Program-made: the position numbers and the translations under genes | Notes under the pieces: model-generated | The model's input: the letters and a program-made list of their open reading frames with translations, nothing else | Told to the model about the DNA's origin: nothing | Database searches by the model: none | Shown: piece after piece, positions 1-55,899 of the stretch | Layout: every line of letters starts with the position of its first letter | Position numbering within the stretch: position 1 is the stretch's first letter | Assembly (NCBI GenBank): GCA_007123065.1 | Contig: SKSI01000090.1 | Span: 1-55,899 of the forward strand | Direction of reading: 5' to 3' | Length of the DNA: 55,899 nt | DNA from: Bacteroidales bacterium | GTDB lineage: Bacteria; Bacteroidota; Bacteroidia; Bacteroidales; UBA7960

Positions 1-40
1 ATAACACGGATAAAAACATTTTTTCATCGATCATCGAAAA

Positions 41-125
41 TCATCTTCACATTTGCACATCTTCACATCTGCTAATCTCCTAATCTGCACATCTGCTAAT
101 CTGCACATCTGCTAATCTGCAATCT
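41..125. repeat. Tandem ~16-bp repeat, unit CTGCACATCTGCTAAT, about 3.5 copies plus degenerate flanks
   Basis: Direct reading: CTTCACATCTGCTAAT (61-76), CTCCTAAT, CTGCACATCTGCTAAT (85-100), CTGCACATCTGCTAAT (101-116), CTGCAAT. The same word family recurs at 53125-53227. Confidence 0.85.
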
Positions 126-130
126 TCCAG

Positions 131-167
131 CCAACAAAAAACCGGCAGCTTCAAAAAAAGCTGCCGG
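131..167 (-). terminator. Rho-independent terminator for the minus-strand ytxH-like operon
   Basis: Perfect 9-bp stem CCGGCAGCT (142-150) / AGCTGCCGG (159-167) with an 8-nt loop. On the minus strand it is followed by TTTTTTGTTGG. It lies 27 nt downstream of the ORF ending at 194. Confidence 0.8.
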
Positions 168-193
168 CTGTAAAAAACGATTAAGTAATTTCT

Positions 194-478
194 TCAATCA
201 TCCTCCATGGAGGTATAGCGAGGCTCCTCTTTTTTCTTGACTTTTTTATACAAAAAACGTCCCACCAAGCTTGTAATACCTGAAACCACGCTATAAATAA
301 AACGCAGGCGGTGCCCTGTTTTTTGAATAAAAGAAAACACCGTAAACATTCTGCCCAGAGCACCCAGGCTATCATTCATAGCATCCTCCGCACGCATCGA
401 CTCGTAGCGCAAACGCACCTTTTCCATTCTGATGTCGTGAAGGGTTTTGATGTTCCTTAAGCTTTCCGATAGCATCAT
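194..478 (-). CDS. Small hypothetical protein, third gene of the YtxH-type cluster
   Basis: 94-aa ORF. Its start overlaps the stop of the upstream gene (475..891) by 4 nt. I recognise no motif. Confidence 0.5.
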   Translation of the reverse strand: MMLSESLRNIKTLHDIRMEKVRLRYESMRAEDAMNDSLGALGRMFTVFSFIQKTGHRLRFIYSVVSGITSLVGRFLYKKVKKKEEPRYTSMEDD

Positions 479-891
479 GACTGGTCCCTCCTCTCTTTTT
501 CATCAGCATCTTCGTCCAAAAAAATCTTAAGCATGATCCGGATTGCCAGCCTTCCGAAAATGGACTTTTTCCATATCAGGAAGATCCCTGTCAGCAAAAA
601 ATAGAAACCACTGACAATCAGTATACCATACAAAAGGGAATCCAATAGCTGTCCTACCAACAAAGCAGCTGCTCCTGAAAGAAACAGCAAAGCCAGAAGG
701 CAGGTGGTCAGAATAACGGCATTGGCCACTAAAATGGTCAGGAGCTTTACTGCCTTTTCAAAAGCCAATATCCCGTAATAGGAGATTTTTGTTTCCAGAT
801 ATTTACGGACATTGTCCTTTAATCCGGCAATTTGCTCCAATAACTCTTTGCCATCCATATAATGGAAGTTTAAATGATTACTTTTCTTCAA
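475..891 (-). CDS. Holin-X / DUF1469-like small membrane protein (the 'phage holin family' naming)
   Basis: 138 aa with two long hydrophobic helices (LLTILVANAVILTTCLLALLFL and ILIVSGFYFLLTGIFLIW). Sits next to a YtxH gene, as is typical for this family. Confidence 0.6.
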   Translation of the reverse strand: MKKSNHLNFHYMDGKELLEQIAGLKDNVRKYLETKISYYGILAFEKAVKLLTILVANAVILTTCLLALLFLSGAAALLVGQLLDSLLYGILIVSGFYFLLTGIFLIWKKSIFGRLAIRIMLKIFLDEDADEKERRDQS

Positions 892-1135
892 CTTCTTTGG
901 ATGCTTTTTTTACCCGCGACTTGGTTTCCTCGGCCACGCCACCAACATACTCTTTCAAGTCATCAAGTTTGCCACTCATCTGCTTTGAAAGCTCATCGGT
1001 ATATTCCTTTCCCTTCTCTTTGATTTTTTTGCGGGTTTCTTCTCCTGCGCCGGGGGCAAACAATAGTCCGGCAGCTACGCCAACTGCTGCGCCAAACACA
1101 AATCCAAACAATACTTTTCCACTTGAACTGCTCAT
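878..1135 (-). CDS. YtxH domain-containing protein
   Basis: 85 aa. N-terminal glycine-zipper helix FGFVFGAAVGVAAGLLFAPGAG followed by a charged helical tail (EETRKKIKEKGKEY...), which is the YtxH pattern. Confidence 0.75.
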   Translation of the reverse strand: MSSSSGKVLFGFVFGAAVGVAAGLLFAPGAGEETRKKIKEKGKEYTDELSKQMSGKLDDLKEYVGGVAEETKSRVKKASKEVEEK

Positions 1136-1385
1136 AATATCATCTTTTAAAGGTTAAACAATCGATTAAAAAGACATTTAAACAAAAAATTTAATGCCTT
1201 TTATCCATATATTACAAATATAACAAAATATCAGGACTCTTTGTTGTTATTTTATCATAAATATTGCCAAAACCCAACATTTTTAAACATTTTGCGTATA
1301 CGTTAGAAAAGATAATGCCTGATTTTTGATAATTACATTGCTTTTGTACACTTTTTGATACATATACTCACAAAACAAGCGATAC

Positions 1386-1880
1386 ATGATCAAAAAAAAT
1401 GTGTCCATTCATTATTATGAGATTGACAGCGTGGACTTGCTGCCCAAAGACGAGCAGGAGCTTGTTAGACTGGCCAGAGATATGACAAATGACGCTTACG
1501 CTCCATATTCTGTTTTTTATGTAGGTGCTGCTATATTGCTGGAAAATGGCAAGATGGTCAAAGGCTCGAATCAGGAGAATGGAGCCTATCCCAGCGGCCT
1601 TTGTGCTGAGCGGGTTGCGGCTTTTGCTGCATCTGCAAACCACCCCGGTGTAAGCATGAAGAAAATTGCCATTTGCGCACGTTCGAACAGACTGGAAGTA
1701 AAGAACCCGGTCTCCCCCTGTGGAGCATGCCGTCAGGTACTTCTTGAATATGAAAACCTGCAGAAGGAGCCATTGAAAATCCTTCTGGCAAGTGAAAACG
1801 GCAAAGTGATCGTGATTGACAAGGTGGATGACCTGCTGCCACTGTCCTTCTCCGGAAATGGGCTCAAACGCACCAGTTAA
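1386..1880 (+). CDS. cdd: Cytidine deaminase
   Basis: Zinc-ligand motifs CAERVA and PCGACRQ at the spacing typical of CDA-family enzymes. 164 aa. Confidence 0.85.
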   Translation: MIKKNVSIHYYEIDSVDLLPKDEQELVRLARDMTNDAYAPYSVFYVGAAILLENGKMVKGSNQENGAYPSGLCAERVAAFAASANHPGVSMKKIAICARSNRLEVKNPVSPCGACRQVLLEYENLQKEPLKILLASENGKVIVIDKVDDLLPLSFSGNGLKRTS

Positions 1881-2002
1881 CCGGCAACAGTTCTGAACAT
1901 TCCGGGTTGTATGCGTGTTTTCAGTATGAATCGGGCATATGCCCCGGCAATCTGATTACCCCCACGGTTCATGCCAAAACAACAACATTAAAGACAAAAG
2001 AC

Positions 2003-2881
2003 ATGCACATCACCAAAACTTTCCTAACGCTGGCAGGTATCATCTTGATCTCCTTCGGTTTGTCGGCCCAGGATAAACCCGCCTATCAAATATTTCTGCG
2101 AGATGGGACGCTGTCATCCTACCATGAAATGCTCAATAAAGCACCTGAAAATCACGTGGTGCTTTTTGGGGAGCTGCACAACAACCCCATTGCACACTGG
2201 CTTCAATTTGAGCTGAGCAAAGATTTACATATGTATTACGACAGCTTGCTGGTTCTCGGTGCTGAAATGTTTGAAGCGGATAATCAGATCATTATTGATG
2301 AATATTTTGATGGAAAAATCCTTGAACGACATTTCAAGGCTGAAGCCAAACTCTGGAACAATTATGACACCGATTATCGCCCGCTGCTTGAGCTTGCCCG
2401 GGAAAACAACCTTAACTTCATTGCAACCAATATCCCCAGAAGGTATGCCGCGATGGTTCACAGGGGTGGTTTTGAAGCCCTTGACGCTCTCTCAGAACAG
2501 GCCCAAAAGTACATTGCCCCCCTGCCACCCCCTTACAACCCCGAGCTGCCCGGCTATAAAGCCATGCTGGAAATGGCAGGGATGCCGGCACACGGCAGTG
2601 ATAATTTTCCAAAGGCACAAGCCATCAAGGATGCCACCATGGCGCACTTCATCCTAAAGAACCTGCCCGATTCAGGCATTTTCGTGCACTTCAACGGCGC
2701 CTACCACTCCAATAATGACGAAGGGATCCAATGGTATTTAAATCAATATTCAGAGCAACCCCTTTTCATCATGACCATCAGCACAGTGGAACAAGAAAGT
2801 GTTGAACAACTCGATGAATCCTATCACGGACTGGCAGACTTTATCATAGCCGTTCCATCAACCATGACAAAAACCTATTAA
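2003..2881 (+). CDS. ChaN-family (haem-binding uptake / Tiki superfamily) protein, secreted
   Basis: Motif VVLFGELHNNPIAHWLQFEL. Signal peptide MHITKTFLTLAGIILISFGLSAQ starts at the internal ATG at 2003. The track's 1907 start adds a non-signal extension. Confidence 0.6.
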   Translation: MHITKTFLTLAGIILISFGLSAQDKPAYQIFLRDGTLSSYHEMLNKAPENHVVLFGELHNNPIAHWLQFELSKDLHMYYDSLLVLGAEMFEADNQIIIDEYFDGKILERHFKAEAKLWNNYDTDYRPLLELARENNLNFIATNIPRRYAAMVHRGGFEALDALSEQAQKYIAPLPPPYNPELPGYKAMLEMAGMPAHGSDNFPKAQAIKDATMAHFILKNLPDSGIFVHFNGAYHSNNDEGIQWYLNQYSEQPLFIMTISTVEQESVEQLDESYHGLADFIIAVPSTMTKTY

Positions 2882-2967
2882 CCACTGGGGACATTCCACA
2901 CAACCTCTCTGTTTAACCATTCCATAAAAAGAAAACCACAAATCCTAAGCGTTTTATTTTTTTGTGA

Positions 2968-2975
2968 TATATTTG
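2968..2975 (+). promoter_or_regulatory. Candidate Bacteroidota -7 box (TATATTTG)
   Basis: Matches TAnnTTTG and lies 21 nt upstream of the dprA GTG. Confidence 0.35.
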
Positions 2976-2995
2976 TTCTTTTTTTATCCCAATTT

Positions 2996-4105
2996 GTGAA
3001 AGAAGCACTTTTATATCAGATTGCCATAAACAATATCGCTGGAATAGGAGGAGTTACCGCCAAGCGGCTGATCTCCTATTGCGGAAGCGTTGAACAGGTC
3101 TTCAAAGAGAAAAAAGATGCCCTGTTGAAAATTCCGGGCATTGGTGAAAACCTGGCAAAAGCCGTAAGGAAAGGAGCTGCATTTGATCGGGCCGAGAAAG
3201 AGATCAGGTTCATCGAAAAGCACAAGATAAAATCCCTGTTTTACCTCGACAAGGATTACCCTTCCCGGTTAAAGCAATGTGAAGACGGCCCTTTGTTGTT
3301 ATTCGTTAAAGGCAAAGCATGTCTTAACGAACCTAAAATGCTGGCGGTTGTTGGCACACGAAACATGACAGATTACGGACGCAGCCATTGTGAGTCGATA
3401 ATCACCGAACTGTCAGCCTTTGCTCCCGTTATCGTCAGCGGTCTTGCTTATGGTGTGGATGCCTGTGCCCATAAAGCCGCCCTCAAGAACAAGCTGCAAA
3501 CCATTGCAGTGCTCGCCCACGGACTCGACAGGATCTATCCGTTTCTACATCACAAGCTTGCGCAGTCAATTATTGACCAGGGCGCACTGGTAACCGATTT
3601 TTTAACCGGCAACAAGCCGGACAGGGAAAACTTCCCAAAGCGTAACCGGATCATCGCCGGACTTTGCGACGGCATCATCGTGGTGGAGGCAGCTGAAAGC
3701 GGCGGGGCGCTAATAACTGCAAACATCGCCAACAACTATAACCGCGACGTGTTTGCCATACCCGGGAGAACACAAGACACTTACAGCCAGGGATGCAACA
3801 AACTAATCAAAATACATAAGGCACATCTGCTCGAATCGGCCATCGACCTGCAATACATCATGAACTGGGAGCCAGGGAAAAACCATAAAAAAGGTTTGCA
3901 GCAATCATTATTCATCACCCTCACCGAAGAGGAAAAAAAGATGACCGAATATTTGAAACAACATGGCGAACCGGGTATAGATCAGATTGTTTCAGGAACA
4001 GGCTTCAACCTCAGCAAAGCAACCTCCATTCTGCTCAGTCTAGAGTTTAAAGAAGTGGTTAAACCCCTGCCTGGAAAAACTTACAGGCTGAATATCCTTC
4101 CTTAA
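2996..4105 (+). CDS. dprA: DNA-processing protein DprA (Smf)
   Basis: N-terminal helix-hairpin-helix-like repeat (IAGIGGVTAKRL, IPGIGENLAKAV), Rossmann core GLAYGVDACAHKAAL, and a C-terminal winged-helix-like tail. GTG start. Confidence 0.85.
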   Translation: MKEALLYQIAINNIAGIGGVTAKRLISYCGSVEQVFKEKKDALLKIPGIGENLAKAVRKGAAFDRAEKEIRFIEKHKIKSLFYLDKDYPSRLKQCEDGPLLLFVKGKACLNEPKMLAVVGTRNMTDYGRSHCESIITELSAFAPVIVSGLAYGVDACAHKAALKNKLQTIAVLAHGLDRIYPFLHHKLAQSIIDQGALVTDFLTGNKPDRENFPKRNRIIAGLCDGIIVVEAAESGGALITANIANNYNRDVFAIPGRTQDTYSQGCNKLIKIHKAHLLESAIDLQYIMNWEPGKNHKKGLQQSLFITLTEEEKKMTEYLKQHGEPGIDQIVSGTGFNLSKATSILLSLEFKEVVKPLPGKTYRLNILP

Positions 4106-4158
4106 AGCATGGCGTACAAAGTCATCTCACTTCACTTGCAATATATACAGCAGAGCGC

Positions 4159-4166
4159 TATCTTTG
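4159..4166 (+). promoter_or_regulatory. Candidate -7 box (TATCTTTG) immediately upstream of the 8-mer microsatellite
   Basis: Exact TAnnTTTG match. The identical octamer TATCTTTG also precedes queA (7586) and rbfA (23812). Confidence 0.35.
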
Positions 4167-4171
4167 CAGAC

Positions 4172-4244
4172 AACCTAAACAACTAAACAACTAAACAACT
4201 AAACAACTAAACAACTAAACAACTAAACAACTAAACAACTAAAC
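4172..4244. repeat. 8-bp microsatellite (AACTAAAC) x8 perfect copies plus one degenerate copy
   Basis: Direct reading: AACCTAAAC, then AACTAAAC repeated head-to-tail from 4181 to 4244. A 3-copy variant occurs at 35383-35406. Confidence 0.95.
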
Positions 4245-4267
4245 ATACAGATCAGATCAGTCTCGGT

Positions 4268-4522
4268 TTGGGATCCCGGTTTTTCAAGATACTTACACGT
4301 GCACTGGATTCGAAGTATCATGCCGGTTATTTTCCCTGGTTGGTTCTCTATCATACAAATCTGTCGAACTTTGGAAAAACAATCCATGAGGTGATCACCA
4401 CAACAGGCGGAGCGGTGAGTTCATACACCGGTGCCGGCGGCGGAGGCACCATGGGTGGCGGCGGAGGTGCCGCATCCGGAGGAGGTGGTGCCCGTTATGG
4501 TTTGTATCTGATATTTTCGTAA
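4268..4522 (+). CDS. Hypothetical Gly-rich ORF, possibly a remnant of a TPM/YgcG-like gene tail
   Basis: 84-aa ORF with a TTG start, ending in GAGGGGTMGGGGGAASGGGGA. No recognisable N-terminal domain. It lies in a 443-bp gap between dprA and ftsX. Confidence 0.25.
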   Translation: MGSRFFKILTRALDSKYHAGYFPWLVLYHTNLSNFGKTIHEVITTTGGAVSSYTGAGGGGTMGGGGGAASGGGGARYGLYLIFS

Positions 4523-4548
4523 TTTCGCTGCGAAGAAAATCACAATTT

Positions 4549-5430
4549 ATGGCCAGACAGGAAGACAAAATAATTGGCAGACGGCTGAGGTCCTCTTACA
4601 TCTCGACCGTAATGAGCATTACCCTTGTTTTGTTTGTCCTGGGACTGTTGGGTCTTATTATTCTTCAAGCACAACAGCTTTCTGACCGGGTTCGCGAAAG
4701 CATTGTCGTTTCTGTATTTCTTTCCGATAGCGCCACCGATAATGCAATCGGCAGGCTGCAATCGGAGTTGGAATCGATGCCTTCTGTGAATGAAACCGAC
4801 TACATTTCCCGCGACAATGCAGCCGAACAACTGATACAGGAGCTGGGAGAAGACTTTGTCGGATTTCTTGGATACAACCCCTTATCCGCATTGTTCCAGA
4901 TCCGGCTCAAAGCCGCATATACCAATCCCGACAGCCTGCTCCTCTTCGAAGAAAAAGTAGGCCGCAACCCAATTGTCACAGATGTTGATTATCAAAAATC
5001 GCTGGTACACCTGGTGAACGAAAATGTGAAACGGATCGGGATCGGCCTGCTGGCATTCAGCCTGCTATTGCTGATGATCGCCTTTGCACTGATCAACAAC
5101 ACCATAAGACTTAGTGTTTTCTCCAAACGTTTTTTGATCAAAAGCATGCAGTTGGTTGGAGCGACCCAGTCCTTTATCCGCCGTCCGTTTATTATACAGG
5201 GCGTTTTACAGGGCGTCATAGGGGCGCTGATTACAATATTACTGCTTACTGCAACACTGTATGCCGGGCAGAGACAAATTCCGGAAATCACTATGTTTTA
5301 TGAATTGCAAATGCTGGGAATACTTTTCGCAGGCGTACTTTTGCTTGGGATTATTATCAGTTATATCTCTACCTATTTTGCAGTCAGAAAATATCTGAAA
5401 ATTAAAACAGACTTTTTATATTACTATTGA
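4549..5430 (+). CDS. ftsX: Cell division protein FtsX (permease-like)
   Basis: 293 aa. One N-terminal TM helix, a periplasmic domain, then three C-terminal TM helices. The conserved ftsX-DUF3098-uppP-truB gene order supports the call. Confidence 0.8.
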   Translation: MARQEDKIIGRRLRSSYISTVMSITLVLFVLGLLGLIILQAQQLSDRVRESIVVSVFLSDSATDNAIGRLQSELESMPSVNETDYISRDNAAEQLIQELGEDFVGFLGYNPLSALFQIRLKAAYTNPDSLLLFEEKVGRNPIVTDVDYQKSLVHLVNENVKRIGIGLLAFSLLLLMIAFALINNTIRLSVFSKRFLIKSMQLVGATQSFIRRPFIIQGVLQGVIGALITILLLTATLYAGQRQIPEITMFYELQMLGILFAGVLLLGIIISYISTYFAVRKYLKIKTDFLYYY

Positions 5431-5431
5431 T

Positions 5432-5737
5432 ATGAAAAAACAAGAAGGAAGTGTATTGTTGTTCGACAAACACAAGTATACCTGGTTGATTATCGGATTG
5501 GTTGTTACTGCACTCGGATTTTTGCTTATGATCGGGGGTAAAAGCGACGACCCATATGTGTTTGATGAGGCAATTTTTAGTTTTCGCAGAATCACACTTG
5601 CGCCTATCCTTGTGCTCGGGGGTTATGTGATTCAGATATATGCCATCATGAAAAAAACCACCAACAAACCGGATGACCCAAAGGGGAAAAGACCTGCCAC
5701 TCCTATTAAAACAGATTTCAAAAAACATAAAAAATAA
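5432..5737 (+). CDS. DUF3098 domain-containing membrane protein
   Basis: 101 aa with two TM helices. Starts 1 nt after the ftsX stop, which is the usual partner arrangement in Bacteroidota. Confidence 0.65.
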   Translation: MKKQEGSVLLFDKHKYTWLIIGLVVTALGFLLMIGGKSDDPYVFDEAIFSFRRITLAPILVLGGYVIQIYAIMKKTTNKPDDPKGKRPATPIKTDFKKHKK

Positions 5738-5745
5738 ATTATTGA

Positions 5746-6543
5746 ATGAGCTGGTTAGAAGCCTTTATCCTCGGTCTTTTACAAGGTCTCACTGAGTTTC
5801 TTCCCGTAAGCAGCAGCGGACACCTTGAGCTTGGCGGCGCGTTATTCGGACTGGAAGACCCACACGATTTTTTTACATTTAACATCATTGTGCACGGAGC
5901 CACGTTTTTAAGCGTGGTAGTAGTTTTCTGGCGCGACATCTACTCTTTGACAGCCAACTTTGTTCGTTTCAAATGGAATCCTGAAATGAAGTTCGCATTA
6001 TTGCTGCTCGCTTCTGCAGTGCCTACCGGGATTGTCGGACTTTTGTTTGAAGAAAAAATTGAAAGCATCTTTGAAGGCCGGATTGTATTTGTTGGCTTTA
6101 TGCTTCTTGTTACGGCTACATTACTGTTTCTGACCAGGTTTGTACCCCAAAACAACAATAGCGTTACTCTGAAAACCGCGTTGATCATTGGTTTGGCGCA
6201 GACCCTGGCCATTCTGCCCGGTATCAGCCGCAGTGGTGCCACGATCAGCACGGCACTGTTTTTTGGAATTGAACGGGGCAAAGCCATCCGTTTTTCATTT
6301 CTGATGGTACTCATTCCAATATTTGGGGCCAACTTTCTTAAGATTTTGCGGATGTCGGAAGCCGCGGGAAGCTCAACGATGGAGTTTACACCTATGATCA
6401 TCGGTGCTGTTACTGCCTTCTTAGCCGGGGTGGTCGCGTGCAGGTGGATGCTTCAGATTGTACGCAAGGGAAACATCGCTTACTTTTCTATTTATTGTGC
6501 GGTGATTGGCTTGACGGCAATCATCGCCGGCAGCCTTATGTAA
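5746..6543 (+). CDS. uppP: Undecaprenyl-diphosphate phosphatase
   Basis: BacA signature GLLQGLTEFLPVSSSGHL and a second motif PGISRSGATI. Confidence 0.9.
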   Translation: MSWLEAFILGLLQGLTEFLPVSSSGHLELGGALFGLEDPHDFFTFNIIVHGATFLSVVVVFWRDIYSLTANFVRFKWNPEMKFALLLLASAVPTGIVGLLFEEKIESIFEGRIVFVGFMLLVTATLLFLTRFVPQNNNSVTLKTALIIGLAQTLAILPGISRSGATISTALFFGIERGKAIRFSFLMVLIPIFGANFLKILRMSEAAGSSTMEFTPMIIGAVTAFLAGVVACRWMLQIVRKGNIAYFSIYCAVIGLTAIIAGSLM

Positions 6544-6546
6544 AAA

Positions 6547-7266
6547 ATGCAGACGAAAGAAGCATTCAGTGAGTCGATTCGTGAAGGTAAAATGATGTTC
6601 ATCGATAAACCCTATCGCTGGACATCCTTTGATGTGGTAAATAAATTAAAGGCACTGCTACAACACCGGCTGGGATTAAAAAAAATAAAAGTGGGACACG
6701 CAGGCACGCTTGACCCGCTTGCAACCGGACTGTTGATCATCTGCACGGGAAAAGCAACAAAGCAAATCGAACAATTCCAGGTTCTTGACAAAACATATAC
6801 CGGCACATTCTATACCGGGAAAACAACACCTTCCTTTGACCTTGAAACAAGTCCTGACAAAGAATATCCAACAGCGCACATCACAAAGGAACTTGCTGAA
6901 AAAACAGCCGGAGTTCTTACCGGTCCGCAACAACAAATCCCACCTCTTTTTTCGGCAAAAAAGATTGGAGGAGAACGGGCTTATACCTTTGCCCGCAAAG
7001 GTAAGGACACAGTCCTGAAAGCCAACCTTGTTCATATTAAAACGTTTGAAATCACAGAATTTGACCTGCCAAATATCCATTTTAGGGTTCAATGCAGCAA
7101 GGGGACCTATATCAGGGCCCTGGCAAGAGATTTTGGGGAAGCCATGAACAGTGGTGCTTATCTTGCTGCACTCAGACGTACACATATTGGACAGTATGAC
7201 GTGACCAATGCCTGGAGCATACAAACCATGACAGACATGATCAATTCATTCGAAGACCAGGCATAA
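6547..7266 (+). CDS. truB: tRNA pseudouridine(55) synthase
   Basis: Catalytic motif [14 protein letters not shown], plus [11 protein letters not shown]. Confidence 0.9.
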
Positions 7267-7289
7267 AAACACTTTACGGCGTAGGGATC

Positions 7290-7428
7290 TTTGTTCGTTG
7301 CTTGTTGGCATTTTGCGCTGCGCGCGTCATTCAGGCTTCGCCTTGTCATTTATTGTCATTTTGCGCTGCGCGCGTCATTCAGGCTTCGCCTTGTCATTTG
7401 TTGGCATTTTGCGCTGCGCGCGTCATTA
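7290..7428. repeat. 48-bp tandem repeat, about 2.9 copies
   Basis: CATTTTGCGCTGCGCGCGTCATTCAGGCTTCGCCTTGTCATTT.. starts at 7309, 7357 and 7405, giving a 48-nt period. The third copy is truncated after GCGTCATT. Confidence 0.9.
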
Positions 7429-7585
7429 AGATGGCTGTTTTTTCCTGCCAAAGCTAAAAGCAAAAAGCTGATAAGATCTCCGTTTTCAGCTCCAAAATAT
7501 CGGATCCCAGCTCCTGTTTTATTTTTCATTTCACATTTTTAAGTATTTTATTGCCCAAACTATTGACAACGGCCTTCTGATGTAT

Positions 7586-7593
7586 TATCTTTG
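7586..7593 (+). promoter_or_regulatory. Candidate -7 box (TATCTTTG) for queA
   Basis: TAnnTTTG match with TTG at 7563-7565 as a possible -33 element. Lies 53 nt upstream of the ATG. Confidence 0.4.
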
Positions 7594-7645
7594 CAAACCT
7601 TTCCCCAAAGGCATTGGTTAAACTTTTACCGACGAATATTTCACA

Positions 7646-8698
7646 ATGAAACTGTCTCAATTTAAATTCAACCTCCCTGTAGAGTTGATTGCTGAAAAGC
7701 CCGCTCCAAACCGTGACGAATCGCGCCTGATGGTTTTACATACGAAAACAGGCAAGATCGAACACAAAACATTTAAAAACATCATTGATTATTTTGATGA
7801 TGGTGATGTAATGATTGCCAACAACACCAAGGTTTTTCCAGCACGTCTTTATGGCACAAAAGAAAAAACCGGTGCCAATATTGAGGTTTTCCTGCTCAGG
7901 GAGCTTAACAGGGAATCGCGTTTGTGGGATGTTCTGGTTGATCCGGCCCGAAAGATCAGGATTGGCAACAAGCTTTATTTTGGCGAAGATGACAATCTGG
8001 TTGCCGAAGTAATTGATAACACAACCTCCCGGGGCCGTACCCTTCGGTTTTTATTTGACGGCACTTATGATGAATTCAAAAACACCATAGAGTCATTAGG
8101 AGAAACACCTTTGCCTAAGCTAATTAACCGTCCTGTTGACCGCGAAGACAAGGAGCGCTATCAGACCATTTTCGCCAAAAGAGAGGGTGCGGTGGCGGCA
8201 CCTACCGCCGGAATGCATTTCAGCAGGGAGCTGAACAAGCGTCTGGAGCTTAAAGGGATTGAATTTACCGAGGTCACTTTGCACGCAGGTCTGGGCAACT
8301 TCAGAAATGTGGATGTCGAAGATTTGAGCAAACACAAGATGGACAGCGAAGAGTTCATTATTGAAGAACAAACGGCAAACACTGTAAACAAAGCGAAAGA
8401 AAAAGAAAAAAGGGTTTGCGCTATTGGCACAACCACGATGCGGGCCATCGAGTCATCAGTTTCTATCTCCGGATACCTGAAACCTTATGAGGGCTGGACC
8501 AATAAATTCATATATCCACCTTACGATTTCAGCGTGGCAAATGCCATGGTTTCCAACTTTCACCTGCCCCAGTCAACATTGATGATGATGGTATCGGCCT
8601 TTGCCGGCTTTGACTTTCTAATGAAAGCTTATAAGGAAGCCATTAAGGAAAAGTACAATTTCTTTACCTATGGTGATGCGATGCTCATTTTAAAATAA
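7646..8698 (+). CDS. queA: S-adenosylmethionine:tRNA ribosyltransferase-isomerase
   Basis: N-terminus [30 protein letters not shown], plus AAPTAGMHF and [10 protein letters not shown]. Confidence 0.9.
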
Positions 8699-8753
8699 GT
8701 GAGCAGACTGACCCATTTATACCTTTTCAAAACTTAAATCTGTCAGAAACGGA

Positions 8754-9434
8754 ATGGAGAAACATCTGCTAATTGCTGCCGGAGGCAAGGGGGAGCGAAT
8801 GCAGACTTCCGGGTACAAACAGTTTATGAAACTGGACGGCAAACCTCTCCTGCTCCGTGTAATGGATGCTTTTTTTCAATTTGATCCAAACATTCATTGC
8901 ACCATCATTTTGCCTGATGCACTGCATCAAGACTGGCAAAACATATGCAACGAATATGGCTGTCAGCCCGTTTATCAGCTTGTTGAAGGAGGCCCGACCC
9001 GTTTTCATTCGGTAAAAAACGGATTGAAACATATTCCCGACAATTCTCTCGTTGCCATTCATGATGCAGCCCGCCCACTTGTATCACAACAACTTATTAC
9101 CAGACTGTTTAACTTTGCCAAAAAGTTTGGCAATGCCATACCCACGATTGAGGTTGCAGACTCGGTAAGGATGGTGAATCGTGCCATGAACACCGCATTG
9201 CCCCGGGAACAAATCAGGCTTGTGCAAACCCCACAGTGCTTTCATGCATCATCAATAAAAAAAGCATACAACACAAGCTACAAAGACTTTTACACAGATG
9301 ATGCCAGCGTGCTGGAGGCAAACGGTGAACGTCTTTATCTTATTGACGGCGAAAAGGAAAACTTCAAGATCACTACAATGACAGATCTGATGGCAGCCGA
9401 TAGCATTTTTCAACAAAGAAATCAAAAAAGATAG
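8754..9434 (+). CDS. ispD: 2-C-methyl-D-erythritol 4-phosphate cytidylyltransferase
   Basis: N-terminal AAGGKGERM nucleotide-binding loop, plus VAIHDAARP and VQTPQCF. Confidence 0.85.
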   Translation: MEKHLLIAAGGKGERMQTSGYKQFMKLDGKPLLLRVMDAFFQFDPNIHCTIILPDALHQDWQNICNEYGCQPVYQLVEGGPTRFHSVKNGLKHIPDNSLVAIHDAARPLVSQQLITRLFNFAKKFGNAIPTIEVADSVRMVNRAMNTALPREQIRLVQTPQCFHASSIKKAYNTSYKDFYTDDASVLEANGERLYLIDGEKENFKITTMTDLMAADSIFQQRNQKR

Positions 9435-9443
9435 GGTATTATT

Positions 9444-10829
9444 CTATTCTTTAACAGGGATGCCTTTCAATGTAGCCGAAGAACAAGCTGTAATTTCAAC
9501 TTTGACATAATCACCCTGCGAGAAGCTTTCATCAGGAAAAATAACAACCTTGTTGTTTTCAGCTCGTCCCATCAGCTGATCCTCCGACCGTTTTGAGCGT
9601 CCTTCAACGAGCACCTCCTGAACAGAACCAATATCTTGCTGATTGCTGATCAGTGATAACTGCTGCTGTTTTTCTATGATTTCGTTCAGGCGTCGTGTTT
9701 TCACCTTTTCGGGCACATCATCTTTGTGTTTTTTTGCAGCAAGGGTACCGGGCCGTTCAGAATACTTGAACATAAAAGCAAAATCGTACCCTACCTCTTC
9801 CATCAGAGAAAGTGTTTCCATATGCTCCTCTTCGGTTTCTCCGCAAAAGCCTGCTATAAGATCCGTGGATATGGCGCATCCGGGTAAAATTTCCTTTATT
9901 GCACGAATCCTGTCGAGGTAATCGGTACGTGTATACTTTCTGTTCATTCTGGAAAGCACAGCCGTACTTCCAGACTGCACCGGCAGGTGGATCGCTTTGC
10001 AAATATTCGGATATTCAGCCATACGATGCAGCAAATTATCCGAAATGTCTTTGGGATGGGAAGTGGCAAACCGGACACGTAGTTTGGGATCCAGGGCGGC
10101 AACCATTCCGAGCAGTTCGCTGAAACCGGTCCTGACTCCATCATCTTTCCATAAATATGAATTTACATTCTGTCCGAGCAGGGTAACTTCGCGATAACCA
10201 TCCTGAATCAATGCGCGTGTTTCAGATAAAACAGATTCGGGATTACGGCTTCGCTCTTTCCCCCGGGTAAACGGAACCACGCAATAAGCACAGAAATTTT
10301 CACACCCCCGCATGATGGAAATAAAAGCAGACACACCTCCTGCGGCATATCGTACCGGACTGATGTCAGCATAGGTCTCATCTGCAGAGAGCAACACATT
10401 GATGGCTTTTTGTCCGCTTTCAGCATCCATCAAAAGCTGCGGCAACTGCCTGTAGGCATCCGGTCCCGCAACCATATCCACGCGTATCCCTTTATCCTCT
10501 CCCTCAAGAAGATCAGACTTCAAACGTTCTGCCATACACCCTAAGACTCCAATGATGAGCCCCGGGCGTTTCTTTCTAAGATGTTGCAGTTCTCTTAACC
10601 GGTTCAGAACCCGCTGTTCAGCATGATCTCTAATGGAGCAGGTGTTAAGGAGGATCACGTCGGCCTCGGGCAACTTCTTTGCGACGTCGAAGCCCTCAGA
10701 CATCATTACGGAAGCTACAATCTCGCTATCGGAGAAATTCATCTGACAACCGTATGTCTCGATATATATCTGTTTATTCACTTTGGTAACTTGGTTTATA
10801 TCTTTTTTTTGAGGCACAAAAATACGCAT
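9444..10829 (-). CDS. miaB: tRNA (N6-isopentenyl adenosine(37)-C2)-methylthiotransferase
   Basis: UPF0004 N-domain [10 protein letters not shown], radical-SAM CENFCAYC, and a C-terminal TRAM domain. The N-terminal roughly 18 aa may be an over-extension. Confidence 0.9.
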
Positions 10830-10942
10830 TTTAAAGCGGACAAAAAGCCATTTGTTGTGTTATTCTTTGACCGTTAATATGTTAAACAAAGCCAAACACA
10901 GATTTGCAGTTATAAAAAAACCTTCATCTATGATTATTTTAT

Positions 10943-10950
10943 TACTTTTG
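10943..10950 (+). promoter_or_regulatory. Candidate -7 box (TACTTTTG) for topA
   Basis: TAnnTTTG match 19 nt upstream of the ATG at 10969. Confidence 0.4.
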
Positions 10951-10968
10951 CCCTCCAAAATAAAAGCT

Positions 10969-13314
10969 ATGGCAAAAAATCTGGTCATTGTAGAGTCACC
11001 GGCAAAGGCAAAAACGATAGAAGGTTTTCTTGGTAAGGAGTTTACGGTAAAGTCCAGTTTTGGGCACGTCCGGGATCTCCCAAAAAACGCTATTGGCGTG
11101 AATATTGAAAAGGGGTTTGATCCTGAGTATGAAATCCCTGTTGATAAAAAATCTGTGGTTGCCGATTTGCGAAAGCTTGCAAAGGGAGCCGAAACTGTAT
11201 GGCTTGCTACAGATGAAGACAGGGAAGGAGAAGCAATTTCGTGGCATTTGGCTGAAAGTTTACAGCTCACCCCTGATCATTACAAGCGGATTGTTTTCCA
11301 CGAGATCACCAAAAACGCCATCTTAAACGCGATCAAACAGCCTCGTAAGATTGACCAAAACCTTGTTTTTGCGCAACAAGCCAGAAGGGTACTGGACCGT
11401 TTGGTCGGTTTTGAATTATCTCCATTATTATGGAAAAAAGTCAAACCTGCCCTTTCTGCAGGCAGGGTTCAGTCTGTTGCTGTTCGTCTGATTGTAGAAA
11501 GGGAAAAAGAGGTTCAGGGTTTTAAGGCCATAAGCAGTTATCGTGTATCTGCGATTTTTTCTGTTGAACACGATGGCGATATCACCCCGTTGAAGGCGGA
11601 GCTGCCCCAACGGTTTAAAACAAAAGAAGCGGCGAAGGCATTTCTTGAATTGTGTGTAGGAGCCAAATTCACGATTGAAGACATTGAAACGAAACCTGCA
11701 AAAAAATCACCATCACCCCCTTTCACAACATCCACGCTGCAACAAGAGGCAAGCCGGAAGCTTGGATTTTCGGTTAGCCGAACGATGGTGGTTGCTCAGA
11801 AACTCTACGAATCAGGAAAGATCACCTATATGCGTACCGACTCGCATAACCTTTCCGGCTCAGCAATGGCGATGGCAAAGGAGGAGATCGAAAAAAACTA
11901 TGGTGCCGACTATGTGAAGCTCAGGAAATATACAACGAAGTCCAAAGGTGCCCAGGAGGCCCACGAAGCCATACGTCCAACCTATATGAGTGTTCATCAG
12001 GCCGGGACAGATGCTGCCGGGCAAAAGCTTTACGAATTGATATGGAAGAGAACACTTGCCTCGCAAATGAGCGATGCGTTGCTGGAAAAAACCAATATTT
12101 CCATTGGCATTTCCACAACCAAAAAAGAGAAGTTCATTGCATCCGGAGAGGTCGTCAAGTTTGAAGGCTTTCTAAAGGTTTATTTTGAATCAACAGACGA
12201 TGAGGAGGAAGAAAGCGCAGCCGGGTTGTTGCCCCCCATGAAAAAGGATCAGCTGTTGCCGCTTCAGGAAATGACAGCAACTGAAAGGTATTCGAAGCCT
12301 TTGCCAAGATATACCGAAGCCAGTCTCGTAAGAAAAATGGAGGAGCTTGGCATTGGCCGTCCTTCAACATATGCACCCACAATCAGCACCATACAGAAAC
12401 GCACTTATGTGATCAAGGAGAGCCGGGATGGCATGAAGAGAACGTACAGTCTCCTTACATTGAGTAACGACAAAATCACGGAAAAAGAAAAACATGAAGT
12501 TGCTGGTGCAGAAAAAAACAAGTTGTTTCCGACAGATATCGGCCAGGTGGTCAACAGTTTCCTGATGGAGCATTTTTCTGAAATTATGGATTACAACTTT
12601 ACGGCCAAGGTAGAAAGGGAGTTTGATGAGGTTGCTGAAGGCCAAAAACAGTGGTCTTTGGTTATCAAGAACTTTTACTGGCCTTTTCACGAAAAGGTTG
12701 AGCAAACCCTGAAAGAATCAGAAAAATATAGTGGCCAGCGTTTGCTTGGAAAAGATCCGGCAAGTGGCAGGAACGTATATGCCAAAATCGGGCGTTTTGG
12801 ATCAATGATCCAGATCGGCGACCCTGAAGAGACAGACAAGCCCCGTTTTGCAAGCCTGAGGAAAGAGCAAACCATTGACACCATTACACTGGATGAGTCG
12901 CTTGAGTTATTTAAGCTTCCCCGAAAAGCGGGTGAGTTTGAGAACAAAGAGCTTGTAATCGGCGTGGGCAGGTTTGGTCCATATATCAGACACGACGGAA
13001 AATTCTATTCTTTACCCAAAGAAGAAGACCCATTAACTGTAACAACAGAGAAGTCCATCGAAGTGATTGAGGAAAAACGGGAAAGTGACCGGAAAAAAAC
13101 CATCCAAACCTTTGATGAAGAACCGGATATTCGCGTGCTGAAAGGCAAGTGGGGCCCTTACATTGCCTCAGGGAAGAAGAATTACAAAATACCAAAAGAC
13201 CTGAACCCTGAACAACTAACACTTGAAGAGATTAAAAAAATCATTTCAGACGGAACATCTGAAGCAAAATCTCGTAAAACCAAAAAGACATCCTCTTCAA
13301 AAAAGAGAAAATAA
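10969..13314 (+). CDS. topA: DNA topoisomerase I (type IA)
   Basis: Toprim start MAKNLVIVESPAKAKTIEGFLG, acidic DEDREGE motif, and a lysine-rich C-terminal tail. The internal ATG at 10969 is preferred over the track start at 10852. Confidence 0.9.
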   Translation: MAKNLVIVESPAKAKTIEGFLGKEFTVKSSFGHVRDLPKNAIGVNIEKGFDPEYEIPVDKKSVVADLRKLAKGAETVWLATDEDREGEAISWHLAESLQLTPDHYKRIVFHEITKNAILNAIKQPRKIDQNLVFAQQARRVLDRLVGFELSPLLWKKVKPALSAGRVQSVAVRLIVEREKEVQGFKAISSYRVSAIFSVEHDGDITPLKAELPQRFKTKEAAKAFLELCVGAKFTIEDIETKPAKKSPSPPFTTSTLQQEASRKLGFSVSRTMVVAQKLYESGKITYMRTDSHNLSGSAMAMAKEEIEKNYGADYVKLRKYTTKSKGAQEAHEAIRPTYMSVHQAGTDAAGQKLYELIWKRTLASQMSDALLEKTNISIGISTTKKEKFIASGEVVKFEGFLKVYFESTDDEEEESAAGLLPPMKKDQLLPLQEMTATERYSKPLPRYTEASLVRKMEELGIGRPSTYAPTISTIQKRTYVIKESRDGMKRTYSLLTLSNDKITEKEKHEVAGAEKNKLFPTDIGQVVNSFLMEHFSEIMDYNFTAKVEREFDEVAEGQKQWSLVIKNFYWPFHEKVEQTLKESEKYSGQRLLGKDPASGRNVYAKIGRFGSMIQIGDPEETDKPRFASLRKEQTIDTITLDESLELFKLPRKAGEFENKELVIGVGRFGPYIRHDGKFYSLPKEEDPLTVTTEKSIEVIEEKRESDRKKTIQTFDEEPDIRVLKGKWGPYIASGKKNYKIPKDLNPEQLTLEEIKKIISDGTSEAKSRKTKKTSSSKKRK

Positions 13315-13334
13315 TTTGACCTTTTGGTACTTAC

Positions 13335-14522
13335 ATGGATATTGCGGATTTTTTTGAACCTATCGACACAGCTGTTCCGAGCAAAGGAGGCAAGCTACAT
13401 CCTCTTATGCTGGCAAACTTTACAAACACCAACCTGAAAAACAAAGGGTTTCCGGATATTGACGGTGCAGATATCGCCATTATCGGGGTAAAGGAGGATC
13501 GCAATGCTTCGGGCAATAACGGGTGTTCCATCGCGCCGGACTATGTGCGACAATACCTATATCGCTTATTCAGAGGCCCTTACAACACCAAAATTGCAGA
13601 TTTGGGTAATATTCTTGCCGGAGATAAAGTCACAGACACCTATTTTGCCGTAAAAACTGTTATAGCCCATTTGCTTGAGAAGAATATTACCCCTGTAATC
13701 ATCGGCGGGAGTCAGGACATCACCTACGCCAATTACCAGGCCTATGAAATGCTTGGGCAGATCATCAACATCGTATCTGTTGATGCGGCTTTTGACATTG
13801 GAGTAAAAGAGGGCGAAGCGCTAAACAACAACAATTTCCTGAGTGGCATTCTAACCAACAAGCCCAACTATCTGTTTAACTATACCAATATTGGTTATCA
13901 GACTTTCTTTGTGGATCAGGATGCGATTGAGCTTATGGACAAGTTGTACTTTGATGTTTACCGGCTTGGATATGTGCGAAACAATATGGAGGAGGTGGAA
14001 CCCATTGTCAGGAATGCCGACCTGATGAGTTTTGATATTTCTGCCATCCGTCATTCTGATGCTCCGGGCAATGCAAAACCCTCTCCCATGGGGTTTTATG
14101 GAGAAGAGGCCTGCCAGATCGTACGTTATGCCGGACTGAGCGACAAGCTGAGCTCCATCGGGTTTTACGAGTTAAACCCCGCTTTTGACAATGCAGAAAA
14201 AACCGCTCATCTTGTGGCACAGATGGTCTGGTATTTTGTTGATGGTTATTATCATCGCAAGAACGACTTTCCGGATAAGAATGTTAAGGATTCAGAAGCA
14301 TTTATCAAATATGTGGTCTCTATAAGGGAGTTTCAAAACCAGATCAACTTTTACAAAAGCAAAAAAAGTGACCGCTGGTGGATGGAGGTTCCTTGTCCGC
14401 CGGGCTTGCGCCAGAAATATGACAGACAGTTTCTTGTGCCCTGCTCATATAAAGACTACCAGGAGGCATGCCAGAATGAGATCCCGGAAAAGTGGTGGCA
14501 GGTTTATCAAAAATTCGTGTAA
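13335..14522 (+). CDS. Arginase/formimidoylglutamase-fold protein with non-canonical metal-ligand motifs
   Basis: The ureohydrolase scaffold is recognisable (IIGGSQD, VDAAFD, SFDISAIRHSDAPG, ELNP), but positions matching the canonical GGDHS / DAHxD / DxDxxDP ligands are substituted. It also carries a C-terminal extension of about 90 aa with 3 Cys. Confidence 0.6.
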   Translation: MDIADFFEPIDTAVPSKGGKLHPLMLANFTNTNLKNKGFPDIDGADIAIIGVKEDRNASGNNGCSIAPDYVRQYLYRLFRGPYNTKIADLGNILAGDKVTDTYFAVKTVIAHLLEKNITPVIIGGSQDITYANYQAYEMLGQIINIVSVDAAFDIGVKEGEALNNNNFLSGILTNKPNYLFNYTNIGYQTFFVDQDAIELMDKLYFDVYRLGYVRNNMEEVEPIVRNADLMSFDISAIRHSDAPGNAKPSPMGFYGEEACQIVRYAGLSDKLSSIGFYELNPAFDNAEKTAHLVAQMVWYFVDGYYHRKNDFPDKNVKDSEAFIKYVVSIREFQNQINFYKSKKSDRWWMEVPCPPGLRQKYDRQFLVPCSYKDYQEACQNEIPEKWWQVYQKFV

Positions 14523-14565
14523 CATGAATATTGCATCAGGACATAAAACACACGGAAAATTATTG

Positions 14566-14573
14566 TACTTTTG
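14566..14573 (+). promoter_or_regulatory. Candidate -7 box (TACTTTTG) upstream of the porP/gld operon
   Basis: TAnnTTTG match in the 151-bp gap before 14674. Confidence 0.35.
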
Positions 14574-14673
14574 CAAGTTAAATGTATCATCATATGAATG
14601 ATACGAATATGGTATTTTTAACGTTAACAGAAATATAAGCATTAAACGTTTAAACGAAACCTGTCTTTTTTCA

Positions 14674-15624
14674 ATGCGTATTTTTAGAACCATTGTATCA
14701 TTTCTTTTAATCCTGACAGGGGGCGTGGTTTTTGCACAACAAGAACCACAATTCAGCCACAACATGTTTAACAACATGGGAATTAACCCCGGACTGGCAG
14801 GGCTCCGCAATGCTATATGTGCTACCGGACTTGCACGTCAGCAATGGGTGGGTTTTCGGGACATAGAAGGAAACCGCATGAATCCTGAAACATACAGCAT
14901 GAATGTGGATGCTCCCATTAGCTTTTTAAGAGGGGGTGTTGCGCTCGGTTTTCTCCAGGATCAATTAGGTCCTGAAACCAATGTTGGTGTAAAGGTTTCG
15001 TATTCATATCATCTGGACTTATCTATGGGTCGGCTTGGGCTCGGCGGACAGATTGGTTTTCTTGACAAACAAATTGACTTTGGATCACTGAACCCCATCA
15101 ATACAGGTGATCCTGTTTTAATTGGCAGTGAAGAAAACCACATTTTTGTGGACTTTGCCTTAGGTGCATTCTATATTCTTGATGATGAATTGTGGGCCGG
15201 TTTATCTTTTTCGCAGATAAGGCAGGCCAGGGGGCCTATCGGTGAAAGCAACTATGGTCTGAGACGGCACGTGTATCTGACCGGAGGATATCATTTTTTC
15301 TGGCCTGGAAACACGAACTACGAAATCAGTCCTTCAGCGCTATTAAAAACTGATCTTGCCTCCTGGCAAATAGACATCAACACAATTGTCACATACAATA
15401 ACCAATTCTGGAGTGGCGTTAGTTATAGGCCTCAGGATGCAGTTGTTGTTTTGATGGGGGTTAAATTAGATCAGATCAGCATCGGTTACTCCTATGACAT
15501 CACCACATCATGGATGGGGTCTATGGGCAGAAGTTATGGCAGCCATGAAATTATCGTTCAGTATTGTTTTGATCTGGATTTGAATAAAGTGGAATCCATA
15601 CAAAGAAATATCAGATTTTTGTAA
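14674..15624 (+). CDS. PorP/SprF family type IX secretion system membrane protein
   Basis: Signal peptide followed by QQEPQFSHNMFNNMGINPGLAG, the family's N-terminal signature. A beta-barrel-like sequence ends in F. Sits directly upstream of gldK. Confidence 0.85.
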   Translation: MRIFRTIVSFLLILTGGVVFAQQEPQFSHNMFNNMGINPGLAGLRNAICATGLARQQWVGFRDIEGNRMNPETYSMNVDAPISFLRGGVALGFLQDQLGPETNVGVKVSYSYHLDLSMGRLGLGGQIGFLDKQIDFGSLNPINTGDPVLIGSEENHIFVDFALGAFYILDDELWAGLSFSQIRQARGPIGESNYGLRRHVYLTGGYHFFWPGNTNYEISPSALLKTDLASWQIDINTIVTYNNQFWSGVSYRPQDAVVVLMGVKLDQISIGYSYDITTSWMGSMGRSYGSHEIIVQYCFDLDLNKVESIQRNIRFL

Positions 15625-15708
15625 TTTCGCACACCAGATAAGTTTACAGCCATGAATATGGCAACAAAAAAGAGAAAAGGGATTGGCCATTTTAAGATAT
15701 TCATTACC

Positions 15709-17040
15709 ATGAAGAGATTGTTTTTTATAGCATTGATTGCAGTTCTTTTAACCAGCTGCGGCACAGGCAGAGATCGCGGGCACCTCGTTGGTGTTCAAAA
15801 CAGACCATCTGCAGTTTATACCCCGCCACCGGGAATGGTGCTCATACCGATGGGCAGTTTTATTATGGGCCCTTCGGATCAGGACATTGCTTACTCACAT
15901 AATGCCACCTCCAGAACCATTTCCATGTCTTCTTTTTATATGGATGAGACGGAGATCACCAACAATCAGTACCGGCAATTTGTATATTGGGTCAGAGACT
16001 CCATTGCGAGAAAACTTCTGGCACAGGAAGCTATAGCCATTCCTGAACTGGAAAGATATGCCATTCTGGAGGACGATGAAGGGTTTCTGCTCGACGAGCC
16101 TTTTATCAGATGGCCTAGAGACGGTGGTCCGAGAAACATTGCCTGGAACGGCGAAGACGAAAGAGAAGTGCTGGAACAAATGTTCCTGATTGAAGACGAA
16201 CGTTTTTTTGGCCGGAGGGAAATTGATACCCGAAAGCTGCTTTACTCCTATTATACCATTGATCTGCAACGAGCCGCAAGAGACCGGAATATACCAAGGC
16301 AGGACCTTATTTCTCAACATGAAGTTGCCGTTTATCCCGACACCCTGGTATGGATTAGAGATTTTACCTTTTCCTACAATGAGCCAATGACAGAAATGTA
16401 TTTCTGGCATCCTACTTATGACCATTATCCGGTGGTTGGCGTTACCTGGCCACAGGCAAAAGCGTTCAACTCATGGCGCACAGAATACCTGAACAGCTAT
16501 CTGGCAAGTCAAGATCAGCCTTTCGCACACAAGTTTGAACTGCCCTCTGAAGCTCAATGGGAGTTCGCTGCGCGTGGCGGACTTAATCTCAGCCCATATC
16601 CCTGGGGTGGCCCCTATATGTGTACTGAAGGTGGTTGTTATATGGCAAACTTTAAACCACAACGAGGCAATTATGCGCTTACAGGAGGCCTTCGGCCGGT
16701 TATTGCCGGACACTACCCACCAAACGACTATGGATTGTATGATATGGCCGGAAATGTTTCAGAGTGGACAAGGACAGCATATGACGAATCATTTTACTAC
16801 TTTATGTCCGATATGGACCCCGACTATCAATATGACGCCAGAGATGATGACCCTCCTTCCCTCAAAAGGAAAGTAATTCGTGGTGGCTCCTGGAAAGACG
16901 TCGGTTACTTCCTGCAGGTAAGTACAAGAAGCTATGAATACCAAGACACCGCAACATCATATGTCGGGTTTCGCAGCGTGCAAACCTTTCCCGGACACGA
17001 CAGGGAAACCGAACGCAGAGGCGCATCCAACGTTTACTAA
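15709..17040 (+). CDS. gldK: Gliding motility / T9SS lipoprotein GldK (PorK), SUMF1/FGE fold
   Basis: Lipobox LLTSCG at the internal start (MKRLFFIALIAVLLTSC), plus FGE-sulfatase-type motifs (YPVVGVTW, RGGSWKD). Confidence 0.9.
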   Translation: MKRLFFIALIAVLLTSCGTGRDRGHLVGVQNRPSAVYTPPPGMVLIPMGSFIMGPSDQDIAYSHNATSRTISMSSFYMDETEITNNQYRQFVYWVRDSIARKLLAQEAIAIPELERYAILEDDEGFLLDEPFIRWPRDGGPRNIAWNGEDEREVLEQMFLIEDERFFGRREIDTRKLLYSYYTIDLQRAARDRNIPRQDLISQHEVAVYPDTLVWIRDFTFSYNEPMTEMYFWHPTYDHYPVVGVTWPQAKAFNSWRTEYLNSYLASQDQPFAHKFELPSEAQWEFAARGGLNLSPYPWGGPYMCTEGGCYMANFKPQRGNYALTGGLRPVIAGHYPPNDYGLYDMAGNVSEWTRTAYDESFYYFMSDMDPDYQYDARDDDPPSLKRKVIRGGSWKDVGYFLQVSTRSYEYQDTATSYVGFRSVQTFPGHDRETERRGASNVY

Positions 17041-17093
17041 AAAGTTTTCTCAATTATAAGTAAAAAAGTTTTCAAAACCCAAAATAGATAAAG

Positions 17094-17987
17094 ATGAAAT
17101 TTGCACAAAACAGAACCTGGAAACTATTCATGTCCAGACTATATGGATGGGGCGCATCACTGGTGATCATCGGTGCCCTGTTCAAGATCATGCACTGGCC
17201 TTATGCCGATTTTGCACTTGTTGTTGGAATGGGGGTAGAGGCTATTGTGTTCTTCTTTTCCGCTTTTGAACAGGCACCCGAAGATCCGGACTGGAGTCTC
17301 GTATACCCCGAGCTGGCAGGTCTTGAACCTGACGAGAGGATTTCCAGAGAAACAAGCGTAGTTTCCGGAGGCACACAAAATATTACACTTTCTTCCAACC
17401 TCGACAAACTCATGGAAGAGGCAGATATCGGACCAGAGCTTATCAATAAACTTGGACGCGGCTTGCGCAACCTGAGCGACAACGCCGCAAGACTTGCTGA
17501 CCTGTCGAATGCAACCATTGCAACCAACCAGTACATCCAAAACATGGAAAGCGCATCCAAATCGGTACTGGAATTAAGCCAATCTTATAAGAGTAAAGCA
17601 GAGTATCTGAAACACGATCTTAGTTTGTCAGAAGAGTACAATACCAGCCTGAGAAGTGCTGTAAGTTCTCTTAACGACATGAGTGATTCCTACAAAGAAA
17701 CTGCATCCAGAGCCAAAGACAACATTTATGCTTCAGAGGATCTGACAAAAAGCCTCACTGCGCTTAACACTGCTTACGAGCTTCAAATGCAAACCACTAC
17801 CAACCAAACCGACATTGTAAAAAAATATGAAGATGCTGTCGGTTCCGTGGCAGACCAACTGAACAGCTCAGCAGCTACCGCTCAACAATACAAAGATCAA
17901 ATGGAACAGCTAACGGAAAACATAAAAAGCCTGAACAACGTTTATGGCAATATGCTTTCCGCAATGAATTTCAATGTAAACAGATAA
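17094..17987 (+). CDS. gldL: Gliding motility / T9SS protein GldL (PorL)
   Basis: Two N-terminal TM helices with FKIMHWPYADFALVVGMGVEAIVFFFSAFE, followed by a helical cytoplasmic tail. Its position in the operon fits. Confidence 0.9.
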   Translation: MKFAQNRTWKLFMSRLYGWGASLVIIGALFKIMHWPYADFALVVGMGVEAIVFFFSAFEQAPEDPDWSLVYPELAGLEPDERISRETSVVSGGTQNITLSSNLDKLMEEADIGPELINKLGRGLRNLSDNAARLADLSNATIATNQYIQNMESASKSVLELSQSYKSKAEYLKHDLSLSEEYNTSLRSAVSSLNDMSDSYKETASRAKDNIYASEDLTKSLTALNTAYELQMQTTTNQTDIVKKYEDAVGSVADQLNSSAATAQQYKDQMEQLTENIKSLNNVYGNMLSAMNFNVNR

Positions 17988-18051
17988 TCATTTGCTTTTT
18001 TGGTTTAAAATTTTAAGCCAACGACAAGTGATTTAAGATAACACCCAAATT

Positions 18052-19635
18052 ATGGCAGGAGGAAAACAAACCCCCAGACAAAAACTGATCGGATTGATGT
18101 ATCTGATCTTCCTGGCGCTGATGGCCCTCAATGTGTCTGTGGAGGTCCTTGACTCATTCCCGCTGATTGACAGAGGGATACAAGAGACCAATCAAAATTT
18201 TGAGATGAAGGTCGATATGATCTATGATGACTTCAATGCACAGGTGCAAAACTTTTCCGAAGAACATGTATTTCCTTATCATGATCAAGCCCTCTATATT
18301 AAAGAGCTTGCAGACTCCATGGTCAGTTATATTATGACCAACAGAACACTGATGGTTTCCATGCTAAACAACATCAGCTTTGAAGAGGCAGACACACTTG
18401 ACCTGATCCAATTAAGACAAAAAGACAACTACAGCCGCTCTACACGTTTCTGGATGGAGGAAGGTGGTACCAGCGGCGGACCCGGAACAAGAGCCTACAT
18501 CCTCAAAACAAAAATTGAACACTTTAAAAACGAAATTGACAGCATCCTTTCTACACACAATCAAAGTGTCAAATTGGGTTTGGACACGGAAGGACCTTTT
18601 TACAGAGGGGATAACAGAATCGACTGGCAGACATACAACTTTGATCGTGTAATATCGGTTGCAGTAGCTACCAACCTCAGCAGACTGATCACAGAAGTAC
18701 GCAACGCACAGTTCGATGCAATCAGCATGCTTTATGACCTGATCCACGCCGGGCAGTTCCGGTTTGATGAAGTAAGCGCAAGGATTGTGCCGGAGAGCAG
18801 AATCGTTATGCAGGGAGGACAGTTTGAAGCGGATATATTTGTGGCCGCCATCGACACACGCCAGGACCCTGAAGTTTTCGTTGAGGGCATCGGCAGAATT
18901 CCGGTTCGCGATGGTGTAGGCCGCCTGCGGCTTGCAGCCACATCTCCGGGGTCACAGTCCATAAATGGAAGGATCACAGTCAGATCTCCCGCAGGTGTTG
19001 AAACATCACACCCTTTCAGAACACAATATACTGTTGAATCACCGATGGCAACAATATCACCCACAAGAATGAATGTTTTCTATGCCGGCCTCGAAAACCC
19101 TGTTTCGATCGCTGCCGGAGGGGTTCCAACCGAAAACCTCGTGGTTGAAATTTCTGAAGGAGGAACCCTTACAAGACAAAGAGATGGCAGCTATACCGTT
19201 ACCGTGGAGCCAGATGTCCGCGAAGTGAGTATTACTGTAAGAGCAAGAATCGGCGACCGAATGGAAACAATGGCCGTAACGCCTTTCAGGGTGCTTAGAA
19301 CACCAGCCCCTACAGCCTACATTGCCGGCCAAAGAAGTGGAAGAATCCCGAGGCAGCTGCTTACAAGACCACAAACAATTATCGAGGCAAGAATGGCTGA
19401 AGACTTCGTTTTTGACCTGCGGTATGAAGTAGCTCACTTCGAAATGATTACCGAAAGAGCAGGTGAGATCAGACGAGCAAACCAGGAAAGTGGCAACACC
19501 TTAACCAGCGAAATGGTTACTCTGGTTAATAATGCACGAAGCGGACAAAGCGTAACATTTACAAATATTTTCACACATCCAGGACCCGACGGTGAGCCAA
19601 GAAACCTCGGCGCCCTGTCTTTTACAATCGAATAA
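18052..19635 (+). CDS. gldM: Gliding motility / T9SS protein GldM (PorM)
   Basis: N-terminus MAGGKQTPRQKLIGLMYLIFLALMALNVS, a single TM helix, and a long periplasmic region. Confidence 0.9.
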   Translation: MAGGKQTPRQKLIGLMYLIFLALMALNVSVEVLDSFPLIDRGIQETNQNFEMKVDMIYDDFNAQVQNFSEEHVFPYHDQALYIKELADSMVSYIMTNRTLMVSMLNNISFEEADTLDLIQLRQKDNYSRSTRFWMEEGGTSGGPGTRAYILKTKIEHFKNEIDSILSTHNQSVKLGLDTEGPFYRGDNRIDWQTYNFDRVISVAVATNLSRLITEVRNAQFDAISMLYDLIHAGQFRFDEVSARIVPESRIVMQGGQFEADIFVAAIDTRQDPEVFVEGIGRIPVRDGVGRLRLAATSPGSQSINGRITVRSPAGVETSHPFRTQYTVESPMATISPTRMNVFYAGLENPVSIAAGGVPTENLVVEISEGGTLTRQRDGSYTVTVEPDVREVSITVRARIGDRMETMAVTPFRVLRTPAPTAYIAGQRSGRIPRQLLTRPQTIIEARMAEDFVFDLRYEVAHFEMITERAGEIRRANQESGNTLTSEMVTLVNNARSGQSVTFTNIFTHPGPDGEPRNLGALSFTIE

Positions 19636-19649
19636 TCATTTTTTAATCC

Positions 19650-20513
19650 ATGGAGGACATCCATATGATAAAGTTTTTAATTTTTTTGCCCATTATAAGC
19701 ATGCTAATGATCCCACAGGCTCATGGCCAGGTTAGCCCGGAAGAAGCTCCGCCACCTCCAAGAGACGGTTTTTATGAAAGAAGGGCAATTCATGAAAGAG
19801 GGCCGATAGAACTCCCTTATATAAGGGAAGCAGACGTCCTTTGGTCACTCAGGGTGTGGCAACGGATTGACCTTCGCGAAAGGATGAACCAAGTTCTTTA
19901 TTTTCCGGAAAATCCCTCCGGTGACTACAAAAGCCTGATGCAGGTTCTCAAAGAAGCCATTCTTGCCGGAGAGATCAGGGCATATGGTGTTGATGACGAT
20001 AGCTTTCAGGGAGAACCACTGGATCCCGAAACCGTGTTTGAAAACCTTGCAGAACAACTAACGTTTACAGTTGAAGGTGAAGAGGTTACCCAAATGATTC
20101 CCTTCTCAACCACAGATGTCTATATATTCAGAATTAAGGAAGAGTGGTTTATTGATAAAAGAAGAGGGCAATTGGATGTACGAATCATTGGCATCTCTCC
20201 GGCAATGCTTTTTAGAGATGAACAAACCGGGGAGCTAACAAATATACAGGAGCCACTCTTTTGGATCCCCTTTGAGGAAGCCAGACCGATATTGGCCGGA
20301 GCGCCAATTTATAATGTGCATAACAGTAGCCAGCTGATGTCATTTGACGATATCTTTATTCGTCGTTTCTTCAATGCTACAATCTACAGAGAAGACAGAC
20401 CCGACAACAGGGTCATCAGTGAATATATTGAAGACCCCATAGAGCGGCTGCTTGAAGCGGAACGAATTAAGGAAAGAATCAGAAATATGGAACTTGACCT
20501 GTGGCATTACTGA
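19650..20513 (+). CDS. gldN: Gliding motility / T9SS protein GldN (PorN)
   Basis: Signal peptide (possibly starting at M6, nt 19665). About 280 aa. Last gene of the gldKLMN block. Confidence 0.8.
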   Translation: MEDIHMIKFLIFLPIISMLMIPQAHGQVSPEEAPPPPRDGFYERRAIHERGPIELPYIREADVLWSLRVWQRIDLRERMNQVLYFPENPSGDYKSLMQVLKEAILAGEIRAYGVDDDSFQGEPLDPETVFENLAEQLTFTVEGEEVTQMIPFSTTDVYIFRIKEEWFIDKRRGQLDVRIIGISPAMLFRDEQTGELTNIQEPLFWIPFEEARPILAGAPIYNVHNSSQLMSFDDIFIRRFFNATIYREDRPDNRVISEYIEDPIERLLEAERIKERIRNMELDLWHY

Positions 20514-20534
20514 TCTTCCGATAGGATATGATAT

Positions 20535-20563
20535 AAAAAAAGAGGCGCCAGGCCTCTTTTTTT
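20535..20563. terminator. Bidirectional rho-independent terminator between gldN and fumC
   Basis: AAAAAAA-AGAGGC-gccag-GCCTCT-TTTTTTT. The A-run and T-run flank a GC stem, and the element sits between convergent genes. Confidence 0.75.
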
Positions 20564-21941
20564 ATATCATCGAAGACGGATCCACCCAGCGGTCAAAATC
20601 CGCTTCTGATACCAAACCAAGCGCTAAAGCGGCCTGCTTCAAACTTGTGTTTTCTTTGTGAGCTTTGCCGGCGATTCGTGCAGCTTGATCGTATCCGACA
20701 TGGGGGTTAAGCGCGGTGACCAGCATCAGCGAGTTTTGCAAGTGCTCTGTAACCCGGTCTCTGTTCACTTCTATTCCCACCAAACACTTATCGGTAAAAC
20801 CAATGCAGGCATCAGCCATTAACTGTGCCGACTGCAATAAATTATAGACCATCACCGGTTTGAAGACATTGAGCTGAAAGTGCCCGTTCATCCCGCCGGT
20901 GGTTATGGCCAGATCATTACCGATCACCTGTGCGGCGACCATCGTCAATGCTTCAGCCTGAGTAGGGTTGACCTTCCCCGGCATGATTGAACTACCGGGT
21001 TCATTTGCAGGAAGTATGATCTCCCCGATGCCGCAACGTGGACCAGATGCCAGCAAACGAATATCGTTGGCAATTTTCATCAGGGATACAGCAATTGTTT
21101 TTAAGGCACCACTGCTTGCAACAACTGCATCATGTGCCGAGAGCGCTTCAAATTTATTAGGCGCAGTTATGAAAGGTTTATGTGTCAAATCCGCGATCAC
21201 ATCCGCAACAGCTTTATCAAAGCCCTTGGGTGCATTGATCCCGGTTCCGACAGCTGTGCCACCAAGAGCAAGCTCCCGAAGATGATCCAGACTATGCTGC
21301 AGGTCCTTTATCCCATACTCCAATTGTGCGGCAAAAGCGGAGAACTCTTGTCCCAGGGTAAGCGGCGTGGCATCCATCAAATGTGTGCGGCCAATTTTCA
21401 CCACATCCTGAAATGTGTTCGAACGTTCCTGTAAGGCTTGTTTCATCTTTATCAGAGCAGGCAACGTTTGTTCCGCAATCAGAGTGTACGCTGCAATATG
21501 CATAGCCGTAGGGAAAGTATCATTTGACGACTGGGATTTGTTGACATGGTCGTTGGGATGTACTTCCTTTTTATTGTCAGCAAGGCTGCCACCCATTAGT
21601 TCGTGTGCCCGGTTGGCAATCACCTCATTCAGGTTCATGTTGCTTTGTGTGCCGCTGCCGGTTTGCCAAACAACCAGGGGAAAATGATCGTCCATTTTGC
21701 CTTCAAGAATTTCATCACAAGCCTGAATAACGGGGTTTGACAGACGGCTATCCAGTATCCCCATCCTATTATTGACAATGGCAGCAGCCTTTTTCAAAAG
21801 TGCAAATGCACGGATTATCTCTACGGGCATTTTTTCCCTGCCAATGCGAAAATTCTCCAGCGACCGCTGTGTCTGAGCACCCCAGTATTTATCAGCCGGA
21901 ACCTGAACCGGCCCAAGGCTGTCGTGTTCTGTTCTGTACAT
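20562..21941 (-). CDS. fumC: Class II fumarate hydratase
   Basis: Fumarate-lyase signature [14 protein letters not shown]-terminus [27 protein letters not shown]. Confidence 0.95.
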
Positions 21942-21997
21942 GGTTTTGAATTTGGTTTATCAATATTTTTCAGGATATTCTGATGATAGATGCCGCA

Positions 21998-22028
21998 AAT
22001 AAATGAAAACCCCGGCAAACTACCGGGG
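21998..22028 (-). terminator. Rho-independent terminator after the class I fumarase gene
   Basis: Stem CCCCGG (22010-15) / CCGGGG (22023-28) with a 7-nt loop. On the minus strand it is followed by GTTTTCATTT. Confidence 0.55.
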
Positions 22029-22062
22029 TAAACAAGCATATCACTCAAGATGTTCAGTAGTG

Positions 22063-23682
22063 TCAGGTTATGCTGTAGAAGTCATTGCCCTTATCATCAA
22101 CAAGAATAAAAGCAGGGAATTTCTCCACCCGGATTCTGTAAATAGCTTCCATACCAAGTTCCGGATATTCGAGAAGTTCTACTTTTGTGATGTTTTTCTG
22201 AGCAAGGATAGCAGCAGGGCCACCTATGCTGCCCAAGTAGAAGCCTCCATGCTTTTTGCAGGCATCCGTAACAGCCTGACTGCGGTTTCCTTTTGCAATC
22301 ATCACCTTGCTGCCGCCGTGCTGCTGGAATAGGTCAACGTAAGAATCCATTCGTCCGGCAGTGGTCGGTCCAAAAGAACCGGAAGGCATTCCTTCCGGAG
22401 TTTTTGCAGGCCCGGCATAATAGATGGGATGGTTTATGATATATTCGGGGAGACCCTCACCTTCATCAAGCCGTTCTTTCAGTTTTGAGTGGGCAATATC
22501 GCGGCCGACAACGATGGTGCCATTCAATGAAAGCCGGGTGCCTACAGGATGCTTTGTAAGTTCAGCAAGAATTGCCTCCATCGACTGATCCAGGTTGATT
22601 TCAACAGCACCTGCCGCATCATCCACTTTGCGAAGTTCTTCCGGAATGAAGCGTCCCGGGTTGTCTTCAAGCTTTTCAACCCAAAGACCATCCTTATTGA
22701 TTTTTGCCCTGATGTTTCTGTCAGCCGCACAAGAAACACCCATTCCGACCGGACAGGAGGCCCCATGGCGTGGCAACCGGATCACCCTGATATCCAAAGC
22801 AAAATACTTGCCTCCAAACTGAGCGCCAATACCCAGGTTATAGGCTGCTTTCAGGACTTTTTGCTCCATCTCTCTGTCGCGGAATGCCTGACCGTGCTCA
22901 TTCCCCACATCCGGCAGATTGTCCAGGTACTTCGCAGAAGCCAGCTTAACGGTTTTCAGTGTTGCTTCGGCAGAAGTGCCTCCTACAACAAAAGCGACGT
23001 GATATGGCGGGCAGGCGGCTGTTCCAAGCGACTTCAGCTTATCGACAAGAAAAGCCTCCAGTTTTTCAGGATTCAGCAATGCTTTGGTTTGTTGGTAGAG
23101 AGCGGTTTTGTTTGCGGACCCACCCCCTTTTGCAACAAACAAGAACTGGTATTCAGAACCATCCGTCGCATAAAGATCAATTTGCGCAGGCAGGTTTGTT
23201 CCAGAGTTTTTCTCTTTGTACATATCCAATGGGATGGTTTGCGAATAACGCAGGTTTTCTTCAGTATACAAATTGTAAACCCCTTTTGAAAGCGCCCCGG
23301 CATCTCCACCTCCAGTCCATACCTGCTGTCCCTTTTTTCCGATAATGGTTGCCGTACCGGTATCCTGACAAAACGGAAGCACCCCTTTTGCAGATATTTC
23401 AGCATTACGCAACATCGTTAATGCCACATACTTGTCATTTTCGCTGGCTTTGGGATCATCCAGAATTGCAGCAACCTGCTTGATATGCTCCGTGCGCAAC
23501 ATAAAAGAGGCATCACGCAATGCAACCTGGGCAAGTTTCTCAAGGCCTTCCTTGTCAACTTTGAGCATTTCAATGCCATTTAATTTCTCAAAAGAAACAA
23601 AGTCCTTTGTCAACAGATAATAGTTCGTTCTATCAGCGGCTGTTGGAAAGGGATCCTGGTAAAAAAATTCGGGAGTTTTCAT
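22063..23682 (-). CDS. Class I (Fe-S dependent) fumarate hydratase
   Basis: 539 aa with fused alpha and beta domains. Motif [10 protein letters not shown], and a C-terminal [10 protein letters not shown] / KGNRS region typical of FumA/FumB/tartrate dehydratase-type enzymes. Confidence 0.85.
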
Positions 23683-23811
23683 TGATGAATGGGTTTTGGT
23701 TGAGTGATTAAGGTTATTAAGATGCTATAAATATAACATAATCCCATAAAAAACACAAATATTCTGTAAGGAATCCGGTTCAGCAGAAAATAATCCGGAC
23801 ATTAAAAATTG

Positions 23812-23819
23812 TATCTTTG
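23812..23819 (+). promoter_or_regulatory. Candidate -7 box (TATCTTTG) for rbfA
   Basis: TAnnTTTG match ending only 6 nt before the rbfA ATG. This would imply a leaderless or near-leaderless mRNA. Confidence 0.35.
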
Positions 23820-23824
23820 CCACT

Positions 23825-24160
23825 ATGGAAACGAACAGACAATTGCGAATTTCACGCCTGATACAGAAAGACCTGGGCGAAATATTACAGGTCTCAGGAA
23901 GAGACTGGCTCCCCGGGGCGATGGTAACCGTTACCAAAGTTTATGTAACAGCTGACTTATCGATCGCACGGGTATACCTGAGCATTTTTGGTAAAGATGC
24001 AGCGGAAGTGATCAGTTTGATCGACATGAAGCGAAATGAGATCCGGCGACAGCTCGGAATGCGTGTAAAAAACCAGTTGCGACATGTACCAGAACTCCGC
24101 TTTTTTGTTGATGACAGCCTGGATTATATCGAAAACCTGGAGAATTTACTTAAAAAGTAA
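23825..24160 (+). CDS. rbfA: Ribosome-binding factor A
   Basis: 111 aa. RISRLIQKDLGEIL N-terminus and VTKVYVTADLSIARVYLS KH-like core. Confidence 0.85.
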   Translation: METNRQLRISRLIQKDLGEILQVSGRDWLPGAMVTVTKVYVTADLSIARVYLSIFGKDAAEVISLIDMKRNEIRRQLGMRVKNQLRHVPELRFFVDDSLDYIENLENLLKK

Positions 24161-24169
24161 CCTCAAAGC

Positions 24170-24994
24170 ATGCACTACGACCCGATAAAACAGTTTTTGA
24201 GCAAGCTGTTCAATCGCTACGCGATTACAAGAAAGTTGTTTTATTTTCTTTTGGATGTGTTGCTCCTGAGAAGCTGGCACATCAGAAAAGCATTAAGAAG
24301 TTACCGACGGTCAACAGGAAAGGGCGCTTCACTGTATGTGCTCGATGCAGGCAGCGGACTTGGACAGTATTCCTGGAGAATGGCCAGGAGGAATCCTTCC
24401 TGGAATATTACAGCTGTTGACATCAAAGAAGAAGAGGTTGCATCTTGTAACGCGTTCTTTGAAAAGCAAAAAGTTCACAATGTGGATTTCAGAGCTGAAA
24501 ACCTCGTAGAATATGTACAGCCCGACACATATGACCTGATTCTCTCTGTAGATGTGATGGAGCATATTGAAGAAGACCAGCTGGTTTTTAATAATTTTTT
24601 CAAGTCGCTGAATGACGGGGGTGTTTTGTTAATCAGCACCCCGTCAAACCTTGGTGGCAGCGACGTACGAGAGGAGGGAGATCAGTCTTTTATTGAAGAA
24701 CACGTGCGCGATGGCTATGCTTCAGAGGAGATCAGGACAAAGCTTGAAAAGGCAGGATTTCAGGAGGTGGAAACAAAATATACGTACGGCAAACCAGGCA
24801 GTCTGGCCTGGCGCTTCTCCATGAAATACCCTGTTCTGATGCTTGGAAGATCCAGGGCCTTTTTATTTTTATTGCCTTTTTATTATCTCATTTTGATGCC
24901 TTTTGTGCTTTTTTTAAATTACCGGGACATCAACAAAACCCACCAAAAGGGAACAGGGCTTTTGGTAAAAGCCCGTAAGAAACGAAAAGTTTGA
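24170..24994 (+). CDS. Class I SAM-dependent methyltransferase with a hydrophobic C-terminal tail
   Basis: Motif I VLDAGSGLGQY and post-I/II acidic residues (DLILSVDVMEHI). C-terminal segment FLFLLPFYYLILMPFVLFLNY. Confidence 0.75.
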   Translation: MHYDPIKQFLSKLFNRYAITRKLFYFLLDVLLLRSWHIRKALRSYRRSTGKGASLYVLDAGSGLGQYSWRMARRNPSWNITAVDIKEEEVASCNAFFEKQKVHNVDFRAENLVEYVQPDTYDLILSVDVMEHIEEDQLVFNNFFKSLNDGGVLLISTPSNLGGSDVREEGDQSFIEEHVRDGYASEEIRTKLEKAGFQEVETKYTYGKPGSLAWRFSMKYPVLMLGRSRAFLFLLPFYYLILMPFVLFLNYRDINKTHQKGTGLLVKARKKRKV

Positions 24995-24998
24995 TATT

Positions 24999-26225
24999 TT
25001 GCGATTTCCTTTATACATAGCGTGGAGGTATCTGCTCGCCAAAAAGACGCACAACGCGATTAACATCATCACCCTGGTGTCAATGATTGGTGTTGGCGTG
25101 GGTACAATGGCGCTTGTGGTGATTTTATCGGTAACAAATGGTCTGGAAAAGCTTATTATATCACAGTTTAACGCCTTTCACGCAGATATTGAGATCACCC
25201 CTTCAACAGGAAAAACCTTTCAGCTGTCAAACTTTCCGCTCGAGGACCTCCATACCGTTCCGGGTGTCTTACACACCAGTAGCGTCCTCGAAGAGTCGGG
25301 CATGATCAGGTACCGTGAACGGCAACACCTTGTAAAACTCAGGGGCGTTGACTCTATTTATCACAAAGTTACAGGTATTGATACGCTGATCGTTGAAGGG
25401 ATATATGAGCTAAAAAAAAATGACCGCAACTTTATCCTGCCTGGCAATGGCGTTGCCTCGATCATCAATGCCAGCATCCACGACCTGCTCCATCCCATCG
25501 AAATCTTCATACCGACACGGGGACGAACAGCCGGTTTAACAGCCGCTCAGGCGTTTCGTTCCTCCTCCAACCATGCCAGCGGCATCTGGGCGGTCCAGGC
25601 TGAGATGGATTCCGAATACGTTCTGCTTCCCCTTCGTTTGATGCGCCGCCTTCTTGAATATGATGATGAGGTATCTTCAATCGTGATTGCTGTCGAAGAC
25701 GGCAAACGCATATCAACGATCCAGCGTCGCATTCAGGAAGTAACAGGCCCCGGTTACATCATCAGAAACCGAATGCAGCAGCAGGATTTTCTTTACAAAG
25801 TAATGCGTTCGGAAAAATGGGCCATCTTTTTTATTCTTTCTTTTATTTTGATGATCGCGGCATTTAACATTGTTGGGTCACTCACCATGCTGGTACTGGA
25901 AAAACGGAAAGATATCGCGGTACTCAGAAGCATGGGGGCGTCCCGAAAACTGATCGAGCGGATATTTTTGCTGGAAGGGATCCTGATTAGCATGGGTGGC
26001 GCACTTGGAGGAATCCTTCTTGGCGGACTGGTCTCCTGGTTGCAAATGAAATATGGGATCATAGTCATTCAGGCAGAAGGATCTTTTATCATTGATGCAT
26101 ATCCGGTTGTCGTTAAAGCCTTCGATCTTATACTGGTTGCCTTTACCGTTTTTTGTATCGGTTTGCTTGCATCGTTGCTGCCTTTGAAAAACATGTGGAA
26201 AGGCATGGACAAGGCACCGGTCTAA
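24999..26225 (+). CDS. FtsX-like ABC transporter permease (LolE-like)
   Basis: TTG start. N-terminus FPLYIAWRYL, a MacB-like periplasmic domain, and a C-terminal FtsX domain with 3 TM helices (GASRKLIERIFLLEG). Confidence 0.8.
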   Translation: MRFPLYIAWRYLLAKKTHNAINIITLVSMIGVGVGTMALVVILSVTNGLEKLIISQFNAFHADIEITPSTGKTFQLSNFPLEDLHTVPGVLHTSSVLEESGMIRYRERQHLVKLRGVDSIYHKVTGIDTLIVEGIYELKKNDRNFILPGNGVASIINASIHDLLHPIEIFIPTRGRTAGLTAAQAFRSSSNHASGIWAVQAEMDSEYVLLPLRLMRRLLEYDDEVSSIVIAVEDGKRISTIQRRIQEVTGPGYIIRNRMQQQDFLYKVMRSEKWAIFFILSFILMIAAFNIVGSLTMLVLEKRKDIAVLRSMGASRKLIERIFLLEGILISMGGALGGILLGGLVSWLQMKYGIIVIQAEGSFIIDAYPVVVKAFDLILVAFTVFCIGLLASLLPLKNMWKGMDKAPV

Positions 26226-26258
26226 ACAAGTTGCCCGGAATATGGCTTCAGAAATTAC

Positions 26259-28712
26259 TCACCGAATGCTTGCGGAAAGATTCTCTTCAAATGCCTTGGT
26301 CAGTTTGCGCATTACCTTATCAATTTCTTTGTCGGTCAGGGTTTTTTCAGCCTGAAACATAAAGCTTACAGCATAAGACTTTTTGTTTTTTCCCAGTTTG
26401 TCATCCTGATATACATCAAAAAGGTTTATTTCCTGAAGAATATTTCTTTCAGTCCGGGCAGCAATCTTCTCTATATCAGCAAAGCTGGTTTCAGTGTTGA
26501 GCAACAGGGCAAGGTCTCTTCTAACCACCGGGAAACGCGGGACTTCCTGAAAGATAAGATTCCTTTGTGATCCAACATGCACGATACGCGCCCAGTCCAG
26601 TTCTCCATAGAAAACATCCTGCTTCACATCAAAGTCTTTCAAAATTTTGGGGTTGATTTTGCCGATCACACCAATTTGATAATCATCAACAAAAAGAGCA
26701 GAAGAAAAAGCATATGGAAAAGCTGAAGTATCTTGTTTCTGCTGCACCTGGTGAACAGAAATACCCATCTTCTGAAAAACGGCAAAAGCGATGTCTTTCA
26801 AATCAAAAAAAGTATGATCCCTGTCTTCCGTATACCAACTTTCGGCTTGTTGTCGTCCGGACATAAACAATGCCAAAACGGGCTGTTCGTGATATGGCGG
26901 CAGGGCCGCATCAGGCTGTCCGGCATCACGGAAATAAATACTTCCAAACTCATAAAGCTTCAAATCGTGCACTTTACGGTTCAGGTTGTATACGATGCTT
27001 TCCAGTCCGCCAAAGAGCAATGACTGCCGCATCACATTCAGATCCTGACTGAGCGGATTTAAAATATGCACCAGACGGTCAGGATCCAGGTCATATTTCC
27101 GATAGTACGCCTCTTTTGTCAATGAATTGTTCATAATCTCATTGAATCCTCTTGCCGACAGAAGGTCTGAAACCATATTCTGCAGCATCTCTTTATCCGG
27201 TTTTGGTGAGATAACTATGGAAGCATTCATTTTCCCGGGTATCTCCACATTGTTATACCCGTAAATGCGCAGGATCTCCTCCACAACATCGGCTGTTCTG
27301 GTTACATCAACCCGGTATGATGGAACAACCATACGGATGCTGTCGCCGCTATTGGCAACCATACTGAAATCCAGGTCTCCAAGAATATTTTGAATCTCTT
27401 TGGCAGGGATGTGTTTGCCAATAAGACGATAGACCTCTTCAAATTGCAATTCCAGTTCGAGGGGGTTTTTCTTCCCCGGATAGACGTCACTGATTTCTGA
27501 AGAAATTTCACCGCCGGCAAGTTCTTTAATCAGAAGAGCAGCTCTTTTCAGCGCGTAAATTGTTATTTCAGGATCGCTGCCGCGCTCAAAACGAAATGAT
27601 GCTTCTGTTTTAATTCCGTGATGTTTCGCAGACTTTCTGATTGTCACCGGGTCAAAGCAAGCGCTTTCAAGAAAAACATCTTTTGTCTTTTCCGTCACAC
27701 CTGACTGGATTCCTCCCAGGATGCCGGCCATACACATCGGTTCAGTTTCATTACAGATCATCAGGTCCTGGCCGGTAAGATCGCGTTTTTCTTCATCCAG
27801 TGTTTTGAATGCTGTATTTTTTGCCGGCTTCCGCACAACAACCTTATTGCCCTGAATCGCTGCAACATCAAATGCGTGCAAGGGTTGCCCCACTTCCTGA
27901 AGGACAAAATTGGTCACATCCACCACATTGTTAATGGGTTTTTGTCCTACGGCTATCAGCCTCTTTTTCAGCCACTCCGGCGACTCTTTTACTGTAACAC
28001 CGCTGATTGTAAGGCTTGAGTATCTTGGACAAGCATCAGGGTCTTCAATAAAAACAGGAATAATCAGATTTTGATTCTCGATTCTAAAAGCATCAGTATC
28101 CGGCCATTGAATGGAGCTTTCTTTCTTTTTTTGCTGATGGTTGACCACGGCAACGATATCGCGGGCAACGCCTATATGGGAGGCAGCATCGATACGGTTT
28201 GGAGTGAGGCCGATTTCAAAGATCCAGTCCTCGTAGACATCAAAAAGCTCAGCAGCCGGAACACCTATCGGTGTATCATCCGGAAGCACCATAATCCCGT
28301 CATGGGAGTCACCCAGGCCGAGTTCATCTTCGGCACAGATCATCCCACGGGACTCTTCTCCCCGGATTTTCACCGCTTTGATGGTGAGCTCTTGTTTGTT
28401 AAAAAACAAGGTCGTTCCTTCCAGTGCCACCAGTACTTTTTGGTTAGCTTTTACATTGGGCGCTCCGCATACGATTGGCAGCAGATCACCTTTACCTGTA
28501 TCAACATGTGTAAGAGATAGGCGGTCTGCTTTAGGGTGCGGCGAACAAGATATGACATGGCCGGTCACAACTCCTTTCAGTCCACCACGGACAGACTCAT
28601 ATTTTTCAAGGCTTTCAACTTCCAGGCCGCTGTCTGTAAGCAGAACAGACAGTGCATCAGGACTTAAATCAAAGTTCGCGTAGCTTTTCAGCCAATTATA
28701 GGAAATTAGCAT
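26259..28712 (-). CDS. pheT: Phenylalanine--tRNA ligase beta subunit
   Basis: 817 aa. N-terminus MLISYNWLKSY with a tRNA-binding domain, then B3/4, B5 and a C-terminal FDX-ACB domain. Confidence 0.9.
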   Translation of the reverse strand: MLISYNWLKSYANFDLSPDALSVLLTDSGLEVESLEKYESVRGGLKGVVTGHVISCSPHPKADRLSLTHVDTGKGDLLPIVCGAPNVKANQKVLVALEGTTLFFNKQELTIKAVKIRGEESRGMICAEDELGLGDSHDGIMVLPDDTPIGVPAAELFDVYEDWIFEIGLTPNRIDAASHIGVARDIVAVVNHQQKKKESSIQWPDTDAFRIENQNLIIPVFIEDPDACPRYSSLTISGVTVKESPEWLKKRLIAVGQKPINNVVDVTNFVLQEVGQPLHAFDVAAIQGNKVVVRKPAKNTAFKTLDEEKRDLTGQDLMICNETEPMCMAGILGGIQSGVTEKTKDVFLESACFDPVTIRKSAKHHGIKTEASFRFERGSDPEITIYALKRAALLIKELAGGEISSEISDVYPGKKNPLELELQFEEVYRLIGKHIPAKEIQNILGDLDFSMVANSGDSIRMVVPSYRVDVTRTADVVEEILRIYGYNNVEIPGKMNASIVISPKPDKEMLQNMVSDLLSARGFNEIMNNSLTKEAYYRKYDLDPDRLVHILNPLSQDLNVMRQSLLFGGLESIVYNLNRKVHDLKLYEFGSIYFRDAGQPDAALPPYHEQPVLALFMSGRQQAESWYTEDRDHTFFDLKDIAFAVFQKMGISVHQVQQKQDTSAFPYAFSSALFVDDYQIGVIGKINPKILKDFDVKQDVFYGELDWARIVHVGSQRNLIFQEVPRFPVVRRDLALLLNTETSFADIEKIAARTERNILQEINLFDVYQDDKLGKNKKSYAVSFMFQAEKTLTDKEIDKVMRKLTKAFEENLSASIR

Positions 28713-28738
28713 TGATATGCAGTTTTTTAATTAGAAGA

Positions 28739-29665
28739 TTAGCGCAGCTCGAAGGCTGATTCGCCCAAACGGTATTCGTCGGTGTACAGAGAAATATAAT
28801 ACACACCAGGTTCAAATTCCGAAATACGCTCCCAGGTAAGGCATTTGTTCATTTGCATGTTTTGGTAATTGATACTGCCTTTTGCGGAATATTGCAATGT
28901 GTCTCCCTGGTGTATAAAAGAATAGGCCAGGTCATCGCTCACCCTTAGAATTTGACCGTGTGGATCGGCAATACGCATATACACATTGTGTTCACCCGGG
29001 CGGGTTATTGGATTTTCTCCAATCAGGAAGCAAACACGAACCTGTTCCACCCTTCCTGCCCTGTCTGTTTCATCTTCTCGTCCGCGGCCACGCAAACGGA
29101 AGGGGAAAGCATCAATCTGATACGCACGCAATGCAGAGGCAACCTCTACTTTGGTTTCCAGTTCAGCTTTGCCACGTGTCAACTCTGTGGTGCGACGCTG
29201 TACTTCCTGAATCTCCTCACGCATCTGTATGTTCTCCGCCTTCAGCACCATGTTTTCGGTATGCAAACTGTCAATTTCACGCACATAGTTCTGCGTGACC
29301 TCACGAAGCAGGTTGAGCTGACGTCGTATCCTGTGATAATCAGCCTGACGGGCGATCAAACCCTGGATCTCCCTGGCATTGGCCTGAATGACGCTGTCCT
29401 TGTCTACAAGAATGCTGTCGTATTCAAGCTTTACCATGTTGTATTCATCCAACACCGAGTCAAGTTCCAGTTGCAATTCTTCAGACAAAATCATTGCAAC
29501 TTCACGTTCGTGACTAACCTCCTTTAATGTCTGACGGCCGGTATACCATAATATCGCCAACAATAAAACCAATATACCCAAAACCGCAATGGTTATGCGA
29601 TATACATTTTCATTGCCTCTCTGTCTTTCAGGCATCTCTGTGCCCTGGTTTGTTTTTGTTTCCAT
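28739..29665 (-). CDS. Hypothetical single-pass membrane protein with a coiled-coil and a beta-rich C-terminal domain
   Basis: TM helix VYRITIAVLGILVLLLAILWY, about 130 aa of heptad-like helical sequence, then a C-terminal domain of about 120 aa. Lies 26 nt upstream of pheT on the same strand. Confidence 0.55.
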   Translation of the reverse strand: METKTNQGTEMPERQRGNENVYRITIAVLGILVLLLAILWYTGRQTLKEVSHEREVAMILSEELQLELDSVLDEYNMVKLEYDSILVDKDSVIQANAREIQGLIARQADYHRIRRQLNLLREVTQNYVREIDSLHTENMVLKAENIQMREEIQEVQRRTTELTRGKAELETKVEVASALRAYQIDAFPFRLRGRGREDETDRAGRVEQVRVCFLIGENPITRPGEHNVYMRIADPHGQILRVSDDLAYSFIHQGDTLQYSAKGSINYQNMQMNKCLTWERISEFEPGVYYISLYTDEYRLGESAFELR

Positions 29666-29859
29666 TTTTCAATCGAATCTTTTTATCGTTTTTCTTTATT
29701 TATTCAAATCATAAAAGCCGCACAAGGACAACAAATAACCTTAACAGAATTAAATTGCTTTTTATGTTTGTTAATTGGTTTTTTGTTTTTATTTTCACAA
29801 AATTGCATTTGTGTGTGAAACAAACATTCCGGACATCAGGACATATTGCTGACGGCTGA

Positions 29860-30618
29860 ATGTTGCCAACTTGTAAAGCGCGACAAATTTACACATTTTA
29901 TATGATTTTTAAGGGCCTTTCAGGTGCAGTAAAGCTGCATTTAAAAAACTTCATTTCTTTGGTTTATCCGGAGACTTGCTGTGCTTGCGGCAGCTGTCTA
30001 ATCGACCAGGAAACACATTTGTGTCTTGTATGCAGAGCCATGCTCCCACAAACCCGTTTTCATAAACAAAAAGAAAACCAACTGTCAAGAATCTTTTGGG
30101 GGCGACAGCCTGTTGAAACCGGAACAGCATTGTATTATTTTCATAAAAAAGGCAAGGTTCAGCGTGTGATCCATCAATTTAAATACAAAGGAAACATCAG
30201 GCTGGGTAACTATTTGGGGAAAATACTCGGACAAAACATGGCACAATCGGAACATTACAGTCCTGTTAATTGTGTAATTCCTGTTCCTTTGCATCCGGCC
30301 AAAGAGCGTAAAAGGGGATTTAACCAAAGCGCAGTGATTGCGGAGGGAATTGCATCCAGTATGAAGATTGAATGCCGGACAGATTTGCTAATAAGAAGCA
30401 AGCACACGGAAACACAAACAAAAAAAGACAGATTTCATCGCTGGAAGAATGTGTCTTCTGTTTTCGAGACACCCAACCCTGTTTTGCTGGAAAACAAATC
30501 CATACTCCTTGTGGATGATGTAATCACAACCGGTGCAACGCTGGAAGCTTGCGCGGAAAAACTCCTTGAGGTTAAGGGAGTACGTGTTTGGATCGCGACT
30601 CTTGCCCTTACCGACTAA
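29860..30618 (+). CDS. ComF family protein (phosphoribosyltransferase domain)
   Basis: N-terminal Cys pairs CCACGSC...CLVC and the PRTase motif ILLVDDVITTGATL. The start could be M15 (29902). Confidence 0.8.
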   Translation: MLPTCKARQIYTFYMIFKGLSGAVKLHLKNFISLVYPETCCACGSCLIDQETHLCLVCRAMLPQTRFHKQKENQLSRIFWGRQPVETGTALYYFHKKGKVQRVIHQFKYKGNIRLGNYLGKILGQNMAQSEHYSPVNCVIPVPLHPAKERKRGFNQSAVIAEGIASSMKIECRTDLLIRSKHTETQTKKDRFHRWKNVSSVFETPNPVLLENKSILLVDDVITTGATLEACAEKLLEVKGVRVWIATLALTD

Positions 30619-30673
30619 ATAATAGTTCAGGAGTTTTCAACATCTCGTTATTAAATTTTTTATGAAGGCATAG

Positions 30674-33286
30674 TCAAAAACTGCCGGCAAGAACTGCTGT
30701 CCGTTTAAAATGCCGCACCGAGCCTTCTATATTAAACAACTCCAGGTGTATGACATACATTCCGACAGCAGCCTTTTGTCCGGCATCGGTGGTGCCATCC
30801 CAGATGAAGGCACCTGAGGTTGCCATCAGCTCGCCCTGTGCAAGGCGGCGCACCGGCCTTCCGCGGCGGTCATAAATCCTGACATTGGCTACATAACCCG
30901 GCTGTTCCAACGAATAATGGATGTGTAAAAGGTCTTCTTTACCGCTCCCGTCGGGTGCAAAAACTTTCGGCATAACTTCGATTTCAATGCCTTCCGGTTC
31001 AGCGTGCATGGCGAATTGTGAGTTTTTATAAGCCGGTGTTCCAAATCCGAAAGAAGCGGCGGCAGATTGCCAGTTAAAGCTATCGACCGAAGGTCTGTCG
31101 GGATGCACCCGTTCCAATGCAACTCCTTTTACTGAAGTAAGCAAAGGCAAATGCATCTGTTCATCATATTGCATCCGATCAATGAACTGATGGCTCTTGT
31201 TTGCCAGTATAACAATCCCCTCCGCATTGGTCATCCGCGGCATGCCGTCGAGCTCCAGAAACGAATCCGGTGAAGGAGTTAAAAACGTACGTTTTACGGC
31301 CGATGTGTCGGCAGAAAGCACCAGGTAGTCTCCGGGGAAGAAAAGATAAGAGTCTTTGCTTATATGTTGAAGTGTAATCAAAATGTTGTCGAGGGTATCC
31401 TGCGATGCCAGTATATAGTCAGCCATATCAAAAACAAAACCTGAGCGGTTAAAAAGTTCTACATAGCGCGATCCAAAATAAGGCGGGTTAAACAGCACCT
31501 CATTGATCACGATATCATTTTCACTGGCTGCACGGGGAACTGCCAGGCGGCCGGTCCGTTCGTTGATTATGTTTCCCGCGCAATCAGTAAAAAGCTCACT
31601 TACTGACACTTTATACAAAACGTCATCTTGAAGCGGTTCTGCCAACTGAAGGTGTACACAGGAAAAATCGGGACTGACAGGATTTGCCGTTATTGGATTT
31701 CCTATATTATGATCTATCTCATAATAGCCAGGGATCCATAAATTGGCATCATCCATTGGCTCTGAGAACCACAGTATGACATTCAGGCTGTCGACAAATC
31801 CGGTCCTGAGAAGGCGGGGTGGTTGCGTATCAGGGTTATCAGCCCTTACCGAATTCGTAATCCCGGGGCTGCCACCTCTGGTGTCTTCTGATGCCTTCCA
31901 GTTTGCCGCACCCTGACAAAAATTATAAGGATCAATTTTCTCAAGCGACCAGCCTCCTGAAGCCTTGGCCGGATTCCGGTACCATTTATCCGTATATGAC
32001 ACAAAGGATACCAATTCCTGTCCAACGTCCCAAAGCACCAGTTGCGTACCCCCGATAGTAAGTGCATTCGCGGAAAGACCGGGAACAGCAACAACATTCC
32101 CATAATCCTTCATGTACGGATAAGCAGCTTCTGTTGTAAGAACAAGGTATCCCCGCGGAGGCACAAGTGCTTCAGGAAGAACACGCATTGTAGTACCATG
32201 CTGCAATGTCCACCCCTCAATATTTATTGGAAGCTCCGTGGTGTTATACAGTTCCAGCCAATCGAAAGGGGGAAGAGAAACTTCCGGTCTGCTGTTGGCC
32301 ATCAGCTCATTAAAAATCAAATCAAATCGCTGTGACACATAATGCACAAACGAACCGGCATAGGGCTCCATCATTTGACCATCAGGACTTTCGACTCCGG
32401 ATATATCAATCTTATAAAGATGATTTTCAAGAAAATTGCCGGCAAATAAAAGTCTTGCCATAAAAGGGTGCTGGTCGTCAACAGCAACGACTAAGGGGTG
32501 ACCCGGACCATCATCAACAAAGTAATTTTGCGGATTGGTTGCTGAATTCGGTGTAATAATGCGGCTAAAAACAACATCCAGCGTGTTGGGTGAAACAACC
32601 TGTAACCTTCGCACATAAGGCGGATCTTCCGGGATGATATCCCCCACCCTGAAATCATCAAAATAAAACCGGTTGCTGTTGCTGCTCGTATAAGTACATC
32701 TAATACCAAACCACGCTGTTGTGGTATATGTATTGTCAGAAGCCCCACCTTGCGGAATAAACATATTCTGTCCGGATGGATCTGCAAAGAACTGCCAAAA
32801 ACCGGAACCATCTCTTACTACTCGAACCCGCATCACATTATTTGTGCCATCAGCAATATTCATGCTTCCGGTCATTAACAGAGTCGATTCAGAGCCATCC
32901 TGACGATAAAAATAGAGCCTTTTGTTGTCACCTCCTGTTTTTCCGATTTGCAAAAAATAGCCGCTCAGAGCACCCGAAAGGTCACTGGTATTGCTTGCCA
33001 GGTATACCCGCGGATGGTTATTGTCGGATGGTGTAAATGCAATTCGGATCCAGAAATCCCACTGTGTGTTACTAATTACAGAACTTTCTGTGGCCAGGTA
33101 TGCCATCCCCGCCCCCGTGTCATTTAGCCGGAGTAAACCATTCTCAATAATGAATTTATCACAATCTCCAGCCCAGGTTGGGTTAGTGGTAAAATCCCCG
33201 TCGCTGAAATCATCGGTAAATTGACCAAAAAGCATCATTGGTGTACAAATCCAGAATAAAAGAATCAAATTTCTCATAACTTGCAT
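30674..33286 (-). CDS. Secreted lamin-tail-domain (LTD) protein with a T9SS-type C-terminal domain
   Basis: Signal peptide. Two LTD-like segments (LIFNELMANS..FDWLELYN and IVINEVLFNP..RYVELFN). C-terminal VRIYDRRGRPVRRL..FIWDGTTDAGQKAAVGMYVIHLEL matches the FlgD-Ig / T9SS CTD pattern. Confidence 0.7.
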   Translation of the reverse strand: MQVMRNLILLFWICTPMMLFGQFTDDFSDGDFTTNPTWAGDCDKFIIENGLLRLNDTGAGMAYLATESSVISNTQWDFWIRIAFTPSDNNHPRVYLASNTSDLSGALSGYFLQIGKTGGDNKRLYFYRQDGSESTLLMTGSMNIADGTNNVMRVRVVRDGSGFWQFFADPSGQNMFIPQGGASDNTYTTTAWFGIRCTYTSSNSNRFYFDDFRVGDIIPEDPPYVRRLQVVSPNTLDVVFSRIITPNSATNPQNYFVDDGPGHPLVVAVDDQHPFMARLLFAGNFLENHLYKIDISGVESPDGQMMEPYAGSFVHYVSQRFDLIFNELMANSRPEVSLPPFDWLELYNTTELPINIEGWTLQHGTTMRVLPEALVPPRGYLVLTTEAAYPYMKDYGNVVAVPGLSANALTIGGTQLVLWDVGQELVSFVSYTDKWYRNPAKASGGWSLEKIDPYNFCQGAANWKASEDTRGGSPGITNSVRADNPDTQPPRLLRTGFVDSLNVILWFSEPMDDANLWIPGYYEIDHNIGNPITANPVSPDFSCVHLQLAEPLQDDVLYKVSVSELFTDCAGNIINERTGRLAVPRAASENDIVINEVLFNPPYFGSRYVELFNRSGFVFDMADYILASQDTLDNILITLQHISKDSYLFFPGDYLVLSADTSAVKRTFLTPSPDSFLELDGMPRMTNAEGIVILANKSHQFIDRMQYDEQMHLPLLTSVKGVALERVHPDRPSVDSFNWQSAAASFGFGTPAYKNSQFAMHAEPEGIEIEVMPKVFAPDGSGKEDLLHIHYSLEQPGYVANVRIYDRRGRPVRRLAQGELMATSGAFIWDGTTDAGQKAAVGMYVIHLELFNIEGSVRHFKRTAVLAGSF

Positions 33287-33390
33287 TATTTTTGTATGAT
33301 CAGGAATAAAAATGTGAATATAATGCTCCTGGTTGAATCATTTGTTTTTTTATCTATATTTATATGTTTTAGGTTTTAATTTTTAATTAA

Positions 33391-34380
33391 ATGGTCTTAG
33401 CTTTAGCAGGCGCAACCGGTTTGGTAGGTCAGGTCATGATCAAAATATTGGAGGAGCGCGGACTTCCTGTAGATAAATTCATCCCTTGTGCTTCTTCGCG
33501 TTCCGTGGGGCGGGAGGTTATGTTTCGGGGCAGGGCACACAAGTTGGTTTCTGTTGATGACGCCATTGAGGCGGCTCCGGATATAGTCATTTTCTCTGCC
33601 GGTTCGGAAGCATCCCGGCAATATGCGCCATTATTTGTGGAAAAGGGCAGTTTTGTGATCGACAATTCATCCGCGTGGCGTGGAGATGCCAAAGTACCCC
33701 TTGTGATACCGGAAGTGAATGCACACACCATAAGCAAAGAAACGAAAATCATTGCCAACCCGAACTGCAGCACAATACAGATGGTTTTGGCTCTGGCGCC
33801 CATACACAGGGCTTATGGTATCCGGCGACTGGTGATTGCCACTTACCAGTCTGTTACGGGAACAGGCGTGAAAGCTGTTCAACAGCTAAACAATGAACGG
33901 TCGGGCATTCAGGGAGAGATGGCTTATCCGCACCCCATTGACCTGAATTGTTTCCCACACGGGGGTCATTTTCTTGAAAACGGATATTCTTCAGAGGAGA
34001 TGAAACTGGTGGATGAAACCCGGAAGATCCTTGACAGTCCGGAGATAAGAATTACAGCAACTGTAGTTCGGATTCCAGTCATTGGCGGACATTCGGAGGC
34101 TGTCAATGTTGAGATGAACAGCGATTTCCACATTTCAGAAGTCCGCAGGATTCTGGAAGAAACGGATGGGGTTATTGTAGCAGACAATCTTGCAGAGAAT
34201 ATGTATCCGATGCCAAAGTTTGCTGAGGGACGGGATGAAGTATTCGTCGGGAGGCTTCGCAGGGACCACTCGGTACCCTATGGCCTGGATATGTGGATCG
34301 TTGCAGACAACCTGCGCAAAGGCGCCGCGACCAACGCCGTCCAGATTGCCCAATACCTGATAAAATATATTACATTCTGA
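33391..34380 (+). CDS. asd: Aspartate-semialdehyde dehydrogenase
   Basis: GATGLVGQ NAD(P) loop, active-site NCSTIQ, and GHSEAV. Confidence 0.9.
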   Translation: MVLALAGATGLVGQVMIKILEERGLPVDKFIPCASSRSVGREVMFRGRAHKLVSVDDAIEAAPDIVIFSAGSEASRQYAPLFVEKGSFVIDNSSAWRGDAKVPLVIPEVNAHTISKETKIIANPNCSTIQMVLALAPIHRAYGIRRLVIATYQSVTGTGVKAVQQLNNERSGIQGEMAYPHPIDLNCFPHGGHFLENGYSSEEMKLVDETRKILDSPEIRITATVVRIPVIGGHSEAVNVEMNSDFHISEVRRILEETDGVIVADNLAENMYPMPKFAEGRDEVFVGRLRRDHSVPYGLDMWIVADNLRKGAATNAVQIAQYLIKYITF

Positions 34381-34397
34381 GGTTGATCTATTTTTCG

Positions 34398-34405
34398 TAT
34401 TTTTG
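34398..34405 (+). promoter_or_regulatory. Candidate -7 box (TATTTTTG) for the lipid kinase gene
   Basis: TAnnTTTG match 54 nt upstream of the ATG at 34459. Confidence 0.35.
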
Positions 34406-34458
34406 CACCTTGCAAAAAATTAGCGCTGTTTGCTTTCATTGTTTTTTGTTTTATAATA

Positions 34459-35388
34459 TTGACATTTATGAAAGAATGGTTGGCAGTAATCAACCCCAAT
34501 GCAGGGATAGGCAAGGTCAGGAAAGACTGGGACCGTATTTCCGGACTTCTTGAAAAGCATGATATCAGCTTTCACCCGGTTTTCACCAAAGGCCCGCTCC
34601 ATGCATTCGACATCGTTGAAGAATATGTTACACTGGGGTACCGGAAAATCATTGCAGTTGGCGGTGATGGCACGATGAACGAAGTTGTTAACGGAATATT
34701 CATACAGCAAACCGTTCCTACAACAAAAATAACGCTTGGAATGATCTCTGTTGGAACCGGAAATGATTGGGTGCGCACGTATAATATCCCGCTGGATTAT
34801 GAAGAAGCCATTCATGTTTTGAAAAAAGAGAACACCCTTATTCAGGATACAGGAACGGTAAAATACTACAACAGCAATCGTGAGAAGATGCGCTATTTCA
34901 TCAATATGGCCGGACTCGGTTTTGACGGACTGGTTGCCCAAAAAACGAATGCAGACAAGATCCGCGGGAAAGGCAACCCCTTATTGTATTTGAAAAACCT
35001 GATCAGCTCTTTGTTCTCTTATAAATCCTGCGGCACCAAAATCATTGTAGACGGGAAAGTGATCCGGGACAAAATTTTCAGTGTCGGGGTCGGAATCGGA
35101 CAATACAACGGTGGCGGGATGCGTCAGGCGCCGGATGCCAAAACAGACGATGGTCTTTTTGATCTGACAGTGATCAAGGATTTAACCAAATGGTCTGTTG
35201 TAACTAATGTCAGAAGACTATATAACGGAACCATTAAAAAGCACAAACAGGTTGAAAGTTTCTTGGGCAAACACATTCTGATCGAATCCGACAATCCTGT
35301 TTTGCTGGAAGCAGATGGTGAATCGCTGGGGCATTCACCTTTTGAGTTTAATATCGTTCCTAAAAGCGTCAGGGTAGTCATCAACTAA
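34459..35388 (+). CDS. Diacylglycerol kinase family lipid kinase (YegS/BmrU-like)
   Basis: GGDGTMNEVVNG motif, plus GTGNDW and a C-terminal ADGE. Confidence 0.85.
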   Translation: MTFMKEWLAVINPNAGIGKVRKDWDRISGLLEKHDISFHPVFTKGPLHAFDIVEEYVTLGYRKIIAVGGDGTMNEVVNGIFIQQTVPTTKITLGMISVGTGNDWVRTYNIPLDYEEAIHVLKKENTLIQDTGTVKYYNSNREKMRYFINMAGLGFDGLVAQKTNADKIRGKGNPLLYLKNLISSLFSYKSCGTKIIVDGKVIRDKIFSVGVGIGQYNGGGMRQAPDAKTDDGLFDLTVIKDLTKWSVVTNVRRLYNGTIKKHKQVESFLGKHILIESDNPVLLEADGESLGHSPFEFNIVPKSVRVVIN

Positions 35389-35406
35389 ACAATTAAACAA
35401 CTAAAC
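35383..35406. repeat. Short copy of the AACTAAAC microsatellite (AACTAAAC AATTAAAC AACTAAAC)
   Basis: Direct reading. It overlaps the stop codon of the lipid kinase gene. Confidence 0.8.
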
Positions 35407-35416
35407 GTTACTTTAA

Positions 35417-36943
35417 ATGGCTAATACAGAAGACCGTTTTAAGAAGATCATTGCCCATTGCAAGGAGTACGGATTTATTTTTCAATCAAGCGAGATCTAT
35501 GACGGATTAAGTGCTGTTTATGACTATGGTCAGAATGGTGCAGAGTTAAAAAACAACATCAAGGATTACTGGTGGAAGTCGATGGTACAATATCACGAGA
35601 ACATTGTTGGTATTGATGCGGCTATTTTTATGCACCCTGCTGTCTGGAAAGCTTCCGGACATGTTGACGCTTTCAACGACCCGTTGATCGACAACAAAGA
35701 TTCCAAAAAGAGATATCGTGCGGATGTGCTCATAGAAGATTATATCGCGAAATTAGAAGACAAGATAACAAAAGAGGTTAAGAAAGCAGCGAAGCGTTTT
35801 GGAGAGTCATTCGATGAAGGGATGTTTCGCGAAACCAACCCACGTGTACAGTCCAATCTTAAAAAAATCACAGACATCAACAGGCGGTTTGTTCAGGCGC
35901 TCGAAGAAGACCGTCTGAGCGACATTAAGGCTTTGATCGAAGAGCTTGGCATTGTTTGTCCTGTTTCCGGATCCAAAAGCTGGACAGATGTACGACAGTT
36001 TAACCTGATGTTCAGCTCACAGATGGGTTCGCTGGGCGAAGGTGCCAGTCAGGTGTACTTGCGTCCTGAGACAGCCCAGGGTATTTTTGTCAACTACCTG
36101 AACGTTCAGAAAACCGGTCGCAAAAAGCTTCCTTTTGGAATTGCACAGATCGGGAAAGCATTTCGCAATGAAATCGTTGCCCGTCAGTTCATTTTCAGGA
36201 TGCGTGAGTTTGAGCAGATGGAGATGCAGTTTTTTGTGCGTCCGGGTGAAGAAAAAGGGTGGTATGAATACTGGAAGGAGGAGCGGATGAAGTGGCATCT
36301 GTCGCTAGGCATTCCGGCTGATTCTTACAGGGTTCACGAGCATGAAAAGCTGGCCCATTATGCAAATGCCGCTGTCGACATTGAATTTGAATTTCCGTTT
36401 GGATTCAGGGAATTAGAGGGCGTTCATTCGCGTACGGATTTTGACCTGGGAGCACACCAGGAGCATTCCGGAAAGAAACTTCAGTATTTTGATCCTGAAA
36501 CGAACGAAAGCTACGTGCCTTTTGTGGTAGAAACCTCCATTGGTCTTGACCGCATGTTTCTTGCGATTGTAAGTAACGCGTACAGGGAGGAAACCCTGGA
36601 GGACGGCAGTCAGCGCGTTGTGATGAACATACCGCCGGCACTGGCTCCGATAAAAGTTGCCGTTTTACCATTGATGAAAAAAGACGGCCTCCCTGAAAAG
36701 GGAAGGGAAATTTTTGATACACTTAAGTATGATTTTCTGTGTCAGTATGAAGATAAAGATGCAATTGGAAGGCGTTACCGCAGGCAGGATGCCATCGGCA
36801 CACCTTACTGCATCACCATCGATCACCAGACACTTGAAGACAACACTGTAACAATCAGAGAAAGGGATTCCATGCAACAAGAACGCATCCCTGTTGAGAA
36901 AATCTCAAGCATTGTGGCAGACCGTATCAGACTTCGTCCATAA
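35417..36943 (+). CDS. glyQS: Glycine--tRNA ligase (dimeric alpha2 type)
   Basis: 508 aa. Class II motifs (YLRPETAQG, FRNEI..R) and a C-terminal anticodon-binding domain. Confidence 0.9.
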   Translation: MANTEDRFKKIIAHCKEYGFIFQSSEIYDGLSAVYDYGQNGAELKNNIKDYWWKSMVQYHENIVGIDAAIFMHPAVWKASGHVDAFNDPLIDNKDSKKRYRADVLIEDYIAKLEDKITKEVKKAAKRFGESFDEGMFRETNPRVQSNLKKITDINRRFVQALEEDRLSDIKALIEELGIVCPVSGSKSWTDVRQFNLMFSSQMGSLGEGASQVYLRPETAQGIFVNYLNVQKTGRKKLPFGIAQIGKAFRNEIVARQFIFRMREFEQMEMQFFVRPGEEKGWYEYWKEERMKWHLSLGIPADSYRVHEHEKLAHYANAAVDIEFEFPFGFRELEGVHSRTDFDLGAHQEHSGKKLQYFDPETNESYVPFVVETSIGLDRMFLAIVSNAYREETLEDGSQRVVMNIPPALAPIKVAVLPLMKKDGLPEKGREIFDTLKYDFLCQYEDKDAIGRRYRRQDAIGTPYCITIDHQTLEDNTVTIRERDSMQQERIPVEKISSIVADRIRLRP

Positions 36944-37040
36944 GAGAAGTTGCCTGGTTTTTAAAAATGCAACAAAAAGCAGGTTGATTTGTTGTACATT
37001 ATAGAATAAACCGCAAATTTGGCGCAGAAAAAAATCGTGT

Positions 37041-38015
37041 ATGACCACTCTGAAACAAATAAAGGAGCCGGTTGAAGAACATATCAAAATCTTTGAGGCG
37101 CGTTTTAAAGCTTCTCTGAAAAGCCAGGTAGGCCTCCTTGACAAGATCACCAGATACATTGTTAAGCGGAAGGGGAAACAGATCAGACCGCTTTATGTCT
37201 TTTTCTCTGCCGGCATATTCGGAGAGGTTTCTGAACGCACATATCGTGCAGCCACCCTTATTGAGCTGTTGCATACCGCAACACTGATTCATGATGATGT
37301 AGTTGATGACTCAAATGAGCGCAGGGGGTTCTTTTCACTAAATGCTTTATGGAAAAATAAAATCTCTGTACTTATAGGGGATTATTTGTTGTCGAGAGGG
37401 TTGTTGCTCAGTCTGGACAACAACGATTTTGACCTGCTTCAGATTGTAACAGAGTCTGTTCGTGAAATGAGCGAAGGGGAGCTGATGCAAATTGAGAAGG
37501 CGCGCAGTCTGGACATCAGTGAAGATGTTTATCTGGAAATCATCCGCAAGAAAACTGCATCGCTGATCTCTTCCTGTTTGTCGAGCGGAGCAGCGTCAGC
37601 GGGCGCATCTCCGGAAGATATCAAAAAGATGCATCACATAGGAGAACAAGCGGGAATTGCCTTCCAGATCAAAGATGACATCCTTGATTTCGACACCGGT
37701 TCCCGAAAAGGGAAACCAACAGGCTCCGACATTAAGGAGAGAAAAATGACCCTCCCGCTGATCTACCTGATCAACAACTCCTCTTATATAGAGCGGCGCA
37801 GAATCATCAACACTGTTAAAAGCCACAGCCAAGACGACAAGAAAGTAGCGGCGCTGATCGACATGATTTACACAAAAGGGGGGATCGAATACGCCACTCA
37901 GCGCATGAACGCGTTTAAAGCAGAAGCCCTACGCCTGCTTCATGATCTGCCGGAAAGCCCAAGTCGCAAATCGCTGGAAGACCTTATTGAATTTACCGTT
38001 AACCGGAACAGCTAA
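37041..38015 (+). CDS. Polyprenyl diphosphate synthase (trans-IPPS, octaprenyl/ispB-like)
   Basis: First DDxxD motif LIHDDVVDD and second motif FQIKDDILDF. Confidence 0.85.
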   Translation: MTTLKQIKEPVEEHIKIFEARFKASLKSQVGLLDKITRYIVKRKGKQIRPLYVFFSAGIFGEVSERTYRAATLIELLHTATLIHDDVVDDSNERRGFFSLNALWKNKISVLIGDYLLSRGLLLSLDNNDFDLLQIVTESVREMSEGELMQIEKARSLDISEDVYLEIIRKKTASLISSCLSSGAASAGASPEDIKKMHHIGEQAGIAFQIKDDILDFDTGSRKGKPTGSDIKERKMTLPLIYLINNSSYIERRRIINTVKSHSQDDKKVAALIDMIYTKGGIEYATQRMNAFKAEALRLLHDLPESPSRKSLEDLIEFTVNRNS

Positions 38016-38026
38016 ACACAACTGCT

Positions 38027-38740
38027 TTATTTCGTTTCTCCTGCCTCCTTGAGAAGTTGCCTGATTTTTTCTTCTACGATCACAGCGTGTGTGTGCATAT
38101 AAGTATAAAAGGTTATGTGCAATACGTGGCTGCCATCTCCTGTATTCCTGATTCGGACAGAAGGGGTCGGACTGATCACCCACGGCAATGCCATCAGGTG
38201 TTTAAAGACCTTTTCCCTGATCTGTTCTGATGTGTGCGCAGACAAAAGGGGAATCTCTGCCTGATGCGGGAGGCTGTCTTCATTATCAGGTGGAATGACA
38301 AACAGCTGGTTGCTAAGACGTGAATAGGGAACATTAACAGTTTCGCCGGCATCATTAATCAGCTCCAGACACCGGAAACCTATCCTGCAAATTTTTCCTT
38401 CAACGATAGGTGTTTTAATGATTTGTCCCGGCTGCAGGGCTTTTTCAGTCTTTAACAGGACACCGGCAAAAAAGTCACGAAACACGAACCAGGCAAGTCC
38501 GAAGATCACCAATATAGCCATCAGGACCACGATCAGATCGTAATACAAATATTGTCCGAAAACAATCAACACACCCCAGAAAGAGAAAGCAATCCAGGCG
38601 AAAAGCTCAAGAACAGGCAACGTCCGGAGGATTCCTGTGCGCAAAGGCTTTTTTCTTATAATTGCTTTGGTGAATCGGTTTAACAAACGAAAAAGCAGCA
38701 AAAGCAAAAGGCCTGTTATGGTAAAAATCAGCAGATTCAT
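38027..38740 (-). CDS. Small MscS-like (mechanosensitive channel domain) membrane protein
   Basis: Three TM helices followed by an MscS beta-domain-like stretch PGQIIKTPIVEGKICRIGFRCLELINDAGETVNVPYSRL. The ATG overlaps the TGA of the upstream giant ORF (ATGA). Confidence 0.6.
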   Translation of the reverse strand: MNLLIFTITGLLLLLLFRLLNRFTKAIIRKKPLRTGILRTLPVLELFAWIAFSFWGVLIVFGQYLYYDLIVVLMAILVIFGLAWFVFRDFFAGVLLKTEKALQPGQIIKTPIVEGKICRIGFRCLELINDAGETVNVPYSRLSNQLFVIPPDNEDSLPHQAEIPLLSAHTSEQIREKVFKHLMALPWVISPTPSVRIRNTGDGSHVLHITFYTYMHTHAVIVEEKIRQLLKEAGETK

Positions 38741-41700
38741 AATCGTTTCTTCTTTTTTAATAATCCGGTAAGATACAGATCTAGTCCGGGCCGGATAGCA
38801 AAAACATCTTTAAACCTTTCAACGAGTATACCGGCGCGCATCAGCTCGCGAATATCGGCAGTCACTTCACTCTCTTCTTTTTCAAGGTTTTTCGCCAGCT
38901 TTTCAACGGTAAATCTCCGGTTGTACAAAAACTGCTGGATATAAAACCACTGACTGGCAGAAAGCAGATCAAACACCTTTTTGTCGGGCAACTTAACCGG
39001 CTCCATTACAATCGTTTTTCCTGAGACTTTTTTGATTGAAGAAAGCCAAAGCCTTGTTGTTAATCCCGGGTTTCCGTTTGATTGATCAAAAAGCAGGTTA
39101 AAGAGACTTGCAAAGTCCCAGGCAGTCATGCGACTCTCTTCTTTTTTGTGAATCTGAAACTTCATCCCACCGGCCTGATGCCTCAGCATGATCATCTCTT
39201 TAAGTTCTCTCGCATCAAAGGCTTGACATTGAACAGTAGCAAGAGCATAACTACTCAACCTCGTTTGTTTATCAATCAGTTTGAAAACGTTATTATTCAC
39301 ATTAATTACAAACAGGCACTTGTGGCCATACCGGTCAATCAGGTTGAGGATGGTTTCCACCACCACATTGCCACCCGGGCGCCGCTCCCACCAAAGTCCG
39401 AGGTCGTGAATAATGATCAACTTGCCGGCAGGCATTGCTCTGAACACATCTTCCAGGCGCTTGTTCTTTGCGTTCAAAGCATCAAGTAATTTACGCGTAA
39501 ACAGGCCTGCATCAGCAGAACAATCCTGAGGAGCTTGTACCGAATGGATATGCTCCATGGCAAAAAAGCGTTCTGCTACTTTTTTAGAAAGACTTGATTT
39601 CCCTGAGGTACGTGGCCCGGTGATAAGCAATGCCCCGGGGAAACCGGCTTTAAACCGTTGCATAGCCTGCACGCAAACCTTAATTTCGGAATCCATCCCA
39701 ACCCAGAAGTCATCACCTGTACCAGACTGACCGGAGAACAACGAAGTATAGTAGAACGGCAACTCTTTAATTATCGACTGATCAGGGGTGATAGCTTCAG
39801 CAAAAGCCAGCATATCCCTGTTTGATTTCTCAAACGACACTTCCGGTTGTTCGAAATGGCTGATCCACAATTGCCCCTCGCTTTTGCTGTAAAGCAGGTC
39901 CACAAAACGATCACGGGTAAGCTCCTTAAAATGCTGCCACTGACGTTGTATGCTCCCGGAAAACTCTGCTTGCTCACTGTCTCTTGGTCTCTTCCTTACA
40001 ACCATGCTTGTTTTGTTGATGGTAGCAGAAGAAAGAGGATCGAAGCCGCGTTTTAGACCGGATAAAAATACTTTTTCAATGTTGTCAGCAAATTGCAGGA
40101 TGTGTTGCTTAATAACAATAAGCTTGTCCAGAAACGACTGAATTAAAACCAGGGCCTGTTGATCGCGACCTGCCTGTTCGGCGGCTGCATCATCCTTGCC
40201 CTGGTTGTCCAGACTAAAGTTCAGCAACCTGACCATATCTTTGACAGATGCAAGATGCTGTTTTAATTCCTGTTCCGCATCCATGCACTTTTTATTGCTG
40301 TAGTCAATCAGTTCGGTGCTGACATAATACTCAACTGTCTTTCTTAAACTGACCATCAGCCGGTCTGCCTTGGCAAAAGCCGTTTCCTTGAACTTTTCCC
40401 CCAGCTGTTCCGCTGTTACTTCCATTTTATCGGGAATGTCATTCAGCAACTCCCCTATCTCAGCGTAAAGGCCGCTGTATATGCCAGCGACAGGTATCGG
40501 TTTCAGATGTTCATGCTCCAGACGCGGCGTTTTTTTGAGTCCGGTTTTCTTTTCTGCCAGCAACTGTTGCGCAAAGAGTTCATACTCGTCAAGATGCCTG
40601 ATCAGTTCGTTGGTGAGGGCGAGTTGAAAATCGTAATGGTATTTTTTTATCTTTGACTGTATGCGGCTTTTTACTGAAAGGATATAATAGTCAATGATGG
40701 TTTTATTGATGAACAGGGACAGATTGCCTGACCATACCGACGCAAAGCTTTCAATATCAGAAACAATACCCGGATCTTTTTTGAAGTATGGATAAAAGTT
40801 GCTGCTTAGAATATTGGCTCCCGTGCTTTCCAGATTATGGCTAAACTCCTGAAGGTCGCCAGCAAGCGCTTCGTGCATTTTTTGCCCTGCCTGCAAGTAA
40901 AAGTTTCTGCTTTCATGTTCCATCACTTCAACTTTTGCAGCAAGACGGCCTCTTTCAAGCTTTATTATTTCCAGGCTTTTTGATTTGTTGTCTTCTTCAA
41001 GCCTTACTTTTTCAATGAGCTCATGAATTGCATTGAACAACTTGCCCACTTCAACCACCTCCATAAATGAATGAAGTGCAAAATCGACCATCAGCTCACG
41101 AACCAACGCAATTCTCTTATGATACAAAAAGTAACGGGCAGAAGGGACCACACGGATTTTATGTGTAACCGGTTTTCGAAGAATAGCGGAAAGCAGTCGT
41201 TTTCTTGTTTTATAAAAGCGGGTTTTGAAACGGTCGTGTTCTTTTATGGCAAACTCTTTACCCGAAAGTTTGATCCGGATAAACTCCGGCATCACATTCA
41301 TCATTGCGCGCAGCTCATCAAGATAAGTTTTGTTTGCTTCTTCCAGGTGGTTTTGAATAGCCTGCACGCGCTGTTCTCGCAACAAATGGATATGTCGTTG
41401 CGAGTGAAAAGAAAAATCATTCAGGATGATCAAAAAGCTTTTATCGCTGTCGGCACCCTGTAAGTTATTCACCGCACGTTGCAATGTGTCAAGTGTTCGC
41501 AGAGAAAAATTCAGCAGCTCGGGGAAAAAACGCAAATCAAGTTTGTGAATCTTTTCATGGCCATTTTCATAATACTTCAATGCAAACTTGCCTGCGGTTT
41601 GGGCAATATTGATCACCTCATTTGTGATAATTTCTCTGGAAGACGGCTTAAGGTGTCTGACAACATCAAAGCTGGCGCGCTCAGGTGTAACAGATGGTTC

Positions 41701-43908
41701 CGAAGCCTTTGCTTCATCAATAACATTGATTGCGTCAAAGAATGATGATGCAGAAACAAGGAGCGTAGTCGGCACACTGTCGATTAACAGGTTCGCCTTA
41801 TTAAGCACCTCCTGTGGTTCTTTTGTGTTAAACTCAGGAAGTTCAATAATACACAAATCTGCCTCACGCGATTCTGCACTGATGATCTTTTCGACAGGAA
41901 GCTGTTCCACGGCATTGTTGATGACTTTTACATCGGCCTTTAGCCTGTGGTTATCAAGCAGTTGATTGATCAGGCTATAAAGAGAGTCCGTTTTCGAGCT
42001 GTCTGAGTGAACGACAAGTATCCTGAAGCTTGCTGTCCTCCAGGCATTGCTTGAGGTCAGGAATTTCATCAGTGACAGCACGAGCGACAGGGCGCGTCCT
42101 TTGCCGTTCCACCAGAAATCTATGTGTTGTTTTTTTCCAAAGCCCTTGTCTTTATCATAGCTTAAGAACAAATTATTATAATCCTGGCGCTTGAGGTTAT
42201 TCAGCAGCCTGGCAAATTTTTCGGGATTTCTCGTGTTCCTGCCCCATCCCATCAGAATGGTATTGGGTTCAAAGCCCGTAAAACCGTAAACTCTTGAAAT
42301 AACATCAATGCCTTCATAAACATCACGACAGGTATGTTTTCTGGTAAACACACCCCTGTCTGTTTGTTTGTCTGCAACCATCGGGCCATCTTTCAAGCCA
42401 AACAAAATCTCTCCTGACGGTTGTTCGGTGAGCTCAAAGTTTGTAAACACACCCATTTTCCCAACAAGGGATTTCCCCATATCTATCAGATGCGGTCTAT
42501 GTTTCTCTCCTCCACTGAACAACATCACATTAGGCCGCCAGTTATTTGGCATTTTACTGCTTGTGCTAAGCTTTCCCAGTCCGGTTTTCACCAGTGATGA
42601 CCAAACGCCTGTCCAGGTATCGCCACTTTGTAACGAGAGCTCTTTTCTCTTTAAAAACAAAAACAAAGCAATAAGCAAAACAGAGGCGACAATCAGTGCC
42701 ACAACATCCAGTTGTATCATCACAACGATGCTTGCCAGCGCCCCTATGATACCAACAATGCGGGGGATTCGGAAGGAAGGACGAAAATCGCTTCCTGCCC
42801 AGCTTTCAATTACATAAGTTATATTTAGAAAACCGTATGTGATGATGAAGAATATGGTAACGATGCGGGCAATTACATTCAGCTCCCCGATAAGAATTCC
42901 TGTTTGGGCGATCAGGTAAGTAACAATCAGTGCGTTTCTCGGTTCGCTGCCGGCGCCGTATCCCCTGGAAAAAAAACCAGGAAGGATCCGGTCGATTGAA
43001 ACTGCTTTTAGTATTCGCGGAGCACCCATTATACTCCCCAATGCTGATGATAAAGTAGCTGCAAAAACACCTGCAACTACAAGTTGCGGCACCCATGAAA
43101 TATCAAACAACACGTTGGGATCATAGGCCAGAAGGTTTCTGTCTACAGTATAAGAAAGAAACACAGTTAAACCTGTATATATTACCAATCCTGATAAAAT
43201 TGCCATAATGGTACCGACAGGAATAGCCTTCTGCGGGTTTCTTAGGTCACCGGACATAGAGACACCAGTGTTGAACCCGGTGACTGCCGGAAAGAATATG
43301 GCAAACAAGACAATCCAGGGTGTCGTCCCGTCGAATGAACGTGTAACAGGATCAACCATTGACAAGTCGTGACTGCCGGCAAATACAGACACCAACGACA
43401 GGGCCAGAACAGCAAGAATCAGATATTGTATCCTGATCGCCAAAGATGTGCTAATAAAAGTGACAATGGTGACCAAAAGCAGCATGATTGAACCGGTAAT
43501 CCTGATCGTATACAGACTCAACTCAAAACCAAAGTACGACAGAAAGGTCTCGGCAAAACCGATCAGGTAAAGGCTGATGCTGAAGGAAAACCCAACAAAC
43601 AGTGCCAGTCCGAGTGTGCCGCCAATCGGGAGACCGAGGCTGCGCGATATGATATAATACGCCCCACCCGTCTCAACCCGCTTGTCTGTAGCAAGCGAAG
43701 AAATGCTCAATCCTGTTGTAATAGAAATGACATGAGCAACCATTATAATCCCAAGGGTTGACCACAAGCCTGCCATACCTATAATCCACGGCAGACGCAG
43801 AAACAAGATCACACCCAGAATAGATAACAACGACGGAACATAAACACCGCCAAAGGCACCAAATTTCTTTGCTTTTCCCACGCTTTTTAGATTTTGTAAC
43901 TCATCCAA
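38737..43908 (-). CDS. Giant fusion protein: SLC12/cation-chloride-cotransporter-like permease, its cytoplasmic domain, a roughly 700-aa helical region, a P-loop NTPase, and a winged-helix-like tail
   Basis: 1723 codons with no in-frame stop. N-terminal KFGAFGGVYVPSLLSILGVILFLRLPWIIGMAG plus 11-12 hydrophobic segments (nt ~43866-42649). CCC C-domain-like region (nt ~42546-41734). Walker A LITGPRTSGKS read at nt 39601-39630. Walker B-like KLIIIHD. The track start is a TTG, and an in-frame GTG at 43881 is an alternative start. Confidence 0.8.
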   Translation of the reverse strand: MDELQNLKSVGKAKKFGAFGGVYVPSLLSILGVILFLRLPWIIGMAGLWSTLGIIMVAHVISITTGLSISSLATDKRVETGGAYYIISRSLGLPIGGTLGLALFVGFSFSISLYLIGFAETFLSYFGFELSLYTIRITGSIMLLLVTIVTFISTSLAIRIQYLILAVLALSLVSVFAGSHDLSMVDPVTRSFDGTTPWIVLFAIFFPAVTGFNTGVSMSGDLRNPQKAIPVGTIMAILSGLVIYTGLTVFLSYTVDRNLLAYDPNVLFDISWVPQLVVAGVFAATLSSALGSIMGAPRILKAVSIDRILPGFFSRGYGAGSEPRNALIVTYLIAQTGILIGELNVIARIVTIFFIITYGFLNITYVIESWAGSDFRPSFRIPRIVGIIGALASIVVMIQLDVVALIVASVLLIALFLFLKRKELSLQSGDTWTGVWSSLVKTGLGKLSTSSKMPNNWRPNVMLFSGGEKHRPHLIDMGKSLVGKMGVFTNFELTEQPSGEILFGLKDGPMVADKQTDRGVFTRKHTCRDVYEGIDVISRVYGFTGFEPNTILMGWGRNTRNPEKFARLLNNLKRQDYNNLFLSYDKDKGFGKKQHIDFWWNGKGRALSLVLSLMKFLTSSNAWRTASFRILVVHSDSSKTDSLYSLINQLLDNHRLKADVKVINNAVEQLPVEKIISAESREADLCIIELPEFNTKEPQEVLNKANLLIDSVPTTLLVSASSFFDAINVIDEAKASEPSVTPERASFDVVRHLKPSSREIITNEVINIAQTAGKFALKYYENGHEKIHKLDLRFFPELLNFSLRTLDTLQRAVNNLQGADSDKSFLIILNDFSFHSQRHIHLLREQRVQAIQNHLEEANKTYLDELRAMMNVMPEFIRIKLSGKEFAIKEHDRFKTRFYKTRKRLLSAILRKPVTHKIRVVPSARYFLYHKRIALVRELMVDFALHSFMEVVEVGKLFNAIHELIEKVRLEEDNKSKSLEIIKLERGRLAAKVEVMEHESRNFYLQAGQKMHEALAGDLQEFSHNLESTGANILSSNFYPYFKKDPGIVSDIESFASVWSGNLSLFINKTIIDYYILSVKSRIQSKIKKYHYDFQLALTNELIRHLDEYELFAQQLLAEKKTGLKKTPRLEHEHLKPIPVAGIYSGLYAEIGELLNDIPDKMEVTAEQLGEKFKETAFAKADRLMVSLRKTVEYYVSTELIDYSNKKCMDAEQELKQHLASVKDMVRLLNFSLDNQGKDDAAAEQAGRDQQALVLIQSFLDKLIVIKQHILQFADNIEKVFLSGLKRGFDPLSSATINKTSMVVRKRPRDSEQAEFSGSIQRQWQHFKELTRDRFVDLLYSKSEGQLWISHFEQPEVSFEKSNRDMLAFAEAITPDQSIIKELPFYYTSLFSGQSGTGDDFWVGMDSEIKVCVQAMQRFKAGFPGALLITGPRTSGKSSLSKKVAERFFAMEHIHSVQAPQDCSADAGLFTRKLLDALNAKNKRLEDVFRAMPAGKLIIIHDLGLWWERRPGGNVVVETILNLIDRYGHKCLFVINVNNNVFKLIDKQTRLSSYALATVQCQAFDARELKEMIMLRHQAGGMKFQIHKKEESRMTAWDFASLFNLLFDQSNGNPGLTTRLWLSSIKKVSGKTIVMEPVKLPDKKVFDLLSASQWFYIQQFLYNRRFTVEKLAKNLEKEESEVTADIRELMRAGILVERFKDVFAIRPGLDLYLTGLLKKKKRL

Positions 43909-43954
43909 AGATAAAACTTTTTAATTTATGTTTGTATGGGCAACAAGGATTCTG

Positions 43955-43962
43955 TATTTTTG
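43955..43962 (+). promoter_or_regulatory. Candidate -7 box (TATTTTTG) for the large MscS gene
   Basis: TAnnTTTG match 40 nt upstream of the ATG at 44002. A second match, TATGTTTG, lies at 43927-43934. Confidence 0.35.
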
Positions 43963-44001
43963 GGTTTTATATTGTTTACGTCAATATCCAAACTGTGAGA
44001 T

Positions 44002-45660
44002 ATGAAAAAGTTGATCTTTTCTGTTTTGTTGGCAAGCGCTTTTCTGATATTGTTACATTTCTCCGTGCTGGCCTCATCAGAGCAACAAACAGCACCTCTG
44101 CCTGAAGCAGAAGAAGAGATTCGCGTAAACCTGAGCAGCCCTTTCCATAGCTTGCGTACCCATCTGCATTTCCTGCAGCCGGGCAGTTATGAGCCGGAGT
44201 TGGCGGCACAGGTTTTTATGCAACCCGGAATGACTATTGAAGAAGCCGCTGAATCGGCTATTAAGCTCAAGCAGGTTTTTGACGGCAGGGGATATTTGAT
44301 AGACCTTGATAAAGTACCCCACAATGAAAACTATACAGACACCGTCAGCGGGGAGTTCAAATACATTCCTGTGCACAGTTTGCCCGAAATATTCCTTGAA
44401 AAGCACGATAACATATGGTTGTACAGCCGGGAAAGCATCTCTGCAATTGAATCGCTTCACCGTCAGGTTTTTCCGTTCGGACCTGACCTGCTGATCAACA
44501 TCCTGCCCCAGGCAGGCACACATACTTTCATTGGCTTATACTTGTGGCAACATTTGGGCATTCTCTTGTTAGTTCTTGTTGGTTTTTTAATTCACAAGCT
44601 CCTCACATTCCTCTTAAACCGTGCTTTATACAAAGGGGCTAAACAAATGGGTTATGACAACCTGGTACGACCATATCTGTTGCCTATCGCAAAACCTTTG
44701 AGCCTTTTCCTCGTTTTTGTTGCGGTGATGGTAATGTTTCCACTTTTACAACTTCCCGTTGAGGTTAGCAGGTATTTTACTTTTGCATTCAAGGCCATCC
44801 TTCCGTTTTTTGCCACATTGGTGTTTTATAAGCTGATAGATGTGTTTTCATTATACCTTGAAAAGGTGGCTGGAAAGTCAAACTCAAGCCTGGACAACCA
44901 CGTTGTGCCGATGCTGCGCAAGGTGCTTAAAGTCTTCGTTGTGATCATTGGCGGTTTGTTTATTCTGCAAAACCTGGATGTGAACATCACCGCGCTTCTT
45001 GCCGGACTTTCCATCGGCGGACTGGCCCTTGCTCTGGCCGCCCAGGACACGCTGAAAAACTTTTTCGGGTCGCTGATGATCTTTATTGACAAACCTTTTT
45101 CTGTTGGGCATTGGATCACCAGCGGTGATATTGACGGCACAGTTGAAGAGGTTGGTTTCCGATCAACACGGATCAGGACATTCAGAAACTCCCTGCACTA
45201 TGTGCCTAATGGCATGCTTGCTGACGCCAGCATCGACAACCATGGCCTTCGGGCGTTCAGACGGTTTTTTATGCATATTGCCATCACTTACGATACACCC
45301 CCGGATCTAATCGAGGTTTTTGTGCGCGGTTTGCGCAAAATCGTTGATAATCACCCAAATACGCGTAAAGACTTTTACATCGTTGAGTTTAATGAGATGG
45401 GAGACTTCTCTCTGAGGATCATGTTCTATATCTTTTTTGCCGTACCGACCTGGCCGGAGGAGCTTAAGGCCCGTCATGAAATCCTTATAGAGATTGTGCG
45501 CCTTGCTGAGCGCCTGGGTGTGCGCTTTGCTTTCCCAACCAGCACATTACATATGGAAAACTTTCCGGAGAAAAACAGCTTGACACCGAAGCACGATATG
45601 TCCATGGATGAGTTTAAGCAACAGATGGATGATTATTTTACAAAAAAGGAGGACCATTAA
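44002..45660 (+). CDS. Mechanosensitive ion channel family protein (MscS-type, with an N-terminal periplasmic domain)
   Basis: Signal peptide, a soluble domain of about 160 aa, TM helices, then MscS core GSLMIFIDKPFSVGHWITSGDIDGTVEEVGFRSTRIRTFRNSLHYVPN. Confidence 0.85.
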   Translation: MKKLIFSVLLASAFLILLHFSVLASSEQQTAPLPEAEEEIRVNLSSPFHSLRTHLHFLQPGSYEPELAAQVFMQPGMTIEEAAESAIKLKQVFDGRGYLIDLDKVPHNENYTDTVSGEFKYIPVHSLPEIFLEKHDNIWLYSRESISAIESLHRQVFPFGPDLLINILPQAGTHTFIGLYLWQHLGILLLVLVGFLIHKLLTFLLNRALYKGAKQMGYDNLVRPYLLPIAKPLSLFLVFVAVMVMFPLLQLPVEVSRYFTFAFKAILPFFATLVFYKLIDVFSLYLEKVAGKSNSSLDNHVVPMLRKVLKVFVVIIGGLFILQNLDVNITALLAGLSIGGLALALAAQDTLKNFFGSLMIFIDKPFSVGHWITSGDIDGTVEEVGFRSTRIRTFRNSLHYVPNGMLADASIDNHGLRAFRRFFMHIAITYDTPPDLIEVFVRGLRKIVDNHPNTRKDFYIVEFNEMGDFSLRIMFYIFFAVPTWPEELKARHEILIEIVRLAERLGVRFAFPTSTLHMENFPEKNSLTPKHDMSMDEFKQQMDDYFTKKEDH

Positions 45661-45672
45661 AGATCCTCCTTT
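45645..45672. terminator. Hairpin between convergent mscS and the encapsulin operon
   Basis: 8-bp stem AAGGAGGA (45646-53) / TCCTCCTT (45664-71) with a 10-nt loop. Flanking U-tracts are weak on both strands. Confidence 0.4.
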
Positions 45673-45699
45673 ATAACCAAAACCTATTGATATAAACTG

Positions 45700-46491
45700 C
45701 TATTTCAATACAAGAACTGCTGCCGGATCAATTACCTGGAAAGTAAAAGATTCAGTAAAGTAGAGTTGTACTGATTTGTTATTGTGTGATTCATAACCAA
45801 TTGAAAGGTCTTGTCCGAGCACCAGGCGAAAGTCACCTCCCCGCTCCGATACCAGGTAAGAATCCTTCACATAAGGTGCCATGATGATACTGCCGCCAAG
45901 CAGGCTTTCCAGTTGTTTACGCAGCGGATAACCTTTCACGTAAGCATTTACCTGCTGCCACTTTTCAGTATTAAGCACCAGCGAGTATGGGCCTTCTATT
46001 GAGTTGGCCTTCAGTTTTGATACTGCTGTAGCGATTGCACCGGCGATCTCTTCGCCGGCCTGGGGAAAGGCCATCACATTGTAATCGGAACGTTGTTTCA
46101 ATCCGGCAATCTGACCGGCTTTAAAGCCTTCATAGATTGCTGTTTCTTCAAACCTGGCAATCTCCCTGGCAGCATCTTCCATTGCTTCAAGATCAATGTC
46201 TTCTGCGCCACGAGCTACGTTATCAAGCTCCCAGATATTCAGCTCGAATGGTATGCGGGCTTCTACCAAAGGCAGCACCTGATGTGTACCATATTTTACA
46301 GTACCTTTCTGGTTGGCAGGCACCTGAATGCGGCCTGTTGATAAAGCAGCATAGTCCCATCCTTTGGGGCCTTCCACATCCAAAAACTTACGGCCTGAAA
46401 GCACAGAGTTCAGCACTTCTTTGGCAGTTTCATTGATTTCCTCCCATGCGGCATCCGAAATCGGTGCCAATGTTTTTCTTAATATATCCAT
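45700..46491 (-). CDS. Family 1 encapsulin nanocompartment shell protein (linocin M18-like, HK97 fold)
   Basis: 263 aa. N-terminus MDILRKTLAPISDAAWEEINETAKEVL and overall similarity to T. maritima-type T=1 encapsulins. Immediately downstream of a cargo gene that carries a targeting peptide. Confidence 0.85.
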   Translation of the reverse strand: MDILRKTLAPISDAAWEEINETAKEVLNSVLSGRKFLDVEGPKGWDYAALSTGRIQVPANQKGTVKYGTHQVLPLVEARIPFELNIWELDNVARGAEDIDLEAMEDAAREIARFEETAIYEGFKAGQIAGLKQRSDYNVMAFPQAGEEIAGAIATAVSKLKANSIEGPYSLVLNTEKWQQVNAYVKGYPLRKQLESLLGGSIIMAPYVKDSYLVSERGGDFRLVLGQDLSIGYESHNNKSVQLYFTESFTFQVIDPAAVLVLK

Positions 46492-46502
46492 TTTATCCTC
46501 CT

Positions 46503-46871
46503 TTATTTTTTAATTTTTCCAATTCCTAATGAGTCTGAATTGCCACCGTCATTTCCGCCATGATCATCATGATCATCATGATCATGTCCATGGCTACCCA
46601 TGATATCGCCTTCTTTAAACAACCAGTTGCGCAACTCTTCATCCCAACCGGGCATGTTGCGGCGCAACCACTCAAGGGCCATGCACGCATGCTCAATCTC
46701 TTCGTCGCGGTTATGTGCCATAATGGCTGCCAGATCAGGGTCGTTGCTGGTTACCACGCGCTGATGGTACCAGTCAACAGCCTCAATCTCTTCCTTTAAA
46801 CTGTTTAATGCACGCGAAAAATTACGCGCTTCCTGTGATAACTCTTCTGCTGGTTCGTGATATGCTGACAT
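46503..46871 (-). CDS. Encapsulated ferritin-like protein (EncFtn/Flp cargo)
   Basis: 122 aa. E28, Y35, E58 and H61 reproduce the E-x6-Y ... E-x2-H ferroxidase spacing of EncFtn. C-terminal SLGIGKIKK resembles the encapsulin targeting-peptide consensus. Confidence 0.8.
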   Translation of the reverse strand: MSAYHEPAEELSQEARNFSRALNSLKEEIEAVDWYHQRVVTSNDPDLAAIMAHNRDEEIEHACMALEWLRRNMPGWDEELRNWLFKEGDIMGSHGHDHDDHDDHGGNDGGNSDSLGIGKIKK

Positions 46872-47120
46872 AATAATTCAGTTTAGTTTGTTTTTTTAAT
46901 AATTATGATTTGTCATTTATGACTTTTTTTTCAGGTCAGGTATTGGTTTGCCACCCAAAACAGTCATTTCACTGCTTAATGCAAATATAATCTATTTGTT
47001 GCTACTATACAAACAATTGCTTTTGTTGTTTTGTTTGCTCTTTGTCTTTTGTTTATTTTTGTCGTTTCTTGATTTTGGATTTTTTCAGAGTCTTAATATC
47101 ACAAATTAAACAAAACAACC

Positions 47121-49184
47121 ATGAAAAAACACATCAAATTATTTACAATTGCAACCATGATGTTTGTCATAGGATGTACAAACAGTGGCAGCAAAAAAAA
47201 ACAAACAGAAATGAATGTTATACCGGATAAGACTATAGAACAAGTGATCAGTCAATTGACAGACAAACACGGCAATGAGCATCTGTCATTGATAGACCGT
47301 GGAACCAGACAGGCAGCTGCCCTGTGGACAAAAGAAGACGGAAGTGAAGAAACGTTTGTCAGTTTTTGCCTGGACAGTTACGTCGCTGACCCGGCAGAGC
47401 GTGAGGACTTATTCAATAGCCTGTCACGAAACTATGAATTCATCTGGGGACATTTCAACCAGATGATGCTTGAACTTAACAAACCGCTTCACCTTGATTG
47501 GGGTCCGATCAAGCCTGTCGATATTTTGTTCGGCAGCTATGCACCGGCTGCACATCTTACAGAAGATTTCTACAAAAACAAAGTTGCATTTCTGACCATT
47601 TTGAATTTCCCGTTTTATTCTTTGGACGAAAAAAACGAACATGGGCAAAAATGGACCCGCGAAGAGTGGGCATATGCCCGTATGGGTGATGTGTTTACTT
47701 CCAGGATACCCGCAGATATCATTCAGAACATGTCGCGCGTAGGAACCATTTCCGACAATTATATATCGGAATATAACATTGTAATGGGTCAGCTGGTGAA
47801 TGATGAGGGAGAAAAGCTTTTCCCCGACAATCTTCGTCTGATCACACACTGGGGTCTGCGCGACGAACTGAAGGCACATTACGATGGCACACCGGAAGGA
47901 CTTAAAAAACAGCGAATGATCTACCAGGTGATGCAGCGCATCATCGACCAGAGCATCCCGGAAAAGGTGATCAACAACCAGGAGGTGGAATGGAATCCAT
48001 TCTCCAATGATGTCAAAAAAGATGGTAAATCAATAATGGTTGAACCGGAACCGAATACCAGGTACCGGCATCTGCTTGATAATTTCCTGGCGCGCGAAAA
48101 AGCCGACCCTTATGCACCAAGTTATCCGACGGCAATCGAGCGGGCATTCGAGCAAGGGCTGGAACTCAGCATGGATGAAGTGGAATCTGTTTTCATAGAA
48201 CTGGTTGGCGACCCGATGATGCAAGAAGTGGGTGCGCTGATATCTCAACGCCTGGGCAGAGACCTGGAGCCTTTTGATATCTGGTATGATGGATTTAAAG
48301 CACGTAGCGGAATACCGGAAACGGAACTGGACAAACTGGTAACAGGAAAATATCCAGATGCAGAAGCCCTTGAACAGGGCATGCCTGACTTGTTGGTAAA
48401 GCTGGGATACAGCAGGTCACGAGCTGAAGAGATTTCAAGTAAAATCGTTGTTGAAGGAGCCCGGGGTGCCGGACATGCATGGGGTGCACAAATGCGTTCC
48501 CAGTATTCGCACCTGCGTACACGTATTGCTGAAGGAGGAATGACATACAATGGATTCAATATTGCAGCCCACGAACTTGGACATAACGTGGAACAAACGG
48601 TCAGTCTGCATGATGTGGATTACTACCTGATGAACGGCGTTCCGAATACGGCCTTCACTGAAGCGCTCGCGTTCATTTTTCAGACACGAGATCTTGAACT
48701 CCTTGGTATAAGCAGTGACGACCCAATGCTGGAACACCTCAAAACCCTCGATATCTTATGGGGAACTTATGAGATCATGGGCGTATCACTGGTTGACATG
48801 CAAGTCTGGCGATGGATGTACGAAAACCCAAAGGCTTCACCCCGGCAGCTTAAGGAACAAACCATGAAAATCGCCATAGACGTGTGGAATAATTACTACG
48901 CACCGGTTTTTGGCATCAAAGACACCCCAATTCTGGCAGTTTATTCTCACATGATCAGCTATCCGCTATACCTCAGCGCTTATCCGCTGGGACACCTCAT
49001 TGAATTCCAGATCGAAGAGCATGTTCGTGGCAAAGTGCTGGCAAATGAAATAGACCGTATTTTTTCCCTTGGCCGATTAACGCCCGTACATTGGATGCAG
49101 GAAGCTGTTGGAACACCCCTGTCAGCCAGACCTTTGCTGGATGCAGGAAAGAAAAGTGCAGCGGCCCTCAACGGAACGAAATAG
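47121..49184 (+). CDS. Putative zinc metallopeptidase lipoprotein (gluzincin-type HExxH)
   Basis: Lipobox FVIGCTN. HELGHNVE followed about 25 aa later by FTEALAF, an HExxH...E arrangement as in M2/M3-like peptidases. Family not resolved. Confidence 0.55.
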   Translation: MKKHIKLFTIATMMFVIGCTNSGSKKKQTEMNVIPDKTIEQVISQLTDKHGNEHLSLIDRGTRQAAALWTKEDGSEETFVSFCLDSYVADPAEREDLFNSLSRNYEFIWGHFNQMMLELNKPLHLDWGPIKPVDILFGSYAPAAHLTEDFYKNKVAFLTILNFPFYSLDEKNEHGQKWTREEWAYARMGDVFTSRIPADIIQNMSRVGTISDNYISEYNIVMGQLVNDEGEKLFPDNLRLITHWGLRDELKAHYDGTPEGLKKQRMIYQVMQRIIDQSIPEKVINNQEVEWNPFSNDVKKDGKSIMVEPEPNTRYRHLLDNFLAREKADPYAPSYPTAIERAFEQGLELSMDEVESVFIELVGDPMMQEVGALISQRLGRDLEPFDIWYDGFKARSGIPETELDKLVTGKYPDAEALEQGMPDLLVKLGYSRSRAEEISSKIVVEGARGAGHAWGAQMRSQYSHLRTRIAEGGMTYNGFNIAAHELGHNVEQTVSLHDVDYYLMNGVPNTAFTEALAFIFQTRDLELLGISSDDPMLEHLKTLDILWGTYEIMGVSLVDMQVWRWMYENPKASPRQLKEQTMKIAIDVWNNYYAPVFGIKDTPILAVYSHMISYPLYLSAYPLGHLIEFQIEEHVRGKVLANEIDRIFSLGRLTPVHWMQEAVGTPLSARPLLDAGKKSAAALNGTK

Positions 49185-49217
49185 TTGTCCTGATTGTTAA
49201 CTGTCTGTAAAGAAACT

Positions 49218-49799
49218 TCATTGGCTGAAGTATCTTTCAACCACATCCGGATAGTATCGGTGCTCAAGCTCCTGTACCCTTTTGGCAAGACCTTCAGGGG
49301 TTTCTCCCGGAAGTATATTCAGGCTTTTCTGAAAGACGATCCTGCCTTTGTCGTATGCTTCGTTGACAAGATGGATTGTAATACCGCTTTTGGGACTGCC
49401 CGACTTGATAACAGCACGGTGTACATGCATGCCGTACATCCCTTTCCCGCCGTATTCCGGCAACAGTGCCGGATGTATATTCAGAATCTTGTCAGGATAC
49501 ATTCTGATAAAGTACCCGGGAATCAGCAAAAGGTATCCGGCCAGAACAATTCCATCAATTTTGTTTTGAGTAAAGATGTTTTTTATGACATCTGGATTGC
49601 GCCATTCAGCAGGAGATATGACTACAGATGAAACATTGAGCCGTTCAGCGCGCTTCAACACATAAGCATCCGGCCGGTTTGAAACGACCAGTGCAACCTC
49701 TATAACAGGATGATCACGAAAATAGCTGATAAGTTTTTCCGCATTGCTTCCGCTTCCGGAGGCAAAAACAGCAAGTCGGATTTTGATTTTGTCAGGCAT
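49218..49799 (-). CDS. purN: Phosphoribosylglycinamide formyltransferase
   Basis: FASGSGSNAE N-terminus and NIHPALLP..G motif. The internal ATG (M14 of the track ORF) is preferred as the start. Confidence 0.85.
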   Translation of the reverse strand: MPDKIKIRLAVFASGSGSNAEKLISYFRDHPVIEVALVVSNRPDAYVLKRAERLNVSSVVISPAEWRNPDVIKNIFTQNKIDGIVLAGYLLLIPGYFIRMYPDKILNIHPALLPEYGGKGMYGMHVHRAVIKSGSPKSGITIHLVNEAYDKGRIVFQKSLNILPGETPEGLAKRVQELEHRYYPDVVERYFSQ

Positions 49800-50065
49800 C
49801 GGGCTGTGTTTCCTCAAAGGTACAAGGAATTTTCCCATTCAATCACGCGCAAAAAACAGAATTCGGATCATTTTTAAACAAGTTTAAACACCGGATGACA
49901 AAAAACAGCTGTTTGCGCCCTATTTCTACTATGTTTTTAGTTGTTCTTTTTATTCTGTATATCAGTTATTTATGAGGGTAATAGTAAAATTGAGGGCAAA
50001 AAAGTTGGTTATAATCAATAGATTATTTTTCTTTGCACCCTTGTTTAACAAAAAAAGGAGAAACC

Positions 50066-50302
50066 ATGTCTGAAATTGCAACAAGAGTAAAAGCTATCAT
50101 TGTTGATAAGCTTGGTGTAGATGAAAAAGAGGTAACACCCGAGGCTAGTTTTACAAACGACCTGGGTGCTGATTCACTCGACACAGTAGAGCTCATTATG
50201 GAGTTTGAAAAAGAGTTTAATCTTGCCATTCCTGATGACCAGGCCGAAAAAATCAGCACGGTAGGTGAAGCGATTGCTTACATTGAGAATAGCAATAAGT
50301 AA
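50066..50302 (+). CDS. acpP: Acyl carrier protein
   Basis: [17 protein letters not shown] with the phosphopantetheine Ser. The ATG at 50066 is preceded by AAGGAG. Confidence 0.95.
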
Positions 50303-50321
50303 AACATTTTTTTAATGGTAG

Positions 50322-50374
50322 AGCCCACATGTACGGTTTTATTCGTAGCAACCACGAATTGACCCATGTGGGCT
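50322..50374 (+). terminator. Structured hairpin / partial terminator between acpP and fabF
   Basis: 10-bp stem AGCCCACATG (50322-31) / CATGTGGGCT (50365-74) enclosing a nested hairpin TTCGT-agcaacc-ACGAA. Followed by TTATTT. Confidence 0.5.
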
Positions 50375-50408
50375 TTATTTCACTAACTGTTAAACAAATC
50401 TGAACCTA

Positions 50409-51662
50409 ATGGAACTCAAAAGAGTAGTAGTTACCGGTTTGGGAACGCTTAACCCACTGGGCAACGATATTGACACATATTGGAAGGCGTTGCTGGATGG
50501 CAAGAGCGGTGCGGCACCCATTACCCATTTTGACGCATCACAGTTTAAAACACAATTTGCCTGTGAGCTAAAGGGCTACAACCCCCAGGATCATTTTGAA
50601 CGCAAAGAAGCCCGCAAATATGATCCATTTACCCAATATGCCATGGTGTCAACGGCTGAGGCACTTAAAGACAGCGGCCTGAACCCTGAAAATTATGATC
50701 CGGACCGTGTTGGCGTGATCTGGGGCAGCGGAATAGGCGGCCTGGAGACATTTCTCAAAGAGGTTTCTGCTTATGCCAAGAGCGATGGGCCACCGAGATT
50801 CAGCCCATTCTTTATTCCCAAAATGATCGCGGATATTGCAGCCGGACACATTTCAATCAAGTATGGATTTCGTGGTCCGAATTACACAACCACTTCCGCC
50901 TGTGCTTCTTCGGCGAATGCCCTGGTAGACTGTTTCAACCTGATCCGTCTTGGGAAAGCCGATGTATTCATCAGCGGTGGCTCTGAGGCAGCAATCAATG
51001 ATGCCGGTGTTGGCGGATTCAGTGCCATGCACGCCATTTCCGTACGCAACGATGACCCAAAAACAGCTTCCCGGCCATTCGACAAAGACCGTGACGGGTT
51101 TGTATTGGGAGAAGGCAGTGGCACCATCATCTTTGAAGAACTGGAACACGCCCTTAAACGCGGTGCCAAGATATATGCAGAAGTAGTTGGCGGAGGAATG
51201 TCAGCAGATGCCTACCATATGACAAGCCCGCATCCTGATGGCCTCGGTGCAGTAAACGTTATGAAATATGCTTTGGAAGATGGCGGCCTGAAAACTGAAG
51301 ATGTTGACCACATCAACACACACGGCACATCTACCCCGCTTGGAGACATTTCCGAACCCAAAGCAATTGTAACCCTTTTTGGTGAGCATGCTTACAAAAT
51401 CAGCATCAATTCAACCAAGTCGATGACAGGCCACTTGCTTGGTGCCGCAGGCGCCGTTGAGTCAATTGCAACGATTCTTGCCGTACAAAACGACATTGTA
51501 CCACCCACGATAAACCACTTCAACCTGGATCCGGAAATCGACAACAAACTTGATTTCACGTTTAATAAAGCAAAAAAACGTGAAGTAAATGTCGCATTAT
51601 CCAACACATTTGGGTTTGGCGGACATAATGCGTGCTTGGCATTTAAAAAGTTTAAACAATAA
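50409..51662 (+). CDS. fabF: Beta-ketoacyl-ACP synthase II
   Basis: Active-site TTSACASSANAL, plus HGTSTPLGD and GHLLGAAG. Confidence 0.95.
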   Translation: MELKRVVVTGLGTLNPLGNDIDTYWKALLDGKSGAAPITHFDASQFKTQFACELKGYNPQDHFERKEARKYDPFTQYAMVSTAEALKDSGLNPENYDPDRVGVIWGSGIGGLETFLKEVSAYAKSDGPPRFSPFFIPKMIADIAAGHISIKYGFRGPNYTTTSACASSANALVDCFNLIRLGKADVFISGGSEAAINDAGVGGFSAMHAISVRNDDPKTASRPFDKDRDGFVLGEGSGTIIFEELEHALKRGAKIYAEVVGGGMSADAYHMTSPHPDGLGAVNVMKYALEDGGLKTEDVDHINTHGTSTPLGDISEPKAIVTLFGEHAYKISINSTKSMTGHLLGAAGAVESIATILAVQNDIVPPTINHFNLDPEIDNKLDFTFNKAKKREVNVALSNTFGFGGHNACLAFKKFKQ

Positions 51663-51670
51663 TTGACCGC

Positions 51671-52423
51671 TTGCGCTTATTTAAGTTTAATCGTCTAAAG
51701 CAAAAGACAGCAGAACAGGAACTGTCTGATGCCATCAGCAATATTTTTGGTTACAAGCCAAAAAACGTTGCTATATATAAACTGGCATTCTGTCATAAAT
51801 CGAAGGCCGACAATACCACCAACGGGTTAAAACACGGCAACGAACGACTTGAATACCTTGGCGATGCCGTTTTGGGATCGGTGGTTGCCGACTTTCTTTT
51901 CAAAAAATTTCCATTTAAAGAAGAAGGTTTTCTTACTGAGATGCGATCACGTATTGTCAGCCGGAGCAACCTGAATCTTCTGTCAAAAAAACTCGGACTG
52001 GAAAAGCTCATTGATTCCAGCAAGGACAGGAGCGTTCCCGGCTCCTCCATCGCAGGTGATGCTTTTGAAGCTTTTATTGGAGCACTTTATCTCGACAGGG
52101 GCTACAACTTCACAAAAAGCATCATCATACAACATATCATTCAAACCCATCTGGATATTGACGAACTGATACACCGCGAGGTAAACTTCAAAAGCAAAGT
52201 TATTGAGTGGGCTCAGAAACAGAGAAAAGCGGTCGTTTTTAACCTGATTTCTGAAGAAGAAAACGGCAAAAAGCTCAAACTCTATACCATTGAACTGTGC
52301 ATCGATCGCAGACCTTTTGCCAGCGGACAGGACTTCTCAATAAAAAAAGCGGAACAACGTGCTGCACAAAAAGTCTGGGATCTGCTGCAAATATCCGAAA
52401 GCGAAAACGACTCCGGCATTTAA
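51671..52423 (+). CDS. rnc: Ribonuclease III
   Basis: Signature NERLEYLGDAVLG, plus DAFEAFIGALYLD and a C-terminal dsRBD. Apparent TTG start. Confidence 0.9.
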   Translation: MRLFKFNRLKQKTAEQELSDAISNIFGYKPKNVAIYKLAFCHKSKADNTTNGLKHGNERLEYLGDAVLGSVVADFLFKKFPFKEEGFLTEMRSRIVSRSNLNLLSKKLGLEKLIDSSKDRSVPGSSIAGDAFEAFIGALYLDRGYNFTKSIIIQHIIQTHLDIDELIHREVNFKSKVIEWAQKQRKAVVFNLISEEENGKKLKLYTIELCIDRRPFASGQDFSIKKAEQRAAQKVWDLLQISESENDSGI

Positions 52424-52470
52424 CGTACCTTTACATCAAGACTGAACCAAAAAGGAACACCTGTGGGCTT

Positions 52471-52926
52471 ATGGTAAAAAAAACAAAGCTTCGTGTTGAA
52501 CACACCCCTTCTTTCAAGGTCATTGCGTTGTTTTCGCAACAAAAGGACTATCGGTTATGCTGGCTACTGAACCGCCATCTTCTTTTTGACCTGAAAAGGC
52601 TTTCCCCTTTTGCTTATCCACCGTATAAGAAAGTTGAAACGTCGCGGTTCTCTGTTTACCATTATGAAGACGCCATCAACAGGTTGCATTATTTCCTGCT
52701 TGCCAACAAATGTCCTGAAGGGGTTTTGTTTGAATTGCCAAAAAACATGGATTATCTCCTGCTGATAAAGAATCCGGGAGCTGGCTTCAACCAGAATGAT
52801 TTCATCAGCAAAGTTCGCAAAACGGAACAGCTTCAGGGCGTTTTTCCATTGGATGACGGCCTGGGTAAACGGTCCGACCTCATCCTTTATGATTTTGAGA
52901 TGTATGCGGATGAGGCAATCAAATAA
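52471..52926 (+). CDS. IPExxxVDY family protein
   Basis: Lies downstream of rnc, as usual in Bacteroidota. The motif variant ELPKNMDYLLLIK matches [IL]P[EK]xxx[VM]DY. The internal ATG at 52471 is preferred, because the track ORF from 52297 overlaps rnc. Confidence 0.7.
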   Translation: MVKKTKLRVEHTPSFKVIALFSQQKDYRLCWLLNRHLLFDLKRLSPFAYPPYKKVETSRFSVYHYEDAINRLHYFLLANKCPEGVLFELPKNMDYLLLIKNPGAGFNQNDFISKVRKTEQLQGVFPLDDGLGKRSDLILYDFEMYADEAIK

Positions 52927-53124
52927 AAAGCTCCTGAAGGCAAAATTCACACTGCCGGTTTAAAAGTGTAACCAGTATTGACTCCCTGAGAGTACCTGTT
53001 TGTATCATAACCAGATAGCTACCCTGTTTCAGCGAAGCTATTTGCGGGAAAACATCCAGCAAATTAAGCTCATAATGCCCGGCTCACTGAGACTCGATGG
53101 ATCTCAGATCCCAGCTTTCAGATC

Positions 53125-53227
53125 CCATTAGCACATCTGCTAATTTACAAATCTTCATTCCCTTCGAGCTTCCAGCTTCGAGCTCATCTGCTAATTAATA
53201 CATTTGCACATCTGCTAATTTGCACAT
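53125..53227. repeat. Dispersed/tandem repeat of the (G)CACATCTGCTAAT word family
   Basis: GCACATCTGCTAATTT (53131-46), CATCTGCTAATT (53185-96), CATTTGCACATCTGCTAATTTGCACATTT (53201-29), plus internal CTTCGAGCT/CCAGCTTCGAGCT repeats. It shares CATTTGCACATCT exactly with nt 50-62. Confidence 0.8.
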
Positions 53228-54013
53228 TTATAAATCATCACTTCCTTCCAGCTTTTTCGCTTCATTCCAGAACACATCCATTTCGGCCAGATTCATTTTC
53301 TTCATATCTTTTCCTGTTTTTCTGGCTTGTTCTTCAAGATGCTCAAAACGTTTGACAAATTTTTTATTGGTTCGTTCCAGGGCATTTTCCGGATTTACCC
53401 CAATAAAGCGGGCATAATTGATCAGCGCAAAAAGCAGGTCACCAAACTCGGCCTCCGTTGTTCGTTTACAAGCACCATTTTCAACTTCGGCCTTCAGTTC
53501 TTCCAGTTCTTCCTGAACCTTTTCCCAAACCTGTTCCGGTCTTTCCCAGTCAAAACCGACACCTTTAACCTTATCCTGAATGCGGTAGGCCTTGATCATG
53601 GCTGGCAGTGATTTCGGCACACCCGACAGCACCCGTTTTTTATTTCCTCTGAGCTTGATTTTTTCCCAGTTATCCTTAACCTCATCCGCAGTTACTGCTT
53701 TCACGTCACCATATATATGCGGGTGGCGGCTGATGAGTTTCTTGTTGATCCCATCAATAACATCCTTGATATCAAAAGCCTTTTTCTCGCTGCCAATTTT
53801 GGAGTAAAAAACAATATGGAGCATCAGGTCTCCAAGCTCCCCCTTAATCTCCTCCATGTTCTGGTCAAGAATTGCATCAGCAAGTTCGTACGTTTCTTCA
53901 ATAGTCAGGTGGCGAAGGCTCTCCAGGGTTTGCTTCTTATCCCAGGGACATTTTGCACGCAGCTCATCCATGATTGAAAGCAGCTTCCCGAAAGCATTTA
54001 ATCGTTCATCCAT
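53228..54013 (-). CDS. mazG: Nucleoside triphosphate pyrophosphohydrolase MazG
   Basis: Two MazG repeats (TIEETYELADAI, ELGDLMLHIVF, EFGDLLFALINYAR). Confidence 0.9.
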   Translation of the reverse strand: MDERLNAFGKLLSIMDELRAKCPWDKKQTLESLRHLTIEETYELADAILDQNMEEIKGELGDLMLHIVFYSKIGSEKKAFDIKDVIDGINKKLISRHPHIYGDVKAVTADEVKDNWEKIKLRGNKKRVLSGVPKSLPAMIKAYRIQDKVKGVGFDWERPEQVWEKVQEELEELKAEVENGACKRTTEAEFGDLLFALINYARFIGVNPENALERTNKKFVKRFEHLEEQARKTGKDMKKMNLAEMDVFWNEAKKLEGSDDL

Positions 54014-54027
54014 AAAATAAATTTTGC

Positions 54028-54035
54028 CAAAGTTA
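54028..54035 (-). promoter_or_regulatory. Candidate -7 box (TAACTTTG on the minus strand) for mazG
   Basis: The reverse complement of CAAAGTTA matches TAnnTTTG and lies 14 nt upstream of the ATG. Confidence 0.35.
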
Positions 54036-54240
54036 GCAACAAAACATCTATAAACAAATCATATCTTCGAGGGGCAACCTGCTTTATGCGTACGTTTTCA
54101 TACATTGGGTGCACGGATCTGAACACTTTTTTTAAGAAAAAACCAAAGAAAACAGGTTATTTTGCTGTTTATGTGTGTGTTATGCTTATTGGCACAATAT
54201 TCGTTGATTTTTTGGTCGAGAAACCTTAAAACAGTTTGTA

Positions 54241-55491
54241 ATGGACAGGATCATTAAAAAGAAAAAGTGGACATTGAAAAAGGTCCTCAGCATAGCAGGA
54301 GTAACAGCGTTTGGCGTCTTTATCGTTTATCTTTTATTCTTTCGCGACACCAGCAGCAGGCTTTACGTAGACAGGGACAAAATGACCGTTGCCGAAGTTC
54401 AACAGGGCCATTTTCAGGAGTTTATCCCTGTTGATGGAGTTGTCCAGCCCATTGTCACAATATACGTAGATGCTGTATTTGGCGGGAGGGTCGAAGAGAT
54501 TTTTGTTCGCGACGGTGCACATGTTGAAGAGGGAGACAAGATTCTTCGTCTGGCAAACGCTCAGCTGGAGCTAAACTACATGCAACAGGAAAATACAGCT
54601 CTGGAGGTTCTTGACAGGTACCAAAATACGCGCCTGAGCCTTGAACGCAACATGTTCAACCTGGAGCGGCAGCTCGTAGATCTGGAGTATCGTCTGGACG
54701 TTACTACAAAAGACTACTTACGCAAAAAGCATTTTTTTGAGGAGGGTGTGATTTCTGATGAGGAATATGAAAATGCGGAAAGGGAATACCGGTTTGCACA
54801 ACGCAATTTTGATATCGGTTTGCGTACCATGCGCCACGATTCGTTATATGTTTCCACCCAGATGCAGCAGATCAACCAGTATATTTCCCGCGTGGAAGAA
54901 AACATCGACATGTTGCATGAAACCCTTGGTCAGTTGATCATCCGCTCTCCAATCAGTGGCCGTCTGTCATCCTTTAATGCAGAACGGGGTGAAACAAAAG
55001 CATCGGGCGAGAACCTTGGACAGATCGACGTGCTTGACGGTTACAAACTTCGCGCACGAATCGACGAACGTTACATCAACCGCACTTATATCGGACAGCC
55101 TGCCTCTTTTGAATATGCCGGACAAACCTATCATCTTGAAGTCAATAAAATATACAGCAACATTACAGGAGGTGCCTTTGAGGTGGACCTCGAGTTTAAC
55201 GGTGATGAACCGGAAGGGATCCGCAGGGGGCAGACCTTGCAACTTCGTCTTCAGTTCAGTGGCATCGCCGATGCACTGATTATACCACGCGGCGGCTTTT
55301 ACCAGGCAACCGGAGGCAACTGGATCTATGTGCTGGATGCAGCAGGTTCACAGGCTACCAGAAGGCAGATCCGAATCGGACGTCAAAACATACACCATTA
55401 CGAAGTACTGGAAGGGCTGGAACCCGGCGAAAGGGTGATCACATCCTCCTACGACAGCTATGGTGGCAGAGACAGGCTTATATTCAGATAA
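54241..55491 (+). CDS. HlyD-family periplasmic adaptor subunit (MacA-like)
   Basis: N-terminal membrane anchor, a lipoyl-like segment VDGVVQP...VEEGDKILRL, a coiled-coil hairpin and a beta-barrel domain. Followed by an ABC ATPase gene. Confidence 0.8.
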   Translation: MDRIIKKKKWTLKKVLSIAGVTAFGVFIVYLLFFRDTSSRLYVDRDKMTVAEVQQGHFQEFIPVDGVVQPIVTIYVDAVFGGRVEEIFVRDGAHVEEGDKILRLANAQLELNYMQQENTALEVLDRYQNTRLSLERNMFNLERQLVDLEYRLDVTTKDYLRKKHFFEEGVISDEEYENAEREYRFAQRNFDIGLRTMRHDSLYVSTQMQQINQYISRVEENIDMLHETLGQLIIRSPISGRLSSFNAERGETKASGENLGQIDVLDGYKLRARIDERYINRTYIGQPASFEYAGQTYHLEVNKIYSNITGGAFEVDLEFNGDEPEGIRRGQTLQLRLQFSGIADALIIPRGGFYQATGGNWIYVLDAAGSQATRRQIRIGRQNIHHYEVLEGLEPGERVITSSYDSYGGRDRLIFR

Positions 55492-55566
55492 AAAATATTA
55501 TAGATATTTGAAAAAAAAACGATCATCAACAAAAAAACATAAACACTCATTCCTAAATTTACAGCC

Positions 55567-55899
55567 ATGATTAAGACAAATGATTTAACAAAAGTTTTTC
55601 GGACAGAAGACGTAGAAACCACAGCTTTGAACAAGGTCTCTTTTGAGATCAACGAAGGGGAGTTTGTTGCCATAATGGGACCGTCAGGATGTGGCAAATC
55701 CACACTGCTCAACATAATGGGACTGCTTGACAACCCCAGCGGTGGTGAGTATAATTTCCTGGGGCAAGAGGTTTCAAGGTATTCCGAAAAGCAACGTGCC
55801 AATCTGCGCAAGCGCAACATCGGTTTTGTGTTTCAGAATTTTAACCTGATCGACGAGCTGAGCGTTTTTGAAAACATTGAATTGCCTTTGATTTATCTG
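55567..55899 (+). CDS. ABC transporter ATP-binding protein (MacB/LolD-like), 3' truncated by the window edge
   Basis: My own translation from the ATG at 55567 gives MIKTNDLTKVFRTEDVETTALNKVSFEINEGEFVAIMGPSGCGKSTLLNIMGLLD..., which contains a Walker A motif. The frame stays open to the end of the window. Confidence 0.85.
   Translation, partial: MIKTNDLTKVFRTEDVETTALNKVSFEINEGEFVAIMGPSGCGKSTLLNIMGLLDNPSGGEYNFLGQEVSRYSEKQRANLRKRNIGFVFQNFNLIDELSVFENIELPLIYL

What the first reader, a model, noticed from the sequence alone, without database searches (positions are those of the whole stretch)
45700..46871. Encapsulin nanocompartment operon with encapsulated-ferritin cargo
Seen in sequence: the 263-aa ORF has the length and the N-terminal pattern (MDILRKTLAPISDAAWEEINETAKEV...) of family-1 encapsulin shell proteins. 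The 122-aa ORF 11 nt upstream has E28/Y35/E58/H61, which match the E-x6-Y and E-x2-H spacing of the EncFtn ferroxidase site (E32/Y39/E62/H65 in the Rhodospirillum rubrum protein). It ends in SLGIGKIKK (nt 46532-46506), which closely matches the SLGIGSLK-type cargo-loading peptide. Established knowledge: the cargo-then-shell gene order and the C-terminal targeting peptide define family-1 systems, which mineralise iron inside a T=1 shell. This two-gene iron-storage/oxidative-stress organelle is the clearest accessory system in the window. I believe such systems are less commonly reported in Bacteroidota.
Basis: partly seen in the sequence, partly recalled or inferred. Interest (0 to 1): 0.6.

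Follow-up and report, generated by a model that had tools for sequence, protein, structure and literature searches.

The report
Iron-storing encapsulin nanocompartment operon
This is a genuine but ordinary two-gene operon for a virus-like protein shell that locks an iron-oxidising enzyme inside it, found in an uncultured soda-lake Bacteroidales bacterium. Systems of this kind have already been catalogued in that bacterial group.

Summary
The observation and the interpretation both hold. The 122-aa ORF (46871-46503, minus strand) is an encapsulated ferritin (PF22277 138 bits; TIGR04535 147 bits against a cut-off of 125; R. rubrum EncFtn 8e-32). It has all four ferroxidase residues, the entry-site residues and a C-terminal DSLGIGKIKK loading peptide. 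Eleven nt downstream, the 263-aa ORF (46491-45700) is a family-1 shell (PF04454 294 bits; NF041155 286 bits; T. maritima encapsulin 2.6e-71 over the full length; AF2 model TM 0.86-0.91 to T=1 shells).

The cargo-then-shell pair recurs in every one of 37 related Bacteroidales loci, with its own promoter box and terminator. It is common in the genus (20/24), occasional in the order (33/401) and was not found in a 400-genome phylum draw. It is not new. Andreas & Giessen (2021) already list Bacteroidetes FLP systems, including Thermophagus xiamenensis, and NCBI already names orthologues.

Three lineage-specific details are mildly interesting:
- a His/Asp-rich cargo linker;
- a conserved GGAGG before the shell gene in an SD-poor genome;
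- the invariant flavin-stacking Trp87.

I file this as a new member of a known kind, of low interest.

The parts
46982..47013 (-). Putative Bacteroidota-type promoter. The -33 element TTTG lies at 47013-47010 and the -7 box TATATTTG at 46989-46982, with a 20-nt spacer. It sits about 110 nt upstream of the EncFtn ATG.
   Evidence: Sequence read. TATATTTG is the only strongly enriched word upstream of the orthologous cargo genes: 23 of 36 loci against about 1 expected in shuffles. The consensus TTTG/TAnnTTTG is from my own knowledge of Bacteroides promoters. No transcription start site was mapped.
46503..46871 (-). EncFtn cargo gene (122 aa plus stop). The EncFtn domain is aa 4-87 (46611-46862). 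The ferroxidase residues are E28, Y35, E58 and H61; the entry-site residues are E27, E30 and W34.
   Evidence: PF22277 138.2 bits (cut-off 27) and TIGR04535 147 bits (cut-off 125). R. rubrum EncFtn matches at 8.1e-32 and 1.9e-30. All listed residues are invariant in 37/37 orthologues. The entry-site definition comes from bioRxiv 10.1101/785121.
46560..46592 (-). His/Asp-rich linker HGHDHDDHDDH (aa 94-104) between the ferritin core and the loading peptide. Part of it is encoded by a perfect 9-nt x 3 tandem repeat (46559-46585).
   Evidence: Translation and tandem repeat. In the 26 aa before the loading peptide, 43 of 119 close Bacteroidales relatives have at least 3 His, whereas 33 of 33 diverse EncFtn representatives have 0 or 1. 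Among the related loci, 26 of 37 linkers have at least 3 His.
46506..46535 (-). C-terminal cargo-loading peptide DSLGIGKIKK (aa 113-122)
   Evidence: It aligns with SLGIGSLK of R. rubrum EncFtn. It fits the LGIxxL core of the GxLGIxxL motif seen bound to the H. ochraceum shell. DSLGIGKIKK or a near variant ends all 37 orthologues. It is the only ORF in the assembly with such a tail.
46497..46503 (-). Shine-Dalgarno-like AAGGAGG. Its first base is the last base of the cargo stop codon, and it ends 5 nt before the shell ATG.
   Evidence: Sequence. GGAGG occurs within 20 nt upstream of the shell ATG in 29/37 loci (GGAG in 33/37), against 0/37 (2/37) upstream of the cargo gene. Only 14 of 1167 crude gene calls in this genome have GGAGG at -20..-4.
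45700..46491 (-). Family-1 encapsulin shell gene (263 aa plus stop). The flavin-stacking Trp87 is encoded at 46231-46233.
   Evidence: PF04454 294.1 bits and NF041155 286.3 bits. T. maritima encapsulin matches at 2.6e-71 over residues 1-263. The AF2 model has pLDDT 82 and pTM 0.79. The top 27 Foldseek hits are T=1 family-1 shells with TM 0.79-0.91. W87 and R79 are invariant in 34/34 orthologues. The role of Trp87 in T. maritima is from PMC8086157.
45642..45672 (-). Intrinsic-terminator-like hairpin: an 11-bp stem at 45672-45645 followed by a U-run. It overlaps the 3' end of the convergent MscS gene.
   Evidence: The RNA fold gives -19.9 kcal/mol with z = -4.0, and 0 of 200 shuffles fold as well. 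Most orthologous loci also have a stem plus T-run downstream of the shell gene.

Best explanation
This is a self-contained two-gene family-1 ('classical') encapsulin operon.

Inferred expression. The operon is transcribed from its own Bacteroidota-type promoter and ends at a hairpin terminator.

Shown by sequence and structure comparison. The first product is an encapsulated ferritin (EncFtn) with a complete di-iron ferroxidase centre (E28/Y35/E58/H61), the EncFtn-specific entry site (E27/E30/W34) and a C-terminal loading peptide DSLGIGKIKK. The second product is an HK97-fold shell protein closest to the T=1 shell of Thermotoga maritima.

Inferred from the characterised homologues (R. rubrum, H. 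ochraceum, T. maritima).
- EncFtn forms annular decamers.
- Its C-terminal peptide docks in the hydrophobic pocket on the luminal face of shell protomers.
- Sixty protomers close into a shell of about 24 nm around a few decamers.
- Fe(II) enters through the shell pores, is oxidised by EncFtn, and the ferric mineral is held inside the shell.
- This gives high-capacity iron storage and protects against Fenton chemistry.

Because the shell keeps the flavin-stacking Trp87, it probably binds FMN or riboflavin on its outside as the T. maritima shell does.

The system supplements ordinary iron storage rather than replacing it, because most genomes of the genus also encode a classical ferritin.
For: - Family membership: both proteins score above the curated cut-offs.
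- Solved homologues: both match over their full length.
- Shell structure: the AF2 model matches T=1 shells best (TM 0.86-0.91, 36-42% identity). T=3 and T=4 shells match clearly less well (TM about 0.7-0.79, 18-21% identity).
- Catalytic and entry-site residues: invariant in 37/37 orthologues.
- Cargo-then-shell order: kept in 37/37 loci, mostly with an 8-17 nt spacer.
- Copy number: one shell gene, one EncFtn gene and one loading-peptide-bearing ORF in the assembly.
- Transcription signals: a promoter box is enriched upstream in 23/36 loci, and terminators follow the shell gene.
- Neighbours: they are unrelated housekeeping and transport genes with no phage genes.
- Retention: the system is kept in 20/24 genomes of the genus.
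- Flavin site: W87 is invariant, and its flavin role in T. maritima is documented.
- Classical ferritin: present in 21/24 genus genomes.
Against: - Nothing in the sequence argues against the assignment.
- Assembly, T number, encapsulation, ferroxidase activity, flavin binding and expression were not observed; all rest on homology.
- The loading peptide differs slightly from the published GxLGIxxL core (D for the first G, I for the last L).
- In T. maritima itself, no functional effect of the flavin on iron loading or release was found.
Confidence: 0.93

Rival explanations
1. The compartment works as described, but its physiological job in this sediment anaerobe is mainly defence against transient O2/H2O2 plus Fe(II), or flavin-linked redox handling of iron. 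Bulk iron storage would then be done by the classical ferritin.
For: - 21/24 genomes of the genus carry a classical ferritin (about 150 bits to PF00210) beside the encapsulin.
- A rubrerythrin is present in the window's own genome.
- The shell keeps Trp87, which the T. maritima literature says is found almost only in encapsulins of anaerobes.
Against: - EncFtn encapsulins characterised so far store much more iron than ferritin (abstract of 10.1101/785121).
- No classical ferritin was found in the window's own assembly or in its closest relative G001, although both are incomplete at 81% and 66%.
- Storage and detoxification are not mutually exclusive.
Confidence: 0.3
2. The shell mainly packages another cargo encoded elsewhere (a DyP peroxidase, hemerythrin or the like), and EncFtn is a minor or secondary cargo.
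For: The assembly is only 81% complete, so a distal cargo gene could be missing. Secondary cargos encoded outside the operon are known in other family-1 systems (PMC8346489).
Against: A loose search of every ORF tail in the assembly found no other loading-peptide-like C-terminus. EncFtn is the adjacent gene in 37/37 loci. The shell is closest to the Flp-loaded T. maritima shell.
Confidence: 0.04
3. The shell gene is a prophage HK97 major capsid protein remnant, and the pairing with a ferritin-like gene is fortuitous.
For: There is a weak secondary match to PF05065 Phage_capsid (24.5 bits, E 2.1e-5), as expected from shared ancestry.
Against: - The Linocin_M18 match is 294 bits against 24.5 for Phage_capsid.
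- The NCBIfam equivalog for family-1 shells is met.
- No terminase, portal or protease gene is nearby; the neighbours are an MscS channel, an HExxH lipoprotein and PurN.
- The pair is conserved at this chromosomal site across the genus.
Confidence: 0.01

Closest known systems
Thermotoga maritima encapsulin (TM_0785; PDB 3DKT, 7K5W, 7MU1) with its Flp/EncFtn cargo
   Same: It is the best solved-structure match (2.6e-71, residues 1-263 to 1-264, about 43% identity). Both have a shell of about 264 aa, a ferritin-like cargo with a C-terminal loading peptide encoded just upstream, the flavin-stacking Trp87 and R79, and an anaerobic host.
   Different: The host here is a mesophilic or haloalkaline-sediment Bacteroidales rather than a hyperthermophile. 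There is a one-residue deletion in the loop region aligned to T. maritima residues 176-200. The cargo linker is His/Asp-rich. The loading peptide ends in GKIKK.
Rhodospirillum rubrum EncFtn (Rru_A0973; PDB 5DA5) and its encapsulin
   Same: It is the best cargo match (8.1e-32). The identical ferroxidase residues are E32/Y39/E62/H65 in R. rubrum and E28/Y35/E58/H61 here. The identical entry-site residues are E31/E34/W38 in R. rubrum and E27/E30/W34 here. Both have an SLGIG loading peptide.
   Different: The R. rubrum linker is Ala/Gly/Glu-rich with no His (alignment). Its shell matches the window's shell less well than the T. maritima shell does (185 against 243 bits).
Family-1 FLP encapsulin systems already catalogued in Bacteroidetes (Thermophagus xiamenensis, Geofilum rubicundum, Sunxiuqinia dokdonensis; Andreas & Giessen 2021, Supplementary Data)
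   Same: They share the two-gene architecture. The Thermophagus locus (L042) has a shell 64% identical to the window's and a cargo core 86% identical. NCBI names the Anaerophaga and Marinilabilia orthologues 'encapsulin-associated ferritin-like protein'.
   Different: The Thermophagus linker is acidic with a single His (…EGENNSTDSSAHSLGIGKIKK). Its pre-shell motif is the weaker GGAGA. The flanking genes differ.

Membership tests
Family-1 (classical) encapsulin shell | The shell protein matches the Linocin_M18 / family-1 shell profiles above curated cut-offs | tested here: met
   PF04454 294.1 bits (cut-off 24.3); NF041155 equivalog 286.3 bits (cut-off 100).
Family-1 (classical) encapsulin shell | HK97 fold | tested here: met
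   There is a full-length match to solved encapsulins. The AF2 model (pLDDT 82, pTM 0.79) superposes on 27 T=1 encapsulin chains with TM 0.79-0.91.
Family-1 (classical) encapsulin shell | Cargo gene with a C-terminal targeting peptide encoded next to the shell gene, and no phage morphogenesis genes | tested here: met
   EncFtn ending in DSLGIGKIKK lies 11 nt upstream. The neighbours are an MscS channel, an HExxH lipoprotein and PurN. The arrangement is kept in 37/37 loci.
Family-1 (classical) encapsulin shell | Self-assembly into a closed icosahedral shell (T=1, about 24 nm) that encapsulates the cargo | not testable with these tools
   This is inferred only from closer similarity to T=1 shells than to T=3 or T=4 shells.
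Encapsulated ferritin (EncFtn / Flp cargo) | Match to EncFtn profiles above curated cut-offs | tested here: met
   PF22277 138.2 bits (cut-off 27); TIGR04535 147 bits (cut-off 125).
Encapsulated ferritin (EncFtn / Flp cargo) | Ferroxidase-centre residues (Glu, Tyr, Glu-x-x-His) and the EncFtn-specific entry site (Glu, Glu, Trp) | tested here: met
   E28/Y35/E58/H61 and E27/E30/W34 align with the R. rubrum residues. All are invariant in 37/37 orthologues.
Encapsulated ferritin (EncFtn / Flp cargo) | Annular D5 decamer and ferroxidase activity that needs the shell for mineral storage | not testable with these tools
   No multimer modelling or assay was available. This is inferred from 53-60% identity of the core to solved decameric EncFtns.
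Flavin-binding (T. maritima-type) encapsulin subgroup | Aromatic Trp at the position of T. maritima Trp87 that stacks on FMN | tested here: met
   W87 is present here and in 34/34 orthologues. Trp occupies this position in only about 10% of PF04454 members according to PMC8086157.
Flavin-binding (T. maritima-type) encapsulin subgroup | Bound flavin | not testable with these tools
   This needs a purified shell, UV-vis or mass spectrometry.

The most novel reading that the evidence does not exclude
This soda-lake Bacteroidales clade may have modified the classical system in two ways.

1. The cargo tether became a His/Asp-rich metal-binding tract. With some forty tethers per shell, this would line the lumen with several hundred imidazole and carboxylate ligands. 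Such a lining could capture or funnel Fe(II) or another metal, or nucleate mineral.

2. The shell gene kept a strong Shine-Dalgarno sequence in a lineage whose ribosomes normally ignore such sequences. Shell synthesis, and so the shell-to-cargo ratio, would then be tied to the pool of bS21-free ribosomes, as described for rpsU in Flavobacterium johnsoniae.
Probability: 0.2. Interest if true: 0.55.

Novelty: new member of a known kind. Interest (0 to 1): 0.2.

Why it matters
This matters mainly as a correct annotation. It identifies a high-capacity iron-sequestering organelle in an abundant, uncultured group of soda-lake sediment Bacteroidales. It also shows that the system is a stable trait of that genus while being rare across the phylum.

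The lineage-specific details give cheap, testable handles on three open questions in the encapsulin field:
- whether cargo linkers do more than tether;
- what the shell-bound flavin is for in anaerobes;
- how shell and cargo stoichiometry is set.

In Bacteroidia translation, they also bear on which genes other than rpsU and prfB keep functional SD elements.

Tried and rejected
1. Encapsulin as the sole ferritin-type iron store. Rejected at genus level. The window's own assembly has only a rubrerythrin under PF00210, but 21/24 genus genomes have a classical ferritin. The four genomes without one, including this one, are 64-81% complete.

2. A Fur/PerR-like operator in the 249-bp upstream region. 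Word enrichment over 36 orthologous upstream regions recovered only the promoter box TATATTTG(C). No palindromic or Fur-like word stood out. The inverted repeat near 46905-46922 is therefore not supported by conservation.

3. Long-range pairing between the shell's SD (AAAGGAGGAT) and the CCUCC arm of the terminator, which repeats the same 10-mer. CCTCC occurs downstream of the shell gene in only 3/35 loci, so I treat it as coincidence.

4. Secondary cargo elsewhere in the genome. None was found with a loose C-terminal motif scan.

5. Conserved accessory genes. The MscS and HExxH neighbours are syntenic only among close relatives and are absent from the more distant loci. The conserved unit is therefore the two genes.

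6. Expression evidence from public runs.

7. The sigma-70 and terminator scanner found nothing meaningful. Its promoter model does not cover Bacteroidota promoters, and the terminator loop exceeds its limit.

Full report
**Observation.**
The 122-aa ORF lies at 46503-46871 and the 263-aa ORF at 45700-46491, both on the minus strand. An 11-nt spacer separates them. The quoted N-terminus, the E28/Y35/E58/H61 positions and the SLGIGKIKK tail (46532-46506) are all present.

**Identity of the shell.**
- The 263-aa protein matches Pfam Linocin_M18 (PF04454) end to end at 294 bits. It matches the NCBIfam equivalog 'family 1 encapsulin nanocompartment shell protein' at 286 bits against a cut-off of 100.
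- Against solved structures, the best match is the Thermotoga maritima encapsulin (2.6e-71, residues 1-263 to 1-264). The T=1 shells of Haliangium, Klebsiella, Rhodospirillum and mycobacteria follow. T=3 and T=4 shells (Myxococcus, Quasibacillus) score only 25-35 bits.
- An AlphaFold2 model built on 26 orthologues (pLDDT 82, pTM 0.79) superposes on T=1 family-1 shells with TM 0.79-0.91. It fits T=3 and T=4 shells less well.
- A weak Phage_capsid match (24.5 bits) reflects only the shared HK97 ancestry.

**Identity of the cargo.**
- The 122-aa protein matches EncFtn-like PF22277 (138 bits) and TIGR04535 'encapsulin-associated ferritin-like protein' (147 bits against a cut-off of 125).
- It aligns with R. 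rubrum EncFtn (8e-32) at a constant offset of four. E28/Y35/E58/H61 therefore correspond to the ferroxidase residues E32/Y39/E62/H65. E27/E30/W34 correspond to the entry site E31/E34/W38 described by Piergentili et al..
- All these residues are invariant in 37 orthologues.
- The C-terminal DSLGIGKIKK aligns with the R. rubrum SLGIGSLK. It keeps the LGIxxL core of the motif that was seen bound to the luminal P-domain pocket of the H. ochraceum shell.

**Operon anatomy.**
- Upstream of the cargo gene lies TTTG, then 20 nt, then TATATTTG (47013-46982). This fits the Bacteroidota promoter consensus, which I know from memory rather than from a tool.
- TATATTTG is the only word strongly enriched upstream of the orthologous cargo genes (23/36 loci against about 1 expected).
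- Downstream of the shell gene, an 11-bp hairpin with a U-run (45672-45642; -19.9 kcal/mol, z -4.0) serves as a terminator. Most orthologous loci have an equivalent hairpin.
- The flanking genes are a convergent MscS channel, a divergent HExxH lipoprotein with no family match, and PurN. There are no phage genes.
- The neighbours are syntenic only among close relatives, so the conserved unit is the two genes.

**Distribution and origin of the window.**
- The window comes from a 1.77-Mb assembly in 207 contigs that is 81% complete. It has one shell gene and one EncFtn gene and no other ORF with a loading-peptide-like tail.
- The nearest relatives are Bacteroidales MAGs labelled CSSed, B1Sed and T3Sed. 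These labels denote Kulunda Steppe hypersaline soda-lake sediment datasets.
- More distant relatives include Thermophagus xiamenensis, with a shell 64% identical.
- The shell is present in 20/24 other genomes of the genus and in 33/401 genomes (23/236 genera) drawn from the order. It was found in none of 400 genomes drawn across the phylum.
- It is not a novelty, however. The supplementary data of Andreas & Giessen (2021) already list family-1 FLP systems in Bacteroidetes (Geofilum, Sunxiuqinia, Thermophagus). The paper reports Flp cargos in 23 bacterial phyla. NCBI already names the Anaerophaga and Marinilabilia orthologues.

**Mechanism.**
The family assignments, catalytic residues, loading peptide and gene order are shown. 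The following steps are inferred from the characterised R. rubrum, H. ochraceum and T. maritima systems:
- EncFtn forms decamers.
- The C-terminal peptides tether the decamers to the inside of a 60-mer T=1 shell.
- Fe(II) enters through the pores and is oxidised.
- The ferric mineral is retained in the lumen.

The idea that this is the organism's only ferritin-type store did not hold. Only a rubrerythrin was found in the window's own assembly, but 21/24 genomes of the genus carry a classical ferritin. The compartment is therefore an addition to ordinary iron storage. A role weighted towards oxidative-stress protection in these sediment anaerobes is a reasonable alternative.

**Lineage-specific details.**

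*(a) His/Asp-rich linker.* The tether between the ferritin core and the loading peptide reads HGHDHDDHDDH (46560-46592).
- It is partly encoded by a perfect 9-nt x 3 tandem repeat.
- In the 26 aa before the loading peptide, 43 of 119 close Bacteroidales relatives have at least 3 His. Among diverse EncFtn representatives with a recognisable tail, 33 of 33 have none or one.
- The composition persists while the exact sequence and length vary. This fits either selection for a metal-binding tether or a slippage-prone GAT/CAT microsatellite.
- I found no paper describing such linkers.

*(b) Conserved Shine-Dalgarno motif.* AAGGAGG lies in the non-coding spacer 5 nt before the shell ATG.
- GGAGG is present before the shell gene in 29/37 loci and before the cargo gene in 0/37.
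- Only 14 of 1167 crude gene calls in this genome have GGAGG upstream.
- Bacteroidia ribosomes are reported to be blind to SD sequences unless they lack bS21 (abstracts of PMC7797042, PMC9976891 and PMC13000453).
- The genus does encode bS21, and its gene carries a conserved AAAGAGG.
- Whether the shell's motif is functional or a retained relic is open.

*(c) Flavin-stacking tryptophan.* Trp87 of the T. maritima shell occupies a position that is Trp in only about 10% of family members. It is said to be typical of anaerobes. It is invariant in all 34 orthologues compared, so a flavin-binding shell is likely.

My data agree with the first two. They give no conservation support for the inverted repeat as an operator.

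**Verdict.**
This is a textbook family-1 EncFtn encapsulin and a new member of a known and already catalogued kind. Interest is low (0.2). A modest upside exists if the His/Asp tether or the SD motif proves functional.

**Limits.**
All statements about assembly and activity are homology-based.

Noticed in passing
window 47121-49184 (+): A 687-aa HExxH (HELGHNVE) putative lipoprotein is transcribed divergently from the encapsulin operon. It has no Pfam or NCBIfam match at E<=0.01. It is conserved next to the operon in many genus-level loci (58-76% identity) but not in the distant loci.
   Followed up: partly
window 46559-46585: A perfect 9-nt x 3 tandem repeat (CATGATCAT on the plus strand) encodes the DHDDHDDH part of the cargo linker. 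It is a slippage-prone tract, which may explain the length variation of the linker among orthologues.
   Followed up: partly
L058-L065 (rpsU loci of genus relatives): The bS21 gene (rpsU) of the genus carries a conserved AAAGAGG 5-6 nt before its ATG in all 8 loci read. This is reminiscent of the autoregulatory SD of rpsU in Flavobacteriales. rpsU itself was not found in the window's own 81%-complete assembly.
   Followed up: partly
window 46494-46505 and 45662-45673 (-): The 12-mer ATAAAGGAGGAT occurs twice: once as the shell gene's ribosome-binding region and once as the 5' arm of the operon's terminator hairpin. The CCTCC arm is shared only with the closest relative (3/35 loci overall), so this is probably coincidence.
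   Followed up: yes
G000 whole assembly; G001, G013, G022: No classical ferritin (PF00210 at about 150 bits) was found in the window's genome or in three other low-completeness genus members, including its closest relative G001. It is present in the other 21. I cannot tell loss from missing contigs.
   Followed up: partly
window 38737-43908 (-) and 38027-38740 (-): A 1723-aa ORF combines an AA_permease-type transporter with weak AAA/P-loop matches near the C-terminus. A small MscS-like gene follows it. This was already followed up by another agent of this scan.
   Followed up: no
G000: C80 5923-6816(-), C86 2086-3027(-), C87 2235-2657(-), C104 20130-20645(+), C159 14887-15360(-), C195 3252-3905(+), C197 34966-36564(-): Besides the shell gene, only seven crude gene calls of 120 aa or more in the assembly have a full AGGAGG at -20..-4. 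I did not identify these genes. They would be the natural comparison set for SD-dependent translation in this lineage.
   Followed up: no
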